Sequence record: SRR20825010_3322
Direction: 5' to 3' (one strand)
Length of the DNA stretch: 46,669 nucleotides
Below are positions 1 to 46,669 of this stretch, one piece after another; positions within the stretch are counted from its first letter, which is position 1; each line of letters begins with the position of its first letter. Made by a program: the position numbers and the translations under genes. The notes beneath the pieces are model-generated. The model saw only the letters and a program-made list of their open reading frames with translations. It was not told where the DNA came from and did not search any database.

Positions 1-2133
1 TTCTACGATCACGGCGATCATATCTGGGGCGGCCCTCCCGGTAGCCCGGAAGAAGACGGAGACCGTTTTGTTGAAATCTGGAATCTTGTCTTTATGCAGT
101 TTGAACAGCTTGCCGGTGGTGAGCGCATCAACCTGCCAAAACCAAGCATTGATACCGGTATGGGCCTGGAGCGCATCGCCGCAGTGATGCAGGGCACCCA
201 CGACAATTATGAGATTGATACCTTTCGCCGCTTGATCGAGGCATCTGTTGACGCAACCGGCGCGCCTGAGAACGAAAATAACAAAGCGTCACATCGCGTG
301 ATTGCGGATCACTTGCGGGCGTGTAGCTTCCTGATCGCTGATGGCGTGCTGCCCTCCAACGAGGGTCGTGGTTACGTGCTGCGCCGTATCATGCGCCGCG
401 CCATGCGCCACGCACACCTTTTGGGTGCCAAGGACCTTGTGATGCATCAGCTTGCGCCCACGCTTGTGAGCGAGATGGGGCAAGCATTCCCTGAGCTTGG
501 TCGCGCACAGCGGCTTATCGAGGAGACCATGAAGCTTGAAGAGGCCCGTTTCCGCCAGATGCTTGATAAGGGCCTGCGGCTCCTTGAAGACGAGCTGGAA
601 AAGGTTGCTGAGGACAAGGAACTGCCGGGTGATGTGGCGTTTAAGCTTTATGACACCTACGGGTTCCCGCTGGATCTGACACAGGATCACCTGCGGGGGC
701 AAGGCCGCAAGGTGGATGTGGACGGCTTTAACACCGCGATGAATGAACAGCGCGCCAAAGCACGTGCCGCCTGGGCTGGCTCCGGTGACGCTGCTACCGA
801 GCAGGTCTGGTTTGATATCAAGGACGAAACCGGCGCGACTGAGTTTGTTGGCTACAATACCGAACACGCTGAGGGGCAGGTCGTTGCCCTGGTGAAAGAC
901 GGTACGCGTGTTGACGCAGCAGGTAAGGATGACGAGGTTCTACTGGTTACGAATCAGACGCCGTTTTATGGCGAAAGTGGTGGCCAGATGGGTGACACCG
1001 GTACGCTGAAAACCGACGACGGTACTGCGCTGACGGTAACCGACACAGCAAAAATGGTCGGCAGCCTGCACGTTCATAAATGCAAGGTTGAGCAGGGCAC
1101 CATTAAGGTTGGCGACGCGATTGATATGGCTGTCGATGGAGCTCGCCGTGCGCGCCTGCGCGCCAACCACTCTGCCACGCACGTGCTGCACGAGGTGCTG
1201 CGCCGCGAGCTCGGTGATCATGTAACCCAGAAGGGTTCCCTTGTGGCGCCAGACCGGTTGCGCTTCGATATTTCTCACCCAAAAGCCGTCTCTGAGGATG
1301 AGCTTGCTGCTGTGGAGCGAGAAGTGAACCGCATCATCCGCGACAACGCGGAGGTGCAGACACGACTTTTGAGTTATGACGATGCCATTGAAGCAGGTGC
1401 CATGGCGTTATTTGGTGAAAAATACGGTGACGAAGTTCGTGTCGTTTCCATGGGCGACAATGATGCCAAGGACAAGCCGCATTATTCGGTTGAGCTTTGT
1501 GGCGGCACCCATGTGGGCCGCTTGGGTGATATTGCCCTGTTCACGATTGTTGGTGAAAGCGCTGTGTCGTCGGGCGTGCGTCGGATTGAGGCGCTGACAG
1601 GGGCTGCGGCGCACGATCACCTGATTAACCAGCAGAAACTGCTCAAGGACGCTGCTGGTCAGATGAAAACCAGCCCGGCCGAGTTGACGGACCGCATCGC
1701 AGCTTTGCAAGCTGAGCGCAAGTCGTTGGAAAAAGAGCTGACAGAGGCACGCAAAAAAGCGGCGCTTGGTGGTGGCGGTGCCTCAACGGGGCCAGCAGTG
1801 AAAGAAATCGCTGGTATTAAATTCCTTGGCCAAGTGCTTGATGGTGTACAGGCTCGCGATCTGCGCGGCATGGCCGATGATGCCAAAAAGTCGATCGGCA
1901 GCGGGGTTGTGTCGTTAATTGCTGTCAACGACGGCAAGGCTGCTATCCTTGTTGGTGTGACCGACGACCTGACCGACAAGATCAGCGCAGTTGACCTTGT
2001 GCGCACGGGCGCTGAAGCCCTTGGCGGCAAAGGTGGCGGCGGACGCCCGGATATGGCGCAGGCGGGTGGCCCGGACGGCAGCAAGGCCGCAGAGGCCGTT
2101 AGTGCTATTGAAAGTGCCCTAGGGGCACTCTAA
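1..2133 (+). CDS. alaS: Alanine--tRNA ligase (5' end outside window)
   Basis: Frame open from base 1 ([24 protein letters not shown]); [13 protein letters not shown] and ELCGGTH editing motifs, C-terminal [15 protein letters not shown]. Confidence 0.99.
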
Positions 2134-2152
2134 CGCTGCAGAATTTGAAGAT

Positions 2153-2188
2153 AAAAAAAAGGCCGCTCAATTCGAGCGGCCTTTTTAT
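2153..2188. terminator. Bidirectional intrinsic terminator between alaS and icd
   Basis: A-tract, GGCCGCTC-aattc-GAGCGGCC hairpin, T-tract between convergent genes. Confidence 0.9.
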
Positions 2189-2205
2189 TGGTATCGAGCT
2201 TGGAT

Positions 2206-3420
2206 TTAACCGAGTTCGGATTTCAGGTTCTGGTCGACCTTGTCGAAGAACTGGCCTGTGGTCATCCAGCTTTGGTTCGGGCCGATCAACAGCGCCAGAT
2301 CTTTGGTCATGGAGCCGGTTTCAACTGTGTTGATACATACTTTCTCAACAGCTTCCGCGAAATTAACCACTTCTGGTGTGCCGTCCATCTTGCCGCGATA
2401 CTTCAGGCCACGTGTCCACGCAAAGATCGAAGCAATCGGGTTTGTGGATGTCTCTTTGCCTTCCTGATGCTGGCGGTAGTGACGGGTCACTGTGCCGTGG
2501 GCAGCTTCAGATTCAACGGTTTTTCCGTCTGGTGTCATCAGAACCGAGGTCATCAGACCAAGCGAGCCAAAGCCTTGGGCCACGGTGTCAGATTGCACGT
2601 CACCGTCATAGTTCTTACAGGCCCAAACAAAACCACCAGCCCATTTCATCGCGCACGCAACCATATCATCGATCAGGCGGTGTTCGTATGTGATGCCGGC
2701 GTCCTTGAACTTGTCAGCAAATTCGTTTTCATACACTTCCATGAACAGGTCTTTGAAGCGGCCATCATAGGCCTTCAAAATCGTGTTCTTTGTGGAAAGG
2801 TAAACCGGCCACTGGCGGTTGAGGCCGTAGTTCATGCAGGCGCGGGCGAAATCGCGGATGCTGGCATCCACGTTATACATGCCCATGGCAACGCCAGCTT
2901 CTTCAAACTCGTAAACTTCACGTTCAATCGCAGCACCACCGTCTGATGGCTCAAACTTCATGGTGAGTTTACCGGCGCCGGGAACAAGGAAGTCTGTCGC
3001 ACGGTACTGGTCACCAAAAGCATGACGACCGATAACGATCGGTTTGGTCCAGCCTGGAACGAGGCGAGGTACGTTTTTCATGATGATCGGCTCACGGAAC
3101 ACGGTCCCGCCGAGAATGTTACGGATCGTGCCGTTCGGGCTACGCCACATTTTCTTGAGGTCAAATTCCTCAACGCGCTGCTCGTCCGGTGTGATCGTCG
3201 CACATTTTACACCTACGCCATGTTCTTTGATGGCATTGGCTGCGTCAACGGTGATCTGGTCATCGGTTTCATCGCGCTTGGTGACAGAGAGATCATAATA
3301 AAGAAGATCAACATTAAGGTATGGCTGGATCAAACGTTCACGGATCCACTGCCAGATGATCCTGGTCATTTCGTCGCCGTCGATTTCAACGATCGGATTT
3401 TTTACGGTAATTTTGCTCAT
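2206..3420 (-). CDS. icd: NADP-dependent isocitrate dehydrogenase
   Basis: [43 protein letters not shown] motifs. Confidence 0.98.
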
Positions 3421-3574
3421 TGGTCCCTCAAACTAGTTTTGTCCCAAAGGGTAATATAGTGCGCCCTTGCAACATAGGCGCTGAATTTGCGCGCACCCTA
3501 TCACCAGAATTCAATAAGTTGAAGAGCGAACGTCCGCTATTTTTAGTGTTGGACGCATCTTCGCCCCATTTTCG

Positions 3575-4192
3575 TCAGATCAGTTCGGTTTTAGCGGGCT
3601 CTTGTGGTGTGTATGAAGCGTTCAGAAGCTCGATTGCGCCTTCTGCTGTTTCCACTACCTGCAAAAGCTCGGCATTTTCTTTTGCCGCGAAACCGCCCTC
3701 GACCACGTGGTCAATCAGCTCGATAAGCGGTGACCAATAGTCGTTATGATTAAGTAGGATGATCGGCTTTTTGTGCAAGCTCAGTTGCGCCCAGGTCATG
3801 ATCTCAAGCGTTTCATCCAGCGTGCCAAGCCCGCCAGGTAACACAACAAAGGCGTCTGACCGGTCAAACATCATCTTCTTACGTTCGTGCATATTCTGGG
3901 TGATGTGCAGTTCCGTTAGGCCATCCTGGGTTATTTCAACCGCATCAAGATGTTCGGGGATGATGCCAATCACCGGGGCGCCAGCATCGCGCGCTGCACG
4001 AGCCACCACACCCATCAAGCCAATACTGCCTGCGCCGTAAACCAGGCCCATGTCATTCTTGGCAATCAAAACCCCCAGCTCATGGGCAAGTTTTTCAAAA
4101 TCGGGGCGGTTTCCCATGCGAGAACCGCAATATACACAGACATTCTTGATCACAGAAAGTTTTCCCGGCTTTGAGCTGGAGAGAGGTTGCAC
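3575..4192 (-). CDS. LOG family (TIGR00730-like) nucleotide phosphoribohydrolase
   Basis: VCVYCGS, GLMG, MHERK, PGGLGTLDE motifs; GTG at 4192 follows AAAGGA (start uncertain). Confidence 0.9.
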   Translation of the reverse strand: MQPLSSSKPGKLSVIKNVCVYCGSRMGNRPDFEKLAHELGVLIAKNDMGLVYGAGSIGLMGVVARAARDAGAPVIGIIPEHLDAVEITQDGLTELHITQNMHERKKMMFDRSDAFVVLPGGLGTLDETLEIMTWAQLSLHKKPIILLNHNDYWSPLIELIDHVVEGGFAAKENAELLQVVETAEGAIELLNASYTPQEPAKTELI

Positions 4193-4354
4193 TATGGGAT
4201 CCTTTGCACATATGGGATAGAAGATGTGAGTTAGGTCAAAGTTTTGACATGTTTGTAGTAAAATCATCTTCCATTATAAAGGCCCGATTGTTAAGGCTTT
4301 GTTGAACAGCTAGTATGGTGTGAAATGGGCCCACTTGAAAGCAGAAGCGATGAC

Positions 4355-5359
4355 ATGCGTAAGATAGTGATCGGTGCGGTAACCGCAGCGATTGGCCTTG
4401 CGGCTGTGCTTTATGTCGTGCTTGACGATGAAGCGGCGCCGCCGTCTCCGGAAGTCAGTACGCAGGCCCCCGGTCAATCTGCCGGTGAGGAAGTCGCGAA
4501 AGAGCTTATCCCTGAGTTTGACCTTGTGCGTATTTCGCGCGGGGGAACCGGTGTTATCGCGGGCCGCATGGCGCCGGGTGCGCGTGTTGAACTGTATGCT
4601 AACGGCAAAAAAGTCTCGGAAGTTGTCGCGAATGATGACGGCGAATGGGTAATGATTTTGCAGGAGCCGCTTGAAGCTGGCTCGGTTGAATTGAACCTCA
4701 AGGCTGTTGGAAAAAGCGACGGCAAGGTCGCGGAAGCAGACAATGTTGTTGTGGTTTCAGTGCCCGAGCGTGACGACAGCCGCTTTATTGAGCGCGAGCA
4801 AAATGGCGTGGTTGCAGTTCTTACCCCCAAAAGCGGGGACGGGGCCAGCACGGTACTCCAGAAACCGGGTGTTGCGGCCTTTGGCGAAGTAGGTGAAAGC
4901 CTGAGCGTTGATACCATTGACTATGGCGACGGTGGCGCTGCGATTTTTGCAGGCCGTTCACTGCCGCGAGTGGATGTAAGGCTTTATCTGGACGGTGAGT
5001 TTGTTGGCAACGTGCGCGCGAGCGACAGCGGCCGCTGGACCATTCCACTGGAAGGTAGCACCCTAGCACCCGGTCAGCACATGATCCGGGTTGACCAGAC
5101 AATCGGGGATGGTCAGGTCCAGCTTCGTATCGAACAGCCGTTTGAAGCGGGCGAGGCCATCGACCCTTCCGTGGCTGAAGGCGGTGTATTTGTGAAGCCG
5201 GGCAATACGCTGTGGCAAATTGCCCGTCAGCTATACGGCTCTGGCGTGCGCTATACGGTTATCTTCCGGGAGAATAGCGAGCAGATCAGGGACCCGGACA
5301 TGATTTTCCCCGGGCAGATTTTCCGTCTACCCAGCAGATCGTCTCAGGAAAAAGAATAA
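4355..5359 (+). CDS. Membrane-anchored Ig-like repeat + C-terminal LysM peptidoglycan-binding protein
   Basis: N-terminal TM helix; two G-x-W Ig-like repeats; VKPGNTLWQIARQLYG..IRDPDMIFPGQ LysM. Confidence 0.9.
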   Translation: MRKIVIGAVTAAIGLAAVLYVVLDDEAAPPSPEVSTQAPGQSAGEEVAKELIPEFDLVRISRGGTGVIAGRMAPGARVELYANGKKVSEVVANDDGEWVMILQEPLEAGSVELNLKAVGKSDGKVAEADNVVVVSVPERDDSRFIEREQNGVVAVLTPKSGDGASTVLQKPGVAAFGEVGESLSVDTIDYGDGGAAIFAGRSLPRVDVRLYLDGEFVGNVRASDSGRWTIPLEGSTLAPGQHMIRVDQTIGDGQVQLRIEQPFEAGEAIDPSVAEGGVFVKPGNTLWQIARQLYGSGVRYTVIFRENSEQIRDPDMIFPGQIFRLPSRSSQEKE

Positions 5360-5361
5360 TC

Positions 5362-5775
5362 TCAGGCCTCAACCGGCTTGAGGTGCGAGCGCAGGGCTCG
5401 CAGGTGGGTCTCTGATTCCAGCAGTATAAGCGTGAGAGCGCTCATGAGGGCTGAGCCGGTGAGTTGCTGGTCTGTTTCAGTCACGCTCTGAAAGCTGACG
5501 TCACCATTTTTTTCAATACGGTAAGCGCCGTCAATGCCCCGGTTTGTGGCATATACGCGCTCAATCGCCATGGTGCGCTGTGCAGCGTCTTCCACGGTAA
5601 AATAAAGCCGGCCAAGCTTTGCAGATAGCTGTATCTTGCCTGCTTTATCGCTTGTGGCATCCGCGGTCGCGTGGAAACGAATGCCTTCCCACTCAAAGTC
5701 TATCTGATCGAAATATTGGTCTTCCAGGCTATCCAGGTGCCCCTGGACCTTGTCGAGCGTTTCATGAAGTTTCAT
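5362..5775 (-). CDS. Hypothetical protein (137 aa)
   Basis: Clean ORF filling the gap, upstream GAGGGA; no family recognised. Confidence 0.75.
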   Translation of the reverse strand: MKLHETLDKVQGHLDSLEDQYFDQIDFEWEGIRFHATADATSDKAGKIQLSAKLGRLYFTVEDAAQRTMAIERVYATNRGIDGAYRIEKNGDVSFQSVTETDQQLTGSALMSALTLILLESETHLRALRSHLKPVEA

Positions 5776-5839
5776 GGAGCCCCATTTCCCTCGTTACAAC
5801 AGCTGCCACCGCTTTGTATGTAAGCATCGCGCTTTCTGT

Positions 5840-5854
5840 TTAAACAAGCGTTAA
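5840..5854. promoter_or_regulatory. CtrA-type binding site TTAA-N7-TTAA
   Basis: TTAA-acaagcg-TTAA in the divergent intergenic region between the hypothetical gene and psd. Confidence 0.6.
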
Positions 5855-6008
5855 TGCCGTGCCTCCGTTTTGGACGATTGTTAGGGGAACGCGCAAGCAT
5901 TATGTTAAAAAAAGGCGAGCGCAAGACCGTGCGACTTGACTTGGACTTGACTGGCGCACAGCAAATCGCCAGTGTGTGCCAAATTTAAGTTACCTGAAGG
6001 GCAAGTAC

Positions 6009-6671
6009 ATGAAGGCAATGGACGTAGTAATGACGCCAATCCACAAGGAAGGGCATGTCTTTGTGGTGATTTTTTTCGCCGTATCGATAGGCTTGTTTTT
6101 CCTTGCTGAACCTCTTGGTTGGGTTGGGTTGATTCTGACTGCGTGGTGTCTTTATTTCTTCCGTGACCCTGAGCGGGTTGTGCCCCAGGACGCGGGTATT
6201 CTCGTGAGCCCTGCGGACGGCACTGTCTGCGCGATCACCGAAGCTGCACCGCCTGCGGAGCTTGGCATGGGCGACGAGCCCTGCACGCGTATCTCCATTT
6301 TTCTTTCTGTCTTTAATGTGCACGTGAACCGTTTGCCAGCGGCGGGCGAGATTACGGGCATGGCTTATGTGCCGGGTAAATACCTGAATGCTGCGGCAAG
6401 CGAGGCGAGCGACGAGAACGAACGTCAGTTGATCCGTATGACCACAGAAGACGGTCATGACATCGCGTTTGCACAAGTGGCAGGCCTTGTGGCGCGCCGT
6501 ATTCTATGTGATCTCCATATCGGTGACAACCATGGCCGCGGTGAACGTTTTGGTCTTATCCGGTTTGGTAGCCGTACAGATATCTACCTTGACAAAAAAC
6601 TCGCGCCCAAGGTCAGCGTGGGTCAAACCATGATTGGTGGCGAAACCGTGATTGCAGCGTCAGCCGAATAG
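6009..6671 (+). CDS. psd: Phosphatidylserine decarboxylase proenzyme
   Basis: FFRDPER, SPADG, SIFLSVFNVH, NER, RFGS cleavage motif; adjacent to pssA. Confidence 0.96.
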   Translation: MKAMDVVMTPIHKEGHVFVVIFFAVSIGLFFLAEPLGWVGLILTAWCLYFFRDPERVVPQDAGILVSPADGTVCAITEAAPPAELGMGDEPCTRISIFLSVFNVHVNRLPAAGEITGMAYVPGKYLNAAASEASDENERQLIRMTTEDGHDIAFAQVAGLVARRILCDLHIGDNHGRGERFGLIRFGSRTDIYLDKKLAPKVSVGQTMIGGETVIAASAE

Positions 6672-6703
6672 CTGGCAGCGCAGGGAACAGGGAAGGCAGC
6701 TTA

Positions 6704-7468
6704 ATGGCTAAAGAAAAAGCACTGCTCTTTCGGGCGTTCTCTATTCGTACAATTTTGCCGAACGTTGTGACGCTGTTTGCCTTTATGGCGGGGCTGACCT
6801 CTATCCGATTTGCCCTCGCGGGCAAGTGGGAGATGGCGGTTTTTGCGATCCTGTTGGCGGGTGTGTTTGACGGCCTTGACGGTACGGTTGCGCGCCTTCT
6901 CAAAAGTACGAGCCGCTTTGGCGCGGAGCTGGATTCGCTCTCGGATGTTGTCTCGTTCGGTGTTGCACCCGCTGTTGTGCTATATCTCTGGGGCCTGCAG
7001 TCTCTTGACCGGCTTGGATGGGCCGTGGCGCTTATTTACGCCACAGCCATGGCGCTTAGGCTCGCCCGGTTCAATGCCCGTATGGACGACGAGGAAGAGC
7101 CTCGCAAGCGCCTTGGTTTCCTCACCGGCGTTCCGGCCCCAATGGGTGCCAGCCTTCTTCTTATCCCGTTGATGGTCGATTTCGCCTTTGAGGCGTCTGT
7201 AATGCAGAAGTGGGGCCTGGTGGTGGCGGCCTATGCCGTCGGCGTGGCCGTTCTTATCATCTCAACCTTCCCGACGGTGTCGTTGAAGGCGCTTCGCATC
7301 CGGCGAGACTTCTTTGTGCCGTTAATGCTGGTGATTGGTGTCGTGATTGCCGGGCTGTTTGTACGCACCTGGCTGGTGATGATCCTGATCGGCACGATCT
7401 ATGTGATCAGCATGCCGTGGTCATATTTCGCTTATGAGAAGCGGCGCAAGCAGAAGCGGATGGACTAG
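6704..7468 (+). CDS. pssA: CDP-diacylglycerol--serine O-phosphatidyltransferase
   Basis: DGLDGxxAR..FGAELDSLSD CDP-alcohol phosphotransferase motif; RLARFN. Confidence 0.95.
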   Translation: MAKEKALLFRAFSIRTILPNVVTLFAFMAGLTSIRFALAGKWEMAVFAILLAGVFDGLDGTVARLLKSTSRFGAELDSLSDVVSFGVAPAVVLYLWGLQSLDRLGWAVALIYATAMALRLARFNARMDDEEEPRKRLGFLTGVPAPMGASLLLIPLMVDFAFEASVMQKWGLVVAAYAVGVAVLIISTFPTVSLKALRIRRDFFVPLMLVIGVVIAGLFVRTWLVMILIGTIYVISMPWSYFAYEKRRKQKRMD

Positions 7469-7469
7469 G

Positions 7470-8009
7470 CTATTCTAGACTGCCTGCCTGGGCCGGGGCT
7501 TCCGTGTTCAACGCAAACCTGTTTTCTTCGAGGAAGCGTGTGGCGGCCTGCTGCATTGTAATACCATACTGGAGCACAAAGCGGGCGGCATCGCCTTCTT
7601 CATTCTCAAGCAAAGCTTGTAGAAGCGCGATCTGTTTATGGTGATGGGTGATCCTGTCGCTGATCAGCACATCAATGCGGCTTGGGGCAACAGCCTCGGC
7701 AAAAAGAAGAGCCGCAAGGAACTCAGACCTGTTCTTGTCTGGCTTGGGAGAATGCGCCAGCGCCGTCTCCAGCGTGGTGCGGCCTTCAGCCGTCAAGCTG
7801 TAGACCTTGCGGTCTGGCCTGCTTTCCTGCGCCTCGGTGCGGCAATTCACCAGGCCTTCTTCGGTGAGCTTCGTCAGGGCAGGGTAGATGGAGCCATAGC
7901 TGGCTTCGGAGAAGAAGCTGAAAGCGCCTTCTGCAACCATCTTCTTGATGTCGTAGCCGGTGGTGTCGCCCAGGCTGAGAATGCCGAGGCACAGGGTGCG
8001 GATATCCAT
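7470..8009 (-). CDS. PadR/AphA family transcriptional regulator
   Basis: TGYDIKK..SYGSIYPALxKL..RKVYSLTxEGR winged helix. Confidence 0.93.
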   Translation of the reverse strand: MDIRTLCLGILSLGDTTGYDIKKMVAEGAFSFFSEASYGSIYPALTKLTEEGLVNCRTEAQESRPDRKVYSLTAEGRTTLETALAHSPKPDKNRSEFLAALLFAEAVAPSRIDVLISDRITHHHKQIALLQALLENEEGDAARFVLQYGITMQQAATRFLEENRFALNTEAPAQAGSLE

Positions 8010-8026
8010 AAGTACTTCGCTGCCTT

Positions 8027-8045
8027 TATATCGTGCTGAGATATA
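8027..8045. promoter_or_regulatory. Palindrome TATATC-N7-GATATA, candidate PadR autoregulatory operator
   Basis: Perfect 6-bp inverted repeat ~18 bp upstream of the PadR start. Confidence 0.5.
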
Positions 8046-8212
8046 TCAGTTGGGGAATTTCGCTCGAAAGTAAAGATGCAGGGGATAAAAAATTGCGCAT
8101 ATGTTGGCATCCTAATTGCTTATACGATTGCAGATAATGTGGCGCCAAGCCTTCGGAGTGCGATATTTCTCCGTGTTTTTAGGTGGTTGGCCGACATACG
8201 AAAGGTTTGATC

Positions 8213-9049
8213 ATGATTGCCGCACGTTTAAAAATGGGTTCGTTTCTGGCACATGGGGCAAAACTTGCCTGTGCAGCGCTTGTATTGGGGGGCTGTCAGT
8301 CCAGCAACCTCTGGCAGGGTGAAGAAGTTTTGGTTGAGGCGCGCCAGACCACGCTGGAACGCAGTGTTGGCTCGGTGAATGAAAACCACCGGGAACTGAA
8401 AGACCGCTTTAATGCGCTCGAGCGCCTTTATGTGGATTTGGTTCGCGGTTTGCGCACCCAGAGCGACCAACTCAAGGCGATAGAGCAGCAACTTGCCAAT
8501 TTCCAGAAAGACCCTGAACTGGCGGCAAGCCTGACAAGGGTGAAAAACGACCTTGGCGCTATGCGCAAGGACATGAAGACACTTGAGAACAGAGTGTATT
8601 CCGTTGAGGTAATGGACCGTCAGGCGGCGGCTTTCACGCCAAAAACTGATACTGCGCCCACGGGCACATCCCAAACGGGTGCTGATCCGGAACCTGCGGC
8701 CAACGCTGGTGCCGCCGCAGCAACGCCGGTGGATAACCGCCCTGCGATGCGCAGCCAGACATTTTATGGTGCACATTTGGCGTCTTACCGGTCGCAGGAT
8801 CAGGTGGCATCCGGCTGGCGCAGTCTCTTTAATGCCTTCTCAAATCAGCTCCAGGGGCTTGAGCCTCGTGTTTACACACAGAGCCAGGAGGGTATTGGTA
8901 CGTTCCTTCGCCTTATTGTTGGCCCGATGGAGAACGAAGGGCAGGCAGCAGCCCTTTGTGACAGTATTCGTGCCACCGGAGGTGAACAATACTGCAGGGT
9001 ATCTGAATACCAAGGCGAACCGCTGCCTGAGCCAGCACCGGCAGAATAA
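8213..9049 (+). CDS. Lipoprotein with coiled coil and C-terminal SPOR domain
   Basis: Lipobox LGGC; heptad-rich middle; YGAHLASY..W..L..RLIVGP..A..LC..C SPOR-like C-terminus. Confidence 0.8.
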   Translation: MIAARLKMGSFLAHGAKLACAALVLGGCQSSNLWQGEEVLVEARQTTLERSVGSVNENHRELKDRFNALERLYVDLVRGLRTQSDQLKAIEQQLANFQKDPELAASLTRVKNDLGAMRKDMKTLENRVYSVEVMDRQAAAFTPKTDTAPTGTSQTGADPEPAANAGAAAATPVDNRPAMRSQTFYGAHLASYRSQDQVASGWRSLFNAFSNQLQGLEPRVYTQSQEGIGTFLRLIVGPMENEGQAAALCDSIRATGGEQYCRVSEYQGEPLPEPAPAE

Positions 9050-9066
9050 ACCTGACCAAAGTGTCA

Positions 9067-9095
9067 GAAAACAGGGCCTCCGGGCCCTTTTTTTG
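9067..9095 (+). terminator. Intrinsic terminator after the SPOR gene
   Basis: AGGGCCT-cc-GGGCCCT hairpin followed by T-tract. Confidence 0.8.
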
Positions 9096-9182
9096 TGTCT
9101 AATTGGCAAAAATTTAAATAAATAACAGCGGATGGGGAAAGCCCTCTTGACAGAGAGCGACAAATCTTGTCGGATGCTCCAA

Positions 9183-9340
9183 CCTTCGACACACTCAGTC
9201 GTAGATGATCAACTTGGGGAGGTGCGATCATCTGGGCGCCAGCAATGGCAGCCACTGAGCTACGAAGGCCGGGCATACCTGGGGGTTCGCTCGGATTAGG
9301 CGCGGTGCTACGACCCATATAGGTTGTTCGCCGCGCCTTT
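9183..9340 (+). ncRNA. Putative structured non-coding RNA (family not recognised)
   Basis: Nested helices CCUUCG/CGAAGG, CUCAGU/ACUGAG, UAGAUGAUC/GAUCAUCUG, GCCA-GCAA-UGGC, then CCGGGC/GCUCGG and AGGCGCGG/CCGCGCCU hairpins; TTGACA at 9147-9152; no credible ORF. Confidence 0.65.
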
Positions 9341-9423
9341 CGCTATCTCACCCTATCTCTCACATCCTTGTGTCAGCAATATGACAAAACATCGCAGGTG
9401 ATACCTGTGAGGTGGGCTTAACC

Positions 9424-9597
9424 TTAGAACGTGAGTTTGCGGCCAAAGGATGGCTTCACGTCAACGGCCCATGATGGCTTCCTGAGAAGAGTGCAAAGGC
9501 GTTTGAGCACAAGTGCCATGCCGTCCTGCATGGAGGCCATGCCAATCGCACCAATCATAATAAACATCATCAGAATGAAGATATGTGAAAAAGCCAT
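9424..9597 (-). CDS. 57-aa small membrane protein, putatively SOS-induced (not in ORF track)
   Basis: Manual translation MAFSHIFILMMFIMIGAIGMASMQDGMALVLKRLCTLLRKPSWAVDVKPSFGRKLTF*; RBS AGGAG 8 nt upstream; promoter and two LexA boxes upstream. Confidence 0.75.
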   Translation of the reverse strand: MAFSHIFILMMFIMIGAIGMASMQDGMALVLKRLCTLLRKPSWAVDVKPSFGRKLTF

Positions 9598-9610
9598 GTT
9601 TGCCGCTCCT

Positions 9611-9668
9611 GTTCCTTTTTTGTTCTTATAGGGGTGGTTGAGGTGCCGGTCAAGAACAAAAGTAGAAC
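9611..9668 (-). promoter_or_regulatory. Sigma70-type promoter flanked by two alphaproteobacterial LexA (SOS) boxes
   Basis: GTTC-ctttttt-GTTC (9611-9625) and GAAC-aaaagta-GAAC (9654-9668); minus-strand TTGACC (9653-9648)-N17-TATAAG (9630-9625). Confidence 0.85.
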
Positions 9669-9797
9669 ATATCGTATAAAGGTGGTTCTTCGAGGTGAGT
9701 AATTATATTGCGCTGAACTTCTGATCGGTGCTAAAGAGGAGGTAAGTGAGCGGGCATAATCCCGCGAATAAAAACAAAAATGAAAAAGAGATGAGTT

Positions 9798-11141
9798 ATG
9801 TCGCTAGACCCACGGGATCGCCCCGCAGGGGAGGCATCTGAGGGAAGTGGTCAAAACAGACCTGGCTCCAAGGAAAGTGCCTCACGCAGAAAGAGGAGAC
9901 GGCCGCGCCGCCGTGCCTCAAACCACAAGAGTGAGGTCCAAGGCACCACACCTTCGCAAACAGGCGCTTCCACCACAACAGAACAAGCTGTAGCCGATGC
10001 GGCTGTCAAGGGGCCATCACCCAGGCCCGCTCAACCGGGCGCGCGCAAGCCCAATGCTGAGCGTCAAGGCGCAGGGCCCGGCAACCGGCCGCCATTGCCG
10101 CCGGTGCGCACGGTGTATAGTGCGATCGATCTTGGCACCAATAATTGCCGGCTGCTGATCGCTCGCCCCACCCGTGGTGGTTTCCGCGTGATCGATGCCT
10201 TTTCCCGCATCGTTCGTCTGGGTGAGGGGGTATCCAACGGCAATATGCTATCGGACGCTGCGATGGACCGTACCATTGAAGCGCTGAAAGTTTGCGCAGA
10301 GAAAATCGCCCGCCGCAACGTGACCTGCATGCGCCACGTGGCGACAGAAGCCTGCCGCGTGGCCGATAACTCCGCAGAGTTTATTGCGCGCGTGAAGCGC
10401 GAAACCGGCTTGAACCTCGATGTTATCTCGGCGGGTGAAGAAGCACGCCTTGCGGTCATGGGCTGCCAGTCGCTTATCGCGCCCGGCAACAGGCATGCGC
10501 TCGTATTTGATATTGGTGGCGGTAGCACAGAGCTTATCTGGGTAAGGGTGCTGCCGGGCGGCCGCACAGAGATCAGCGGCTGGATGTCTATTCCCTGGGG
10601 GGTGGTCAACCTGTCGGAGCACTATGGTATCTCGGGCACCACGGTGCCACGGGACGAATATAATAAGATGGTCAATATTGTTGTGGATCATCTGCAAGCA
10701 TTTGAAGACGCTCACAGCGTCTCGGCCGTTGTCAAGAAGCGCCAGACCCAGTTTCTGGGCACGTCAGGTACTGTTACAACACTCGCGAGCCTGCACCTCA
10801 ATCTGCCGCGCTATATCCGCGAGAAGGTTGATGGTGCCTGGATGAAATCCAAAGATATTCATGCACTATCGCGTAGCGTGGCTGAGATGACCCATGAGGA
10901 ACGTTCTGCCCAGCCGTGTATCGGGCCTGAGCGCGCAGATCTCGTGGTAGCCGGGTGTGCCATTCTGGAGGCTATTTTGGGCATGTGGAATGTGCCGAGC
11001 CTGCGCGTCGCAGACCGGGGCATACGCGAAGGCATTTTGCGTGGTATGATGCAGTTAGAGAATATGCCGGTACGACAAGGACCGCGCCGCCGCGGGAGAA
11101 ACCCCGGGGGCAGACCAAATAAGGTGAAGACGCATGGCTAA
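9798..11141 (+). CDS. Ppx/GppA family phosphatase with long basic disordered N-terminus
   Basis: AIDLGTNNCRLL, VATEACR, EEARLA, DIGGGSTE, GTSGTVT, RADLVVAG, GIREG. Confidence 0.93.
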   Translation: MSLDPRDRPAGEASEGSGQNRPGSKESASRRKRRRPRRRASNHKSEVQGTTPSQTGASTTTEQAVADAAVKGPSPRPAQPGARKPNAERQGAGPGNRPPLPPVRTVYSAIDLGTNNCRLLIARPTRGGFRVIDAFSRIVRLGEGVSNGNMLSDAAMDRTIEALKVCAEKIARRNVTCMRHVATEACRVADNSAEFIARVKRETGLNLDVISAGEEARLAVMGCQSLIAPGNRHALVFDIGGGSTELIWVRVLPGGRTEISGWMSIPWGVVNLSEHYGISGTTVPRDEYNKMVNIVVDHLQAFEDAHSVSAVVKKRQTQFLGTSGTVTTLASLHLNLPRYIREKVDGAWMKSKDIHALSRSVAEMTHEERSAQPCIGPERADLVVAGCAILEAILGMWNVPSLRVADRGIREGILRGMMQLENMPVRQGPRRRGRNPGGRPNKVKTHG

Positions 11142-11865
11142 GGGCTGGAATACTCAATCAAATACAAGAAGCCGTGCTCGTGGCGCCAAGGTGCGGGTGA
11201 AAACTGCCCGTGGCCGCAAGTCGTCGTCAACCCGGTGGTTGCAGCGGCAGCTCAATGACCCTTACGTGGCGGAAGCCCAGCGCCTTGGTTATAGAAGCCG
11301 GGCCGCTTTCAAGCTTCTGGAACTGGATGAACGTTACGAGATTATCAAAGGTGCTATGCGCATTGTTGATCTTGGCTGTGCGCCAGGAGGTTGGACACAG
11401 GTGATTACCGAGCGGTGCCCGAACGGCGCGCAGGTTATAGCGATTGACCTGCAGGAAGTGGAGCCTATCCCCGGCGCGGATATCTGGGTGATGGACTTTC
11501 TGGCTGAAGGTGCAGAAGAAAAACTGATGGCTGCGCTTGATGGCCCGGCCGATGTCGTGCTTTCAGATATGGCGAACTCAGCCACCGGCCACAGGCAGAC
11601 CGACCAGGTGCGCACCATGGCACTTTGTGAAGCGGCGCTTGATTTTGCGATCCGCGTTTTGGCCGAAGGCGGCACTTTCGCGGCCAAAGTGCTGCAAGGC
11701 GGCTCTGATAACGTGTTGATGGACCGGATGCGCAAACACTTCCGCACCGTCAAGCACGCCAAGCCACCAGCCAGCAGGCAGGACAGCAAGGAATGGTTTG
11801 TTGTCGCACAAGGCTTCCGCCGGCACAAAACCGACGGTGACGGTGAGCCTGAAAACGAGGCCTGA
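11134..11865 (+). CDS. rlmE: 23S rRNA (U2552-2'-O)-methyltransferase
   Basis: WLQRQLNDPYV, YRSRAAFKL, DLGCAPGGW, SDMA, KPPASR; 8-nt overlap with ppx. Confidence 0.97.
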   Translation: MAKGWNTQSNTRSRARGAKVRVKTARGRKSSSTRWLQRQLNDPYVAEAQRLGYRSRAAFKLLELDERYEIIKGAMRIVDLGCAPGGWTQVITERCPNGAQVIAIDLQEVEPIPGADIWVMDFLAEGAEEKLMAALDGPADVVLSDMANSATGHRQTDQVRTMALCEAALDFAIRVLAEGGTFAAKVLQGGSDNVLMDRMRKHFRTVKHAKPPASRQDSKEWFVVAQGFRRHKTDGDGEPENEA

Positions 11866-12016
11866 TACCAACCTCTCAGATTAGTTTTGCCAGAAAGCAA
11901 GAATCCGTTTGATTTTTGTAACGGCTTAAGGGTATTGAACGGCGAATATCTTAAACAGGGTCGTCCCTGCAGACGTGAGGTTGGCAGGGGCATGCGCTCG
12001 CCAAGCGCCACACTGA

Positions 12017-13501
<1,485 letters not shown>

Positions 13502-13510
13502 GGGACAAAC

Positions 13511-14839
13511 ATGCAGCCATCGGCGCGCATCGCTGCGGGAATAGAACTTCTTTCCCAGATTGAAGAAGCTATAGAATGCGGCGGCGCGCCAGCAGACAGG
13601 CTCGTGGCTGACTACTTCAGGGCGCGCCGGTATGCGGGGTCAAAAGACCGCAGGGCGGTCACTGAAGCCATATATGCCATCCTGCGTATGCGGGAGCGGC
13701 TCCTGTGGGCGCTGGGTAGCCTGTCGCATCCGGTGACGGCTCGAGCGCTTTTTATTCTTTACCTGCAACAGGAAGCGCCAGACCAGCTTGGCCTTTTTGG
13801 CGAAGAGGGCAATACCCATGCCCCTGATGCGCTGGACGAACATGAGGCCGCGCTCATAAAGGCCGCAGCGACGCTTGATTGGGATAAGGCACCGGTAAAT
13901 ATACAGGTCAATGTGCCCAAGTGGACACATGCCGGGTTTGAAAAGCGTTTCGGGAGTGAACTGATTGAAGCTGTAAACGCGCTTAATGAGACAGCACCGC
14001 TTGACGTGCGCATCAACCGGTTGAAACGCCCGGATGATACATTAAATAATATTCTTAGTAATTCCTCAGAACTATTTGAAAAACATGTGTTTTCAAGTGA
14101 TGGATATCGGTCAAGTTCTCGTGTTAACCTGGCCAACGAAAAGGCTTATCAATCAGGGCTGGTTGAGGTGCAGGACGAGGCGGCGCAGGTGGCGGCAAGC
14201 CTTGTGGCGGCAGCACCCGGCATGCAGGTGGTTGACCTGTGCGCTGGCGCAGGCGGTAAAAGCCTCGCCGTGGCCCCTGATATGAAAAACAAGGGCCAGA
14301 TACATGCGTTTGACATTTCCGGTGGGCGGCTCAAAGAGTTGCGGGTTCGTCTGCAACGTGCAGGGTGTCGCAATATTCAGGTAACCCGACTGGCAGCAGA
14401 GGGTGATGGCCGCGCTTTAGCGCTCGCGCCGCTTGCGGGCAAGGCAGACCGGGTGATGCTGGATGTACCTTGTTCTGGCAGTGGCACATGGCGCAGAAGC
14501 CCGGATCAGCGCTGGCGTTTTGACGCTGAGGGCCTCAAAAATCTCAACGAAGTACAGGCGGGTTTGCTGCGCGAAGGAGCAGGGCTTATAAAGCCAGGCG
14601 GTCGCCTGATCTATATGACATGCTCTGTTCTGCCAGCCGAGAACGAAGAAATTGTTGAAAATTTCCTCGCGAACTCTGGTGATCGCTGGACGGCGGTTGA
14701 CTACCGGTCTGTGTGGGCTGAAGCGCTGAAAAGTGAATGCCCTCAATCACTTGCGCTGAATTCCGCCTTCCTTCAGCTTGCCCCGCATAGCCACGGCACA
14801 GACGGCTTTTTTGTCGCCATTCTTGAGCGCCGCGCATAA
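13511..14839 (+). CDS. RsmB/NOP family RNA m5C methyltransferase
   Basis: RYAGSKDRR, EVQDE, DLCAGAGGK, DVPCSGSG, YMTCS, TDGFF. Confidence 0.93.
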   Translation: MQPSARIAAGIELLSQIEEAIECGGAPADRLVADYFRARRYAGSKDRRAVTEAIYAILRMRERLLWALGSLSHPVTARALFILYLQQEAPDQLGLFGEEGNTHAPDALDEHEAALIKAAATLDWDKAPVNIQVNVPKWTHAGFEKRFGSELIEAVNALNETAPLDVRINRLKRPDDTLNNILSNSSELFEKHVFSSDGYRSSSRVNLANEKAYQSGLVEVQDEAAQVAASLVAAAPGMQVVDLCAGAGGKSLAVAPDMKNKGQIHAFDISGGRLKELRVRLQRAGCRNIQVTRLAAEGDGRALALAPLAGKADRVMLDVPCSGSGTWRRSPDQRWRFDAEGLKNLNEVQAGLLREGAGLIKPGGRLIYMTCSVLPAENEEIVENFLANSGDRWTAVDYRSVWAEALKSECPQSLALNSAFLQLAPHSHGTDGFFVAILERRA

Positions 14840-14987
14840 ACGCAGCTTCCTTTACCAATTGTTTGTTTTCTTGCCCTAAAGTTTGCTCAAGGGGCTGGTC
14901 GTGCTTGATGCACGCCTTATCTAAAAAAGAAGACAGGCGGCTTTTTGCGCGTTATCGTCCAACAAATTGATAGAAGTGAGGTAAAAT

Positions 14988-15470
14988 ATGCGTATCCGGA
15001 ATTTGCTTGTTGCAACAGCACTGGCGGGTGTTCTTGCAAGCCCATCATTTGCTCAAACCGCTGAAAAATATCAGGAATTATCTGAGCAACTGGTGGCTGA
15101 AGCGTCTGGTGCAATGACGTCAGAGCAAGCAAAAGAGGCCCAGGCACTCTATGAGCGTGCCCTTGTTGCGAACCCCGCGAACATCGACGCGCTGATCGGC
15201 CTTGGTAAAGCGCATGAAGCTCAGGGCCGGGTTGGCAGCGGGCTGAAGTATTACCGCAAAGCGCTTGAGCTTGAACCGAACGACAAAAATGCCCTTGAGT
15301 ATCAGGCGCTTGCCTTCCTGAAGCGGAACCTGAGGGCGCGCGCGGAAAGCAACCGTGACAAGCTTGCCAGCCTGTGCACAGAGGGCTGCGAGGAACTGGA
15401 TACAGTCGCTTCTGCGATTGAAGAGTTCAGTGCAAGAAAAGCGGACGCCGGCGCCCATACGGAAGGCTAA
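14988..15470 (+). CDS. Secreted tetratricopeptide repeat protein
   Basis: Signal peptide; YERAL..NP and YRKALELEP TPR repeats. Confidence 0.88.
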   Translation: MRIRNLLVATALAGVLASPSFAQTAEKYQELSEQLVAEASGAMTSEQAKEAQALYERALVANPANIDALIGLGKAHEAQGRVGSGLKYYRKALELEPNDKNALEYQALAFLKRNLRARAESNRDKLASLCTEGCEELDTVASAIEEFSARKADAGAHTEG

Positions 15471-15489
15471 GCCCGCATTAGTTTCAAAA

Positions 15490-15514
15490 GAAGGCGCTTT
15501 TTGGCGCCTTTTTC
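15490..15514 (+). terminator. Intrinsic terminator
   Basis: AAGGCGC-tttttg-GCGCCTT then T-tract. Confidence 0.75.
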
Positions 15515-15552
15515 ATGTCTGAAGGCCACCGTCGTTCAGGTTTTTCTTATAA

Positions 15553-15624
15553 GGGTGTGGCGAAAGTGTGCGCCTTTTTGTGGCGCCAGTGTGGCATATA
15601 GGTGTGGCGTAAATCACGCCACAC
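15553..15624. repeat. Phased array of TGTGGC direct repeats with one inverted copy
   Basis: TGTGGC at 15556, 15579, 15590, 15603, variant TGTGCG at 15567, inverted GCCACA at 15618. Confidence 0.65.
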
Positions 15625-15656
15625 ATCAGCTTTGCCTCATAAACCGACCTGATCGA

Positions 15657-16100
15657 TTATTTTGGCATTAATGTATCGTGGTTATCGATCACGTGGGACC
15701 AGACATAATCTGCCATCGGTGCGATGATCAGGTCTTCGGTGTCGATTACCGGCGCATCCCCGTTTTCGCCCCTGGCCATACGGCAAATACCGCTCCATGA
15801 CGTGATGCCGCCAAACTCCTGAAAGCTGACAGCAAAGGTAAGCGCAACCGCATAATGCCGGTCGCCTTCAACCTTGCCGTTTGCGTTTACAAAGCCCGTG
15901 AGCGGGAAAGCGCGTTCTGGCATGGAAGCAGGGAAATAGCGGCCCGTTATCTGGCCGGTTAAGTCATCAACATTATCGAAGCTAACGGTAGCCTTCAGGT
16001 TTGTGGTCCATTCACCCCGCAGGTCGTCACAGTCCCGCGCGAAGGCGGGCAGGGTAACGGCCGCACTGACAAGCCCTGCTGCGATTATTTTAAATGTCAC
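15657..16100 (-). CDS. Secreted avidin/streptavidin-fold protein
   Basis: Signal peptide then C..L.GEW, G.ITG.Y, FPLTG, TFAVSF, ITSWSG.C, W..V....DT pattern aligning by eye to avidin; GTG start after GGGGA. Confidence 0.75.
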   Translation of the reverse strand: MTFKIIAAGLVSAAVTLPAFARDCDDLRGEWTTNLKATVSFDNVDDLTGQITGRYFPASMPERAFPLTGFVNANGKVEGDRHYAVALTFAVSFQEFGGITSWSGICRMARGENGDAPVIDTEDLIIAPMADYVWSHVIDNHDTLMPK

Positions 16101-16131
16101 CAAACTTTCCCCGCCATTCGAATGATCCTTC

Positions 16132-16725
16132 TCAGGATACGCTCGCGCCGACAGTCGGCACGCTGAAGCTATAGTCAGGCACCCCGAAACCGATATCAAG
16201 GTGTTTGGCACCCATGAATTCCTTATGGTTTATTCGGGTGCCCATATCACCGGAAGGCAGGCCGAAACCGGTGGTTTCCGCGTCACAAAGCGACGCACAA
16301 AGAACCCTGTTTCCATCCCGGTCCAGAAGCGGCAGGAAAAGATATTCCGCGCTGATGCGCTTGCCGCGTTCAGACACCAGCAGGTCTTTGGCCCAACCGG
16401 CAGAAGGGTGCGCAAGCAGTGCTTCATGGAAGGAGACCATGGCTTTTGCCGCGGCAGGTTCTGAAACATCCGCCACGTTCAGGCCGGTCAGGTTTTGGTC
16501 AAACATCGCATCCATGGCGGTGCCGCTCATGCGCACATGCATCTTACCTGGGCCGTCGAGCTTGAGGATTGTAAGCATGGGAGTAAGGGCGCGCAGATCC
16601 ATGAGGCTCAAATCCTGCCGACGAGGGATATTACCGCCGTTTTTGACGCGCGCATTCTGCCATACCTGATAGAAAGTGGTCAGGTTTTTGGGGAGGACCG
16701 GCCAGCTTTTGGGCATTTCAACCAT
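16132..16725 (-). CDS. Stand-alone PAS domain protein (PAS_5-like)
   Basis: YQVW..PRRQDL..R.SGT..G.N..EYLFLPL pattern. Confidence 0.8.
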   Translation of the reverse strand: MVEMPKSWPVLPKNLTTFYQVWQNARVKNGGNIPRRQDLSLMDLRALTPMLTILKLDGPGKMHVRMSGTAMDAMFDQNLTGLNVADVSEPAAAKAMVSFHEALLAHPSAGWAKDLLVSERGKRISAEYLFLPLLDRDGNRVLCASLCDAETTGFGLPSGDMGTRINHKEFMGAKHLDIGFGVPDYSFSVPTVGASVS

Positions 16726-16819
16726 AAACTATATTCATCACCGTATATTAAGGATATCTGCAAGTAAGGGTAGCACCATAGGGCCAAATTGCACCCTAAA
16801 ACGTCCCACCCAAAATAGG

Positions 16820-17419
16820 CTAATAGTCCTCCGGGAAACTTCTGGAGCGCAAGTAGCCTTCAAAGTCCGGAAATTTCGGCAGACCAAACCCGACATCAAG
16901 GTGGCAGGCGTATTGAAGCTCACTATGGGTCATGCGGGTCCTGTGATCCACCGGGGGCTCGGCAAACCCCTCGGCCGTGGCATCCCAAAGGGACGCGCAC
17001 ATGGTATGACCGCCATCATCATTCCTGAGCGGCAGCATCAAATAGCGCGCATCAAGCCGTTTGCCGTTCTCCATGGTCATCACATCATGGGCATAACCGC
17101 CGCACGGGTGGGTCATCAGCGCTTCATGGAAGGCAACAATGGGTTTGCTGGCCTCTGGCACGGTTATATCCTTAAGGTTAACCTTGGTGAGCGGTTTGCC
17201 AAACACCGCATCAACGTTGGAGCCGCTTACCTTCACCTTGAGCCTGCCAGGCGCGGGTATATCGAGGATCACGAGCCACGCCGCCAGGCTTTTGATGTGC
17301 CGTAGGCTGAGCTGACGGCGATAGGGCACATCAGGCCCATCCCGCAGGGATTGCCAGATTCTATAAAAATGCATCAACTGGCTTGAGATGGGCGGCCAGT
17401 CTGGGGGGAGGGTGTTCAT
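16820..17419 (-). CDS. Stand-alone PAS domain protein (PAS_5-like), paralog of neighbour
   Basis: Same pattern; shares WP, FHEAL..HP, GKR...YL.LPL, CASL.D, HLD.GFG.P with 16132..16725. Confidence 0.8.
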   Translation of the reverse strand: MNTLPPDWPPISSQLMHFYRIWQSLRDGPDVPYRRQLSLRHIKSLAAWLVILDIPAPGRLKVKVSGSNVDAVFGKPLTKVNLKDITVPEASKPIVAFHEALMTHPCGGYAHDVMTMENGKRLDARYLMLPLRNDDGGHTMCASLWDATAEGFAEPPVDHRTRMTHSELQYACHLDVGFGLPKFPDFEGYLRSRSFPEDY

Positions 17420-17482
17420 AAATGCCCCGGTTCTATGCGGTCTATACGCGCTACGATAGCAGCGCACGCGCTATATCCCCAC

Positions 17483-17513
17483 AAAAAACGACCCGGAACA
17501 TCGTCCGGGCCGT
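17483..17513 (-). terminator. Intrinsic terminator after M28 peptidase
   Basis: CCCGGA/TCCGGG hairpin with A-tract on the left (U-tract on minus strand). Confidence 0.7.
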
Positions 17514-17537
17514 TCGATTATGTTTTGCTGCCTATGC

Positions 17538-18950
17538 TTAGCGGAAATAGCCGGGCCACTCCGCCGCGATATAAGCGAAGCTTACCCACGCCGCCACATT
17601 CTGGCGAAGCGCCACCGGGTCAACCTTGTCCAGCGTATCGTCTGCCGTGTGATGCAGGTCAAAATAGTCAGTGCCGTCCTGCATCAGGTCCATCACCGGC
17701 ATACCTGCGCGGGCCAGTTGCCCCACATCGGGCCCGCCGCCCGCTTTGCGGTCTGAGCGCACAACACCAAGGGGGCCCATAACAGCGGCCATTTTATCCA
17801 CCACATGCAGCGAAGCCGGGTTTACGTTTGACGCCAGCGCCCACACAGGCCCCGCGCCAAAATCAGATTCCGCGCCAATGATATGCAGGTCCATATCCTT
17901 GTCCTTGTGGGCTTCTGCATATTGGCGGGCACCAATCAGGCCCAGCTCTTCTGCCGCAAAGGCCACCACACGGATGCTGCGGTAGGGGCGCTGGTCGGAG
18001 AAGTCCTGAATAAGGTTGGCGGCGGCCATGGTGATGGCAACGCCTGCGCCGTCATCAATCGCGCCGGTGCCAAGGTCCCAGCTATCAAGGTGAGAACCAA
18101 GGATAATGGCCTCGTCCGGCTTCGTGCGGCCGGTGATCTCACCGATCACGTTGAACATCTCAACAGGCTCTTCCATCGTGGTCTGGATATCCACGTGCAC
18201 CGTTACCGCTTCCCCGTACCCCAACATGCGCACAAGCTGGTCGGCATCCGGGTTGGAAAGTGCGGCAGCGGCAATTTTTGGCTGAGCCTCGTCATAGGTT
18301 ACGCCGCCGGTGTGCGGTAGGCGGTGCGTATCTGTGCCGATGGAGCGAATGATGATCGCAAGCGCGCCCTTGCTGGCTGCCATACTCGCGCCTGCGCTGC
18401 GTGCTTTCACCGCAGGGCCATAGCCCGCGCCGGTCCTGAAGCGTTCCATACGGTTGGAGATGAAAACAATCTTGCCTTCAACGGCCTCCGGCTCAGCGGC
18501 CTCAAGGTCTGCATAGGTGGCAAAATGCGCGATCTCGGCTTCAACACCACCTTCAGGTGTCGCGACTGATTTACCAAGGGCGGTGATCACCAAGGGCTGC
18601 GCGAACGGCGCGATCACGGATGCGCTTTCGCTGACGCGCGTCCACTTCGGTACCATGACCGGTTCTTTCCACACCCTGTCGAAACCCAGTTCCTTGAACT
18701 TGGCCACGGCCCATGCTTGCGCCTCCACTTCCTTGGGGCTTGCGGCCAGCCGCGCGCCCACTTCAGTGGTGAGGGAGGCAAGGATTTCATAGGCTTCATC
18801 GCTTTCAAGCGCCTTGTCGCGGATAGCTTTGGCGGTTTCTACCGTCTCGTCGGAGAGTGGCGTGATCTCAGCCGCAAAAGCGTGTGCGCCTATAGCTGAA
18901 GCCATCAGCGCCGCAACGGCGGCACCGGCTAATCTCGATTTCACTGGCAT
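17538..18950 (-). CDS. Secreted M28 family metallopeptidase (carboxypeptidase Q-like, PA domain)
   Basis: Signal peptide; GSHLDSWD.GTGAIDDGAG, AEE.GL.G, ESD, HHTADDT zinc ligands. Confidence 0.92.
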   Translation of the reverse strand: MPVKSRLAGAAVAALMASAIGAHAFAAEITPLSDETVETAKAIRDKALESDEAYEILASLTTEVGARLAASPKEVEAQAWAVAKFKELGFDRVWKEPVMVPKWTRVSESASVIAPFAQPLVITALGKSVATPEGGVEAEIAHFATYADLEAAEPEAVEGKIVFISNRMERFRTGAGYGPAVKARSAGASMAASKGALAIIIRSIGTDTHRLPHTGGVTYDEAQPKIAAAALSNPDADQLVRMLGYGEAVTVHVDIQTTMEEPVEMFNVIGEITGRTKPDEAIILGSHLDSWDLGTGAIDDGAGVAITMAAANLIQDFSDQRPYRSIRVVAFAAEELGLIGARQYAEAHKDKDMDLHIIGAESDFGAGPVWALASNVNPASLHVVDKMAAVMGPLGVVRSDRKAGGGPDVGQLARAGMPVMDLMQDGTDYFDLHHTADDTLDKVDPVALRQNVAAWVSFAYIAAEWPGYFR

Positions 18951-19079
18951 GTCTGTCCTCAATCGTTCCCGTTTAAATCAATTGTCTTTTTGAACCCCGG
19001 CGCGGAGAGTGGCGCGGAATGAGGGCATGGTCAAGATGGCGCCCTGATCACGAGGCTGTTATCACCCGGCGTACATCCA

Positions 19080-19170
19080 CCGTCATGCCCGTGCAGACGG
19101 GCATCCAGAATGGTTGATAACAAGCGAGCTGCGAACGGTTGCTGGACTCCCGCCTGCGCGGGAGTGACGG
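19080..19170. repeat. Palindromic REP-like element, copy 1
   Basis: GTCATGCCCG..CGGGCATCCAG--spacer--CTGGACTCCCGC..GCGGGAGTGAC; second copy at 29415. Confidence 0.85.
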
Positions 19171-19259
19171 GGTGAGGGATGGGGAAACACAATTTCTACC
19201 GTTCGGCCAGCGATAGGGTTAAAGTACACGGCAACTAGTAGACGATAGGGAGGATCATC

Positions 19260-19628
19260 ATGGCGGATGCTTTGGGTAAGGTTGGGTGGCTGGATATCAC
19301 GGTGGATGATGCATCGGGGCTGAAGGGTTTCTATAAAGATGTGGTGGGCTGGGGCGTTGAGGCCGCCAGCATGGGCGACTATGACGACTATGTGATGATG
19401 GACAGCGCAGGCGAAGCCGTGGGCGGCATTTGCCACGCACGCGGGGCTAACAAGGGCGTACCGCCGGGCTGGATGCCGTATTTCACTATAGCTTCAATGG
19501 ATGATGCGCTGAAAACAGCGGAAGCGGCGGGCGGCACCATAGTGGACGGCCCACGCGGCGCTGGCGGCGGCACCATGGCCATCGTGAGAGACCCGGCAGG
19601 CTGCCATTTCGCGCTCTATCAAAGCTGA
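19260..19628 (+). CDS. VOC/glyoxalase family protein
   Basis: GWLDI, FY..V.GW, W.PYF, GG.I..GP, DPAG; RBS GGAGG. Confidence 0.9.
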   Translation: MADALGKVGWLDITVDDASGLKGFYKDVVGWGVEAASMGDYDDYVMMDSAGEAVGGICHARGANKGVPPGWMPYFTIASMDDALKTAEAAGGTIVDGPRGAGGGTMAIVRDPAGCHFALYQS

Positions 19629-19717
19629 GGCATCATGGCTTTCTAGGGATTGTCGATAGGGGAAACAAGGAAAGCGAGCCCCCTCAAAGTACCGGCAATA
19701 TATGCGTGTTAATGGAA

Positions 19718-20317
19718 CTAACGCTTGCGGGTAAATGCGCCATTGCGATTTAAAATTTTTATACATGTAAGCGCAGAGGCGTTCGCAATTTTTAGCCCCC
19801 GGTCCAGCACTTGGCCTAGCTGTTCATCATAATGTTCTTTTGCCTCAGATTCTTTATACTTGGCACCTAATTGATCTGAGGCAGCGATTATCGCAGCGTA
19901 TATTTGTTCCCAATTCTGTTGAGTTCTCTGAATCTGTTTATAGCAGTCGATAAACTCCACCGCGTCGTTGCCTAGGAGCCCTAGATGAGGTAGCGCCAGA
20001 TCATACGAGTCACAAGTTAACTTGCGGAGCGTTGGTAGATGGTTTTCTCTTGGGATACTTCTAATTTCTTCTATTAATTTACGTGTAATTGCGAGCTCAA
20101 CCACCAGAGCCCCAAAGATATTATAGGCTCCTTTTTTGGGTGTGATGAATATGGAATAGAAGCTTATGAATACCATTGCGAGTGTGGCTAACGTTGCGGC
20201 AATTTCCCAATCTTCTTTGCTAAAAGAAATAGCTCTCTCGGCTACAAATATGCCCCAGCCGGTTCCTATGAAGAACCCTACCCCTCCTATAACCAGCCAC
20301 TCTGTCGATAATTTCAT
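19718..20317 (-). CDS. Hypothetical membrane protein, AT-rich
   Basis: 199-aa ORF with two N-terminal hydrophobic segments directly after trmFO; composition visibly more AT-rich than flanks. Confidence 0.65.
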   Translation of the reverse strand: MKLSTEWLVIGGVGFFIGTGWGIFVAERAISFSKEDWEIAATLATLAMVFISFYSIFITPKKGAYNIFGALVVELAITRKLIEEIRSIPRENHLPTLRKLTCDSYDLALPHLGLLGNDAVEFIDCYKQIQRTQQNWEQIYAAIIAASDQLGAKYKESEAKEHYDEQLGQVLDRGLKIANASALTCIKILNRNGAFTRKR

Positions 20318-20323
20318 TTCGAT

Positions 20324-21661
20324 TTATCTTTCTATCTCAGCCTTCCATGCCTCAAGGGCTTCAAGGGCGCGGCGGCTCATGGCCGGTTTGCGTTCTTTCT
20401 TATACACTTTGCCTTCAAGCGGCGGAAACAGGCCGAAATTCACATTCATGGGCTGGAAGGTTTTGGCATCCGCACCGCCAGTGATGTGGCTGATAAGCGC
20501 ACCAAAAGCCGTGGTTTCAGGCGGGGTGGTGGGTGTACCGCCCTTGCGCTCTGTCGCGGCCATGCGGCCCGCCATCAGGCCCATGGCGGCTGATTCCACA
20601 TAACCTTCAACGCCAGTCACTTGCCCCGCGAACCGGAGGCGGGGGTCTGCTTTCATGCGCATCATACCGTCCAGCACCTTGGGGCTGTTGAGGAAGGTAT
20701 TGCGGTGCAAGCCGCCAAGGCGGAAGAAGGTGGCATTCTCAAGCCCCGGGATCTTCTTGAAAATACGCTGTTGCTCGCCATACTTCAGCTTGGTTTGGAA
20801 GCCGACCATATTGTAGAGCGTGCCGAGCTTGTTATCCTGCCGAAGCTGCACCACGGCATAGGGTTTTTCGTCCCAATGCGGGCAGGTTAGGCCCACCGGT
20901 TTCATCGGGCCAAAGCGCAGCGTTTCCGGCCCACGTTCCGCCATCACTTCAATGGGCATGCAGCCTTCAAAATAGGGGGTGTCTTTCTCCCACTGTTTGA
21001 AATCTGTCTTCTCGCCGGTGTTGAGGTCATGAATGAACTCTTCATACTGGGCTTTGGTCATCGGCAGGTTGATATAATCTGCGCCGTCACCCTTGTCATA
21101 CCGGCTTTGATACCATGCGATATCGAAGTTGATGCTTTCCTTGTCGATAATCGGGGCAATGGCATCAAAAAACGCGAGGCTGTCTTCACCGCACAGCTCC
21201 AGCACCGCACTTGAGAGCGCTGGGCTTGTGAGCGGGCCGGTGGCGATGATCACATTGTCCCAATCCTTAGGGGGCAGGCCTTCAATTTCGCCGCGCTCAA
21301 TGGTGATGAGGGGGTGATTGTTTAAAATGCCAGTAACTTCTTCCGAGAAACCGTCACGGTCTACCGCCAGAGCCGAGCCCGCTGGCACCTTGTGTTTCTC
21401 AGCCGCTGTCATGATAAGGGAGTTCAGCTTGCGCATTTCCTCGTGCAACAGGCCAACCGCGTTATTGACAGCATCGTCTGAACGGAAAGAGTTGGAGCAT
21501 ACAAGCTCGGCCAGGCCATCTGTGTGGTGCGCGTCGGTTTTACGCACAGGGCGCATTTCATGCAGGATAACGGGCACGCCCATCTCTGCCGCCTGCCATG
21601 CGGCCTCTGAGCCCGCGAGGCCGCCGCCGATGATATGGATTTCCTTAAACTCGTTTGCCAT
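20324..21661 (-). CDS. trmFO: FAD/methylenetetrahydrofolate-dependent tRNA (U54) methyltransferase
   Basis: [56 protein letters not shown]. Confidence 0.98.
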
Positions 21662-21762
21662 GCCGCTACACCTTACATTAGCTTGTCTCATTGCGGGCTT
21701 ATTTACTGGACTTGGCGCCAAGATGTAAGGGAAAAGATGCGGGATGTGTAAGCAGATGAAGG

Positions 21763-22923
21763 GTGAGGGCAAAGGTGGCGCTTAAGGCACGGCAGATATT
21801 GACGCTGTTGAGCGAATGGCCGCACCGCGGTGTGGGCTCGGACGAGGAGATGGAAGCGCGCGAGATGCTGATGGCGCACCTCACCGGCGAGATTGGCGTT
21901 GAGGTGGCGGAAGAGGGTTTTTTCACCCCGCGTTCCTACCTGCCGTTCTTTTGGGCTATTGCCCTCAGCCAGTGTTTTTTCATCGCCTTCAGTGGTTATG
22001 GCTCGTTGGTTATGGCCGCTGGTGGCCTAATGGTCCTTATCAGCCATATGCGCTTTTTTGACTGGCGGGTGACACGGCCCATTTGGCTGCTGGCGCGCAC
22101 CACAACGGCTAATTTGGTGGCGAAAAAGGGTGCGGGACGACGGCTGATCATCTTGATGGCGCATATCGACAGCGCGCCAGCCTCTTTTGCCTATCGGCCT
22201 GAGCAGGTGCCGCATTTCAAAACATCGGTATACCTGAGCACCGGCATCATATCGCTCGGGTTTCTGGTGCCGCTGGCGTCCCTTTCGGGCCTTGACGTGC
22301 CGTGGTTCATCAAAGCACCCATTATCCTGCTCACCATCGCACAAGTGGTGATGGCAAGCCTGGATTTCTGGCGTTTTGGCTATACGCCGGGGGCGAACGA
22401 TAACCTGACGGGTGTTGCGGCGGCCACGGAAGTTGCCTCCCGCCTGTGGGCCAAAATGCCGGAGGGCGCTGAGGTGAGGCTTGTGATCACCACGGCGGAA
22501 GAAGCGGGCATGCTGGGCGCGCAGCACTATTGGGAACAGCACCATGAGGAGCTGAAAGCACGCGATACCCATGTGCTGAATTTCGATACGGTCGGCTTTG
22601 GCCAGCTCTCGTTTGTGCTGGAGAGTGGCGGCTTTACGCCGGTGTATTATGATGGAGCCCTGCCGCACGCGGCCCACGCGCTAACCAAATTAAACAAGCG
22701 CTTTGCTGGTGTGAAGGAAGCCAAACACCATGTGGGTGATTTTGACAGCGTGTGGTTCTGCCGGGACGGTATCTCATCGCTCACCATCGCGGCCTATGAT
22801 GAAAACGGCATGATGCCGTATATCCACACCATGGAAGACAGGGCGGAACATCTTGACCTGGATGTGATGGATGAAGCGGTCGCTTTTGGCGAAGCGATTA
22901 TCCGCACACTGCCAAAACGATAA
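21763..22923 (+). CDS. Membrane-embedded M28 family peptidase
   Basis: AHIDS, PGANDN.TG, AEEAG, NFDTVG, IHT; several TM segments. Confidence 0.85.
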
Positions 22924-22942
22924 ACTATAAGGAGACGACAAT

Positions 22943-23482
22943 ATGCGTGCAGAGGATATCTTGAATTTCTGGTTTAATGAGATCAGTGAGAAAAGCTGGT
23001 GGGAAAAGTCCAAAAGCTTTGATGATGTGATCCGCAGGCGGTTCCTTGGGGTATATGAAGCCGCGGTGCGGGGTGAACTTGCGCATTGGCGGGACACGAT
23101 CCGTGGCCGGTTGGCGGAGATCATTGTGCTCGACCAGTTTCCGCGCAATATGTTCCGTGATGACGCGCGCGCGTTCCAAGCCGACGCCCTCGCGCTTATG
23201 CTAAGCCAGGAAGCGGTGCGCGCAGGCGGTTATGAGAATTGGCCCGCCTCGTGGCGCGCCTTCCTGTTCATGCCCTATATGCATAGCGAGAGTGCCAAAG
23301 TGCAGGAAGACTGCATCAAGCTGTTTGAGGGGCCGGGGCTTGAGAATAACCTGGATTTTGCGCACCGGCATAAGGCGATCATTGACCGGTTTGGCCGTTA
23401 CCCGCACCGGAATGACATTCTGGGCCGTAAAAGTACGCCGGAAGAAGTCGAGTTCCTGAAAAAGCCCGGTAGCAGTTTTTAA
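22943..23482 (+). CDS. DUF924 family protein
   Basis: IIVLDQFPRN, FMPYMHSE, FGRYPHRN.ILGR.ST. Confidence 0.92.
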   Translation: MRAEDILNFWFNEISEKSWWEKSKSFDDVIRRRFLGVYEAAVRGELAHWRDTIRGRLAEIIVLDQFPRNMFRDDARAFQADALALMLSQEAVRAGGYENWPASWRAFLFMPYMHSESAKVQEDCIKLFEGPGLENNLDFAHRHKAIIDRFGRYPHRNDILGRKSTPEEVEFLKKPGSSF

Positions 23483-23491
23483 AAAACTTAA

Positions 23492-24325
23492 TTAAGGCAA
23501 AGGTGCTGGCTTCATGCCCGCTTCAACATAGATGCGGGCACGGTAGCTGGCCCATATCTCGTTATAGGCGCCATTATCGCGGATTTTATCAAGCGCCGTA
23601 TCAAACGCGTCGCACATTTCCTGATCATGGAAGCGGGCGACATAGTGGCTTGCGGGCATGACCTTGTGGGTATCAAGCGCCATATATTCCCCCGTCTGGT
23701 CAAGGTGGCGCTTTTGCGCTAGACGCAAAATCCAGTTATCACCCACAGCCACGTCAAACCGTCCTTTATAGAGCAGGGAGATATGCGTGCCCTGATCACC
23801 GCTTTCCGTATAGCGGCGGGAGAGTTGTACTGCATCCGAGAACGTTTTTCCCAGGTAACGCGTGGCACCAGAGAAGGAAATCACCGCAAAGTTCGAAAGA
23901 TCGTTGAGTGTGTCGACTTTCAGCTGCCGAGAGCCGACCGTGAGTGCAACATTCTGGTGCTCGATATACCATTTGGTGGCGCAGCCGACGTTTGAAGCTT
24001 TCACATTCTGGGTCAGGATGCCGTCAAGCTGGTTATCTTCAAACGAGGAGATCATGCGAATGCGCGGCAGTTGAACAAATTCAATGCCAAAGTTACTTTC
24101 CTTGAAGACAGCCTTCACGAGATCAATCTCGATCCCTGACTCCGCATTTTCATAAACATAAGGCGGAAGGAAATGCCGTGTGGCGACACGGATGATTTTC
24201 TCAGGAATCGGTCGCGACTGGGGTTGCGCATGGGCTGTGCCGCCCAAAGAAAACGCTATGGTCGCAGAAAATATAGCTTTGATTGTATCAGGGATTATAG
24301 ATTTTCTACTAAACAGCGGCGTCAA
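23492..24325 (-). CDS. Periplasmic substrate-binding protein (family 3-like)
   Basis: Signal peptide; PPY..SGIEID, L..GRFD, FD.AL..I...G.Y..I. Confidence 0.85.
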   Translation of the reverse strand: MTPLFSRKSIIPDTIKAIFSATIAFSLGGTAHAQPQSRPIPEKIIRVATRHFLPPYVYENAESGIEIDLVKAVFKESNFGIEFVQLPRIRMISSFEDNQLDGILTQNVKASNVGCATKWYIEHQNVALTVGSRQLKVDTLNDLSNFAVISFSGATRYLGKTFSDAVQLSRRYTESGDQGTHISLLYKGRFDVAVGDNWILRLAQKRHLDQTGEYMALDTHKVMPASHYVARFHDQEMCDAFDTALDKIRDNGAYNEIWASYRARIYVEAGMKPAPLP

Positions 24326-24536
24326 GGTTTTGTCTTTCCCTGTGTAACTACGGCCGCCTTTGCGGGCCTTAAACTTAAAACACCCCGCATCATGACAGGG
24401 TTAAGTAAATAAAGTCCTACCCGCAATCTAGGCAGATAAGCTAATTTCCACAAGCGTTGAAACGCAGACAGGGGAAAAATCCGACAACGCTGTCAGTCAG
24501 CATTATCGGATTTTGGACCTGGTTTACCCGTTAGTA

Positions 24537-26144
24537 TCAAGAAGATGAGCGGTTCAATATTTTTCCGCTCGGATAGGTGATCCGATACTCATGTTGGATC
24601 TCCCATACTTCACCGGGCTTTAGTTCCTTCTGCCACACAATGACGCCAGCTTTACCGTCTTTGTCGGTAATGCTCGCAGGTGTCGCGCCTTGCAAAAGCT
24701 CAACCTTCACATCTTCGTGGGCAGAAACAGGCATGCGGTCTGTCACTTCAACGATTGCTGCCTTCTTACGTTGATTAGTGATGCGGTAGATCACTTTTTT
24801 TTCCACCACATTTTTTTTGGAAATGAAGCCAGTGTCACCGTCGTGGGACGGTACGGTTATGGTTTCCACCTTGATGCCACTGTCAGCCCCAAAGGGAAGT
24901 GACGTTTCTTCGCCAGGCACCAACTGTGGCCAACTCCCTTTACCGGCATAGAAGCCGTCCCGGCTCAGCCGCGCAGTGACGTTATCGAGCCTTGGCAGAC
25001 CTTCAAGTGTCACGTCGGCATAAACATAAGCGTGTCTGGCATCAAACCGGGGGGTCACACGGGTTATGATATCGGCATTCAGGCTGACTTCATCCATCTT
25101 GAACTGCTGCGGTGTGCCGGAGGTTGGTACATCCGCCGGGGTGTTGATGGTGAACTCCATATCATAGGTCGTGGCGCTTTGGCTGGCGCCGTATCGCGCA
25201 CTCTCCATCTTCATGTCGTTGAGCTGACGGGCAGCGGCGGGGGCAGGGGCCGCCATCTCCATCTGGTCTGCGGCGTAATATTCCTCCCGCTCGCGGGGGC
25301 GCAGGAACTCAGGCACCATCTCAGGCGCTGCAATAGTCCATGACGGACGAGCGGTTGAAAGGCTCAGGGTTACATCGTCCCACGCTTCACCGCTTGACTG
25401 CATCACATCTGCCTTAAGCGTGATGCCGGCCTGTTTGGCCTCACTATCAAGGTCTGCTTCCGTGGTGATACCCCACCGGGCGTTGCCAACAAGGTAGCTG
25501 ACATCAAAAGTATAATCGCCGCTTTTGGGCACATTCACCGTGATCACCGCGTCATAGCTCTGGTCATTACCGCTACCAAGCGCATTGAACTCACGCTCAA
25601 GCGCCTGCACCAGCTCGGCCTGGTCTATGCGAGTGATATTAAGTGCTTCCTTGTCGCTCATCAGCTTCGCACCGGTGTCGCCGATAAACTCGAGAGCGGC
25701 CTGCCATGATTTTGGGTCGCCGGACGCATTGTTGTTACCGCCAATGCCGTTCAGGTAGGCGAGGCGCATGTCGATGGCCTTGATTTTATTGTCGGTGGCG
25801 TTGAGTTCCGCGCGCGCCGCTTTCAGGCGTTCCACAAGTGCGGCTTGCGCGCCGGTATAGTTCCGCGGCATGAAGCTCAGCTTGTTGCGCACGCCACCAA
25901 CCTCGATACCATCAGCAAAAGCGTGGATGCCGTAATTCTCGTCAAGGCGTGATGTCAGGCCCATCAGGGTGATCGTGTGTTCACCCGGCGGCAAGGTAAG
26001 CTCACCCCCACGGCGCACAACAGCACCACCGGTTTGGTAGACCGTGACTGCCTCGATCGGGGCGGTGAGCGTGAAGTCATCCGCCTCAGCAGCTGGCACA
26101 GCAAAAATTGCAAGAAATGGAAGCACAGAGAGTTGCGGTTTCAT
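24537..26144 (-). CDS. DUF4140/DUF4139 (mucoidy inhibitor MuiA-like) secreted protein
   Basis: I.AVTVY..GA.V.R, coiled coil, SY.V..A.W, Q.SGE.W..V.LSLST, FG.D, D..PVS. Confidence 0.88.
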   Translation of the reverse strand: MKPQLSVLPFLAIFAVPAAEADDFTLTAPIEAVTVYQTGGAVVRRGGELTLPPGEHTITLMGLTSRLDENYGIHAFADGIEVGGVRNKLSFMPRNYTGAQAALVERLKAARAELNATDNKIKAIDMRLAYLNGIGGNNNASGDPKSWQAALEFIGDTGAKLMSDKEALNITRIDQAELVQALEREFNALGSGNDQSYDAVITVNVPKSGDYTFDVSYLVGNARWGITTEADLDSEAKQAGITLKADVMQSSGEAWDDVTLSLSTARPSWTIAAPEMVPEFLRPREREEYYAADQMEMAAPAPAAARQLNDMKMESARYGASQSATTYDMEFTINTPADVPTSGTPQQFKMDEVSLNADIITRVTPRFDARHAYVYADVTLEGLPRLDNVTARLSRDGFYAGKGSWPQLVPGEETSLPFGADSGIKVETITVPSHDGDTGFISKKNVVEKKVIYRITNQRKKAAIVEVTDRMPVSAHEDVKVELLQGATPASITDKDGKAGVIVWQKELKPGEVWEIQHEYRITYPSGKILNRSSS

Positions 26145-26305
26145 AATCACCCCATTGGTTGGTGTTTTGTCCCGAGAAATCTGAATTTCGGGATCGTCCT
26201 GTTCTCACCTGAATGCCTGAAGGCACCTGAATGACAGATGAAGCATATAATCATGTTAACTTCATGGCGGCCATGGGGGCAGTGATAGGTGGGAAGATGG
26301 GCCAA

Positions 26306-27814
26306 TCAGGTGAGGGCCTTGCGCACACTTGGCAGGATACGGCGGCTTACCGGCACGGTTTCACCGGTGGTGAGAATGAGCTGAGCGCCAGAAGCTTCAC
26401 GCTCAAGCGCCCTGATAAAAGCCGTGTTCACGAGATAAGACCGGTGCACACGCAGAAAGGTGCCCGGTAGCTCAGTTTCCATGTCGTTCAGGCTTTGGCT
26501 GTGCAGCACGGGGGCACGGCCTTTCACCGTAAGCTCGACATAATCCCCGGCTCCTTTGCAAAAGGCGATATCGCTTGTGGGGATAAATTCCACCTTGCCA
26601 GCGCTGGTGATCTTGATGTTGGTGGGGCTTTCCCGTTCCCGGCTTTCGTCCAGAATAACCTGCAATTTGTCTGCGCGGGCTTTCTCGCGCTCCCGCAAGC
26701 GCCGCTCCCGCTGGTGATCCCGGATCTCGCCGATGAAGAGAAAGAGCAGAAGCCCGGCAACACAATAGTAGAAATAGGTATCAAGAAACTGGGTTGGCGT
26801 GAAAAAGATAAGGCCTGAGAACAGAAACAGTGCGGCCGCGTAACCACCCGCAAGTTTGGCACCGCGTGTGCTCGCATAAACCGCGATCATCATGGCATAC
26901 AAGCTGGGCAATAAAAGTGCGAGGGAGCTTTTGCGGTCGAATCCGTCCGCAAACAGAAGCAGCGCGGCATAAATCACAAGCGAAATGCCTGCGATAAGCC
27001 AGCGGTGTTTGCCAAGAAAACGGGTTAACACGTGAAGAAATAGTGAAACGCCGGTGGCGACGGCAAAAGCAAGAATGAGGACAAGCCTGATATCGTGAAA
27101 CGGGTACAGATAGGGGGTGAAGCCCCGGGACACCTCGGCCAGAAGCTGTGCCGCAGAAAAAAGCGCCGTAAGTGGTATGAGGAGGCGCGGGCCATAGTCC
27201 CTGCGCCGAATAGCCAGAACGCCGAAATAAAGCGCGCCCAGCACCAGGACACCCAGCGGCAGTAGGGATGGCATGTATTCCCGCAAGATGGTGTCTGAGG
27301 GGGCGGCATAGGCCGCGATAGCGATGAAATGGATAGGTGACACCAGGCCTATATACCCATGATGGCCAGACATCTGGATGATAACGGTGTTTTCGCCCGC
27401 ATGAAGCAGGCCGTGAGGCACAGGGAACACTGCGTCCATGCGTCCGGGCACCTCCGCTTCAGCATTGTGCGCAGGTTCACCATTATTGCCTATAAGCTGG
27501 CCATTGACCCAGGCACGGCTCGCTGCCTTGGCGGATATAAAGAGGCCGAGCGGACGCGGGCTATGCGCCATCGTCTCAGGTATATCCACTGTCATACGTA
27601 GCCATATCGCCCGCTTGTGGGGGCTGACAAGACGGCCATTCATGGTGGTGCAGCCATCCCCGCTGAAGCTTGGCGGTATGTTGGTGGAAGAGGCTAGTTC
27701 GCAAACGATCATGGCACCAATATTGACATGCGCAACTTCCTGCGCGGCCGCAGGGCGCAGGCTGCCGATGAGCAAGGCAAGCCACGTTATCAATATCAGC
27801 TGATGTTTTTTCAT
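26306..27814 (-). CDS. Multi-TM membrane sensor with C-terminal LytTR DNA-binding domain
   Basis: Signal peptide, periplasmic beta domain, about 7 TM helices, AGDYVE..FLRVHRSYLVN..VPVSRR. Confidence 0.92.
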   Translation of the reverse strand: MKKHQLILITWLALLIGSLRPAAAQEVAHVNIGAMIVCELASSTNIPPSFSGDGCTTMNGRLVSPHKRAIWLRMTVDIPETMAHSPRPLGLFISAKAASRAWVNGQLIGNNGEPAHNAEAEVPGRMDAVFPVPHGLLHAGENTVIIQMSGHHGYIGLVSPIHFIAIAAYAAPSDTILREYMPSLLPLGVLVLGALYFGVLAIRRRDYGPRLLIPLTALFSAAQLLAEVSRGFTPYLYPFHDIRLVLILAFAVATGVSLFLHVLTRFLGKHRWLIAGISLVIYAALLLFADGFDRKSSLALLLPSLYAMMIAVYASTRGAKLAGGYAAALFLFSGLIFFTPTQFLDTYFYYCVAGLLLFLFIGEIRDHQRERRLREREKARADKLQVILDESRERESPTNIKITSAGKVEFIPTSDIAFCKGAGDYVELTVKGRAPVLHSQSLNDMETELPGTFLRVHRSYLVNTAFIRALEREASGAQLILTTGETVPVSRRILPSVRKALT

Positions 27815-27850
27815 GCCCCAGCTTTCCCCTTTTCAGCCGTGTAAATCAAT

Positions 27851-27880
27851 ACCGCTGACAGATCAGTCACGACCGTTCAC
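27851..27880 (+). promoter_or_regulatory. LytTR-type direct repeat (9 bp - N12 - 9 bp)
   Basis: ACCGCTGAC-agatcagtcacg-ACCGTTCAC between the LytTR gene and the divergent hydrolase. Confidence 0.7.
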
Positions 27881-27951
27881 CGATAAGCGCATGAAAACAT
27901 GAATGAAATTTTCCATGTTGGGTTCAGTTACTGTTTAATGTGGAGAATGAC

Positions 27952-29406
27952 ATGAAAAAAATGATCACGGCAGCGCTGGGCCTTACTATGCTTGGCAACA
28001 CGGCAATTGCGGCACCGGGCGAGGAAGCTTTTGTGTTTGAAGAGAGGGGTGGGGCGACGGTTGACGCCTACCGCGGCAGTATTCAGGTGCAGGAGAACCG
28101 CAACAACCCGGATAGTCGCATGATCCCGGTAAGTTATGTACGGTTCCCGGCTACGGGGGAGCATGATGGTCCACCGATCATCTATCTGGCCGGTGGGCCT
28201 GGTGGCTCTGGCGTGGCGACGGCTAAATATCGCCGCTTCAAGATGTTCATGGCCATGCGGGCTTATGGCGACGTGATCGCGCTTGACCAGCGCGGCACCG
28301 GGGCTTCGAACATATTGCCGGAATGTACGTCCAGCCAGATTGTACCACCCACCAAAAAGATATCTGACGCTGAGTATATCGCCATAGAACGCGCGGCATT
28401 TGACGAGTGCTTTGCTTTCTGGAAAGCCGAAGGTGTTGACGTTGAAGGCTATAACACGGTGGAGAACGCCTGGGATATTGATGCACTTCGGCAGCATCTT
28501 GGCGCAGACAAGGTGGTGCTTTGGGGCACATCCTACGGCAGCCATCTGGCGTTTGCAGCACTCAAACAAATGGGTGACCAGATTGAAAAGGTTGTGCTTT
28601 CAAGTGCCGAAGGGCTGGACCAGACCATCAAACTGCCCGCGCTTACCGACAGGTATTTCGACCGTTTGCAGGCTGTAGTGGACCAGCAACCGGGCCTCAG
28701 TGCCGTATATGGTGATATCAAGGGGCTGATGCGGCGGGTTCATGCCAAGCTGGAGGCTGAGCCTGTATTGTTGCATGTGACGCTAGAGGATGGTGCCACG
28801 ACGGATTATCTGTTCCACCGGCGGGACATGCAGCGCCTTGCATCTGTTTTTGTTTCTGATCCTTGGGGGGTAAAGCGCCTGCTGGCAATGTATCTGGCCA
28901 TGGACAACGGTGTCGTCGCCCCATTTGAGGCGGTGCTTGGCCAGTGGTTTATCCCCGGTGAGCCGATCAAACTGGATGCCATGTCAAACCTGATGGATGT
29001 AGCGTCTGGCATGAGTGATATGCGTCGGAATCTGGTGAAAACACAGGCGAAAGACGCGCTTCTGGCGGATTGGCTTAACTTTACTTACCACTATGATGGT
29101 ATTGCACCTGAGCTGGACCTTGGGGATGACTTCCGTGCGGGCCCGGTTAGCGATGTGCCTGTTTTATTGTTCAGCGGTACGCTTGATGGCCGCACCTATC
29201 TCGAAGGGCAGGAGGAAGCCACAGAAGGCCTCTCAAACCTGACCCGTGTGATCGTTGAAAACGCTGGGCATAACCTCTTTATGTCATCAGATGAGGTGCA
29301 GGAAGCGATCAACCACTTTATGGAAGGCAAGCCGCAGCCTAAAAGCGTAATCACGCTTGAGTTGCCTGACCTTTCGCCGCCCCCAACAATAGGAGAGGGG
29401 CAATAG
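27952..29406 (+). CDS. Secreted alpha/beta hydrolase (tripeptidyl/proline aminopeptidase-like)
   Basis: Signal peptide; GGPGGSG, DQRGTG, GTSYG nucleophile, G..D..T, AGH. Confidence 0.9.
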   Translation: MKKMITAALGLTMLGNTAIAAPGEEAFVFEERGGATVDAYRGSIQVQENRNNPDSRMIPVSYVRFPATGEHDGPPIIYLAGGPGGSGVATAKYRRFKMFMAMRAYGDVIALDQRGTGASNILPECTSSQIVPPTKKISDAEYIAIERAAFDECFAFWKAEGVDVEGYNTVENAWDIDALRQHLGADKVVLWGTSYGSHLAFAALKQMGDQIEKVVLSSAEGLDQTIKLPALTDRYFDRLQAVVDQQPGLSAVYGDIKGLMRRVHAKLEAEPVLLHVTLEDGATTDYLFHRRDMQRLASVFVSDPWGVKRLLAMYLAMDNGVVAPFEAVLGQWFIPGEPIKLDAMSNLMDVASGMSDMRRNLVKTQAKDALLADWLNFTYHYDGIAPELDLGDDFRAGPVSDVPVLLFSGTLDGRTYLEGQEEATEGLSNLTRVIVENAGHNLFMSSDEVQEAINHFMEGKPQPKSVITLELPDLSPPPTIGEGQ

Positions 29407-29414
29407 AGAAACTT

Positions 29415-29488
29415 CTGTCATGCCCCGCGTAGGCGGGCATCCAGCCGCTGCCACCAATGCTGGACTCCCGCTTTCGCGGGAGTGACAG
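29415..29488. repeat. Palindromic REP-like element, copy 2
   Basis: GTCATGCCC..GCGGGCATCCAG--spacer--CTGGACTCCCGC-tttc-GCGGGAGTGAC between convergent genes. Confidence 0.85.
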
Positions 29489-29496
29489 CATTGGGC

Positions 29497-32358
29497 TTAT
29501 TCCGCCGCCTGACGTTTCAGCACAGGAGCAAGATAATGCCCTGTGTAGCTTCGTGGTTCCTTGGCAACATCCTCGGGCGTGCCGGTGGCGACAATCTCGC
29601 CGCCGCCATCGCCACCTTCGGGGCCGAGGTCCAAAATCCAGTCTGCGGTTTTGATAACCTCCAGGTTATGTTCGATCACCACTACCGTATTTCCTTGATC
29701 CACCAGTGCTTGCAGCACTTCCATCAGCTTGCGTACATCCTCGAAGTGCAGGCCCGTGGTGGGTTCATCAAGGATATAGAGCGTCTTGCCGGTTGAGCGC
29801 TTTGACAGCTCTTTGGCCAGTTTCACCCGCTGGGCTTCACCGCCTGAAAGGGTAGTGGCCTGCTGGCCCACGCGGATATAACTCAGGCCAACCTTATCCA
29901 GCATTTCAAGCTTGTTGCGGATAGCAGGCACAGCCTTGAAAAAGTCAACGCCTTCCTCAACTGTCATATCAAGAACATCAGATATCGATTTGTCTTTAAA
30001 GCGAATTTCTAGAGTTTCACGATTGTATCGCTTGCCTTTGCACTGGTCACACTGCACATAAACATCCGGCAGGAAGTGCATCTCGATCTTGATCATGCCG
30101 TCGCCTTTACAGGCTTCGCAGCGCCCCCCCTTCACGTTGAAAGAGAAACGACCGGGCTTGTACCCGCGCGCCAATGCCTCTGGCAGACCCGCAAACCAAT
30201 CCCTGATCGGTCCGAACGCACCGGTATAGGTGGCAGGGTTTGAGCGCGGCGTACGCCCAATGGGGCTTTGGTCGATATCAACAATCTTGTCGAGATGCTC
30301 CAACCCTTCAATCGCCTCATGGGCGCCGGGGTTTACACGCCCACCGTTCAGGTGTTTTGCGACCGCCTTATAAAGCGTTTCAATCGTGAAGGTGGATTTA
30401 CCCGAGCCAGACACGCCCGTGATGCACGTCAATGTACCAAGTGGGATTGAGCCGGTCACATCCTTCAGGTTGTTGGCACTTGCACCTTTAACGGTAAGGA
30501 ATTTCTTCTTGTGGCCTTTGCGGCGGGTTGCGGGCAGGGGAACGGTGCGTTTGCCGGTAAGATACTGGCCGGTGAGGCTCTCGTTTGAGGCCATGATGTC
30601 CTGCGGCGTACCTTCCGCCACGATAGCGCCGCCGTGTTCGCCAGCACCTGGGCCCATATCAATCACATAATCCGCGCTCAGGATGGCGTCCTCGTCATGC
30701 TCAACCACCAGAACGGTGTTGCCGATATCGCGAAGGTTCTTGAGCGTTTCAAGCAGGCGGTCGTTATCGCGCTGGTGCAAACCGATGGACGGTTCGTCCA
30801 GCACGTAAAGTACGCCGGTAAGGCCAGAGCCGATTTGGGACGCCAGGCGAATACGCTGGCTTTCACCACCAGAAAGTGTTCCAGATGAACGGCTTAAGGT
30901 TAGATAATTAAGTCCTACATTAACAAGAAATCCCAGGCGTTCCTGAATCTCTCGCAATACTTTGTCGGCGATCTGCTGCTGTTTTTCGCTCAGGTGTGAC
31001 GGCAGTTCGGTAAACCAGTCATAGGCACCTTTCACCGAAAGGCTGGTCACTTCACTAACATGCTGGCCAGCGATTTTGACCGCGAGGGCTTCCGGCTTTA
31101 ACCGCGCGCCCTCACATGCCGTGCAGGTGGTTGATGCCTGATATTTGGAAAGTTCATCCCGCATCCAGTTGCTGTCGGTCTCGCGCCAGCGACGCTCAAT
31201 GTTTTTCAGCACGCCTTCAAAGGGTTTATTGACCTCAAATTTTCGCTTGCCGTCCGCATAGGTGATGGTCACGGGTTTATTGCCGGTGCCGTACAGGAAA
31301 GCCTGCTGCGCTGCCTCTGATACCTTTTCCCACGGTGTGTCGATCGAGACTTTAAAATGCCTGGCCACAGCCTCCAGCGCCTGAAAATAGAAGGGAGACG
31401 GGTTGTTTGCTTTATTGGCCCACGGCGCAAGCGCACCTTCGCGGATGGTCTTCTTGGTGTCCGGCACCGCGAGGTCCGGGTCAAAATAAAGCTTTTTGCC
31501 AAGCCCGTCACAGGTTGGGCACGCTCCAAACGGGTTGTTGAAGGAAAACAGCCGGGGTTCGATCTCTTCAATCGTGAAGCCGGAAACCGGACAGGCGAAC
31601 TTGGCGGACATCAAATGTCGTTCACCACCTTCGTCACCAGCGGCTGCGATCTCCACAGCCACAAGGCCGTCTGCAAGTTCTAGTGCGGTTTCAACGCTGT
31701 CGGCAAGGCGTTGCTCCAAGCCTTCCTTGAGCACAAGGCGGTCCACCACCACGTCGATATCGTGTTTGTATTTTTTGTCGAGCGTGGGGGCTTCTTCAAT
31801 GAGGTAAAATTCACCGTCCACCTTCACGCGCTGGAAACCGCGCTTTTGCAGCTCAGCCAGCTCCTTGCGGTATTCCCCTTTACGGCCGCGCACGATGGGC
31901 GCCATAAGGTAGAGACGGGTGCCGTCACCCATCGCCATGATGCGGTCTACCATCTGGCTCACGGTCTGGCTTTCAATGGGCAGGCCGGTGGCGGGCGAGT
32001 AGGGCACACCCACGCGCGCCCACAATAGCCGCATATAGTCGTAAATCTCGGTCACTGTGCCCACGGTGGAACGCGGGTTTTTGCTGGTTGTTTTCTGCTC
32101 GATGGAGATCGCAGGCGAAAGGCCTTCAATATGATCCACATCAGGCTTTTGCATCAGCTCCAGAAACTGGCGGGCATAAGCGCTCAGGCTCTCAACGTAG
32201 CGGCGCTGCCCCTCCGCATAGATGGTATCGAACGCGAGCGACGACTTGCCCGAGCCTGAAAGTCCGGTAATCACCACAAGCTTGTCGCGCGGGATATCAA
32301 CATTAACAGACTTCAGGTTATGTTCCCTGGCGCCGCGGACGGATATTTCTGTGAGCAT
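29497..32358 (-). CDS. uvrA: Excinuclease ABC subunit A
   Basis: GAREHNLK, two Walker A ([16 protein letters not shown]), LSGGE signatures, zinc fingers. Confidence 0.99.
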
Positions 32359-32470
32359 GGCTGTCTCTCAAAACTGGGTTAGGTTGCTGTCGAATTATGC
32401 GGTTTTATACGCCATCAAGTGACCCGTGGGTCATTCTCTGTCAAGCCGCTTGACAATAATGTGTGAATAA

Positions 32471-32485
32471 GAACAAATAAAGAAC
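32471..32485. promoter_or_regulatory. LexA (SOS) box in the uvrA/GFA divergent promoter
   Basis: GAAC-aaataaa-GAAC; back-to-back TTGACA hexamers at 32444-32439 (-) and 32450-32455 (+). Confidence 0.85.
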
Positions 32486-32506
32486 AAATTCAGCGTGGAG
32501 CAAAAA

Positions 32507-32926
32507 ATGACGAATGAGAGGGTCGATCTTCGCCAGGGCGGTTGCATGTGTGGCGCTGCCCGTTTTGAGATCAATTTACAAGGGCACCGCACGGGGGCAT
32601 GCCACTGCACAGATTGTCAGAAGAACTCTGGCGGGCCTTATATGATATTCACCACCGTGGATGCGGGCCAGATTCGCTGGATCAGCAAACCCAAAGGTGA
32701 GGGGCGAGCAAGTGATATCGCTATCCGCCGGTTCTGCACAAAATGCGGCACACCCATGACATGGGAAAGCGTGAGCGAACCTGACGATCAGGCGGTCAGC
32801 ACCGGCACGATTGACGACCCAAACGGGCTCGAGATTTCTTACGAGATTTACACGCGGTCCCGCTGGGCGAGCATTCCGCCGATACCGGGTGCGCGGCAAT
32901 ATGAAGGCAGCAGCAGTAGTTATTAG
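32507..32926 (+). CDS. GFA family (glutathione-dependent formaldehyde-activating/CENP-V-like) protein
   Basis: GGCMCG, CHC.DCQK, RRFC..CGT zinc motifs. Confidence 0.92.
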   Translation: MTNERVDLRQGGCMCGAARFEINLQGHRTGACHCTDCQKNSGGPYMIFTTVDAGQIRWISKPKGEGRASDIAIRRFCTKCGTPMTWESVSEPDDQAVSTGTIDDPNGLEISYEIYTRSRWASIPPIPGARQYEGSSSSY

Positions 32927-32939
32927 TGGCGTTTAGGGT

Positions 32940-34001
32940 TTATGACGACCAGCTTTCGGGTTCGATACCCAGGGCTTGCATGCGCTCTTTCCAGCGGGAG
33001 CGTGCGAGCTTTTGCAGGTCTTCCACCGTGTCCAGCTCGTCGGTGATCTCAAGGCCGATCAGGGTTTCAAGCACGTCTTCAAGCGTGAGGATACCTTGTG
33101 AAGTGCCGTATTCATCAACAATAAGTACGATGTGGCCACGATTGCGCATCAAGGTATCATACGCCTGGGCCGCGCTTACTGTACTGGGCATGACCTTCAA
33201 TTCGCGCCGGAACTCGGAAAGTTTACGGTCAAATTCGTCTTTCGCCTGAGCAATCAGCAGGTCCTGCTTCAGCACATAACCGGTAATATCATCCGCACCG
33301 CCCTTGAAAACAGGAATGCGGGAGAAGGGTTTGTCCCCATGTTCAAGGAAAAAGTCCCGCACCAACCTGTCTTCATTCTGCATGAACATAACTGCACGCG
33401 GGGACATGATATCTTTGACAGACAGCCTGTGCAGCCGCATCAGGTTCGCGACAACTTTGCGCTCTTTCTCGTTGAGAATACCTTCCTCCGCGCCAATCTG
33501 CGCCATGGCGGCCATTTCATCCCGGCTGAAGGTGAAGGCGCTCACTCCCTTGGGGGATATCGCCTTGGTCAGCTTTTCTGATAGCCACACAAGGGGCAGA
33601 AGTGCTTTGGTGACCCACAGGAGGATTACCGCAACACCCGGTGCCAGGCTTTGCCAATGCGCAGCCCCCAGCGTTTTTGGGATAATCTCGGATAACACAA
33701 GAATGAGAAGGGTCAGAACGCCTGAGATAACCGCGATATAGGCGCTGCCAAATATCTCTGCGGCCTGCGCGCCGACACCAGCTGCGCCCACGGTGTGCGC
33801 GATGGTGTTGAGGATAAGGATGGCTGCCAGCGGCCTGTCGATGTTGCTTTGGAGTTGCATGAGTGCCCGGCCACCCTTTGTGCCTTTTTTACTGAGGGCC
33901 GAGGCATAGGCTGGCCGAACCGACAGCAAGACTGCTTCGGCAACCGAGCAAAGGAATGAAACGCAGATCGCAAGCGACAGATAAAATATGAGGAGAAGCA
34001 T
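32940..34001 (-). CDS. CNNM/DUF21 + CBS domain membrane protein (CorB/HlyC-like)
   Basis: SFLCS..EA.LLS, SEIIPKT, IMSPR, FSRIPV, VDEYG..G..TLED..E. Confidence 0.92.
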   Translation of the reverse strand: MLLLIFYLSLAICVSFLCSVAEAVLLSVRPAYASALSKKGTKGGRALMQLQSNIDRPLAAILILNTIAHTVGAAGVGAQAAEIFGSAYIAVISGVLTLLILVLSEIIPKTLGAAHWQSLAPGVAVILLWVTKALLPLVWLSEKLTKAISPKGVSAFTFSRDEMAAMAQIGAEEGILNEKERKVVANLMRLHRLSVKDIMSPRAVMFMQNEDRLVRDFFLEHGDKPFSRIPVFKGGADDITGYVLKQDLLIAQAKDEFDRKLSEFRRELKVMPSTVSAAQAYDTLMRNRGHIVLIVDEYGTSQGILTLEDVLETLIGLEITDELDTVEDLQKLARSRWKERMQALGIEPESWSS

Positions 34002-34190
34002 GGCCTGATCATACCGAAAGTGCGAGCCATGTCTACAAGACTCGGTGCACGGCCTAAAGGTAGCTGAACCACCAGTCGTTGCGCCTGCCTTTGAGGACCG
34101 CGAACCAGCGGCACAGCGGATAAAGCGCCATAGTCATGTTGCGCCAGTCACGGTCTGGCTACTGAATGTTGGTAAAGCCTTGGCTTAGTC

Positions 34191-34721
34191 TTATTTTTTG
34201 ACGTATAGCCCGTCAAACCAGGGCTGCCATTCGCTTGTCTCCGTATTCATTTGCTCAAAAAACTGACGAACGCTGCCGTCTTCATTCGGGGTCCATGTAC
34301 CCCGGAAGGCCACGGCTTGATTGCTGGCATAATACCAGATGGTGCCTTCAAGCACCATGGAGCCGTCTTTAAGTCCGCCTTCGATATCAATGGCATAGGC
34401 ACCGCCGGATACCCAAAGCTGTCGCCATTTTCCGGTGACAGGGTTATAATAATTCACGCTCTTGCCGGTGCTGCCACCTGTACCGTTCCATTCTTCAAGG
34501 AGCGCACATTCGCCTTCAATTTTGGAGATGGAGTTTTCTCCGGCATATTGGCCGTTCTGACGACCGCTGACTTTCCAGTCCCCTACCCAAAAGTCGAAGG
34601 CCTTGAAGGCGGGGTCTGTTTTACAAGGGGAGGGTGGGGGCGTCTGTGCCTGCTGTGCCGCGATGGCTGTGCTGCTGAATGCAATGAACAAGCCGACGGC
34701 GGCTGTCTTTAGAAGCTTCAT
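34191..34721 (-). CDS. Secreted hypothetical beta-barrel protein
   Basis: Signal peptide; FDFWVGDW, G.C...E.W, G.S.NYY....WRQ.W, VRQ.FE, W..WFDG.Y. Confidence 0.8.
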   Translation of the reverse strand: MKLLKTAAVGLFIAFSSTAIAAQQAQTPPPSPCKTDPAFKAFDFWVGDWKVSGRQNGQYAGENSISKIEGECALLEEWNGTGGSTGKSVNYYNPVTGKWRQLWVSGGAYAIDIEGGLKDGSMVLEGTIWYYASNQAVAFRGTWTPNEDGSVRQFFEQMNTETSEWQPWFDGLYVKK

Positions 34722-34883
34722 CGTTTTTCCCCTTTACCTCACGCCCCCAAGCGCTCCTGACGTATAAACTATATATACAGATGCAACCGCCCAAAAAGGG
34801 CTTGCGATGAAGTGGCGCGAGCTTGCGTTAAAACGCCAGTTGAGCAGTGACTTGCCCGTGAGCAGATTAAGTGATAGAAATGA

Positions 34884-34898
34884 GAACATAACATGAAC
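34884..34898. promoter_or_regulatory. LexA (SOS) box upstream of ssb
   Basis: GAAC-ataacat-GAAC. Confidence 0.8.
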
Positions 34899-35024
34899 AA
34901 ATGATTTGTTTCTGCCTTCGGGCTAAATAGGTTTGAAGCGTTTGCAACCATGGTCTATGGTCGCCGACACAAAGGTGTCATGTATGAGTTGCGGCACCGA
35001 TACGAGATAAAGAAGGGGGCTTTA

Positions 35025-35549
35025 ATGGCCGGTAGTGTGAATAAGGTAATTTTGGTGGGCAACCTTGGGCGTGACCCTGAGGTACGGACGATGAACGATG
35101 GCTCACCCGTGGTGAATTTATCGCTTGCGACGTCTGAGACATGGCGGGACCGCGCATCAGGCGAACGCCGCGAGCGGACCGAATGGCACCGCGTGGTTAT
35201 CTTCAACGAAAACCTGGCGAAAGTTGCACAGCAGTACCTGAAAAAAGGTTCGACCATTTACATTGAAGGCCAGCTTCAAACTCGTAAGTGGACAGACCAA
35301 CAAGGTGTTGAGAAATACTCCACCGAAGTTGTTCTGCAGCGGTTCCGTGGTGAGCTGACGATGCTTGGTGGTCGCGGCGATAGCCAGGGCGGCGGTTTTG
35401 GTGAAAGCAGCCAGTCCAGCTATGGCGGTGATTTTGGCGGCAGCTCGCAAGGTGGTAGCCAGGGCGGCAATCAAGGTGGCGGCCAAGGCGGAAATCAGGG
35501 CGGCGGCTTTGGTGGCGGCGGTGATCTGGACGATGAAATTCCGTTCTGA
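35025..35549 (+). CDS. ssb: Single-stranded DNA-binding protein
   Basis: [26 protein letters not shown], Gly-rich linker, DDEIPF tail. Confidence 0.99.
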
Positions 35550-35576
35550 TCCTGTGAAGCAGCCTGACAAGAATGC

Positions 35577-35612
35577 GAAACCCGGCAGTTTTCTGCCGGG
35601 TTTTTTGTTTGT
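35577..35612. terminator. Intrinsic terminator after ssb (likely bidirectional)
   Basis: AAACCCGGCAG-tttt-CTGCCGGGTTT then T-tract. Confidence 0.88.
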
Positions 35613-35617
35613 TCGAT

Positions 35618-36172
35618 TTATTTCGAATAGGTCAGCTTGTAGGCTGGCATCCATGTGGTGCCGCCATCGTCTGACGCATCAATAGTCATCATACGTTTTG
35701 GTGTGGCAATCTTTATGGTTAACCGGAAGGCGCGTTCAACACCGTTCCCCATAGGGAAGGTGGTTCCGCTTTTCAGGTTGGTCATGACAAGCTTGTCACC
35801 TTCCAGAGTGCCTTCATACACATCCATAATGCCCCAGGTGTCATCAACCACGGCTTTGCGGTATACATCGCGGTACTGGTCGTAGCTTAAGTCGGTTTCA
35901 AGCTTGAAGCCGGGTGTGTCGAGATCGTCTGGCTTTTCTGCCAGCAGCATACCTTTGAGGCGAAACTCAACCGAGACCACTGCGGCTGGTGCCTTTGACC
36001 ATGTTTTGCCGCCGTCGGGAGAATATTCGTTGACCATTGACCATTCACCCGCGAGCGGCGCCAGCTTCTGCATCATAGCGTATGGCTTCTCCGATACTTT
36101 CGGGCGGTCCTGCGCGGTGACAGGTATGGTGAGAACAAGTAATGCCGATAACAGCAACGAAAGTTTTTTCAT
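35618..36172 (-). CDS. Secreted hypothetical beta-barrel protein (DUF1579-like)
   Basis: Signal peptide; L..L.GEW, SYD.....Y, S.DGG.TW...Y...Y. Confidence 0.75.
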   Translation of the reverse strand: MKKLSLLLSALLVLTIPVTAQDRPKVSEKPYAMMQKLAPLAGEWSMVNEYSPDGGKTWSKAPAAVVSVEFRLKGMLLAEKPDDLDTPGFKLETDLSYDQYRDVYRKAVVDDTWGIMDVYEGTLEGDKLVMTNLKSGTTFPMGNGVERAFRLTIKIATPKRMMTIDASDDGGTTWMPAYKLTYSK

Positions 36173-36365
36173 AAGATGTTCCTTCCCCTAATTGTGCTGA
36201 TAACATCGGGTTTTTCCCACACCGCAACCAGAAAAAATTAGTTTAGCCCAAACGGATTAGGTCTATTCTTCGGGTTAATTCGGCTGGCCGTGGGTTGAGG
36301 GCAGTTCATCGTATTTTCACTGCTTGAAGAGCATCTATACCGGATGGTGCGACGACCGGAGGGAG

Positions 36366-36863
36366 ATGATCATGAGATTCGCAATCATTGTTGTTATGTG
36401 CCTCATGGGGCAAGCGCCGCTTTGGGCTGATACAGTTGAGGATATCAACGCTGAGGTATGGGAGGTGTTCACCCGGTCCTATAAAGAGAACGACGGTGAA
36501 CTCCATGTCAGTATCTACCATCCGGAGGTGGTGCGCCCAATCTCGCAAAACGATACGGTGCTTTCTGGCGCCGCATATACCAACCATCTGCGTAAGATGT
36601 TTGCGAACAGGAAAGCGCGCGGCGCTTCGGGGGCAGACATCCATTTCCGCTTCAATGAGCGGCTTCATAATGACGACAGCGCTTATGAGGTTGGTATATA
36701 TCGTCTCGCCGGAAAGCGCCCTGATGGCACGGACTTTGTTAACTACGGCAACTTTCGCGTGGTGCTAAAAAAAGATGAAGGCCGCTGGAAAATCATGTTC
36801 GATGCTGACGTGCCTACGGATGAGGCCGCGTGGGATGCCGCACCTATAAAAATTTCGAGATAA
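36366..36863 (+). CDS. Secreted NTF2-like/SnoaL (DUF4440-like) protein
   Basis: RBS GGAGGGAG; signal peptide; AYEVG.Y, G.F.VVLKK..G.WKI..D. Confidence 0.85.
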   Translation: MIMRFAIIVVMCLMGQAPLWADTVEDINAEVWEVFTRSYKENDGELHVSIYHPEVVRPISQNDTVLSGAAYTNHLRKMFANRKARGASGADIHFRFNERLHNDDSAYEVGIYRLAGKRPDGTDFVNYGNFRVVLKKDEGRWKIMFDADVPTDEAAWDAAPIKISR

Positions 36864-36931
36864 GGCCCGCATTCTTGTATCTGCCATAATCTGTGCCCAC
36901 CTTTTAGAAAAGACACATAAAGGAGTGGCAT

Positions 36932-37765
36932 GTGAGGATTGGTTTGGCTTTGGGCGGGGGCGCAGCCCTCGGATGGGCGCATATCGGCGTTGTCCGCGCG
37001 CTTGAGGAAGAGGGCATCCACGCGGATATTGTAACCGGCACCAGTATCGGCTCTATCGTTGGTGCCTGTGTGGCCGCAGACCTCCTTGATGAGCTCGAGG
37101 AAATTGCCCGCGATGTCACGCTCAAGGAAATGCTTCTGATGAGCGAATTTGGCTTCAAGCAGGGCAGCTTGATTGGTGTTCGCAAAATTGAGAAGCGCCT
37201 GCGTGACCACTTTGGCCTGCTTACCATTGAAGAAATGCCTAAACCCTTCGCAGCTGTGGCTGCTGACCTTTATACCGGCGAACGTGTGGTGTTTGACGCG
37301 GGTGATGTCGTAACAGCGCTGCGGGCATCCTCAGCGGTGCCCGGTGTGCTGCCCCCTGTGGCAACCGGCCGCATGCTGTTGGCTGATGGGGGCCTTGTGG
37401 ACCCTGTCCCTGTCCAAGCGGCACGCGATTTGGGGGCGGACATCATCATTGCCGTTGATCTGCAAGGTGATTATGGCGCCCGTGCGTCACGAAAGGGTTT
37501 TGAGGTGCATAGCGACAAGGCTGGCAAAGCGCCGATGAAGACAGCCAGGTTGGGTGTTTTCATGCTGCTCAGGTCATTAAGCCGCGCACGGCTTGAGCTT
37601 GACCGGCCTGAGCATATTATCAGCCCCGCAATCGGCCATATTGATGTGATGGATTTCCGCCGGGCGGATGAGCTTATCGCGCTCGGGCGCCACGCCACCA
37701 AGCTGGCACTTCCAGAGATTATTGATGACCTGGAGCAAAGAGGCGCATCATTTGCGGCGTCATAA
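36932..37765 (+). CDS. Patatin-like phospholipase (RssA-like)
   Basis: GLALGGGAA.GWAHIG, GTSIG, DGG. Confidence 0.93.
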   Translation: MRIGLALGGGAALGWAHIGVVRALEEEGIHADIVTGTSIGSIVGACVAADLLDELEEIARDVTLKEMLLMSEFGFKQGSLIGVRKIEKRLRDHFGLLTIEEMPKPFAAVAADLYTGERVVFDAGDVVTALRASSAVPGVLPPVATGRMLLADGGLVDPVPVQAARDLGADIIIAVDLQGDYGARASRKGFEVHSDKAGKAPMKTARLGVFMLLRSLSRARLELDRPEHIISPAIGHIDVMDFRRADELIALGRHATKLALPEIIDDLEQRGASFAAS

Positions 37766-37769
37766 GACT

Positions 37770-37798
37770 AAAAACCCGGGCGAGTACCCGGGCTTCTT
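37770..37798. terminator. Bidirectional terminator
   Basis: AAAA-CCCGGG-cgagta-CCCGGG-cttctt between convergent genes. Confidence 0.7.
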
Positions 37799-37800
37799 GT

Positions 37801-38934
37801 TTAGCGGTTGATTTCGCGGCTGATCACGATGCGCTGGATGTCTGAGGTGCCCTCATAAATCTGGCATACACGTACGTCGCGGTAGATCTTCTCAACGGGG
37901 TATTCCGCCAGATATCCGTAACCGCCCAGCGTCTGGATCGCGGCGGAGCATATTTTCTCTGCCGTTTCGCTTGCAAACAGCTTGGCCATACACGCTTCCT
38001 TGAGGCATGGCTCACCAGCATCTTTCATGGCGGCGGCGTTCAGCACCATCAGTTCCGCAGCCTTCAGCTCCGTTGCCATATCCGCAAGACGGAATCCAAC
38101 GGCCTGATGCTCGATAATCGCTTTACCAAAAGCTTCGCGTTCCTGCGCGTAGGTGAGGGCATATTCATAAGCCGCCCGTGCCATACCGACACTTTGCGCC
38201 GCGATGCCGATACGCCCGGTCTCAAGGTTCGAGAGCGCAACCTTGTATCCCGCGCCCTCGGCGCCCAACAGGCATTCAGTGGGCACTTCCATGTCAACAA
38301 AGGCGATCTGGCAGGTGTCGGACGATTTTTGGCCAAGTTTGTGTTCAAGGCCTGCGACCGTATAGCCCGGCGTATCCGTGGATACGAGAAAGGCGGAAAT
38401 CCCGCGTTTGCCCGCGCCTGGGTCAGTTACCGCAAACACAATCGCTGCACCACCGATCTTGCCGGAGGTGATGAACTGTTTGGTACCATTCAGTTTCCAG
38501 CCCGCGTTTGTGCGCTCAGCCCTGGTTTTCAGCATCGATGCGTCTGAACCCGCCTGCGGCTCGGTAAGGCAGAAGGCGCCGATCATTTCGCCGCGCGCGA
38601 GAGGCCTAAGGAATTTTTCCTTCTGCTCGTCGGTGCCGTTCGCGAGCACAGCGGCACACACGGGTGCGTTATTTACGCTCATGAGCGTGGAAAGCCCGCC
38701 GTCACCAGCGGCAATTTCCATCAATGCTAGCGCATAGGAAACATAGTCTGTTTCAGCGCCGTCCCATTCCTCGGGCACGGTCATGCCCATTAGGCCTAAT
38801 GCACCCATCTCACGCAGGAAGTCAGCGGGGATTTCACCCGCCTTTTCCCACTCACGCGCGTTTGGTGCGATCCGGTCGGTCGCGAAGGAGCGGGCCATAT
38901 CCCGCACCATGCGCTGCTCTTCGGTTAAGATCAT
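37801..38934 (-). CDS. Acyl-CoA dehydrogenase (short/branched-chain type)
   Basis: FCLTEPQAGSD, GTKQFITS, GRIGIAAQ, GGYGY, IYEGTSDIQ. Confidence 0.96.
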   Translation of the reverse strand: MILTEEQRMVRDMARSFATDRIAPNAREWEKAGEIPADFLREMGALGLMGMTVPEEWDGAETDYVSYALALMEIAAGDGGLSTLMSVNNAPVCAAVLANGTDEQKEKFLRPLARGEMIGAFCLTEPQAGSDASMLKTRAERTNAGWKLNGTKQFITSGKIGGAAIVFAVTDPGAGKRGISAFLVSTDTPGYTVAGLEHKLGQKSSDTCQIAFVDMEVPTECLLGAEGAGYKVALSNLETGRIGIAAQSVGMARAAYEYALTYAQEREAFGKAIIEHQAVGFRLADMATELKAAELMVLNAAAMKDAGEPCLKEACMAKLFASETAEKICSAAIQTLGGYGYLAEYPVEKIYRDVRVCQIYEGTSDIQRIVISREINR

Positions 38935-38948
38935 CTTGCCCGCCTGTC

Positions 38949-40130
38949 TTACACAAGCTCAATGGCAACAGCCGTGGCTTCACCGCCGCCAATGCAAAGG
39001 CTGGCAACACCGCGCTTAAGGCCGCGTTTTTTGAGTGCGTTGATCAGTGTAACGCAGATACGTGCGCCAGATGCACCAATGGGGTGGCCAAGCGCGCAAG
39101 CGCCGCCGTTCACGTTCACTTTGTCGTGGTCAAGGTTCAACTCATGAATGGCAGCCATGGCCACAACTGCGAAAGCCTCGTTCACCTCAAAGAGGTCAAC
39201 ATCAGCTGTGGTCCAGCCCGCTTTGTCCAACACCTTTTGGATGGCTTTCACCGGTGCTGTAGTAAACCACTCAGGCGCCTGCGCGTGATCTGCGTGCGCC
39301 CGCATGATCGCAAGCGGTGTCAGTCCGCGCTTCTCGGCTTCAGATTGCTTCATCATCACAACAGCTGCAGCGCCGTCAGAGATGGAGCTGGCGTTTGCCG
39401 CCGTTACCGTGCCGTCTTTTTTGAAAGCAGGGCGCAGGTTCGGAATTTTGTCGAAGCGCGCTTTTGGCGGCTGCTCATCGGTAGTGACTTCCAGGTCACC
39501 GCCGCGGGTTTTCACTGTTACCGGCACAACTTCGCCGTCAAATGAGCCATCTTCGATCGCGCGCTGTGCCCGCTTCAGCGATTCAATTGCATAGGCATCC
39601 TGTGCGTCGCGGGTGAATTGATATTGCTCTGCACAAAGTTCAGCAAAAACGCCCATGGGCTCACCCGCGTAAGCATCTGTCAGGCCATCAAGCGCCATAT
39701 GATCAAGCACCTGTGCGTTGCCGTATTTTACCCCGGTACGGCCTGAGGGCAGCAAATGCGGTGCAAGGGACATGCTTTCCATGCCGCCAGCTACCACAAT
39801 GTCACGTGAGCCAGCTTTCAGGCTGTCGTGGGCCTGCATCATAGCCTGCATGCCAGAGCCGCACATTTTATTGACCGTAACGGCGCCTGTGCTGTCGGGG
39901 ATGCCCGCTTTGCGGCTGGCCTGGCGGGCAGGGGCCTGGCCCTGGCCTGCGGGGAGTACGCAGCCCATCACTGTCTCGTTCACATCGTCAGGGTTAACGC
40001 CTGCGCCCTTGAGCGCGCCGCGGATTGCTGTGGCACCAAGTTCTGAGGCGGTGATGCTGGACAAGTCGCCGAGCAAACCACCCATAGGTGTGCGGGCCAT
40101 GCCGACAATAACGATTGGATCCTGAGACAT
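38949..40130 (-). CDS. Acetyl-CoA C-acyltransferase (thiolase)
   Basis: NKMCGSG, NEAF, GHPIGASG, CIGGG. Confidence 0.97.
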   Translation of the reverse strand: MSQDPIVIVGMARTPMGGLLGDLSSITASELGATAIRGALKGAGVNPDDVNETVMGCVLPAGQGQAPARQASRKAGIPDSTGAVTVNKMCGSGMQAMMQAHDSLKAGSRDIVVAGGMESMSLAPHLLPSGRTGVKYGNAQVLDHMALDGLTDAYAGEPMGVFAELCAEQYQFTRDAQDAYAIESLKRAQRAIEDGSFDGEVVPVTVKTRGGDLEVTTDEQPPKARFDKIPNLRPAFKKDGTVTAANASSISDGAAAVVMMKQSEAEKRGLTPLAIMRAHADHAQAPEWFTTAPVKAIQKVLDKAGWTTADVDLFEVNEAFAVVAMAAIHELNLDHDKVNVNGGACALGHPIGASGARICVTLINALKKRGLKRGVASLCIGGGEATAVAIELV

Positions 40131-40325
40131 TGGGGCTCTCCTTCTATACTTCGGGCTATATTTCGAGCGCAGATCGCTTCATTGCACCCGGGGGAATTTT
40201 ATTTGCCGACACTGTGCCAAAAAAGAATTATTTCGCAAGTGCAAAATAAATTGATGGAATTGACTGTGCGGTGCACAGCGTTTTATATGGCGCGGCCCAA
40301 GGTGATGAGGCGTGAACAGGAGAGT

Positions 40326-40496
40326 ATGATGGCAACCAGGATCGGGTTTTATATTTTTGCAGGGCTTGTTGTGGGCGCTGTTGTTGGGAAATGGCTGCCA
40401 TATATCGCGAGCATTGAAGCGCTGGCAGGCGGTGTTCTTGGTGGGCTCCTTGGCTTGCTTGTTGACAAACTGAGCGCCAACAAGCAAGGCGACTAA
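40326..40496 (+). CDS. Small two-TM membrane protein (56 aa)
   Basis: RBS AGGAGAG; Gly-rich hydrophobic helices. Confidence 0.7.
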   Translation: MMATRIGFYIFAGLVVGAVVGKWLPYIASIEALAGGVLGGLLGLLVDKLSANKQGD

Positions 40497-40499
40497 TCG

Positions 40500-41441
40500 C
40501 TACTCAGCGGCTTGCGTGGTTGCTGGAATGTTTTCTGCAGGCTCTGTTTTTCCCTGTCGTTCCAGCCATTCAGCGCGGATCATGTCGCTGGTTTTACGGC
40601 TGCCGTCTGGTGTCCAGCCAGGTGGGGCCAACAGATATAACATCTTGTGCTTCCATGATTTCGCGGTCCACATATCCCTGAAGATCCCCACCCATTCGTG
40701 GGTTGCGACCCGAAGCGGGTTGAAGGTACCAAGGTCGCGCACAAGGCCGTACCGGCAGGGATCATCTTCTCGTTCAGGAATGAACGAGCCGAACATCTTG
40801 TCCCAGATAATGAAAACGCCCGCGTAGTTCGCGTCCAGGTAACGCGGGTTGTTTGCGTGGTGCACGCGGTGATGGCTCGGTGTATTCATCACCGCCTCGA
40901 ACCAGCGCGGCATTTTTTTAATCGCCTCTGTGTGAATCCAGAACTGATACACGAGGTTAAGCCCCGCGCAGAAGAAGACGATTGCCGGTTCAATGCCCAA
41001 AATGAAGATAGGCAATTTGAACAGAAAGCCGGGGGTGAACTGCCCGGTCCATGTCTGCCTGAGCGCGGTTGTCAGGTTATAGTGCTGGCTGGAGTGATGA
41101 ATGACGTGGGCGGCCCACATCCAGCGCATACGGTGCCCAAAACGGTGCACCCAGTAATAAGCGAAATCATCCAGCACGAAGGCGAGGGCAAAAACCCAAA
41201 GCGCAGAACCCATGTTAAAAATGGCGAAATTTTCCCAAACCCAATAACTGAGAAGGAAAAACACACCGGCTGTAAGCGCGCCAGAGACCGTGCTGCCAAG
41301 ACCCATGAGCAGCGAGGTGAAAGCGTCGCGGCCCTCAAATCGGGTGCGACCTGTTTTCCAGCCGTAAATCATCTCCACCAGTACGAAGAATACAAATGCT
41401 GGTACGGCCAGTTCTGTTGGCTTTGGCAGGTCAAGCAGCAT
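40500..41441 (-). CDS. Sterol desaturase/fatty-acid hydroxylase family (alkylglycerol monooxygenase-like)
   Basis: His boxes YW.HR..H, H..HHSS, H, HHRVHH; WDKMFG. Confidence 0.92.
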   Translation of the reverse strand: MLLDLPKPTELAVPAFVFFVLVEMIYGWKTGRTRFEGRDAFTSLLMGLGSTVSGALTAGVFFLLSYWVWENFAIFNMGSALWVFALAFVLDDFAYYWVHRFGHRMRWMWAAHVIHHSSQHYNLTTALRQTWTGQFTPGFLFKLPIFILGIEPAIVFFCAGLNLVYQFWIHTEAIKKMPRWFEAVMNTPSHHRVHHANNPRYLDANYAGVFIIWDKMFGSFIPEREDDPCRYGLVRDLGTFNPLRVATHEWVGIFRDMWTAKSWKHKMLYLLAPPGWTPDGSRKTSDMIRAEWLERQGKTEPAENIPATTQAAE

Positions 41442-41862
41442 GGGTGAGTTCCTCGTTATTACTGGTAAGCTCATCAAACAGAAGCGAAACCTCCGCGAGT
41501 GTTGCCGTGTCGAACTCCAGCTTGATATTGGGCTGGGTGAAGTCGTCAAACACCAGAAGAAGGGCATCACCAGACGGTCGCACATTTTTTATGTCGTTGG
41601 GCTGCAGGATACGGCAGACTACACGGTCGCCGAGACGCACAGCAAGCCCAACGCTTGATGCGGGCGAGGTAAGGCTGGCAACAGCTGCTTTGGCATTTTT
41701 GCTGAGAAAGACGGATGCAACATGGGCCTCGGGCGCATAACGCGCGAGATTTCGCCGCACGATCTGGTCGTCAAGCGGTGTCCGCGCGGGGAACATACGC
41801 CACGCCAGAAATGCTGTAACGATAATGGCTATAAGCGAGCCTAAAACTTGTACTGGATCCAT
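41431..41862 (-). CDS. Hypothetical membrane-anchored protein
   Basis: N-terminal TM, RBS GGAAGGA, overlaps the desaturase start (translational coupling). Confidence 0.75.
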   Translation of the reverse strand: MDPVQVLGSLIAIIVTAFLAWRMFPARTPLDDQIVRRNLARYAPEAHVASVFLSKNAKAAVASLTSPASSVGLAVRLGDRVVCRILQPNDIKNVRPSGDALLLVFDDFTQPNIKLEFDTATLAEVSLLFDELTSNNEELTHAA

Positions 41863-42006
41863 GATTTCCTTCCCAAAATCTACTCTAGGATGCCTGTATT
41901 TACTGGACCGTCAAGTCTGGAATTGTAATCTGCGGAGATTGTTGTCTTTTTCTTGTCATGCTTGAGGCCTAGGACTAACGTTCTGAAGCAATGGGAGGAC
42001 GCGATA

Positions 42007-43011
42007 GTGAGGCGATGGATCAAGCTGGGCCTGATGATGTTGGGCTTTGGAGGGATTGAGGTGGCAGCAGCGAGAGATGCAACAGAAATGGCGTCAGGAC
42101 CCATAGTTATTGCTCATAGGGGCGCTAGTGGTTACCGGCCAGAGCATACGCTGATGTCCTACAGGCTCGGCCTGCAGATGAATGCGGACTATATTGAGCC
42201 TGATCTGGTGATGACCAAAGACGGCCATCTGGTTGCACGCCACGATATCTATCTTTCCGGTACTACCGATATTGCTGACCACCCTGAATTCGCAGACAGG
42301 AAACGCCAACGGGAAGGCCTTGACGACTGGTTTGTGTTTGATTTCACCCTTGAAGAGCTGAAAACCTTGAAAGCGATTCAGCCGCGCCCGAAGCGCGGAC
42401 AGGTGTTTGACGGGCAGGAAAGCATCCCAACTATGAGCGAGATTCTCGCCCTGATGAAAACAGCCAAGGCTGAAGGCTCAAAAGCGGGGCTCTACATAGA
42501 GATCAAGCGTCCGGCGCTTTTCCGGAAAGTAGGCATTGACCCGACAGCGGCGCTTCTTGCCATGCTCAAAGAAGTGACTGACGCGGGCATTCCGGTGTAT
42601 TTTCAGTGTTTTGATGGGGCATACCTGAACGAATTTGTTGGTAAAACCGACGCTGAGCTTATTTGGCTAATTGAAGGCCGCAAGGACAAGAAAACAAAGT
42701 CGTATGTGCTTGAAGCGCCGCTCGCACTCTATGGCACTAAAGTGGACGGGGTTGGGCTCAATAAAGCACTGCTTGTTGGGCCTGACGGCACGCCGACCTC
42801 CGTGGTTGATGACGCTCATGCGATGGGACTTGATGTGCATGTGTGGACGGTGCGTAATGACCAAGTGCCAAAGGGGATCAAGACCGTGGAGGAAGAGCTT
42901 AAGCTCTTATTTTCATTAGGTGTTGACGGGGTATTTGCAGACTTCCCTGATACTGCGCTACAATCGCGGGACAGTTTCATGCTTTTGAAAGCGGGGCCAG
43001 CGAATGATTGA
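42007..43011 (+). CDS. Glycerophosphodiester phosphodiesterase
   Basis: IAHRGASG..PEHT, IEPDLV.TKDG.LV.RHD, EIK, VH.WTV, GVDG.F.DFP. Confidence 0.94.
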   Translation: MRRWIKLGLMMLGFGGIEVAAARDATEMASGPIVIAHRGASGYRPEHTLMSYRLGLQMNADYIEPDLVMTKDGHLVARHDIYLSGTTDIADHPEFADRKRQREGLDDWFVFDFTLEELKTLKAIQPRPKRGQVFDGQESIPTMSEILALMKTAKAEGSKAGLYIEIKRPALFRKVGIDPTAALLAMLKEVTDAGIPVYFQCFDGAYLNEFVGKTDAELIWLIEGRKDKKTKSYVLEAPLALYGTKVDGVGLNKALLVGPDGTPTSVVDDAHAMGLDVHVWTVRNDQVPKGIKTVEEELKLLFSLGVDGVFADFPDTALQSRDSFMLLKAGPAND

Positions 43012-43099
43012 TTTGATGAAGGGCATCCTGACAGCGATTGTCGCCGTGGTGGTTATCCGCTTGGGCGGCGAGGTCCTTTTCCAGGCTGTTGGCCTGTAA
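43004..43099 (+). CDS. 31-aa hydrophobic microprotein (not in ORF track)
   Basis: MIDLMKGILTAIVAVVVIRLGGEVLFQAVGL*; start overlaps GDPD stop; typical codons; lies before the terminator. Confidence 0.55.
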   Translation: MIDLMKGILTAIVAVVVIRLGGEVLFQAVGL

Positions 43100-43131
43100 T
43101 CAGCAGCAATCAAAACCGTGTGAAATAAACT

Positions 43132-43158
43132 AAAAGGGCGCTTGTATGCGCCCTTTTG
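43132..43158. terminator. Bidirectional intrinsic terminator
   Basis: AAAAGGGCGC-ttgtat-GCGCCCTTTT. Confidence 0.85.
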
Positions 43159-43185
43159 TGTTGAGACTGGTTATTTGCGTTCTGC

Positions 43186-43902
43186 TCAGTCGCCGTCTGG
43201 CAGGTCTTTCCCGAAGGGGAAGGGGCGTTCATCGCTGTCAAAACTTACGTATGCGGCGATATCACGAATATATTGCCCGACACACAGAATAGCTTTTTTC
43301 ACCACATCATTGGGATGGCCTGTGACCAGGTGAATGATGAACTGAATGAGGGTAAACGCAAAACCAAGGGCTATCGCGATCCAACCGGCGAACATATAGA
43401 ACACGGTGAAAGCCGCACGAATAAAGACTTCTTTCCAGTCTTTTTCCTTGAAATCAGCAGCAAGTTTTTCTGCGCTGTAAGGATCATCCGCCTGATCATC
43501 TGCCTGACTATCTGTTTGGCCAGCATAGCTAGATTGCTGGTCAGTCTTGGGGGGCTCATCAGCCCAATCGGCCGCGGGGCCTGCGTTTGGGGTGCTGGTG
43601 CTTGCTTTTTCCGTCGCCGCAGTTTCAGCCGCAGTGCTCGCAGCCTTTGTGGCGCCGGTTTTGGCTGGGGATGTTTTCTTGGCTGTGGTGGCGCGTTTGG
43701 CTGCCGCTGTTTTGGTCGCTGCAGGTTTCTTTGCGGCAGGTTTTTTTGCGGCTGGTTTTGTAGCTGCCGTTTTCCGGGCAGAAGTTGCGGCGGTTTTCTT
43801 CGGCGCAGCTTTCTTGGCTACCGGTTTTTTCACGGCAGCTTTTTCCGCAGCTGGCTTTTTGTCGCCTGCATCTGGTGAAGGTTGTTTGGTTTCCTCGCTC
43901 AT
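43186..43902 (-). CDS. DUF4389-like membrane protein with histone H1-like Lys/Ala/Pro-rich N-terminus
   Basis: AAKKP repeats, then R....V, Q....LVTG.PN, Y......Y..F.SDERPFPF. Confidence 0.82.
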   Translation of the reverse strand: MSEETKQPSPDAGDKKPAAEKAAVKKPVAKKAAPKKTAATSARKTAATKPAAKKPAAKKPAATKTAAAKRATTAKKTSPAKTGATKAASTAAETAATEKASTSTPNAGPAADWADEPPKTDQQSSYAGQTDSQADDQADDPYSAEKLAADFKEKDWKEVFIRAAFTVFYMFAGWIAIALGFAFTLIQFIIHLVTGHPNDVVKKAILCVGQYIRDIAAYVSFDSDERPFPFGKDLPDGD

Positions 43903-43993
43903 TTGGCACCCGTCTTGTTGTTAAGTGGTTTCACAACATGTGGTAAGGTAGCCCTCGTTCTTCAAGGGATACAGCGCATTACCTTGCTTCAGC

Positions 43994-45760
43994 CTATTTC
44001 GCCCAAGGCAGGTTACCATAAACATATTCGCTGGCCTCGATACCTTTCACGGGTTTCGAGAAATAGAAACCCTGGCCAAAGCCAAACTCAAGATCACGTA
44101 GCATCTTGATATGTTGGATATCTTCCAGTCCTTCCGCGACAACCTCGTGGCCGAGGTTCTTGGCAAGCATGCCGATCATGCGAAGTATTTTAAACGGCGC
44201 GTTGTCCGGTTCCAGCTGATTGATGAAGCTGCGATCGATCTTGATCACGTCAATCGGGAACTGGTGCAAATAGTTGAGCGAGGAATAGCCGGTACCAAAA
44301 TCATCGAGCGCGACCTTCACGCCCAGTTTTCGGATGCGCTGCAGCGATTCTGAAATTCGTGTCGGGTTCGCCATGATGGCACTCTCGGTCAACTCGATTC
44401 GAATAAAGCGGCCATCGATATCAAATTCTTTCAGTCCGTCCTCGACCATGCGCGCGATGTCATCGCGTGCGAACTGAATGCCGGAAACATTGACGTTGAT
44501 CGGCACAGTTTTCTCTTCGCCGACTTCATCGATCCATTTGCGCACCTGCGCGCATGCAGCTTTCACAGCCCAACGGCCGAGCGGCACGATCACGCCGGTT
44601 TCTTCAGCAAGCGGGATAAATTCGACTGGTGAGACAAAACCGCGATCTTTATGAATCCAGCGTGTCAGGCCCTCAAACCCGCGCAATTCAGAAGTTTTGA
44701 GATCAATGATCGGTTGGTAGAAAAGGTCCAGCTCGTTTCGCTCAACAGCGCGGCGAAGCTCAGTTTCCAGATGAAACTGTGACTGGGCACGCTGGTGCGA
44801 ATCGCGGTGATAAATTTCTGTGCGGGCTTTGCCTGCGCCCTTGGCGCGGTGCATGGCGAAGTCAGCGTCGCGGATCAGGTCTTCCGGGTGGGTGGAGCTT
44901 GAAAGCGTTGTGGCCACGCCGACGGAAACGGATGTGAACACCTCGTTGCCGTCAAGGTCATAAGGTTGCTGCATGGCCTCATGGATGCGGCGGGAGATCA
45001 TCTCTACTTCCTCGACATCCTTGAATCGCGACACCAGAATCGCGAACTCGTCGCCTGACAAGCGAGCCAAGGTGTCTGAGCTGCGAATACAGCGCCGCAG
45101 CGTTGATGCCATGGAGATGAGGAAACGGTCACCGGCGCTGTGGCCAAAACTTTCGTTGATCTGTTGGAAGCGGTCGATATTGATGATCAGGACCGCACAG
45201 CCGGTCTGGTGACCCTCGCGCTGGCAATCTGACACGGCTTCTTCAAGTTTATTACGGAAAAGCACGCGGTTTGGCTGCCCGGTGAGGGCATCATGAAAGG
45301 CGTGGTGCAGGAGGTTTCGCTCCGCCAGTTTTTCGGCGGTTTGGTCCTCAATCGTGCAGATAACTTGGTAAACGACACCCTCATGGTCAGTGAGCGCCAT
45401 AAGGTGCGATGACAGGAAGCGCTCGATTACACCGGCACGGATGCTCCACTCGAACGTGGTGTCGCGGCTGGTGCGGAAAACTTCGAGTATCTGGCCCGCA
45501 AGCACATGATTGTCTGCCGCATTCCAGATGGTATCCAGCGGGCAGGGAAGTTGTGTCGAGTCTTTAAGGCCAAAAACGTCGCGGGCAAACTGGTTGACGA
45601 ACAGGGCTTCAACGACGTTAGCGTCCGTTACGTTACAGACAAGCACACCAACTTGAAGGCGTTCAACAACCGCAGAAGTGTTCACGATGCGGGACGATCG
45701 CGTGGCTTCTCCCGACGCCTCAGCGATCGCCGAAATCTTCTTCGATTGTGTATCCGCCAC
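43994..45760 (-). CDS. PAS-GGDEF-EAL c-di-GMP signalling protein
   Basis: HDALTG.PNR, ARLSGDEF, YQPI, FEGL.RW, ELTES, DDFGTGYSSL, KIDRSF, AEG, QG.Y. Confidence 0.95.
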   Translation of the reverse strand: MADTQSKKISAIAEASGEATRSSRIVNTSAVVERLQVGVLVCNVTDANVVEALFVNQFARDVFGLKDSTQLPCPLDTIWNAADNHVLAGQILEVFRTSRDTTFEWSIRAGVIERFLSSHLMALTDHEGVVYQVICTIEDQTAEKLAERNLLHHAFHDALTGQPNRVLFRNKLEEAVSDCQREGHQTGCAVLIINIDRFQQINESFGHSAGDRFLISMASTLRRCIRSSDTLARLSGDEFAILVSRFKDVEEVEMISRRIHEAMQQPYDLDGNEVFTSVSVGVATTLSSSTHPEDLIRDADFAMHRAKGAGKARTEIYHRDSHQRAQSQFHLETELRRAVERNELDLFYQPIIDLKTSELRGFEGLTRWIHKDRGFVSPVEFIPLAEETGVIVPLGRWAVKAACAQVRKWIDEVGEEKTVPINVNVSGIQFARDDIARMVEDGLKEFDIDGRFIRIELTESAIMANPTRISESLQRIRKLGVKVALDDFGTGYSSLNYLHQFPIDVIKIDRSFINQLEPDNAPFKILRMIGMLAKNLGHEVVAEGLEDIQHIKMLRDLEFGFGQGFYFSKPVKGIEASEYVYGNLPWAK

Positions 45761-45936
45761 TGTTGGCTCCAGCTAAAATCTACAAATAAATAATGCGGCG
45801 AAGCTCGACCCCCGGGCTCCCACTGTCCAACACTTCACCACCGGACAGTAAAGATTTAGTAAAGGATAGACCCTTGTTTGAGGAAAAACCAACACAAACC
45901 CACAACTTTACCGTTATTATTTATACCAATGTTGCG

Positions 45937-45968
45937 AAAAAAAGGGGGAAGGCAGGACCTTCCCCTAG
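45937..45968 (-). terminator. Intrinsic terminator after nrdJ
   Basis: Minus strand GGGGAAGG-tcctg-CCTTCCCC followed by T7. Confidence 0.85.
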
Positions 45969-46020
45969 ATAACCACCCACTGGGACGGGTTAGTGAGTGG
46001 TGTAAACTTTTACTGGCCGC

Positions 46021-46669
46021 TTAGCTGCAGCCGGACGTGCCGCCGCAAGTGTCACACTTCAGGCAGGTGCCGTTTCGCACTAGCGTGAAATTGCCGCATT
46101 CGCCGCAGGCATCGCCTTCGTATCCCTTCATCCGCGCCGCCACGCGAGCATCGGCCGTAGCGTCCGTTGCACCGTTTGTCATTGCGGATCCCATGGTGAC
46201 CGTGCTGGTGGCGCCGTGGGTGCCGGTTGCCATGGCAACTGTTTCCAGTTCCCGGTCATCCTTGGTGGTTTTGCTTTTCAGCACCACAAGGTTGCTGCCG
46301 CGTACATACCCCGAAGACGCGAACTTCTGAACACGCTCAAGTGCTTCGGTGACCTCGTCATCAAGGGCAGGCAAGCCGTCGCGCGCGTCGCCCCGGCCAG
46401 TGGTATCGGGCGCGAAATCAGCTGGTGTGGCGTGTGCCAGGTCATCACGGCCAAGATAAGAGATCGCGAGCTCACGGAAGATATAATCCAGCAGTGAGGT
46501 TGCCATCTTGATGGTCTCGTTACCTTCAACCCGGCCAAAAGGCTCAAATCGTGTGAAGGTAAAGGCATCAACAAACTCCTCAAGCGGCACGCCGTATTGG
46601 AGGCCGATGGAGATCGCGATGGCGAAGTTGTTCATGAGCGAGCGGAAAGCAGCGCCTTCCTTGTGCATG
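46021..46669 (-). CDS. nrdJ: Vitamin B12-dependent (class II) ribonucleotide reductase, C-terminal part
   Basis: [64 protein letters not shown]. Confidence 0.93.

Follow-up and report, generated by a model that had tools for sequence, protein, structure and literature searches.

A structured small RNA of the Kordiimonadaceae with two conserved G-tract loops and a possible decoy function

The locus and its transcript

The stretch of DNA analysed here (hereafter the window) comprises 46,669 nucleotides of sequence record SRR20825010_3322, and its source genome is available as one contig of 4,179,304 bases, 100% complete. Positions 9182 to about 9345 of its + strand correspond to a stand-alone, chromosomal, single-copy small RNA of about 165 nt. 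Upstream lies a SPOR-domain gene (8183-9049), which ends in a terminator-like hairpin followed by a T run (TTTTTTTGTGT; 9073-9098, + strand, stem 9073-9088). Downstream, a gene for a 57-aa membrane protein (9424-9597, - strand) converges on the RNA, of which it is a neighbour and not a part, and ppx starts at 9798 on the same strand as the RNA, 450 nt past its terminator. An earlier reading of this DNA, made from the sequence only, had stated that no same-strand gene lies close downstream; with ppx beyond the convergent small gene, the statement holds only in part.

The RNA is preceded by a promoter of its own. A -35 box TTGACA lies at 9147-9152 (+ strand), directly after a C, and is conserved among relatives: of 21 aligned sequences from the same genus, 20 have CTTGACA and one (L022) has CTTGACT, while other genera keep CTTGAC or ATTGAC. 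Seventeen nucleotides further on stands a non-canonical -10-like hexamer, TCGGAT (9170-9175, + strand), which lacks the usual A at its second position; same-genus relatives have TNNGAT or TCCCAT, and the final AT alone is kept in every genus. A simple sigma-70 scan called no promoter at 9147-9175, and a comparison with the upstream regions of groES, hsp20 and grpE gave no shared motif by which an alternative sigma factor could be assigned. The probable transcription start is at 9182 (+ strand), 7 nt after the hexamer and 1 nt before the first helix. Both the TTGACA at 9147 and the terminator upstream of it had been pointed out in the sequence-only reading and were found again here.

Contigs from two sequencing runs, X10 and X19, bear on transcription; they come from two studies, the run type 'RNA' is a guess for both, and contigs show neither levels nor true ends. 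In X10, a contig of 639 letters matches the window from 9182 to beyond 9700 and carries, directly before 9182, 25 non-genomic letters that we take to be the 3' part of a template-switching oligo; such an end would mark the 5' end of a cDNA on the + strand. In X19, a contig of 167 letters covers 9176-9338 and nothing else. The two contigs fit a transcript and constitute supporting evidence, not proof. No run recorded as RNA contains the locus, and X21 and X22, which bear the same species label, likewise have no contigs there. The X10 contig also passes the terminator, so that some read-through is likely; its length implies an end at about 9795, adjoining an A-rich tract (9771-9790) that could have primed oligo-dT cDNA synthesis. 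Taken with the conserved promoter and terminator, the cDNA-type 5' end at 9182 and the 167-nt contig equal to the RNA agree with the earlier proposal of a stand-alone RNA.

The RNA is of a kind already known among small RNAs, while its family is new and absent from Rfam. A search of the whole window with Rfam 15 at the gathering score gave 0 matches; with permissive filters and E up to 10, no match overlapped 9147-9345, and ARAGORN found 0 tRNA or tmRNA genes in the window. The covariance-model search recommended earlier thus leaves the element without a known counterpart, as had been supposed from its lack of resemblance to tRNA, tmRNA and other known RNAs. One full copy is present in the 4,179,304-base genome, all remaining matches being 16-18 nt long, and a repeat scan of the window found no repeat involving the element; relatives have one copy each, except for two contigs of one fragmented MAG. 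A MITE- or REP-type repeat, which dispersed copies would have indicated, was rejected on this single copy in 4.18 Mb. A mobile origin was rejected as well, the element being found neither in plasmids and phages (blastn) nor in viral contigs (pattern scan). A coding function was considered for two ORFs overlapping the element, of 55 aa (+) and 84 aa (-). Neither belongs to a Pfam family, and in the 28 of 36 distinct homologues examined ORF lengths were inconsistent (14-53 aa on the + strand, 13-51 aa on the - strand) and the Shine-Dalgarno-like motif was followed by no conserved start codon, so this reading was rejected too.

The small gene on the opposite strand is conserved across the family, where it encodes a protein of 53-74 aa with a single helix; with an ad-hoc filter it was recovered at 30 of 36 loci, doubtfully at one of these, and its 57-aa product in the window matches no Pfam or NCBIfam family. 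Its promoter (9611-9668, - strand) has two boxes of the GTTC-N7-GTTC type (9611-9625 and 9654-9668), with a -35 element TTGACC (9648-9653) and a -10 element TATAAG (9625-9630) between or at them. Of 30 upstream regions examined, 29 show both boxes. In Caulobacter, according to two reports (PMC4211646, PMC6237742), GTTCN7GTTC is the LexA site, and SidA, a membrane protein of 29 aa induced in the SOS response, inhibits division. Given the LexA-type boxes at its promoter, the small gene likely encodes an SOS-induced membrane peptide. A C-rich stretch upstream of this gene is its promoter spacer and is not conserved.

A conserved six-helix fold confined to one family

The + strand between 9170 and 9345 folds with a predicted energy of -80.7 kcal/mol, against a mean of -61.8 (sd 4.15) for shuffled sequences (z -4.55), and an equally good fold appeared in 0 of 200 shuffles. 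The - strand of the region also folds well (z -4.15), as expected of an element so rich in helices. The minimum-free-energy fold of the + strand comprises a 5' domain (9183-9268) followed by two hairpins. In the 5' domain, P1 (9183-9188/9263-9268) and P2 (9194-9199/9254-9259) close a three-way junction that bears P3 (9202-9234) and P4 (9235-9253). P3 consists of a lower helix (9202-9210/9226-9234) and an upper 4-bp helix ACUU/AGGU (9212-9215/9220-9223) closed by a GGGG loop (9216-9219); its apex, AACUUGGGGAGGUGC (9211-9225), resembles a strong Shine-Dalgarno site. P4 pairs 9235-9241 with 9246-9253. The first of the two hairpins, P5 (9269-9294), pairs CCGGGC with GCUCGG and, further in, ACC with GGU, below an apex CUGGGGG with its loop UGGG at 9280-9283. 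An A/U linker, AUU (9295-9297), then leads to P6 (9298-9348), a terminator hairpin with helices 9298-9307/9329-9338 and 9310-9315/9322-9327 and a U-rich tail; A 9298 opens P6, and relatives read AUUA, AAUA or AUUG here. The P6 hairpin is conserved among relatives, many of which have longer U runs than the weak tail of the window (UUUCGCUAUCU). Every helix named in the sequence-only reading, from P1 to P4 and the hairpins at 9269-9294 and 9298-9338, is present in this fold. The GNRA tetraloop that it had assigned to P4 exists in the window as GCAA; relatives, however, have P4 apexes of differing length and sequence.

A blastn search found the element once each in 21 of 24 genomes of the same genus. 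Independent folding of 22 sequences gave, by our reading, one common six-helix architecture in 19 of them; L014, L016 and L024 retain P3, P4 and P6 but depart from it in P1/P2 or P5. A first covariance model, built from the 5 closest sequences and the structure of the window, aligned all 22: pairing is kept in 93.1% of 1193 pair cells (36-44% in slid controls), and 30 of the 55 pairs have changed at both positions, a result reached in 0 of 500 shuffles. A second model, searched over 60 loci, gave 36 distinct sequences, in which 93.8% of 1931 pair cells are paired (39-44% in slid controls) and compensatory change is seen in 38 of the 55 pairs. Covariation scores 0.425 here and 0.175 in shuffles, none of 500 of which came as high. 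These alignments were fitted to a covariance model, which favours structure, and the independent folds serve as a check on that. The test of covariation among homologues that had been suggested earlier, carried out here by a method other than R-scape, hence comes out in favour of the fold.

Covariation is unevenly spread over the molecule. It is heavy in P1, P2 and lower P3: in the 36-sequence alignment, two-sided changes affect every pair of P1 (6), of the main P2 helix (5) and of lower P3 (9). The stems of P4, P5 and lower P6 are near-invariant within the genus and covary only between genera. The strand is indicated by 216 G-U against 19 A-C cells in the 36 sequences, in accordance with what had been deduced from the G-U pairs of the window alone, and by paired cells of 93.8% if the RNA is on the + strand against 83.6% if it is on the opposite one. 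Most unpaired segments vary: junction strands J2/3 and J3/4, like the P4 apex, differ in sequence and length among relatives. Exposed nucleotides that do not vary are almost confined to the apical G-tract loops of P3 (CUUGGGGAGG) and P5 (CUGGGGG). UGGGGAG, in the P3 apex, is identical in 36 of 36 distinct homologues, with CUUGGGGAGGU as the invariant exposed part; the P5 apex is CUGGGGG or a close variant, and its G run is retained in all homologues. The two apexes share the same build, namely an internal loop, a helix of 3-4 bp and a G-tract loop.

Searches at several taxonomic depths suggest that the RNA is found only in the Kordiimonadaceae, a marine alphaproteobacterial family. The second model matches in 35 of 45 family genomes, which include 28 of 31 in the genus and represent 5 of 11 genera. 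In a draw of 151 genomes from the order, 27 of 37 family members match, as does the window's own genome, counted apart; among nine other families, 1 genome in 113 gave a match, 87 nt long, with an E value of 4.8e-4 and without synteny. An exact pattern derived from the invariant columns occurs at 25 places among 185,579 species genomes, whose titles read Kordiimonas or Kordiimonadaceae in 20 cases, 'Alphaproteobacteria bacterium' in 4 and 'Sphingomonadales bacterium' in 1, and the same pattern occurs in 18 metagenome contigs.

Gene order is the same at every locus with enough flanking sequence, the 18 metagenome contigs among them: the SPOR-domain gene, the RNA, the small gene on the opposite strand and ppx-rlmE-guaB. 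In one genome without a match (G006), the locus reaches the edge of a contig. Two genera carry weak, divergent copies at the same place, L092 with an E value of 1.4e-3 and L096 with 1.7e-3, the latter behind the same type of promoter (CTTGACA-N17-CAGGAT). In four genera (5 genomes) there is no room for the RNA between the SPOR-domain gene and the small gene.

Possible functions of the G-tract loops

The genome encodes Hfq, whereas neither CsrA (PF02599) nor ProQ was found in it, complete as it is. The element has the traits of the trans-encoded, Hfq-type small RNAs, which form a class and not a homology family: its own promoter and a defined 5' end (CTTGACA-N17-TNNGAT, with the adapter-like junction at 9182); a Rho-independent terminator with a U-rich tail, weak in the window, behind a linker AUUA or AAUA; and a conserved single-stranded seed, UGGGGAG (36/36), beside the G run of P5. 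The AUU linker before P6 may be part of an Hfq-binding module. The RNA is probably regulatory.

Our preferred interpretation, to which we give a probability of about 0.4, is that the RNA acts as a decoy for C-rich small RNAs of the anti-Shine-Dalgarno type. The G-tract loops of P3 and P5 would imitate strong ribosome-binding sites and pair with the C/U-rich, anti-Shine-Dalgarno-type seeds of other small RNAs; the mRNA targets of the captured RNAs would thereby be freed, probably on Hfq. Such an RNA would be a functional analogue of CrfA of Caulobacter. The best candidate partner is the aR8/MmgR RNA of the same genome, whose single-stranded stretch UUUCCUCCCUGAGCC could form 10-11 pairs with the P3 apex, although we hold this particular assignment only tentatively.

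The aR8/MmgR family (RF00519) is present in the source genome at G000:C1:2830547-2830620, with 57.6 bits against a gathering score of 41, and in 44 of 45 family genomes, and the single-stranded stretch GUUUCCUCCCUGAGCC is identical in every family aR8 examined. Between the P3 apex CUUGGGGAGG and aR8 CCUCCCUGAG, 8 Watson-Crick and 2 G-U pairs are predicted, and the pairing extends to 11 pairs where the apex reads GCUU. Among the 26 species that have both RNAs, the contiguous run (G-U allowed) is at least 10 pairs in 23, 9 in one and 8 in two; one of the 23, G046, has its best-scoring run elsewhere than in the P3 apex, and one further genome (G016) was left out of the count after its anchor failed. 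The divergent copies of the RNA keep 8 pairs with aR8, with different letters. In the whole genome, 59 sites fit the 10-mer pattern of aR8 pairing, several of them ribosome-binding sites, and the 12-mer of the P3 apex recurs letter for letter as a ribosome-binding site at another locus. Since sites that fit the pattern are rare and include ribosome-binding sites, the P3 apex looks like an aR8 target.

The statistics of this pairing are less distinctive. Where the run is 10-11 pairs, composition-matched shuffles of the aR8 segment find an equal run at some place in the RNA in 5-35 of 200 cases (about 10%); for the three species whose run is 8-9, the figure is 70-125 of 200. The sponge is for this reason put forward as a proposal. 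Half of the predicted site on P3 lies in the 4-bp helix, an alternative register in the same apex scores equally, and aR8 is invariant, so that no co-variation between the partners can be read. aR8 also occurs in genera without the RNA, and the P5 loop has no good match in aR8. The genome also has several intergenic hairpins with YCCUCCCCC loops and terminators, which are candidates for other partners. None of ten C-rich hairpin regions compared with Rfam matched, aR8 alone among the C-rich candidates of the genome doing so; one candidate hairpin is kept, by blastn, only in the 4 closest species. The motif CCTCCCCC is mildly enriched outside ORFs (19 of 84). The sponge conceived in the sequence-only reading has thus acquired a candidate partner in the same genome and a precedent in CrfA, but loses weight from the frequency of equal runs in shuffles.

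A fuller version of the decoy model may be sketched, at rather long odds: a family-specific decoy with two ribosome-binding-site mimics would have evolved independently and would titrate aR8/MmgR together with other small RNAs with C-rich seeds, while read-through may couple it to the SOS membrane peptide and to ppx-rlmE-guaB.

The G-tract loops might instead act on mRNAs directly, by pairing in trans with C-rich sites. These could be internal anti-Shine-Dalgarno stretches that occlude a ribosome-binding site, whose capture would activate translation, or sites in coding regions. This doubtful alternative calls for the same small-RNA anatomy as the decoy; the invariant exposed loops look like seeds, Hfq is present, and the C-rich/G-rich pairing of GsrN with katG, described in PMC5869019, provides a precedent in mirror arrangement. 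However, 8-mers complementary to the loops are not enriched in 5' regions (58 sense against 121 antisense), and the 42 genes with an 8-mer match between -120 and +30, with gene starts crudely called, include none that stands out. Raw k-mer matches to the loops are mostly the antisense of ribosome-binding sites. Moreover, G-rich seeds are unable to pair with purine-rich ribosome-binding sites, the commonest target of small RNAs.

Binding of a protein, the other option raised in the sequence-only reading, stays a candidate in general form and appears improbable: P3 and P5 would serve as twin modules for a possibly dimeric RNA-binding protein, which the RNA would sequester or deliver. The likeness of the two apexes fits this scheme. 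So do the stems of P4, P5 and lower P6, near-invariant within the genus though covariation would be tolerated there, which hints at sequence-specific recognition; at the family level, however, the stems of P4, P5 and P6 do covary. A partner of the CsrA type is excluded, no CsrA having been found. ProQ was not found either, and a protein sponge of the CsrB/RsmZ type was rejected on the missing PF02599 and the single GGA-containing loop.

A role in cis is likewise unlikely. Here a longer transcript would begin with the RNA, continue past P6, run antisense to the small gene and reach ppx-rlmE-guaB, with P6 as an attenuator or with read-through silencing the small gene. The fixed order of SPOR-domain gene, RNA, small gene and ppx at all loci with flanks speaks for it, as do the X10 contig, unbroken from 9182 to beyond 9700, and the weak U tail of the window. 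Yet a contig across two genes proves no single transcript, relatives keep both the terminator hairpin and longer U runs, and a non-exhaustive search saw no antiterminator alternative. Between the RNA and ppx lie about 450 to 950 nt, depending on the locus, with another gene inserted in one genus. The junction also lacks the conserved nucleotides that an aptamer would need: the variability of the junction strands and of the P4 apex argues against ligand binding, and a classical riboswitch was rejected on the variation of J2/3 and J3/4 in sequence and length. The earlier view that a riboswitch is unlikely is upheld on this ground, as well as by the remoteness of ppx behind a convergent gene.

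Finally, the RNA is highly unlikely to be the type I antitoxin-like partner of the neighbouring small hydrophobic protein, in the way of RatA/TxpA or IstR-1/TisB: a conserved single-helix membrane protein of 53-74 aa does lie tail-to-tail with the RNA behind two LexA-type boxes, its stop codon falling inside the RNA's terminator in one genus and 23-37 nt after it in two species, but 4 genera (5 genomes) have the small gene and lack the RNA, the small gene has a separate terminator in many species, and in one genus another gene divides it from the RNA. For RNA-mRNA duplexes, unrestricted over the whole length and compared with 8 shuffles, the energies in 14 of 16 species were not better than those of shuffles by more than 2 sd, so that this comparison was uninformative.

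Should the decoy model fail, the locus would still provide a candidate new structured non-coding RNA with a defined promoter, ends and an alignment.

Relation to known regulatory RNAs

Several known systems resemble the Kordiimonadaceae RNA in part. CsrB and RsmZ also show repeated purine-rich motifs on hairpin apexes; they differ in that the present genome has no CsrA that could be found and the RNA has two such loops, one with GGA. TisB/IstR-1, DinQ/AgrB and SidA share with the locus a small membrane protein with LexA-type boxes, here beside a small-RNA promoter that looks constitutive. In contrast to TisB/IstR-1 and DinQ/AgrB, four genera have the small gene alone, specific complementarity was not seen, and RNA and small gene overlap in few species only.

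C-rich loops are the usual seeds of alphaproteobacterial small RNAs. The conserved G tracts of the present RNA, resembling ribosome-binding sites, have the opposite polarity to most small-RNA seeds. The cuckoo/ar14 RNAs carry CCUCCUCCC loops (PMC4615179), and GsrN binds a G tract through six cytosines (PMC5869019); the latter report establishes C-rich/G-rich pairing of small RNA and mRNA in Alphaproteobacteria with GsrN-katG. The Kordiimonadaceae RNA is alphaproteobacterial like cuckoo/ar14, GsrN and aR8/MmgR and shares with them the pairing logic of short G/C-rich loops, but it carries G tracts where they carry C tracts. Being their mirror image, it would be a partner or target mimic of the C-rich families and not a member of them.

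The closest parallel is CrfA. The aR8/MmgR family is present in almost all Alphaproteobacteria, and its targets are, to our knowledge, largely unknown outside Caulobacter. In that genus, according to PMC12559287, CrfA is an Hfq-dependent sponge of the aR8 small RNAs SisA-D, and its G/A-rich second stem-loop pairs with the 10-mer core of aR8, UUUCCUCCCU. Both CrfA and the Kordiimonadaceae RNA are stand-alone alphaproteobacterial small RNAs with a G-rich stem-loop complementary (by prediction in the latter) to the aR8 core UUUCCUCCCU, in genomes with an aR8 RNA and an encoded Hfq. They differ in several respects: no sequence or Rfam relation was detected, CrfA being compared by description; the Kordiimonadaceae RNA exceeds CrfA in size and in structure, having a three-way junction and an additional G-tract hairpin; and its pairing with aR8 is a prediction (10-11 nt, 2 of them G-U) that is not statistically distinctive. 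The Kordiimonadaceae RNA therefore adds to the known repertoire, from a little-studied marine alphaproteobacterial family, a well-supported structured RNA family of 55 base pairs, 38 of them with compensatory changes, that is new to Rfam. It could also serve as a second case, open to direct test, of control of the aR8/MmgR family by a sponge: if the decoy model is true, such control would have arisen more than once, with CrfA in Caulobacter and with the RNA described here in the Kordiimonadaceae.

Genes and sequence elements around the RNA locus

Between pssA and the SPOR-domain gene, on the upstream side of the structured RNA, lies a gene for a PadR-family regulator (7470-8009, minus strand). 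The presence of this gene is patchy within one genus, some species carrying it and others not, and in other loci the SPOR gene comes straight after pssA. In locus L092, from the genus labelled g19, an additional ORF of 107 aa (317-638) lies on the opposite strand between a divergent copy of the RNA and the small gene that usually adjoins it, so that the adjacency of the two is broken there.

Immediately 5' of the ppx start codon is an A-rich tract (9771-9790), which may account for the capture by a poly(A)-primed library of a probable read-through transcript, represented by a contig that extends from 9182 past the terminator of the RNA toward ppx. Elsewhere in the window, a 29-nt element occurs in two copies that are 93% alike (19140-19168 and 29458-29486); it contains the inverted repeat CTCCCGC..GCGGGAG and may correspond to a terminator or to a short repeat family.

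A conserved small membrane-protein gene

The small gene, conserved and read from the minus strand (9424-9668 with its promoter), encodes a 57-aa single-helix membrane protein for which Pfam and NCBIfam hold no family. It occurs throughout the Kordiimonadaceae, including members that lack the RNA, and two GTTC-N7-GTTC boxes of the LexA type flank its promoter. Its product is a candidate SidA-like SOS-induced division inhibitor, or else a TisB-like peptide.

An aR8/MmgR sRNA and C-rich-loop hairpins elsewhere in the genome

Outside the window, on contig C1 of the same genome (G000), the aR8/MmgR sRNA was found at 2830547-2830620 (locus L139, 248-321; Rfam RF00519, 57.6 bits). This family was detected in 44 of 45 family genomes, and its single-stranded stretch GUUUCCUCCCUGAGCC is identical in every family genome listed. 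In the region of C1:3729557 (locus L140), a hairpin with the loop GUUUCCUCCCAAGAGU is followed by more C-rich-loop hairpins; except for one G, the GUUUCCUCCCAAGAGU loop complements the P3 apex of the RNA (9211-9225), which carries one of its two G-tract loops. The hairpin matches ar14 weakly (20.9 bits, E 0.17).

Intergenic hairpins with a YCCUCCCCC loop occur on C1 near 1007394, 1133772, 2051159, 2498393, 2878022, 3495646 and 4127905 (loci L098-L104), and matched no Rfam family. The hairpin at 1133772 sits just downstream of an HSP20 gene, and the one at 2878022 is conserved by blastn in the four closest species only. Several of these hairpins are followed by T runs. As a group they resemble cuckoo-type anti-SD sRNAs.

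Follow-up and report, generated by a model that had tools for sequence, protein, structure and literature searches.

A conserved structured RNA and a predicted LexA-controlled membrane peptide gene, most likely independent neighbours, converge in Kordiimonas-type genomes

The window analysed here is a stretch of DNA of 46,669 nucleotides (sequence record SRR20825010_3322) that belongs to the chromosome of a marine Kordiimonas bacterium, and around the two elements the gene order is guaB-rlmE-ppx, peptide gene, small RNA (sRNA), SPOR lipoprotein-PadR-pssA-psd. The two small elements in the middle of this order, the sRNA on the plus strand and the peptide gene on the minus strand, sit between the SPOR gene and ppx, where the following features are located:

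8183..9049, plus strand: gene of a SPOR-domain protein (Pfam SPOR)
9073-9088, plus strand: strong terminator of the SPOR gene, followed by TTTTTTGTGT (terminator scan)
9149..9154, plus strand: TTGACA, candidate -35 of the sRNA, within the block CTTGACAG, which is invariant in 5/5 sequences
9170..9343, plus strand: structured small RNA of about 165-170 nt (fold, conservation, covariance model)
9171..9179, plus strand: block GTCGGATGC, invariant in 5/5 sequences, putatively the RNA's 5' end or an unusual -10 region
9298..9345, plus strand: 3' hairpin of the sRNA (10 + 6 pairs), then UUUCGCU, the presumed terminator (fold; stem invariant in 5/5)
9371..9386, no strand assigned: inverted repeat TGTCA-N6-TGACA (pattern scan)
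9395..9407, minus strand: terminator-like hairpin CAGGU-AUC-ACCUG with 5 pairs, then CGATGTTTTG / CGAUGUUUUG, 17 nt past the stop codon of the peptide ORF (terminator scan)
9424..9597, minus strand: gene of a 57-aa small membrane protein (ORF list, family, codon pattern)
9606..9609, minus strand: Shine-Dalgarno GGAG, 8 nt 5' of the ATG (sequence; kept in 5/5 loci)
9611..9625, plus strand: proximal LexA box, GAACAAAAAAGGAAC on the gene strand (core tetranucleotides perfect in 5/5 loci)
9625..9630, minus strand: TATAAG, putative -10 hexamer (sequence)
9648..9653, minus strand: -35 hexamer TTGACC, with a 17-nt spacer to the -10 (TTGAC invariant in 5/5 loci)
9654..9668, minus strand: distal LexA box GTTCTACTTTTGTTC, immediately next to the -35 (core perfect in 5/5 loci)
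9798..11141, plus strand: ppx (Pfam Ppx-GppA)

An earlier reading of this DNA, made from the sequence only, had described a structured RNA and a hydrophobic ORF facing each other about 85 bp apart. The distance measured from the base of the sRNA hairpin to the stop codon is 86 nt, and the other items of that sequence-only reading are all present in their places. Over this region the window is 100 % identical to NZ_OZ244153.1 (Kordiimonas sp. MAG), which serves as the reference locus L001. The comparison set consists of L001 and of L002-L005 from four other Kordiimonas-type genomes, L003 being Kordiimonas gwangyangensis DSM 19435. These five loci come from one genome scan with an 8-sequence alignment, and the pattern [IVF]GMA[SA]MQD overlooks some proteins, e.g. 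P0010, P0013 and P0016.

Read on the gene strand, the control region of the peptide gene consists of GTTCTACTTTTGTTC, TTGACC, 17 nt, TATAAG, AACAAAAAAGGAAC, AGGAGCGGCAAAC and ATG. This is a sigma-70-like promoter flanked by two GTTC-N7-GTTC boxes in opposite orientations, the proximal of which begins on the final base of the -10 hexamer and likely covers the transcription start. The spacing between the boxes is 43 bp in all five loci, where both cores are perfect. The -10 equivalents in the other four loci are TATAAG, TATAAG, an ATAGAA-type and an ATAAAA-type hexamer, and the 17-nt promoter spacer drifts freely among the five loci. At the level of sequence comparison, the retention of the boxes, TTGAC, the -10 and GGAG against a drifting spacer is a phylogenetic footprint. 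The leader of the transcript is predicted to be about 20-25 nt long.

The motif GTTC-N7-GTTC has five matches in the window against 1.19 expected, and one of 100 shuffles reaches five. Beside the two boxes of the peptide promoter, one match is located upstream of uvrA and one upstream of ssb, both of which are classic SOS genes, and the fifth falls inside ssb:

29497..32358, minus strand: uvrA
32471-32485: GTTC-N7-GTTC upstream of uvrA (motif scan)
34884-34898: GTTC-N7-GTTC upstream of ssb (motif scan)
34950..35549, plus strand: ssb

Since it precedes these two SOS genes, the motif behaves as the LexA box of this organism. LexA control of the peptide promoter is predicted from its two boxes, which LexA would bind and whose release would induce the gene. 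The same motif scan of the window gives no LexA box at the promoter of the sRNA. For Caulobacter, PMC6237742 cites GTTCN7GTTC as the SOS box.

The peptide is the member of a small family. A profile search among 1.84 billion proteins gave 14 representatives at E <= 1e-3, of which twelve are 54-62 aa long. Alignment A2 includes ten of these twelve rows together with P0003 and P0004 from the same search, and it omits P0012 (480 aa, E 5.5e-4) and P0015 (125 aa, E 8e-4), which are long, weak and partial matches. The second search, performed with A2, found 28 proteins among 439 candidates, 20 of them unnamed and eight with a source name; all eight are 'hypothetical' or 'uncharacterized' and come from Kordiimonas species or from a Kordiimonadaceae MAG. 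Conservation is concentrated in the N-terminal motif FSHIxxLxxFIxIGxxGMASMQDG, while the protein ends in a variable, basic tail. Across the 15 sequences of the alignment H5, F12, G16, G19, Q24 and G26 are invariant, GMA(S/A)(M/L)QDG follows the hydrophobic stretch, and the last 20 residues vary. Differences from the window gene at codon positions 1/2/3 amount to 11/2/13 in L002, 15/7/25 in L003, 18/9/19 in L004 and 14/8/19 in L005, and as they are fewest at position 2, they follow the pattern of a translated gene. The AlphaFold2 model built on A2 predicts a single helix over residues 2-38 followed by a low-confidence tail (mean pLDDT 76.6, pTM 0.42). Besides a specific partner, a pore formed by self-association would also agree with the conserved juxtamembrane motif.

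Searches of the peptide against known families return little: at E <= 1 Pfam gives only a chance-level match to IntS14_C and no type I toxin family, NCBIfam gives only weak matches to transmembrane-helix families, there is no meaningful match in PHROGs, PADLOC or PDB, and the look-alikes in the ESM Atlas score 0.79-0.81, which is the noise range. A literature search combining Kordiimonas with LexA, SOS and sRNA topics found no earlier description within the library searched. The family and the footprint bear out the earlier view of the ORF, which appears to be a conserved small membrane protein gene under the control of LexA boxes.

The second element folds far better than expected by chance. 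On the plus strand, positions 9175-9350 fold to -79.7 kcal/mol (shuffles: mean -59.82, sd 4.11; z = -4.84), and 0/200 shuffles fold as well; the minus strand of the same segment gives a fold z of -4.00. In all four other loci no other DNA of the region is as well conserved as the sRNA. Its identity to the window (BLAST) is 96.4 % in L002, 85.4 % in L005, 85.4 % in L003 and 78.8 % in L004, compared with 82.5 % for the whole 1-kb region in L002 and 67.6-78.8 % over the aligned pieces elsewhere. The sRNA (79-96 % identity) is also better conserved than the ORF DNA, which reaches 79.3 % in L002 and aligns in L003-L005 as pieces of 50-72 nt only. The RNAalifold consensus contains 54 pairs, three of them with compensatory double changes. 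It describes a closing stem, a three-way junction, a hairpin with a G-rich loop (invariant UUGGGGAGGUG), a second hairpin, which is invariant and has the loop CUGGGGGUU, and the long 3' hairpin. Canonical pair cells number 256/266 on the plus strand (27 of them G-U) versus 233/266 on the minus strand.

Two other readings of this segment were considered and rejected. Transcription from the minus strand, giving C-rich loops, would turn the 27 G-U pair cells into A-C mismatches. A coding function is rejected as well, as the overlapping ORFs (55 aa on the plus strand, 84 aa on the minus strand) have no Pfam match and the indels between species break the reading frame, their lengths not being divisible by three.

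The covariance model of the sRNA finds one full-length match in each locus and in the window, with 164.8-206.5 bits, and, over 103,503 bases, no further copy. Rfam release 15 gives 0 matches at gathering score over the whole window; six matches at E <= 10 fall within 8950-9850, none of them overlapping 9147-9345, and BLAST against plasmids gives no match to the sRNA. As judged from its sequence and fold, this is a conserved structured RNA with G-rich loops that is absent from Rfam.

Upstream of the sRNA, CTTGACAG and GTCGGATGC are invariant in all five sequences and the remaining DNA drifts. TTGACA is plausible as the -35 of the sRNA. The hexamer located 17 nt downstream of it, TCGGAT, is a poor -10, which makes any assignment of a promoter class and of a transcription start to the sRNA tentative; this non-canonical -10 also explains why the promoter scan finds no full sigma-70 match at the sRNA promoter. 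At the other end, the terminator scan does not call the 3' hairpin because its T run is too short: the hairpin is trailed by just UUU, whereas TTTTTTGTGT comes after the SPOR terminator. Taken together, the fold z, the identity and the invariant TTGACA agree with the earlier description of a structured RNA that faces the ORF, and they describe it as conserved and as having its own presumed promoter.

The distance between the sRNA hairpin and the stop codon, 86 nt in the window, is 80-115 nt in the other loci, and in each of them the two genes do not overlap and each has a hairpin. BLAST aligns the gap in no locus other than L002. The hairpin GCAGGT-GAT-ACCTGT, which the sequence-only reading had noticed in the gap at 9394-9408, is indeed there, and the scan calls it terminator-like on the minus strand. 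With this call, at 9407..9395, the hairpin reads as the terminator of the ORF itself. A hairpin of differing sequence occurs soon after the stop codon in all five loci; it is followed by a U tract in L001 and L002, and farther on in L003, and by none in L004 and L005. The inverted repeat TGTCA-N6-TGACA, which had been pointed out as well, has one match against 0.04 expected and at least one in 4/100 shuffles, for a pattern that was picked post hoc. It is kept in L002 only and is absent from L003-L005, and it is probably a second small hairpin of the 3' UTR of the ORF, or chance.

Do the two elements act on each other? It had been proposed that they form a type I toxin-antitoxin-like or SOS checkpoint module. 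The antitoxin RNAs of tisB/istR-1 and dinQ/agrB are complementary to the toxin mRNA over about 20 nt or more. Pairing between the sRNA and the peptide mRNA was scanned in 24-nt windows with a step of 4, using duplexfold and opening energies, which is our own approximation and not IntaRNA. The best pairing in the window pair, -6.7 kcal/mol, joins the RNA loop UACCUGGGGGUUCGCUC with the 3' UTR, a value that 13 of 50 dinucleotide-shuffled mRNAs reach as well (mean -5.6, sd 1.9, minimum -10.9; L001 only). In L002, L003, L004 and L005 the best pairings have -7.9, -7.1, -2.7 and -3.9 kcal/mol, respectively, and involve differing segments of both RNAs. This approximate scan thus gives no pairing above that of shuffles, no site common to the five species and no extended complementarity to the mRNA of the kind expected of an antitoxin, and it confirms by computation what had been seen by eye, i.e. 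the lack of extended complementarity in trans. With pairing at chance level, an unconserved site, and two genes that do not overlap and have a hairpin each, the proposed module is not upheld.

Synteny is of little help in this matter. In tblastn guaB, rlmE, ppx, SPOR, PadR, pssA and psd have the same order in the five loci, except that PadR is missing from L004 and L005 ends at a contig end. The co-occurrence of sRNA and peptide gene, proposed earlier as a check, is found in 5/5 loci; all of these loci are syntenic, which makes it uninformative. The adjacency of the two would agree with a link, but since the whole neighbourhood is syntenic, it carries little weight. Moreover, the sRNA is far more conserved than the ORF DNA, which is not expected of a co-evolving antisense pair. 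The fallback of the earlier reading, that the two units are independent neighbours, is the better one in view of the missing pairing and the drifting gap. The sequences suggest that the two units are most likely just that: on the one hand, an orphan sRNA, and on the other hand, a lineage-specific, SOS-induced membrane peptide that may be SidA-like or TisB-like. In its more specific form, with two independent convergent neighbours in a conserved housekeeping region and a peptide that would preferably act like SidA in a reversible block of the late divisome, this is the explanation we favour, with rather more confidence than doubt.

The favoured explanation can be put as a sequence of steps. In undamaged cells LexA would occupy two operators, one abutting the -35 and one just after the -10 over the likely start; with a spacing of 43 bp, about four helical turns, both operators would lie on the same side of the double helix. 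Upon DNA damage, the RecA-stimulated cleavage of LexA would free the promoter TTGACC-17-TATAAG, and the short leader (~20-25 nt) with its GGAG would allow translation of the 57-aa protein. According to the positive-inside rule, with seven Lys/Arg after the helix, the protein would be inserted into the inner membrane N-out and C-in, where the invariant H5, G16, G19, Q24 and G26 at the ends of the membrane helix could contact a specific membrane partner. The preferred function would be to halt the late divisome reversibly, in the manner of SidA in Caulobacter, and the second choice would be a TisB-like drain on the membrane potential. The peptide transcript would end at the hairpin about 17-45 nt past the stop codon, and the sRNA, with its upstream TTGACA, its own 3' hairpin and no LexA box, would be a separate unit. 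Sequences, their conservation, the places of the motifs, the statistics of folding and the lack of pairing are observations; LexA binding, induction, the membrane topology, the function as division inhibitor and the transcript ends are predicted features of this scheme.

In the class, SidA of Caulobacter is the nearest functional precedent for the protein, and a TisB-like membrane toxin would be the alternative. According to PMC4211646, SidA, an inner-membrane protein of 29 aa induced by SOS, binds FtsW and through it blocks division. Three features of SidA from Caulobacter crescentus recur here: the alphaproteobacterial background, the small single-pass inner-membrane protein and the GTTC-N7-GTTC box (PMC4211646, PMC6237742). 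This is a likeness by features and not by sequence comparison, and neither protein is known to have a dedicated RNA partner. For the peptide, the character of a small inner-membrane protein under SOS control is a prediction from the model and the promoter. There are also differences, as the protein has 57 aa here and 29 aa in SidA, the family is confined to Kordiimonadaceae among its named members, and two operators bracket the promoter.

The peptide could also stand alone in another way, as a depolarising or pore-forming product that is under LexA only and promotes dormancy, the sRNA being unrelated. We regard this as unlikely, though it has several points in its favour. The model predicts a single long helix, in which the invariant G16 and G19, with polar H5, Q24 and D/E25 flanking, could serve the packing of helices in an oligomer, and the two operators suggest a very tight repression, which is expected of a harmful product. 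Against this, there is no homology to a known toxin family, the strongly conserved juxtamembrane motif agrees just as well with a specific partner, and the small membrane protein under SOS induction that serves as precedent in Alphaproteobacteria inhibits division (PMC4211646).

Cis-antisense or transcriptional interference, where the sRNA runs into the peptide gene or the SOS-induced peptide transcript crosses the sRNA and one damps the other, has only a small chance of being correct. It would draw on the convergent layout with gaps of 80-115 nt in all five loci, on the weak U tract UUUCGCU after the sRNA hairpin as compared with TTTTTTGTGT after the SPOR terminator, and on the ORF hairpins of L004 and L005, which have no U tract; such weak U tracts make read-through, and with it antisense overlap, plausible. 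However, a separate hairpin for each transcript is kept in every locus, the gap sequence drifts freely, and synteny alone accounts for the adjacency. The layout has a parallel in txpA/RatA and bsrG/SR4 of Bacillus, in which peptide and RNA genes are also convergent. In these systems the 3' ends overlap by about 100 nt or more, whereas the genes described here are 86 nt apart with a hairpin each, so that an overlap would require read-through. A Kordiimonadaceae-specific convergent pair, in which leaky termination in either direction gives antisense RNA and which would be type I-like without a described homologue, is a similarly doubtful proposition. If true, it would tie a new SOS membrane peptide, be it a division inhibitor or a toxin, to a new structured RNA.

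Least probable is a toxin-antitoxin pair of type I, of the tisB/istR-1 and dinQ/agrB kind, in which the sRNA pairs in trans and blocks translation of the peptide until SOS induction outruns it. The outward likeness to these systems of E. coli consists of a LexA-repressed small hydrophobic peptide and a neighbouring, separately transcribed sRNA. Here, too, the peptide is small and hydrophobic, its promoter carries LexA boxes, and an sRNA that has a promoter of its own and lacks a LexA box adjoins the peptide gene in all five loci. With 57 aa and a single predicted helix, the peptide has the size and character of type I toxins (under ~60 aa, hydrophobic, membrane), type I systems being described in PMC11264685 as a protein under 60 aa with a translation-repressing sRNA; tisB is repressed by LexA and its translation is blocked by IstR1, according to PMC13159721. 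What speaks against this explanation is that the pairing is not above chance (13/50 shuffles equal it) and has no site common to the five species, in contrast to the complementarity of the E. coli pairs, that the arrangement is convergent rather than divergent, that the predicted leader of ~20-25 nt is short, with no long structured 5' UTR of the sort that typifies tisB (PMC7708055), that the RNA is ~170 nt long, highly structured and multi-branched, with a conservation well above that of the peptide gene, that the locus is single-copy within a core syntenic region, and that the Pfam matches at E <= 1 include no type I toxin family.

SOS-induced small membrane proteins cause a division pause or dormancy after DNA damage in many bacteria, and each lineage seems to have its own SOS invention, such as SulA, YneA, SidA and TisB. 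The locus offers a footprinted candidate of this kind from Kordiimonadales, namely a 57-aa protein with a doubly operated, predicted LexA promoter, whose family has been known as 'hypothetical protein'. Neither element is paradigm-changing, and both are testable in cultivable type strains, e.g. Kordiimonas gwangyangensis DSM 19435. That the pairing idea is unsupported spares effort on a toxin-antitoxin model without backing in the sequence. As a separate observation on the sRNA, its GGA motifs and its three-way junction are grounds for considering CsrA-sponge and riboswitch readings.

The gene upstream of the structured RNA encodes a SPOR-domain protein (8183-9049) with a lipoprotein-like N-terminus (…LVLGGC…) and a coiled-coil-like central region. 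The usual site of action of SPOR proteins is the division septum, making this protein an intriguing neighbour of the 57-aa small membrane protein, a candidate division inhibitor, although the predicted periplasmic part of the peptide is only about 4 residues. A regulator gene precedes the SPOR gene:

7470-8009, minus strand, PadR-family regulator, flanked by pssA on one side and the SPOR gene on the other

In the neighbourhood comparison across the five syntenic Kordiimonas-type loci (L001-L005), this regulator is found in L001, L002, L003 and L005, with no match in L004.

Within the RNA region of the window, the hexamer TCGGAT occurs twice, each time in invariant context:

9171-9179, copy 1, as GTCGGATGC, at the 5' edge of the RNA
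9292-9298, copy 2, as CTCGGATTAGG, ahead of the 3' hairpin of the RNA

Together with GGGGAGG of the first loop, the two copies give the RNA three GGA motifs, for which a protein-binding site is one possibility.

On the other side of the peptide gene, the Ppx/GppA domain of the ppx product begins only at residue 121 (the N-terminus corresponds to 9798-10160), and the first ~100 residues form an extension rich in Arg, Pro and Ser (RRKRRRPRRR...), which is probably disordered. This extension is left without alignment in L003 and L004, where the matching residues are only 348-353 of 447. Upstream of ppx, a short block (9727-9774) is conserved (88 % over 26 nt in L003, 75 % over 48 nt in L005) and may represent the ppx promoter or leader.

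Further matches to the LexA-type box GTTC-N7-GTTC are located at uvrA and ssb:

32471-32485, perfect box, 113 nt upstream of uvrA (29497..32358, minus strand)
34884-34898, perfect box, 52 nt upstream of ssb (34950..35549, plus strand)
35331-35345, fifth match in the window, within the ssb coding region

The fifth match is probably due to chance. Divergent from ssb lies a 176-aa ORF (34191..34721, minus strand), for which Pfam gave no match; considering that the box at 34884-34898 also faces this ORF, it may be a further SOS gene.

Follow-up and report, generated by a model that had tools for sequence, protein, structure and literature searches.

In Caulobacter, sidA is described as an early gene with a strong promoter, and it is because of sidA that a lexA deletion filaments (PMC12700426). 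SidA (29 aa) and DidA (71 aa) are reported to be small single-pass inhibitors acting on FtsW/I/N; DidA, which has a single transmembrane (TM) helix with short flanks and is induced by DNA damage, is described as acting through FtsN, a SPOR-domain protein (PMC4211646). The LexA motif published for alphaproteobacteria is GTTC-N7-GTTC (PMC12700426), and the LexA regulons of these bacteria are stated to include many genes of unknown role (PMC13384398). YneA of Bacillus subtilis and SosA of Staphylococcus aureus are described as SOS-induced inhibitors with an N-terminal TM helix and a C-terminal part, and YneA is reported to bind FtsW (PMC13396833, 10.1101/364299). Because SOS inhibitors and membrane toxins are small, fast-evolving and unrelated between lineages, most bacterial groups have none assigned.

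Other systems combine a small membrane peptide with a small RNA. TisB/IstR-1 and DinQ/AgrB of E. coli are LexA-controlled type I toxin systems, in which TisB and DinQ lower the proton-motive force. These two peptides are 27-29 aa long; each mRNA has a long structured leader, and the small RNA pairs with it in its 5' part. BsrG/SR4 and TxpA/RatA of B. subtilis are convergent type I pairs located in prophage-like elements and, to our knowledge, are not LexA-controlled. The C-terminal parts of YneA and SosA lie outside the cell.

Here we analyzed a 46,669-nt stretch of DNA (the window; sequence record SRR20825010_3322) in which a first-pass annotation, made from the letters alone, had pointed to a 57-aa membrane microprotein behind a doubly LexA-repressed promoter and had suggested a lineage-specific SOS division inhibitor or toxin. 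All the sequence features it had described at the small-gene locus, including the minus-strand ORF, the AGGAG and both GTTC-N7-GTTC boxes, were found at the positions given for them. These features, the neighbouring elements added in this study and two further motif sites are as follows.

9668-9654, minus strand: LexA box 1 (GTTC-N7-GTTC), GTTCTACTTTTGTTC, abutting the -35 hexamer directly
9653-9648, minus strand: -35 hexamer TTGACC, directly after box 1
9630-9625, minus strand: TATAAG, the putative -10 element; its last base, G9625, is the first of box 2
9611-9625, plus strand: LexA box 2, GTTCCTTTTTTGTTC, reading GAAC-N7-GAAC on the gene strand and covering the edge of the -10 and the likely start site
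9610-9606, minus strand: Shine-Dalgarno sequence AGGAG, 8 nt before the ATG
9597-9424, minus strand: gene for a predicted 57-aa single-pass membrane protein, including the stop codon at 9426-9424
9395-9407, minus strand: weak terminator-like hairpin just past the stop codon, with a 5-bp stem and the tail CGATGTTTTG
9182-9345, plus strand: structured sRNA gene of about 165 nt, convergent with the ORF and a possible partner of it
9147-9175, plus strand: sRNA promoter TTGACA-N17-TCGGAT; across 21 loci its -35 never varies and its -10 region hardly does
9073-9088, both strands: two-way terminator-like hairpin after the SPOR-domain gene, the next such site on the path of minus-strand read-through
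32471-32485: GTTC-N7-GTTC upstream of uvrA
34884-34898: GTTC-N7-GTTC upstream of ssb

As a putative SOS-controlled small membrane effector, the predicted protein resembles SidA, DidA or TisB in outline. TisB and DinQ are likewise LexA-repressed small hydrophobic inner-membrane peptides encoded beside a small RNA gene, repression being a prediction in our case; they differ in that the leader here is predicted to be short and the sRNA gene converges on the ORF from its 3' side. In addition, the complementarity of this sRNA to the start region of the mRNA does not exceed chance, and some of the genera that carry the ORF lack the sRNA. The convergent arrangement of a membrane peptide gene and an sRNA gene, with a possible 3' overlap, is shared with BsrG/SR4 and TxpA/RatA. 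YneA and SosA likewise have an N-terminal TM helix and a C-terminal part, but the tail here is predicted from the charge distribution to be cytoplasmic, and the protein has neither a LysM domain nor a sequence relation to them. It also differs from SulA in that it gives no match to the SulA family. With SidA it shares the alphaproteobacterial origin, the GTTC-N7-GTTC LexA motif, the small size with a single pass through the inner membrane, and the want of a wider family. The differences from SidA, which we compared by description and not by sequence, are the length (29 aa versus 57 aa here and 54-74 aa in relatives), the basic cytoplasmic tail, which SidA does not have and which is predicted and under selection here, and the presence of two operators, whereas about 97% of the Caulobacter SOS promoters are reported to have a single box (PMC12700426). 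DidA is closer to this protein than SidA in size and build, but it is described as SOS-independent, being activated by DriD and not repressed by LexA (PMC4211646). In the main texts of the literature on Kordiimonas and LexA, and on LexA-linked type I toxin-antitoxins of alphaproteobacteria, we found nothing on the gene.

Results

The small ORF is conserved and constrained in Kordiimonadaceae

When the 57-aa product was used as a tblastn query, a small open frame was found in 21 of 24 genomes of the same genus. An orthologous ORF of 54-74 aa occupies the same syntenic place in 22 loci, the window's included, in the order SPOR-domain gene, ORF, divergent ppx-rlmE; the gene is single-copy and syntenic rather than patchy. 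A profile built from these 22 sequences matched 28 of the 31 other Kordiimonas genomes. Completeness is 76%, 83% and 100% for the three without a match; in the last of these ppx was not matched either, so that the region may be unassembled or lost there. Within the family Kordiimonadaceae the profile matched 37 of 44 genomes, which is a lower bound because one complete genome that it missed has the twin boxes and a syntenic 60-aa ORF with a single helix. Beyond the family, only 1 of 156 genomes from other families of the order matched, weakly (E 0.009), and none of 300 genomes sampled across the class did. The proposal that the gene is lineage-specific agrees with this distribution.

Against 1.84 billion protein representatives, the profile retrieved 55 cluster representatives at E up to 0.001. 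Their lengths are 54-79 aa, with one of 125, and all but two begin at profile position 1-2. A word-index protein search returned just 2 close relatives, the profile search having reached further. The protein had been called unannotated; this was wrong, because the public collections already contain it. The exact product of the window is in NCBI, ENA and UniRef sources, and its named homologues are entered as 'hypothetical protein'.

The frame shows clear signs of coding constraint. In close pairs, dN/dS (Nei-Gojobori) was 0.05-0.24, well below 1, with similar values for the helix and the tail; the closest pair gave 0.23 and a triplet of close species 0.05-0.08. In distant pairs dS was saturated and the tail was hard to align. 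The entropies of the three codon positions were 1.16, 0.66 and 1.67. Judged by its conservation and its codon pattern, the ORF at 9597-9424 is a real gene of the Kordiimonadaceae, and the expectation that the frame would be kept in relatives and selected as protein was borne out.

The divergent pairing with ppx-rlmE is kept in a distant lineage in which Ppx is only 52% identical. Emcibacter loci have similar small ORFs behind the same promoter layout, and no close Ppx homologue lies within 8 kb of them (one match of 27% identity, E 9e-15).

A predicted single membrane helix with a basic tail

From its sequence the product is predicted to be a small inner-membrane protein, consisting of an N-terminal TM helix and a basic tail, about 30 residues long, in the cytoplasm. 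Among the relatives, the most hydrophobic 19-residue window reaches a mean Kyte-Doolittle value of 1.7-2.5, and the interior of the helix is free of charged residues. K and R are absent ahead of the helix in all 22 sequences, whose tails have a mean net charge of +4.3. By the positive-inside rule applied to this distribution of K and R, the N end would be outside and the tail in the cytoplasm. An AlphaFold model based on the 22-row alignment shows one helix at residues 2-38 and a disordered end (mean pLDDT 81; 31 residues at or above 90).

F12, G16, G19 and Q24 are invariant in the 22 sequences, and H5 and A21 are nearly so. These residues would form a small-residue face of the kind typical of helix-helix packing. 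The tail is under selection among close relatives and changes fast between clades. Searches of Pfam and NCBIfam gave no real match for the protein, and the ESM Atlas returned unnamed clusters only, at scores of 0.79-0.81 that fall within the range of shuffled proteins; as had been stated before, no known family can be assigned, nor did we find a similarity to any known inhibitor. A hit to Na+/H+ antiporter subunit G (E 5e-4, in 3 of the 22 members) was read as helix-to-helix noise and set aside.

Two LexA boxes are fixed in place relative to the ORF

We then compared the promoter region among the 22 orthologous loci. Box 1 is perfect and at the same position in 21 of them, the remaining one having 1 mismatch, and box 2 is perfect in all 22. 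TTGAC follows box 1 in 21 loci, and TTTAC takes its place in locus L031. The spacer between TTGACC and TATAAG is 17 nt here and 17-18 nt in the relatives, with a sequence that is free to vary; a TA.A element overlapping box 2 is found at the -10 place in the relatives, and GGAG or GGGA at the Shine-Dalgarno place. The reading of TTGACC-N17-TATAAG as a promoter is thus supported by the conserved TTGAC and TA.A. A simple sigma-70 scan of 9000-10000 called no promoter, because its rule needs a T at the last -10 position and TATAAG ends in G. The promoter is therefore our reading of the sequence and not the call of a tool.

In the 22 loci the starts of the two boxes are separated by 40-43 nt, and 10-16 nt lie between the end of box 2 and the start codon (one row of the spacing table came from an overlapping extra match, and that locus is spaced like its sister loci). 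The distance from box 1 to the conserved core of Ppx, by comparison, ranges from 286 to 506 nt, a variation of 220 nt. We conclude that the boxes belong to the small gene, because their spacing is fixed to the ORF and variable to ppx; the alternative raised at the outset, that they regulate only the divergent ppx-rlmE operon, does not agree with this pattern. The same twin boxes with the ORF were seen in further named Kordiimonas records, and the conservation of the boxes together with the ORF had been anticipated correctly.

GTTC-N7-GTTC marks the SOS genes of this genome

GTTC-N7-GTTC occurs 5 times in the window, where 1.19 matches are expected; as many as 5 were seen in 1 of 100 shuffles. 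In the genome as a whole there is no enrichment of the bare motif (95 matches versus 157 for a reversed control pattern); the subset with an A/T-rich spacer outside long ORFs is a marker of SOS genes. The motif lies upstream of lexA, uvrA, ssb, a Mg-chelatase/comM-like gene and genes of the SRAP, radical-SAM and glyoxalase families, and also before an ImuA-like gene, whose match to ImuA (E 4e-11) is below the curated cut-off. Two boxes with 1 mismatch each precede recA. This confirms that GTTC-N7-GTTC is used at canonical SOS genes in the genome, and the two sites that had been noted at uvrA and ssb are both present. In the 4.18 Mb genome, the promoter of the small gene is the sole place where two perfect boxes lie 15-80 bp apart, against a chance expectation of about 0.17 by our own arithmetic.

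A structured sRNA gene converges on the ORF

The 375 bases between the ORF and the SPOR-domain gene contain a strongly conserved element on the plus strand, which we describe as a new convergent gene for a structured sRNA. Near 9345 it closes with a hairpin rich in G+C, followed by a few T's. RNAalifold gave 31 pairs, 12 of them with changes on both sides, and 98.3% of the cells were pairing; the covariation score was reached by 0 of 500 shuffles, and slid controls were 37-49% paired. Rfam gave no family for the region in the window, at E up to 1, and none for six related loci; the region contains no tRNA or tmRNA.

With a covariance model, the sRNA was detected in 28 of the 37 other family members examined and in none of 113 genomes of other families. 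The 151 genomes gave 29 matches, each on the contig that carries the ORF, no more than a few hundred bases from it and convergent to it; none was found without the ORF. The ORF, on the other hand, also occurs in loci of three other Kordiimonadaceae genera where no sRNA was detectable, even with the search filters off, and for this reason the sRNA looks like a later addition. Predicted pairing between the sRNA and the start region of the mRNA gave Z-scores from -2.5 to +1.5, centred on 0, in 21 species.

The only transcript-like record over the ORF locus is on the plus strand, opposite to the ORF. This contig, from run X1, extends from 9182 to 9787; it continues past the terminator of the sRNA and takes in the entire ORF, in antisense. 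An adaptor-like loose end, which we take to be a template-switch oligo, abuts 9182, 7 nt past the proposed -10, and eight A's follow 9787, inside an A-rich stretch of the genome. The contig would then be the cDNA of a plus-strand RNA primed inside the A-rich stretch, the type of run being a guess. If this reading is right, some of the transcripts from the sRNA promoter pass the terminator and cross the ORF in antisense. A contig from another run, X2, covers 9176-9338. Two of the four runs compared contained none of the stretch.

Terminators and other reading frames

The weak hairpin at 9395-9407 is not conserved in the relatives. A strict search for a hairpin with a T run detected an ORF-strand terminator between the ORF and the sRNA in 2 of 14 loci, a weak result since only 14 of the 21 loci could be evaluated, the anchor having failed in 7. 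By eye, some species have a second plus-strand terminator that would halt read-through before the ORF.

Three further frames in this region were rejected as genes. The antisense 66-aa ORF at 9431-9631 (plus strand) is open in only 9 of the 22 loci, and the ORFs at 9064-9318 (minus strand) and 9132-9299 (plus strand) overlie the sRNA, where conservation follows the base pairs and not the codons. The convergent protein-coding neighbour is the SPOR-domain protein; SPOR domains bind septal peptidoglycan.

Discussion

The small gene is probably switched on by DNA damage, as the arrangement of its promoter suggests. An intrinsically good promoter would be shut off by two LexA dimers, one against the -35 and the other over the -10 and the start site. 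The boxes point in opposite directions, and 43 bp, or about four turns of the helix, separate their centres; this same-face spacing would probably help LexA binding. The gene would stay silent until DNA is damaged and LexA is cleaved, and the short leader, of about 23 nt and unstructured by our prediction, would then allow the protein to be made at once. The protein would enter the membrane and hold back the late division machinery of FtsW/FtsI/FtsN until repair is done, as SidA does. An SOS division inhibitor working like SidA is our first choice, one that we hold tentatively and at somewhat less than an even chance, since the target and the division block are guessed by analogy.

We prefer a division inhibitor because the gene is single-copy, syntenic and vertically inherited, because the whole protein and not the helix alone is under selection, because small single-pass blockers of FtsW/I/N are the alphaproteobacterial precedent, and because the genome is without SulA: the SulA profile PF03846 gave no match in the complete genome and found the control in E. 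coli. The absence of SulA and the SPOR-domain neighbour are each a weak hint to a role in division. The convergent conserved sRNA, for its part, is no less in keeping with a toxin-antitoxin arrangement than with a checkpoint.

It is for this structured sRNA gene converging on the ORF that we regard a type I-like toxin-antitoxin or dormancy module as the main rival. By analogy with known toxins, the SOS peptide would oligomerise in the membrane and lower the proton-motive force, and the sRNA or a read-through RNA would check the peptide mRNA through the overlapping 3' parts. We consider this possible and yet rather unlikely. A small hydrophobic protein behind LexA boxes is what such a toxin would look like; the sRNA has its own conserved promoter and a covariation-supported fold and was never found apart from the ORF, the cDNA-like contig is antisense to the whole ORF, and few of the evaluable loci have an ORF-strand terminator before the sRNA. 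An overlap of the two RNAs would arise by read-through alone, as in that one contig. On the other hand, the ORF persists in three genera without a detectable sRNA, the sRNA pairs with the start of the mRNA no better than shuffled sequences do, and the leader, as predicted, is short and unstructured, unlike those of tisB or dinQ. The helix has no internal charged residues, the tail is under purifying selection, the gene is not patchy in its occurrence, and the second plus-strand terminator of some species would stop read-through.

Two more explanations have to be considered. The protein may have another SOS role in the membrane, such as a tether or modulator that acts through its tail on the envelope, on transport or on polyphosphate/(p)ppGpp metabolism. 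A tail that is selected in close relatives while changing fast between clades would suit such a role, as would the pairing with ppx-rlmE that is kept in spite of a diverged Ppx, and the many genes of unknown role reported in alphaproteobacterial LexA regulons (PMC13384398). We think it unlikely, since position is the sole tie between the protein and Ppx, the distance from the boxes to ppx is not fixed, and the Emcibacter ORFs do without a close Ppx homologue nearby. Far less probable is that the peptide is incidental and that the boxes serve ppx-rlmE, or that the promoter sends an SOS antisense RNA into the sRNA gene. The intergenic region is indeed common to the ORF and ppx, and a minus-strand RNA not halted at the weak hairpin would continue, in antisense to the sRNA, as far as 9073-9088. 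The coding constraint on the ORF is clear, however, its ribosome-binding site and start codon keep a fixed distance from box 2 while the distance to ppx varies by hundreds of bases, and the ORF is retained where the sRNA is not found. An antisense effect on the sRNA could nevertheless be additional to the role of the protein itself.

The two genes could also work together as a previously undescribed two-part SOS switch, in which a doubly LexA-locked membrane protein faces a constitutive structured sRNA; we mention this as a doubtful proposal. As long as cells are unstressed, transcripts that read through from the sRNA promoter would cover the protein gene in antisense and act as a second lock. 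In damaged cells the strong promoter released by LexA would make the protein and, at the same time, send antisense RNA into the sRNA gene and silence the sRNA. If true, the switch would combine a damage checkpoint with a type I toxin-antitoxin pair in one chromosomal and vertically inherited locus, and no SOS membrane effector would have been defined before it in alphaproteobacteria other than Caulobacter.

With about 55 sequence clusters, invariant residues and a conserved twin-operator promoter, the protein defines a clean candidate family that spans an entire family of marine alphaproteobacteria. Should it block division, alphaproteobacteria would offer a second handle on the way in which small helices switch off FtsW/FtsI/FtsN. 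If it is instead a toxin paired with the sRNA, LexA-controlled type I systems would extend beyond enterobacteria.

The twin-box layout may itself be useful as a search key for hidden SOS peptides, and it is also found before imuA-like genes in Hyphomicrobiaceae. A scan of the genomes of 185,579 species for a box followed by TTGAC, 20-24 nt and an inverted box gave 45 loci, mostly from Kordiimonas or its relatives and with the small ORF. In the others, mainly from Hyphomicrobiaceae, an ImuA-like gene lies behind the twin boxes, and one locus precedes a radical-SAM gene of the PA0069 type. Because they also stand before ImuA-like and radical-SAM genes, the twin boxes are a recurrent lock on particular SOS genes and not peculiar to this one.

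A structured RNA gene convergent with the small ORF

Facing the gene for the 57-aa single-pass membrane protein (the small ORF) is a new gene for a structured RNA (hereafter the sRNA), and this gene, its neighbours and a contig from one sequencing run, X1, that overlaps the locus are arranged as follows.

Features around the small ORF (window coordinates)
8183-9049 (+), SPOR-domain protein gene, 288 aa, convergent with the small ORF
9147-9345 (+), sRNA gene including its own promoter, strongly conserved and structured
9182-9787 (+), X1 contig, beginning at the predicted sRNA start and crossing the small ORF
9798-10115 (+), N-terminal extension of Ppx, ahead of the Ppx/GppA domain

The first hairpin of the sRNA contains six covarying pairs and carries an invariant G-rich loop, CUUGGGGAGGUG, and the 3' end is formed by a G+C-rich terminator hairpin. 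The sRNA had no match in Rfam and, among the genomes searched, occurred only in Kordiimonadaceae. One 100% complete genome of the same genus, G007 (in 100 contigs), yielded no small ORF, no sRNA and no ppx match; the entire region may be unassembled or lost there.

The 5' end of the X1 contig coincides exactly with the predicted sRNA start and bears an adaptor-like loose end, while its 3' end has extra A's at an A-rich stretch immediately before ppx. Because the contig begins and ends in this manner, it suggests that a plus-strand RNA reads through and crosses the small ORF in antisense, although that the run is of RNA is only a guess. Such an RNA may also feed ppx-rlmE.

The SPOR protein has a lipoprotein-like signal, in which a Cys follows LVLGG, then a coiled-coil middle part and, at its C-terminus, the SPOR domain. 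Throughout the family its gene adjoins the small ORF. The Arg/Pro/Ser-rich extension of Ppx, about 110 residues long and with an uncertain true start codon, is kept in close relatives only; the Pfam Ppx/GppA match begins at residue 121.

LexA boxes at other loci

The twin-box layout consists of a box (GTTC-N7-GTTC), TTGAC, 20-24 nt and an inverted box. It precedes ImuA-like genes in Hyphomicrobiaceae and others (L041, L051, L056, L058, L064, L079, L081), an assignment resting on under-cut-off NCBIfam matches (E 1e-10 to 1e-13; all but L041 scanned), and a PA0069-family radical-SAM gene (L067). The twin-box promoter also heads other small single-helix ORFs of 34-73 aa.

Small single-helix ORFs behind twin-box promoters
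L045, L076, L082: Emcibacter and a MAG
L083: Robiginitomaculum
L039, L070: MAGs

The L039 and L070 ORFs occupy the syntenic ppx site, yet their sequences are very different. Those of Emcibacter share an early His ahead of the helix, and no close Ppx homologue lies within 8 kb of them, the one match being weak (27%, L076). The 34-aa ORF, hosted by a Caulobacter relative, could be a SidA-like candidate.

The fifth box match of the window (35331-35345, +) is probably a chance match, because its spacer is G+C-rich and it falls within the coding sequence of ssb. Two boxes 32 nt apart, each with one mismatch, lie upstream of recA (G000:C1, ~162.1 kb, slightly beyond the window in its own genome), and lexA has one perfect box, preceded by TTGACA.
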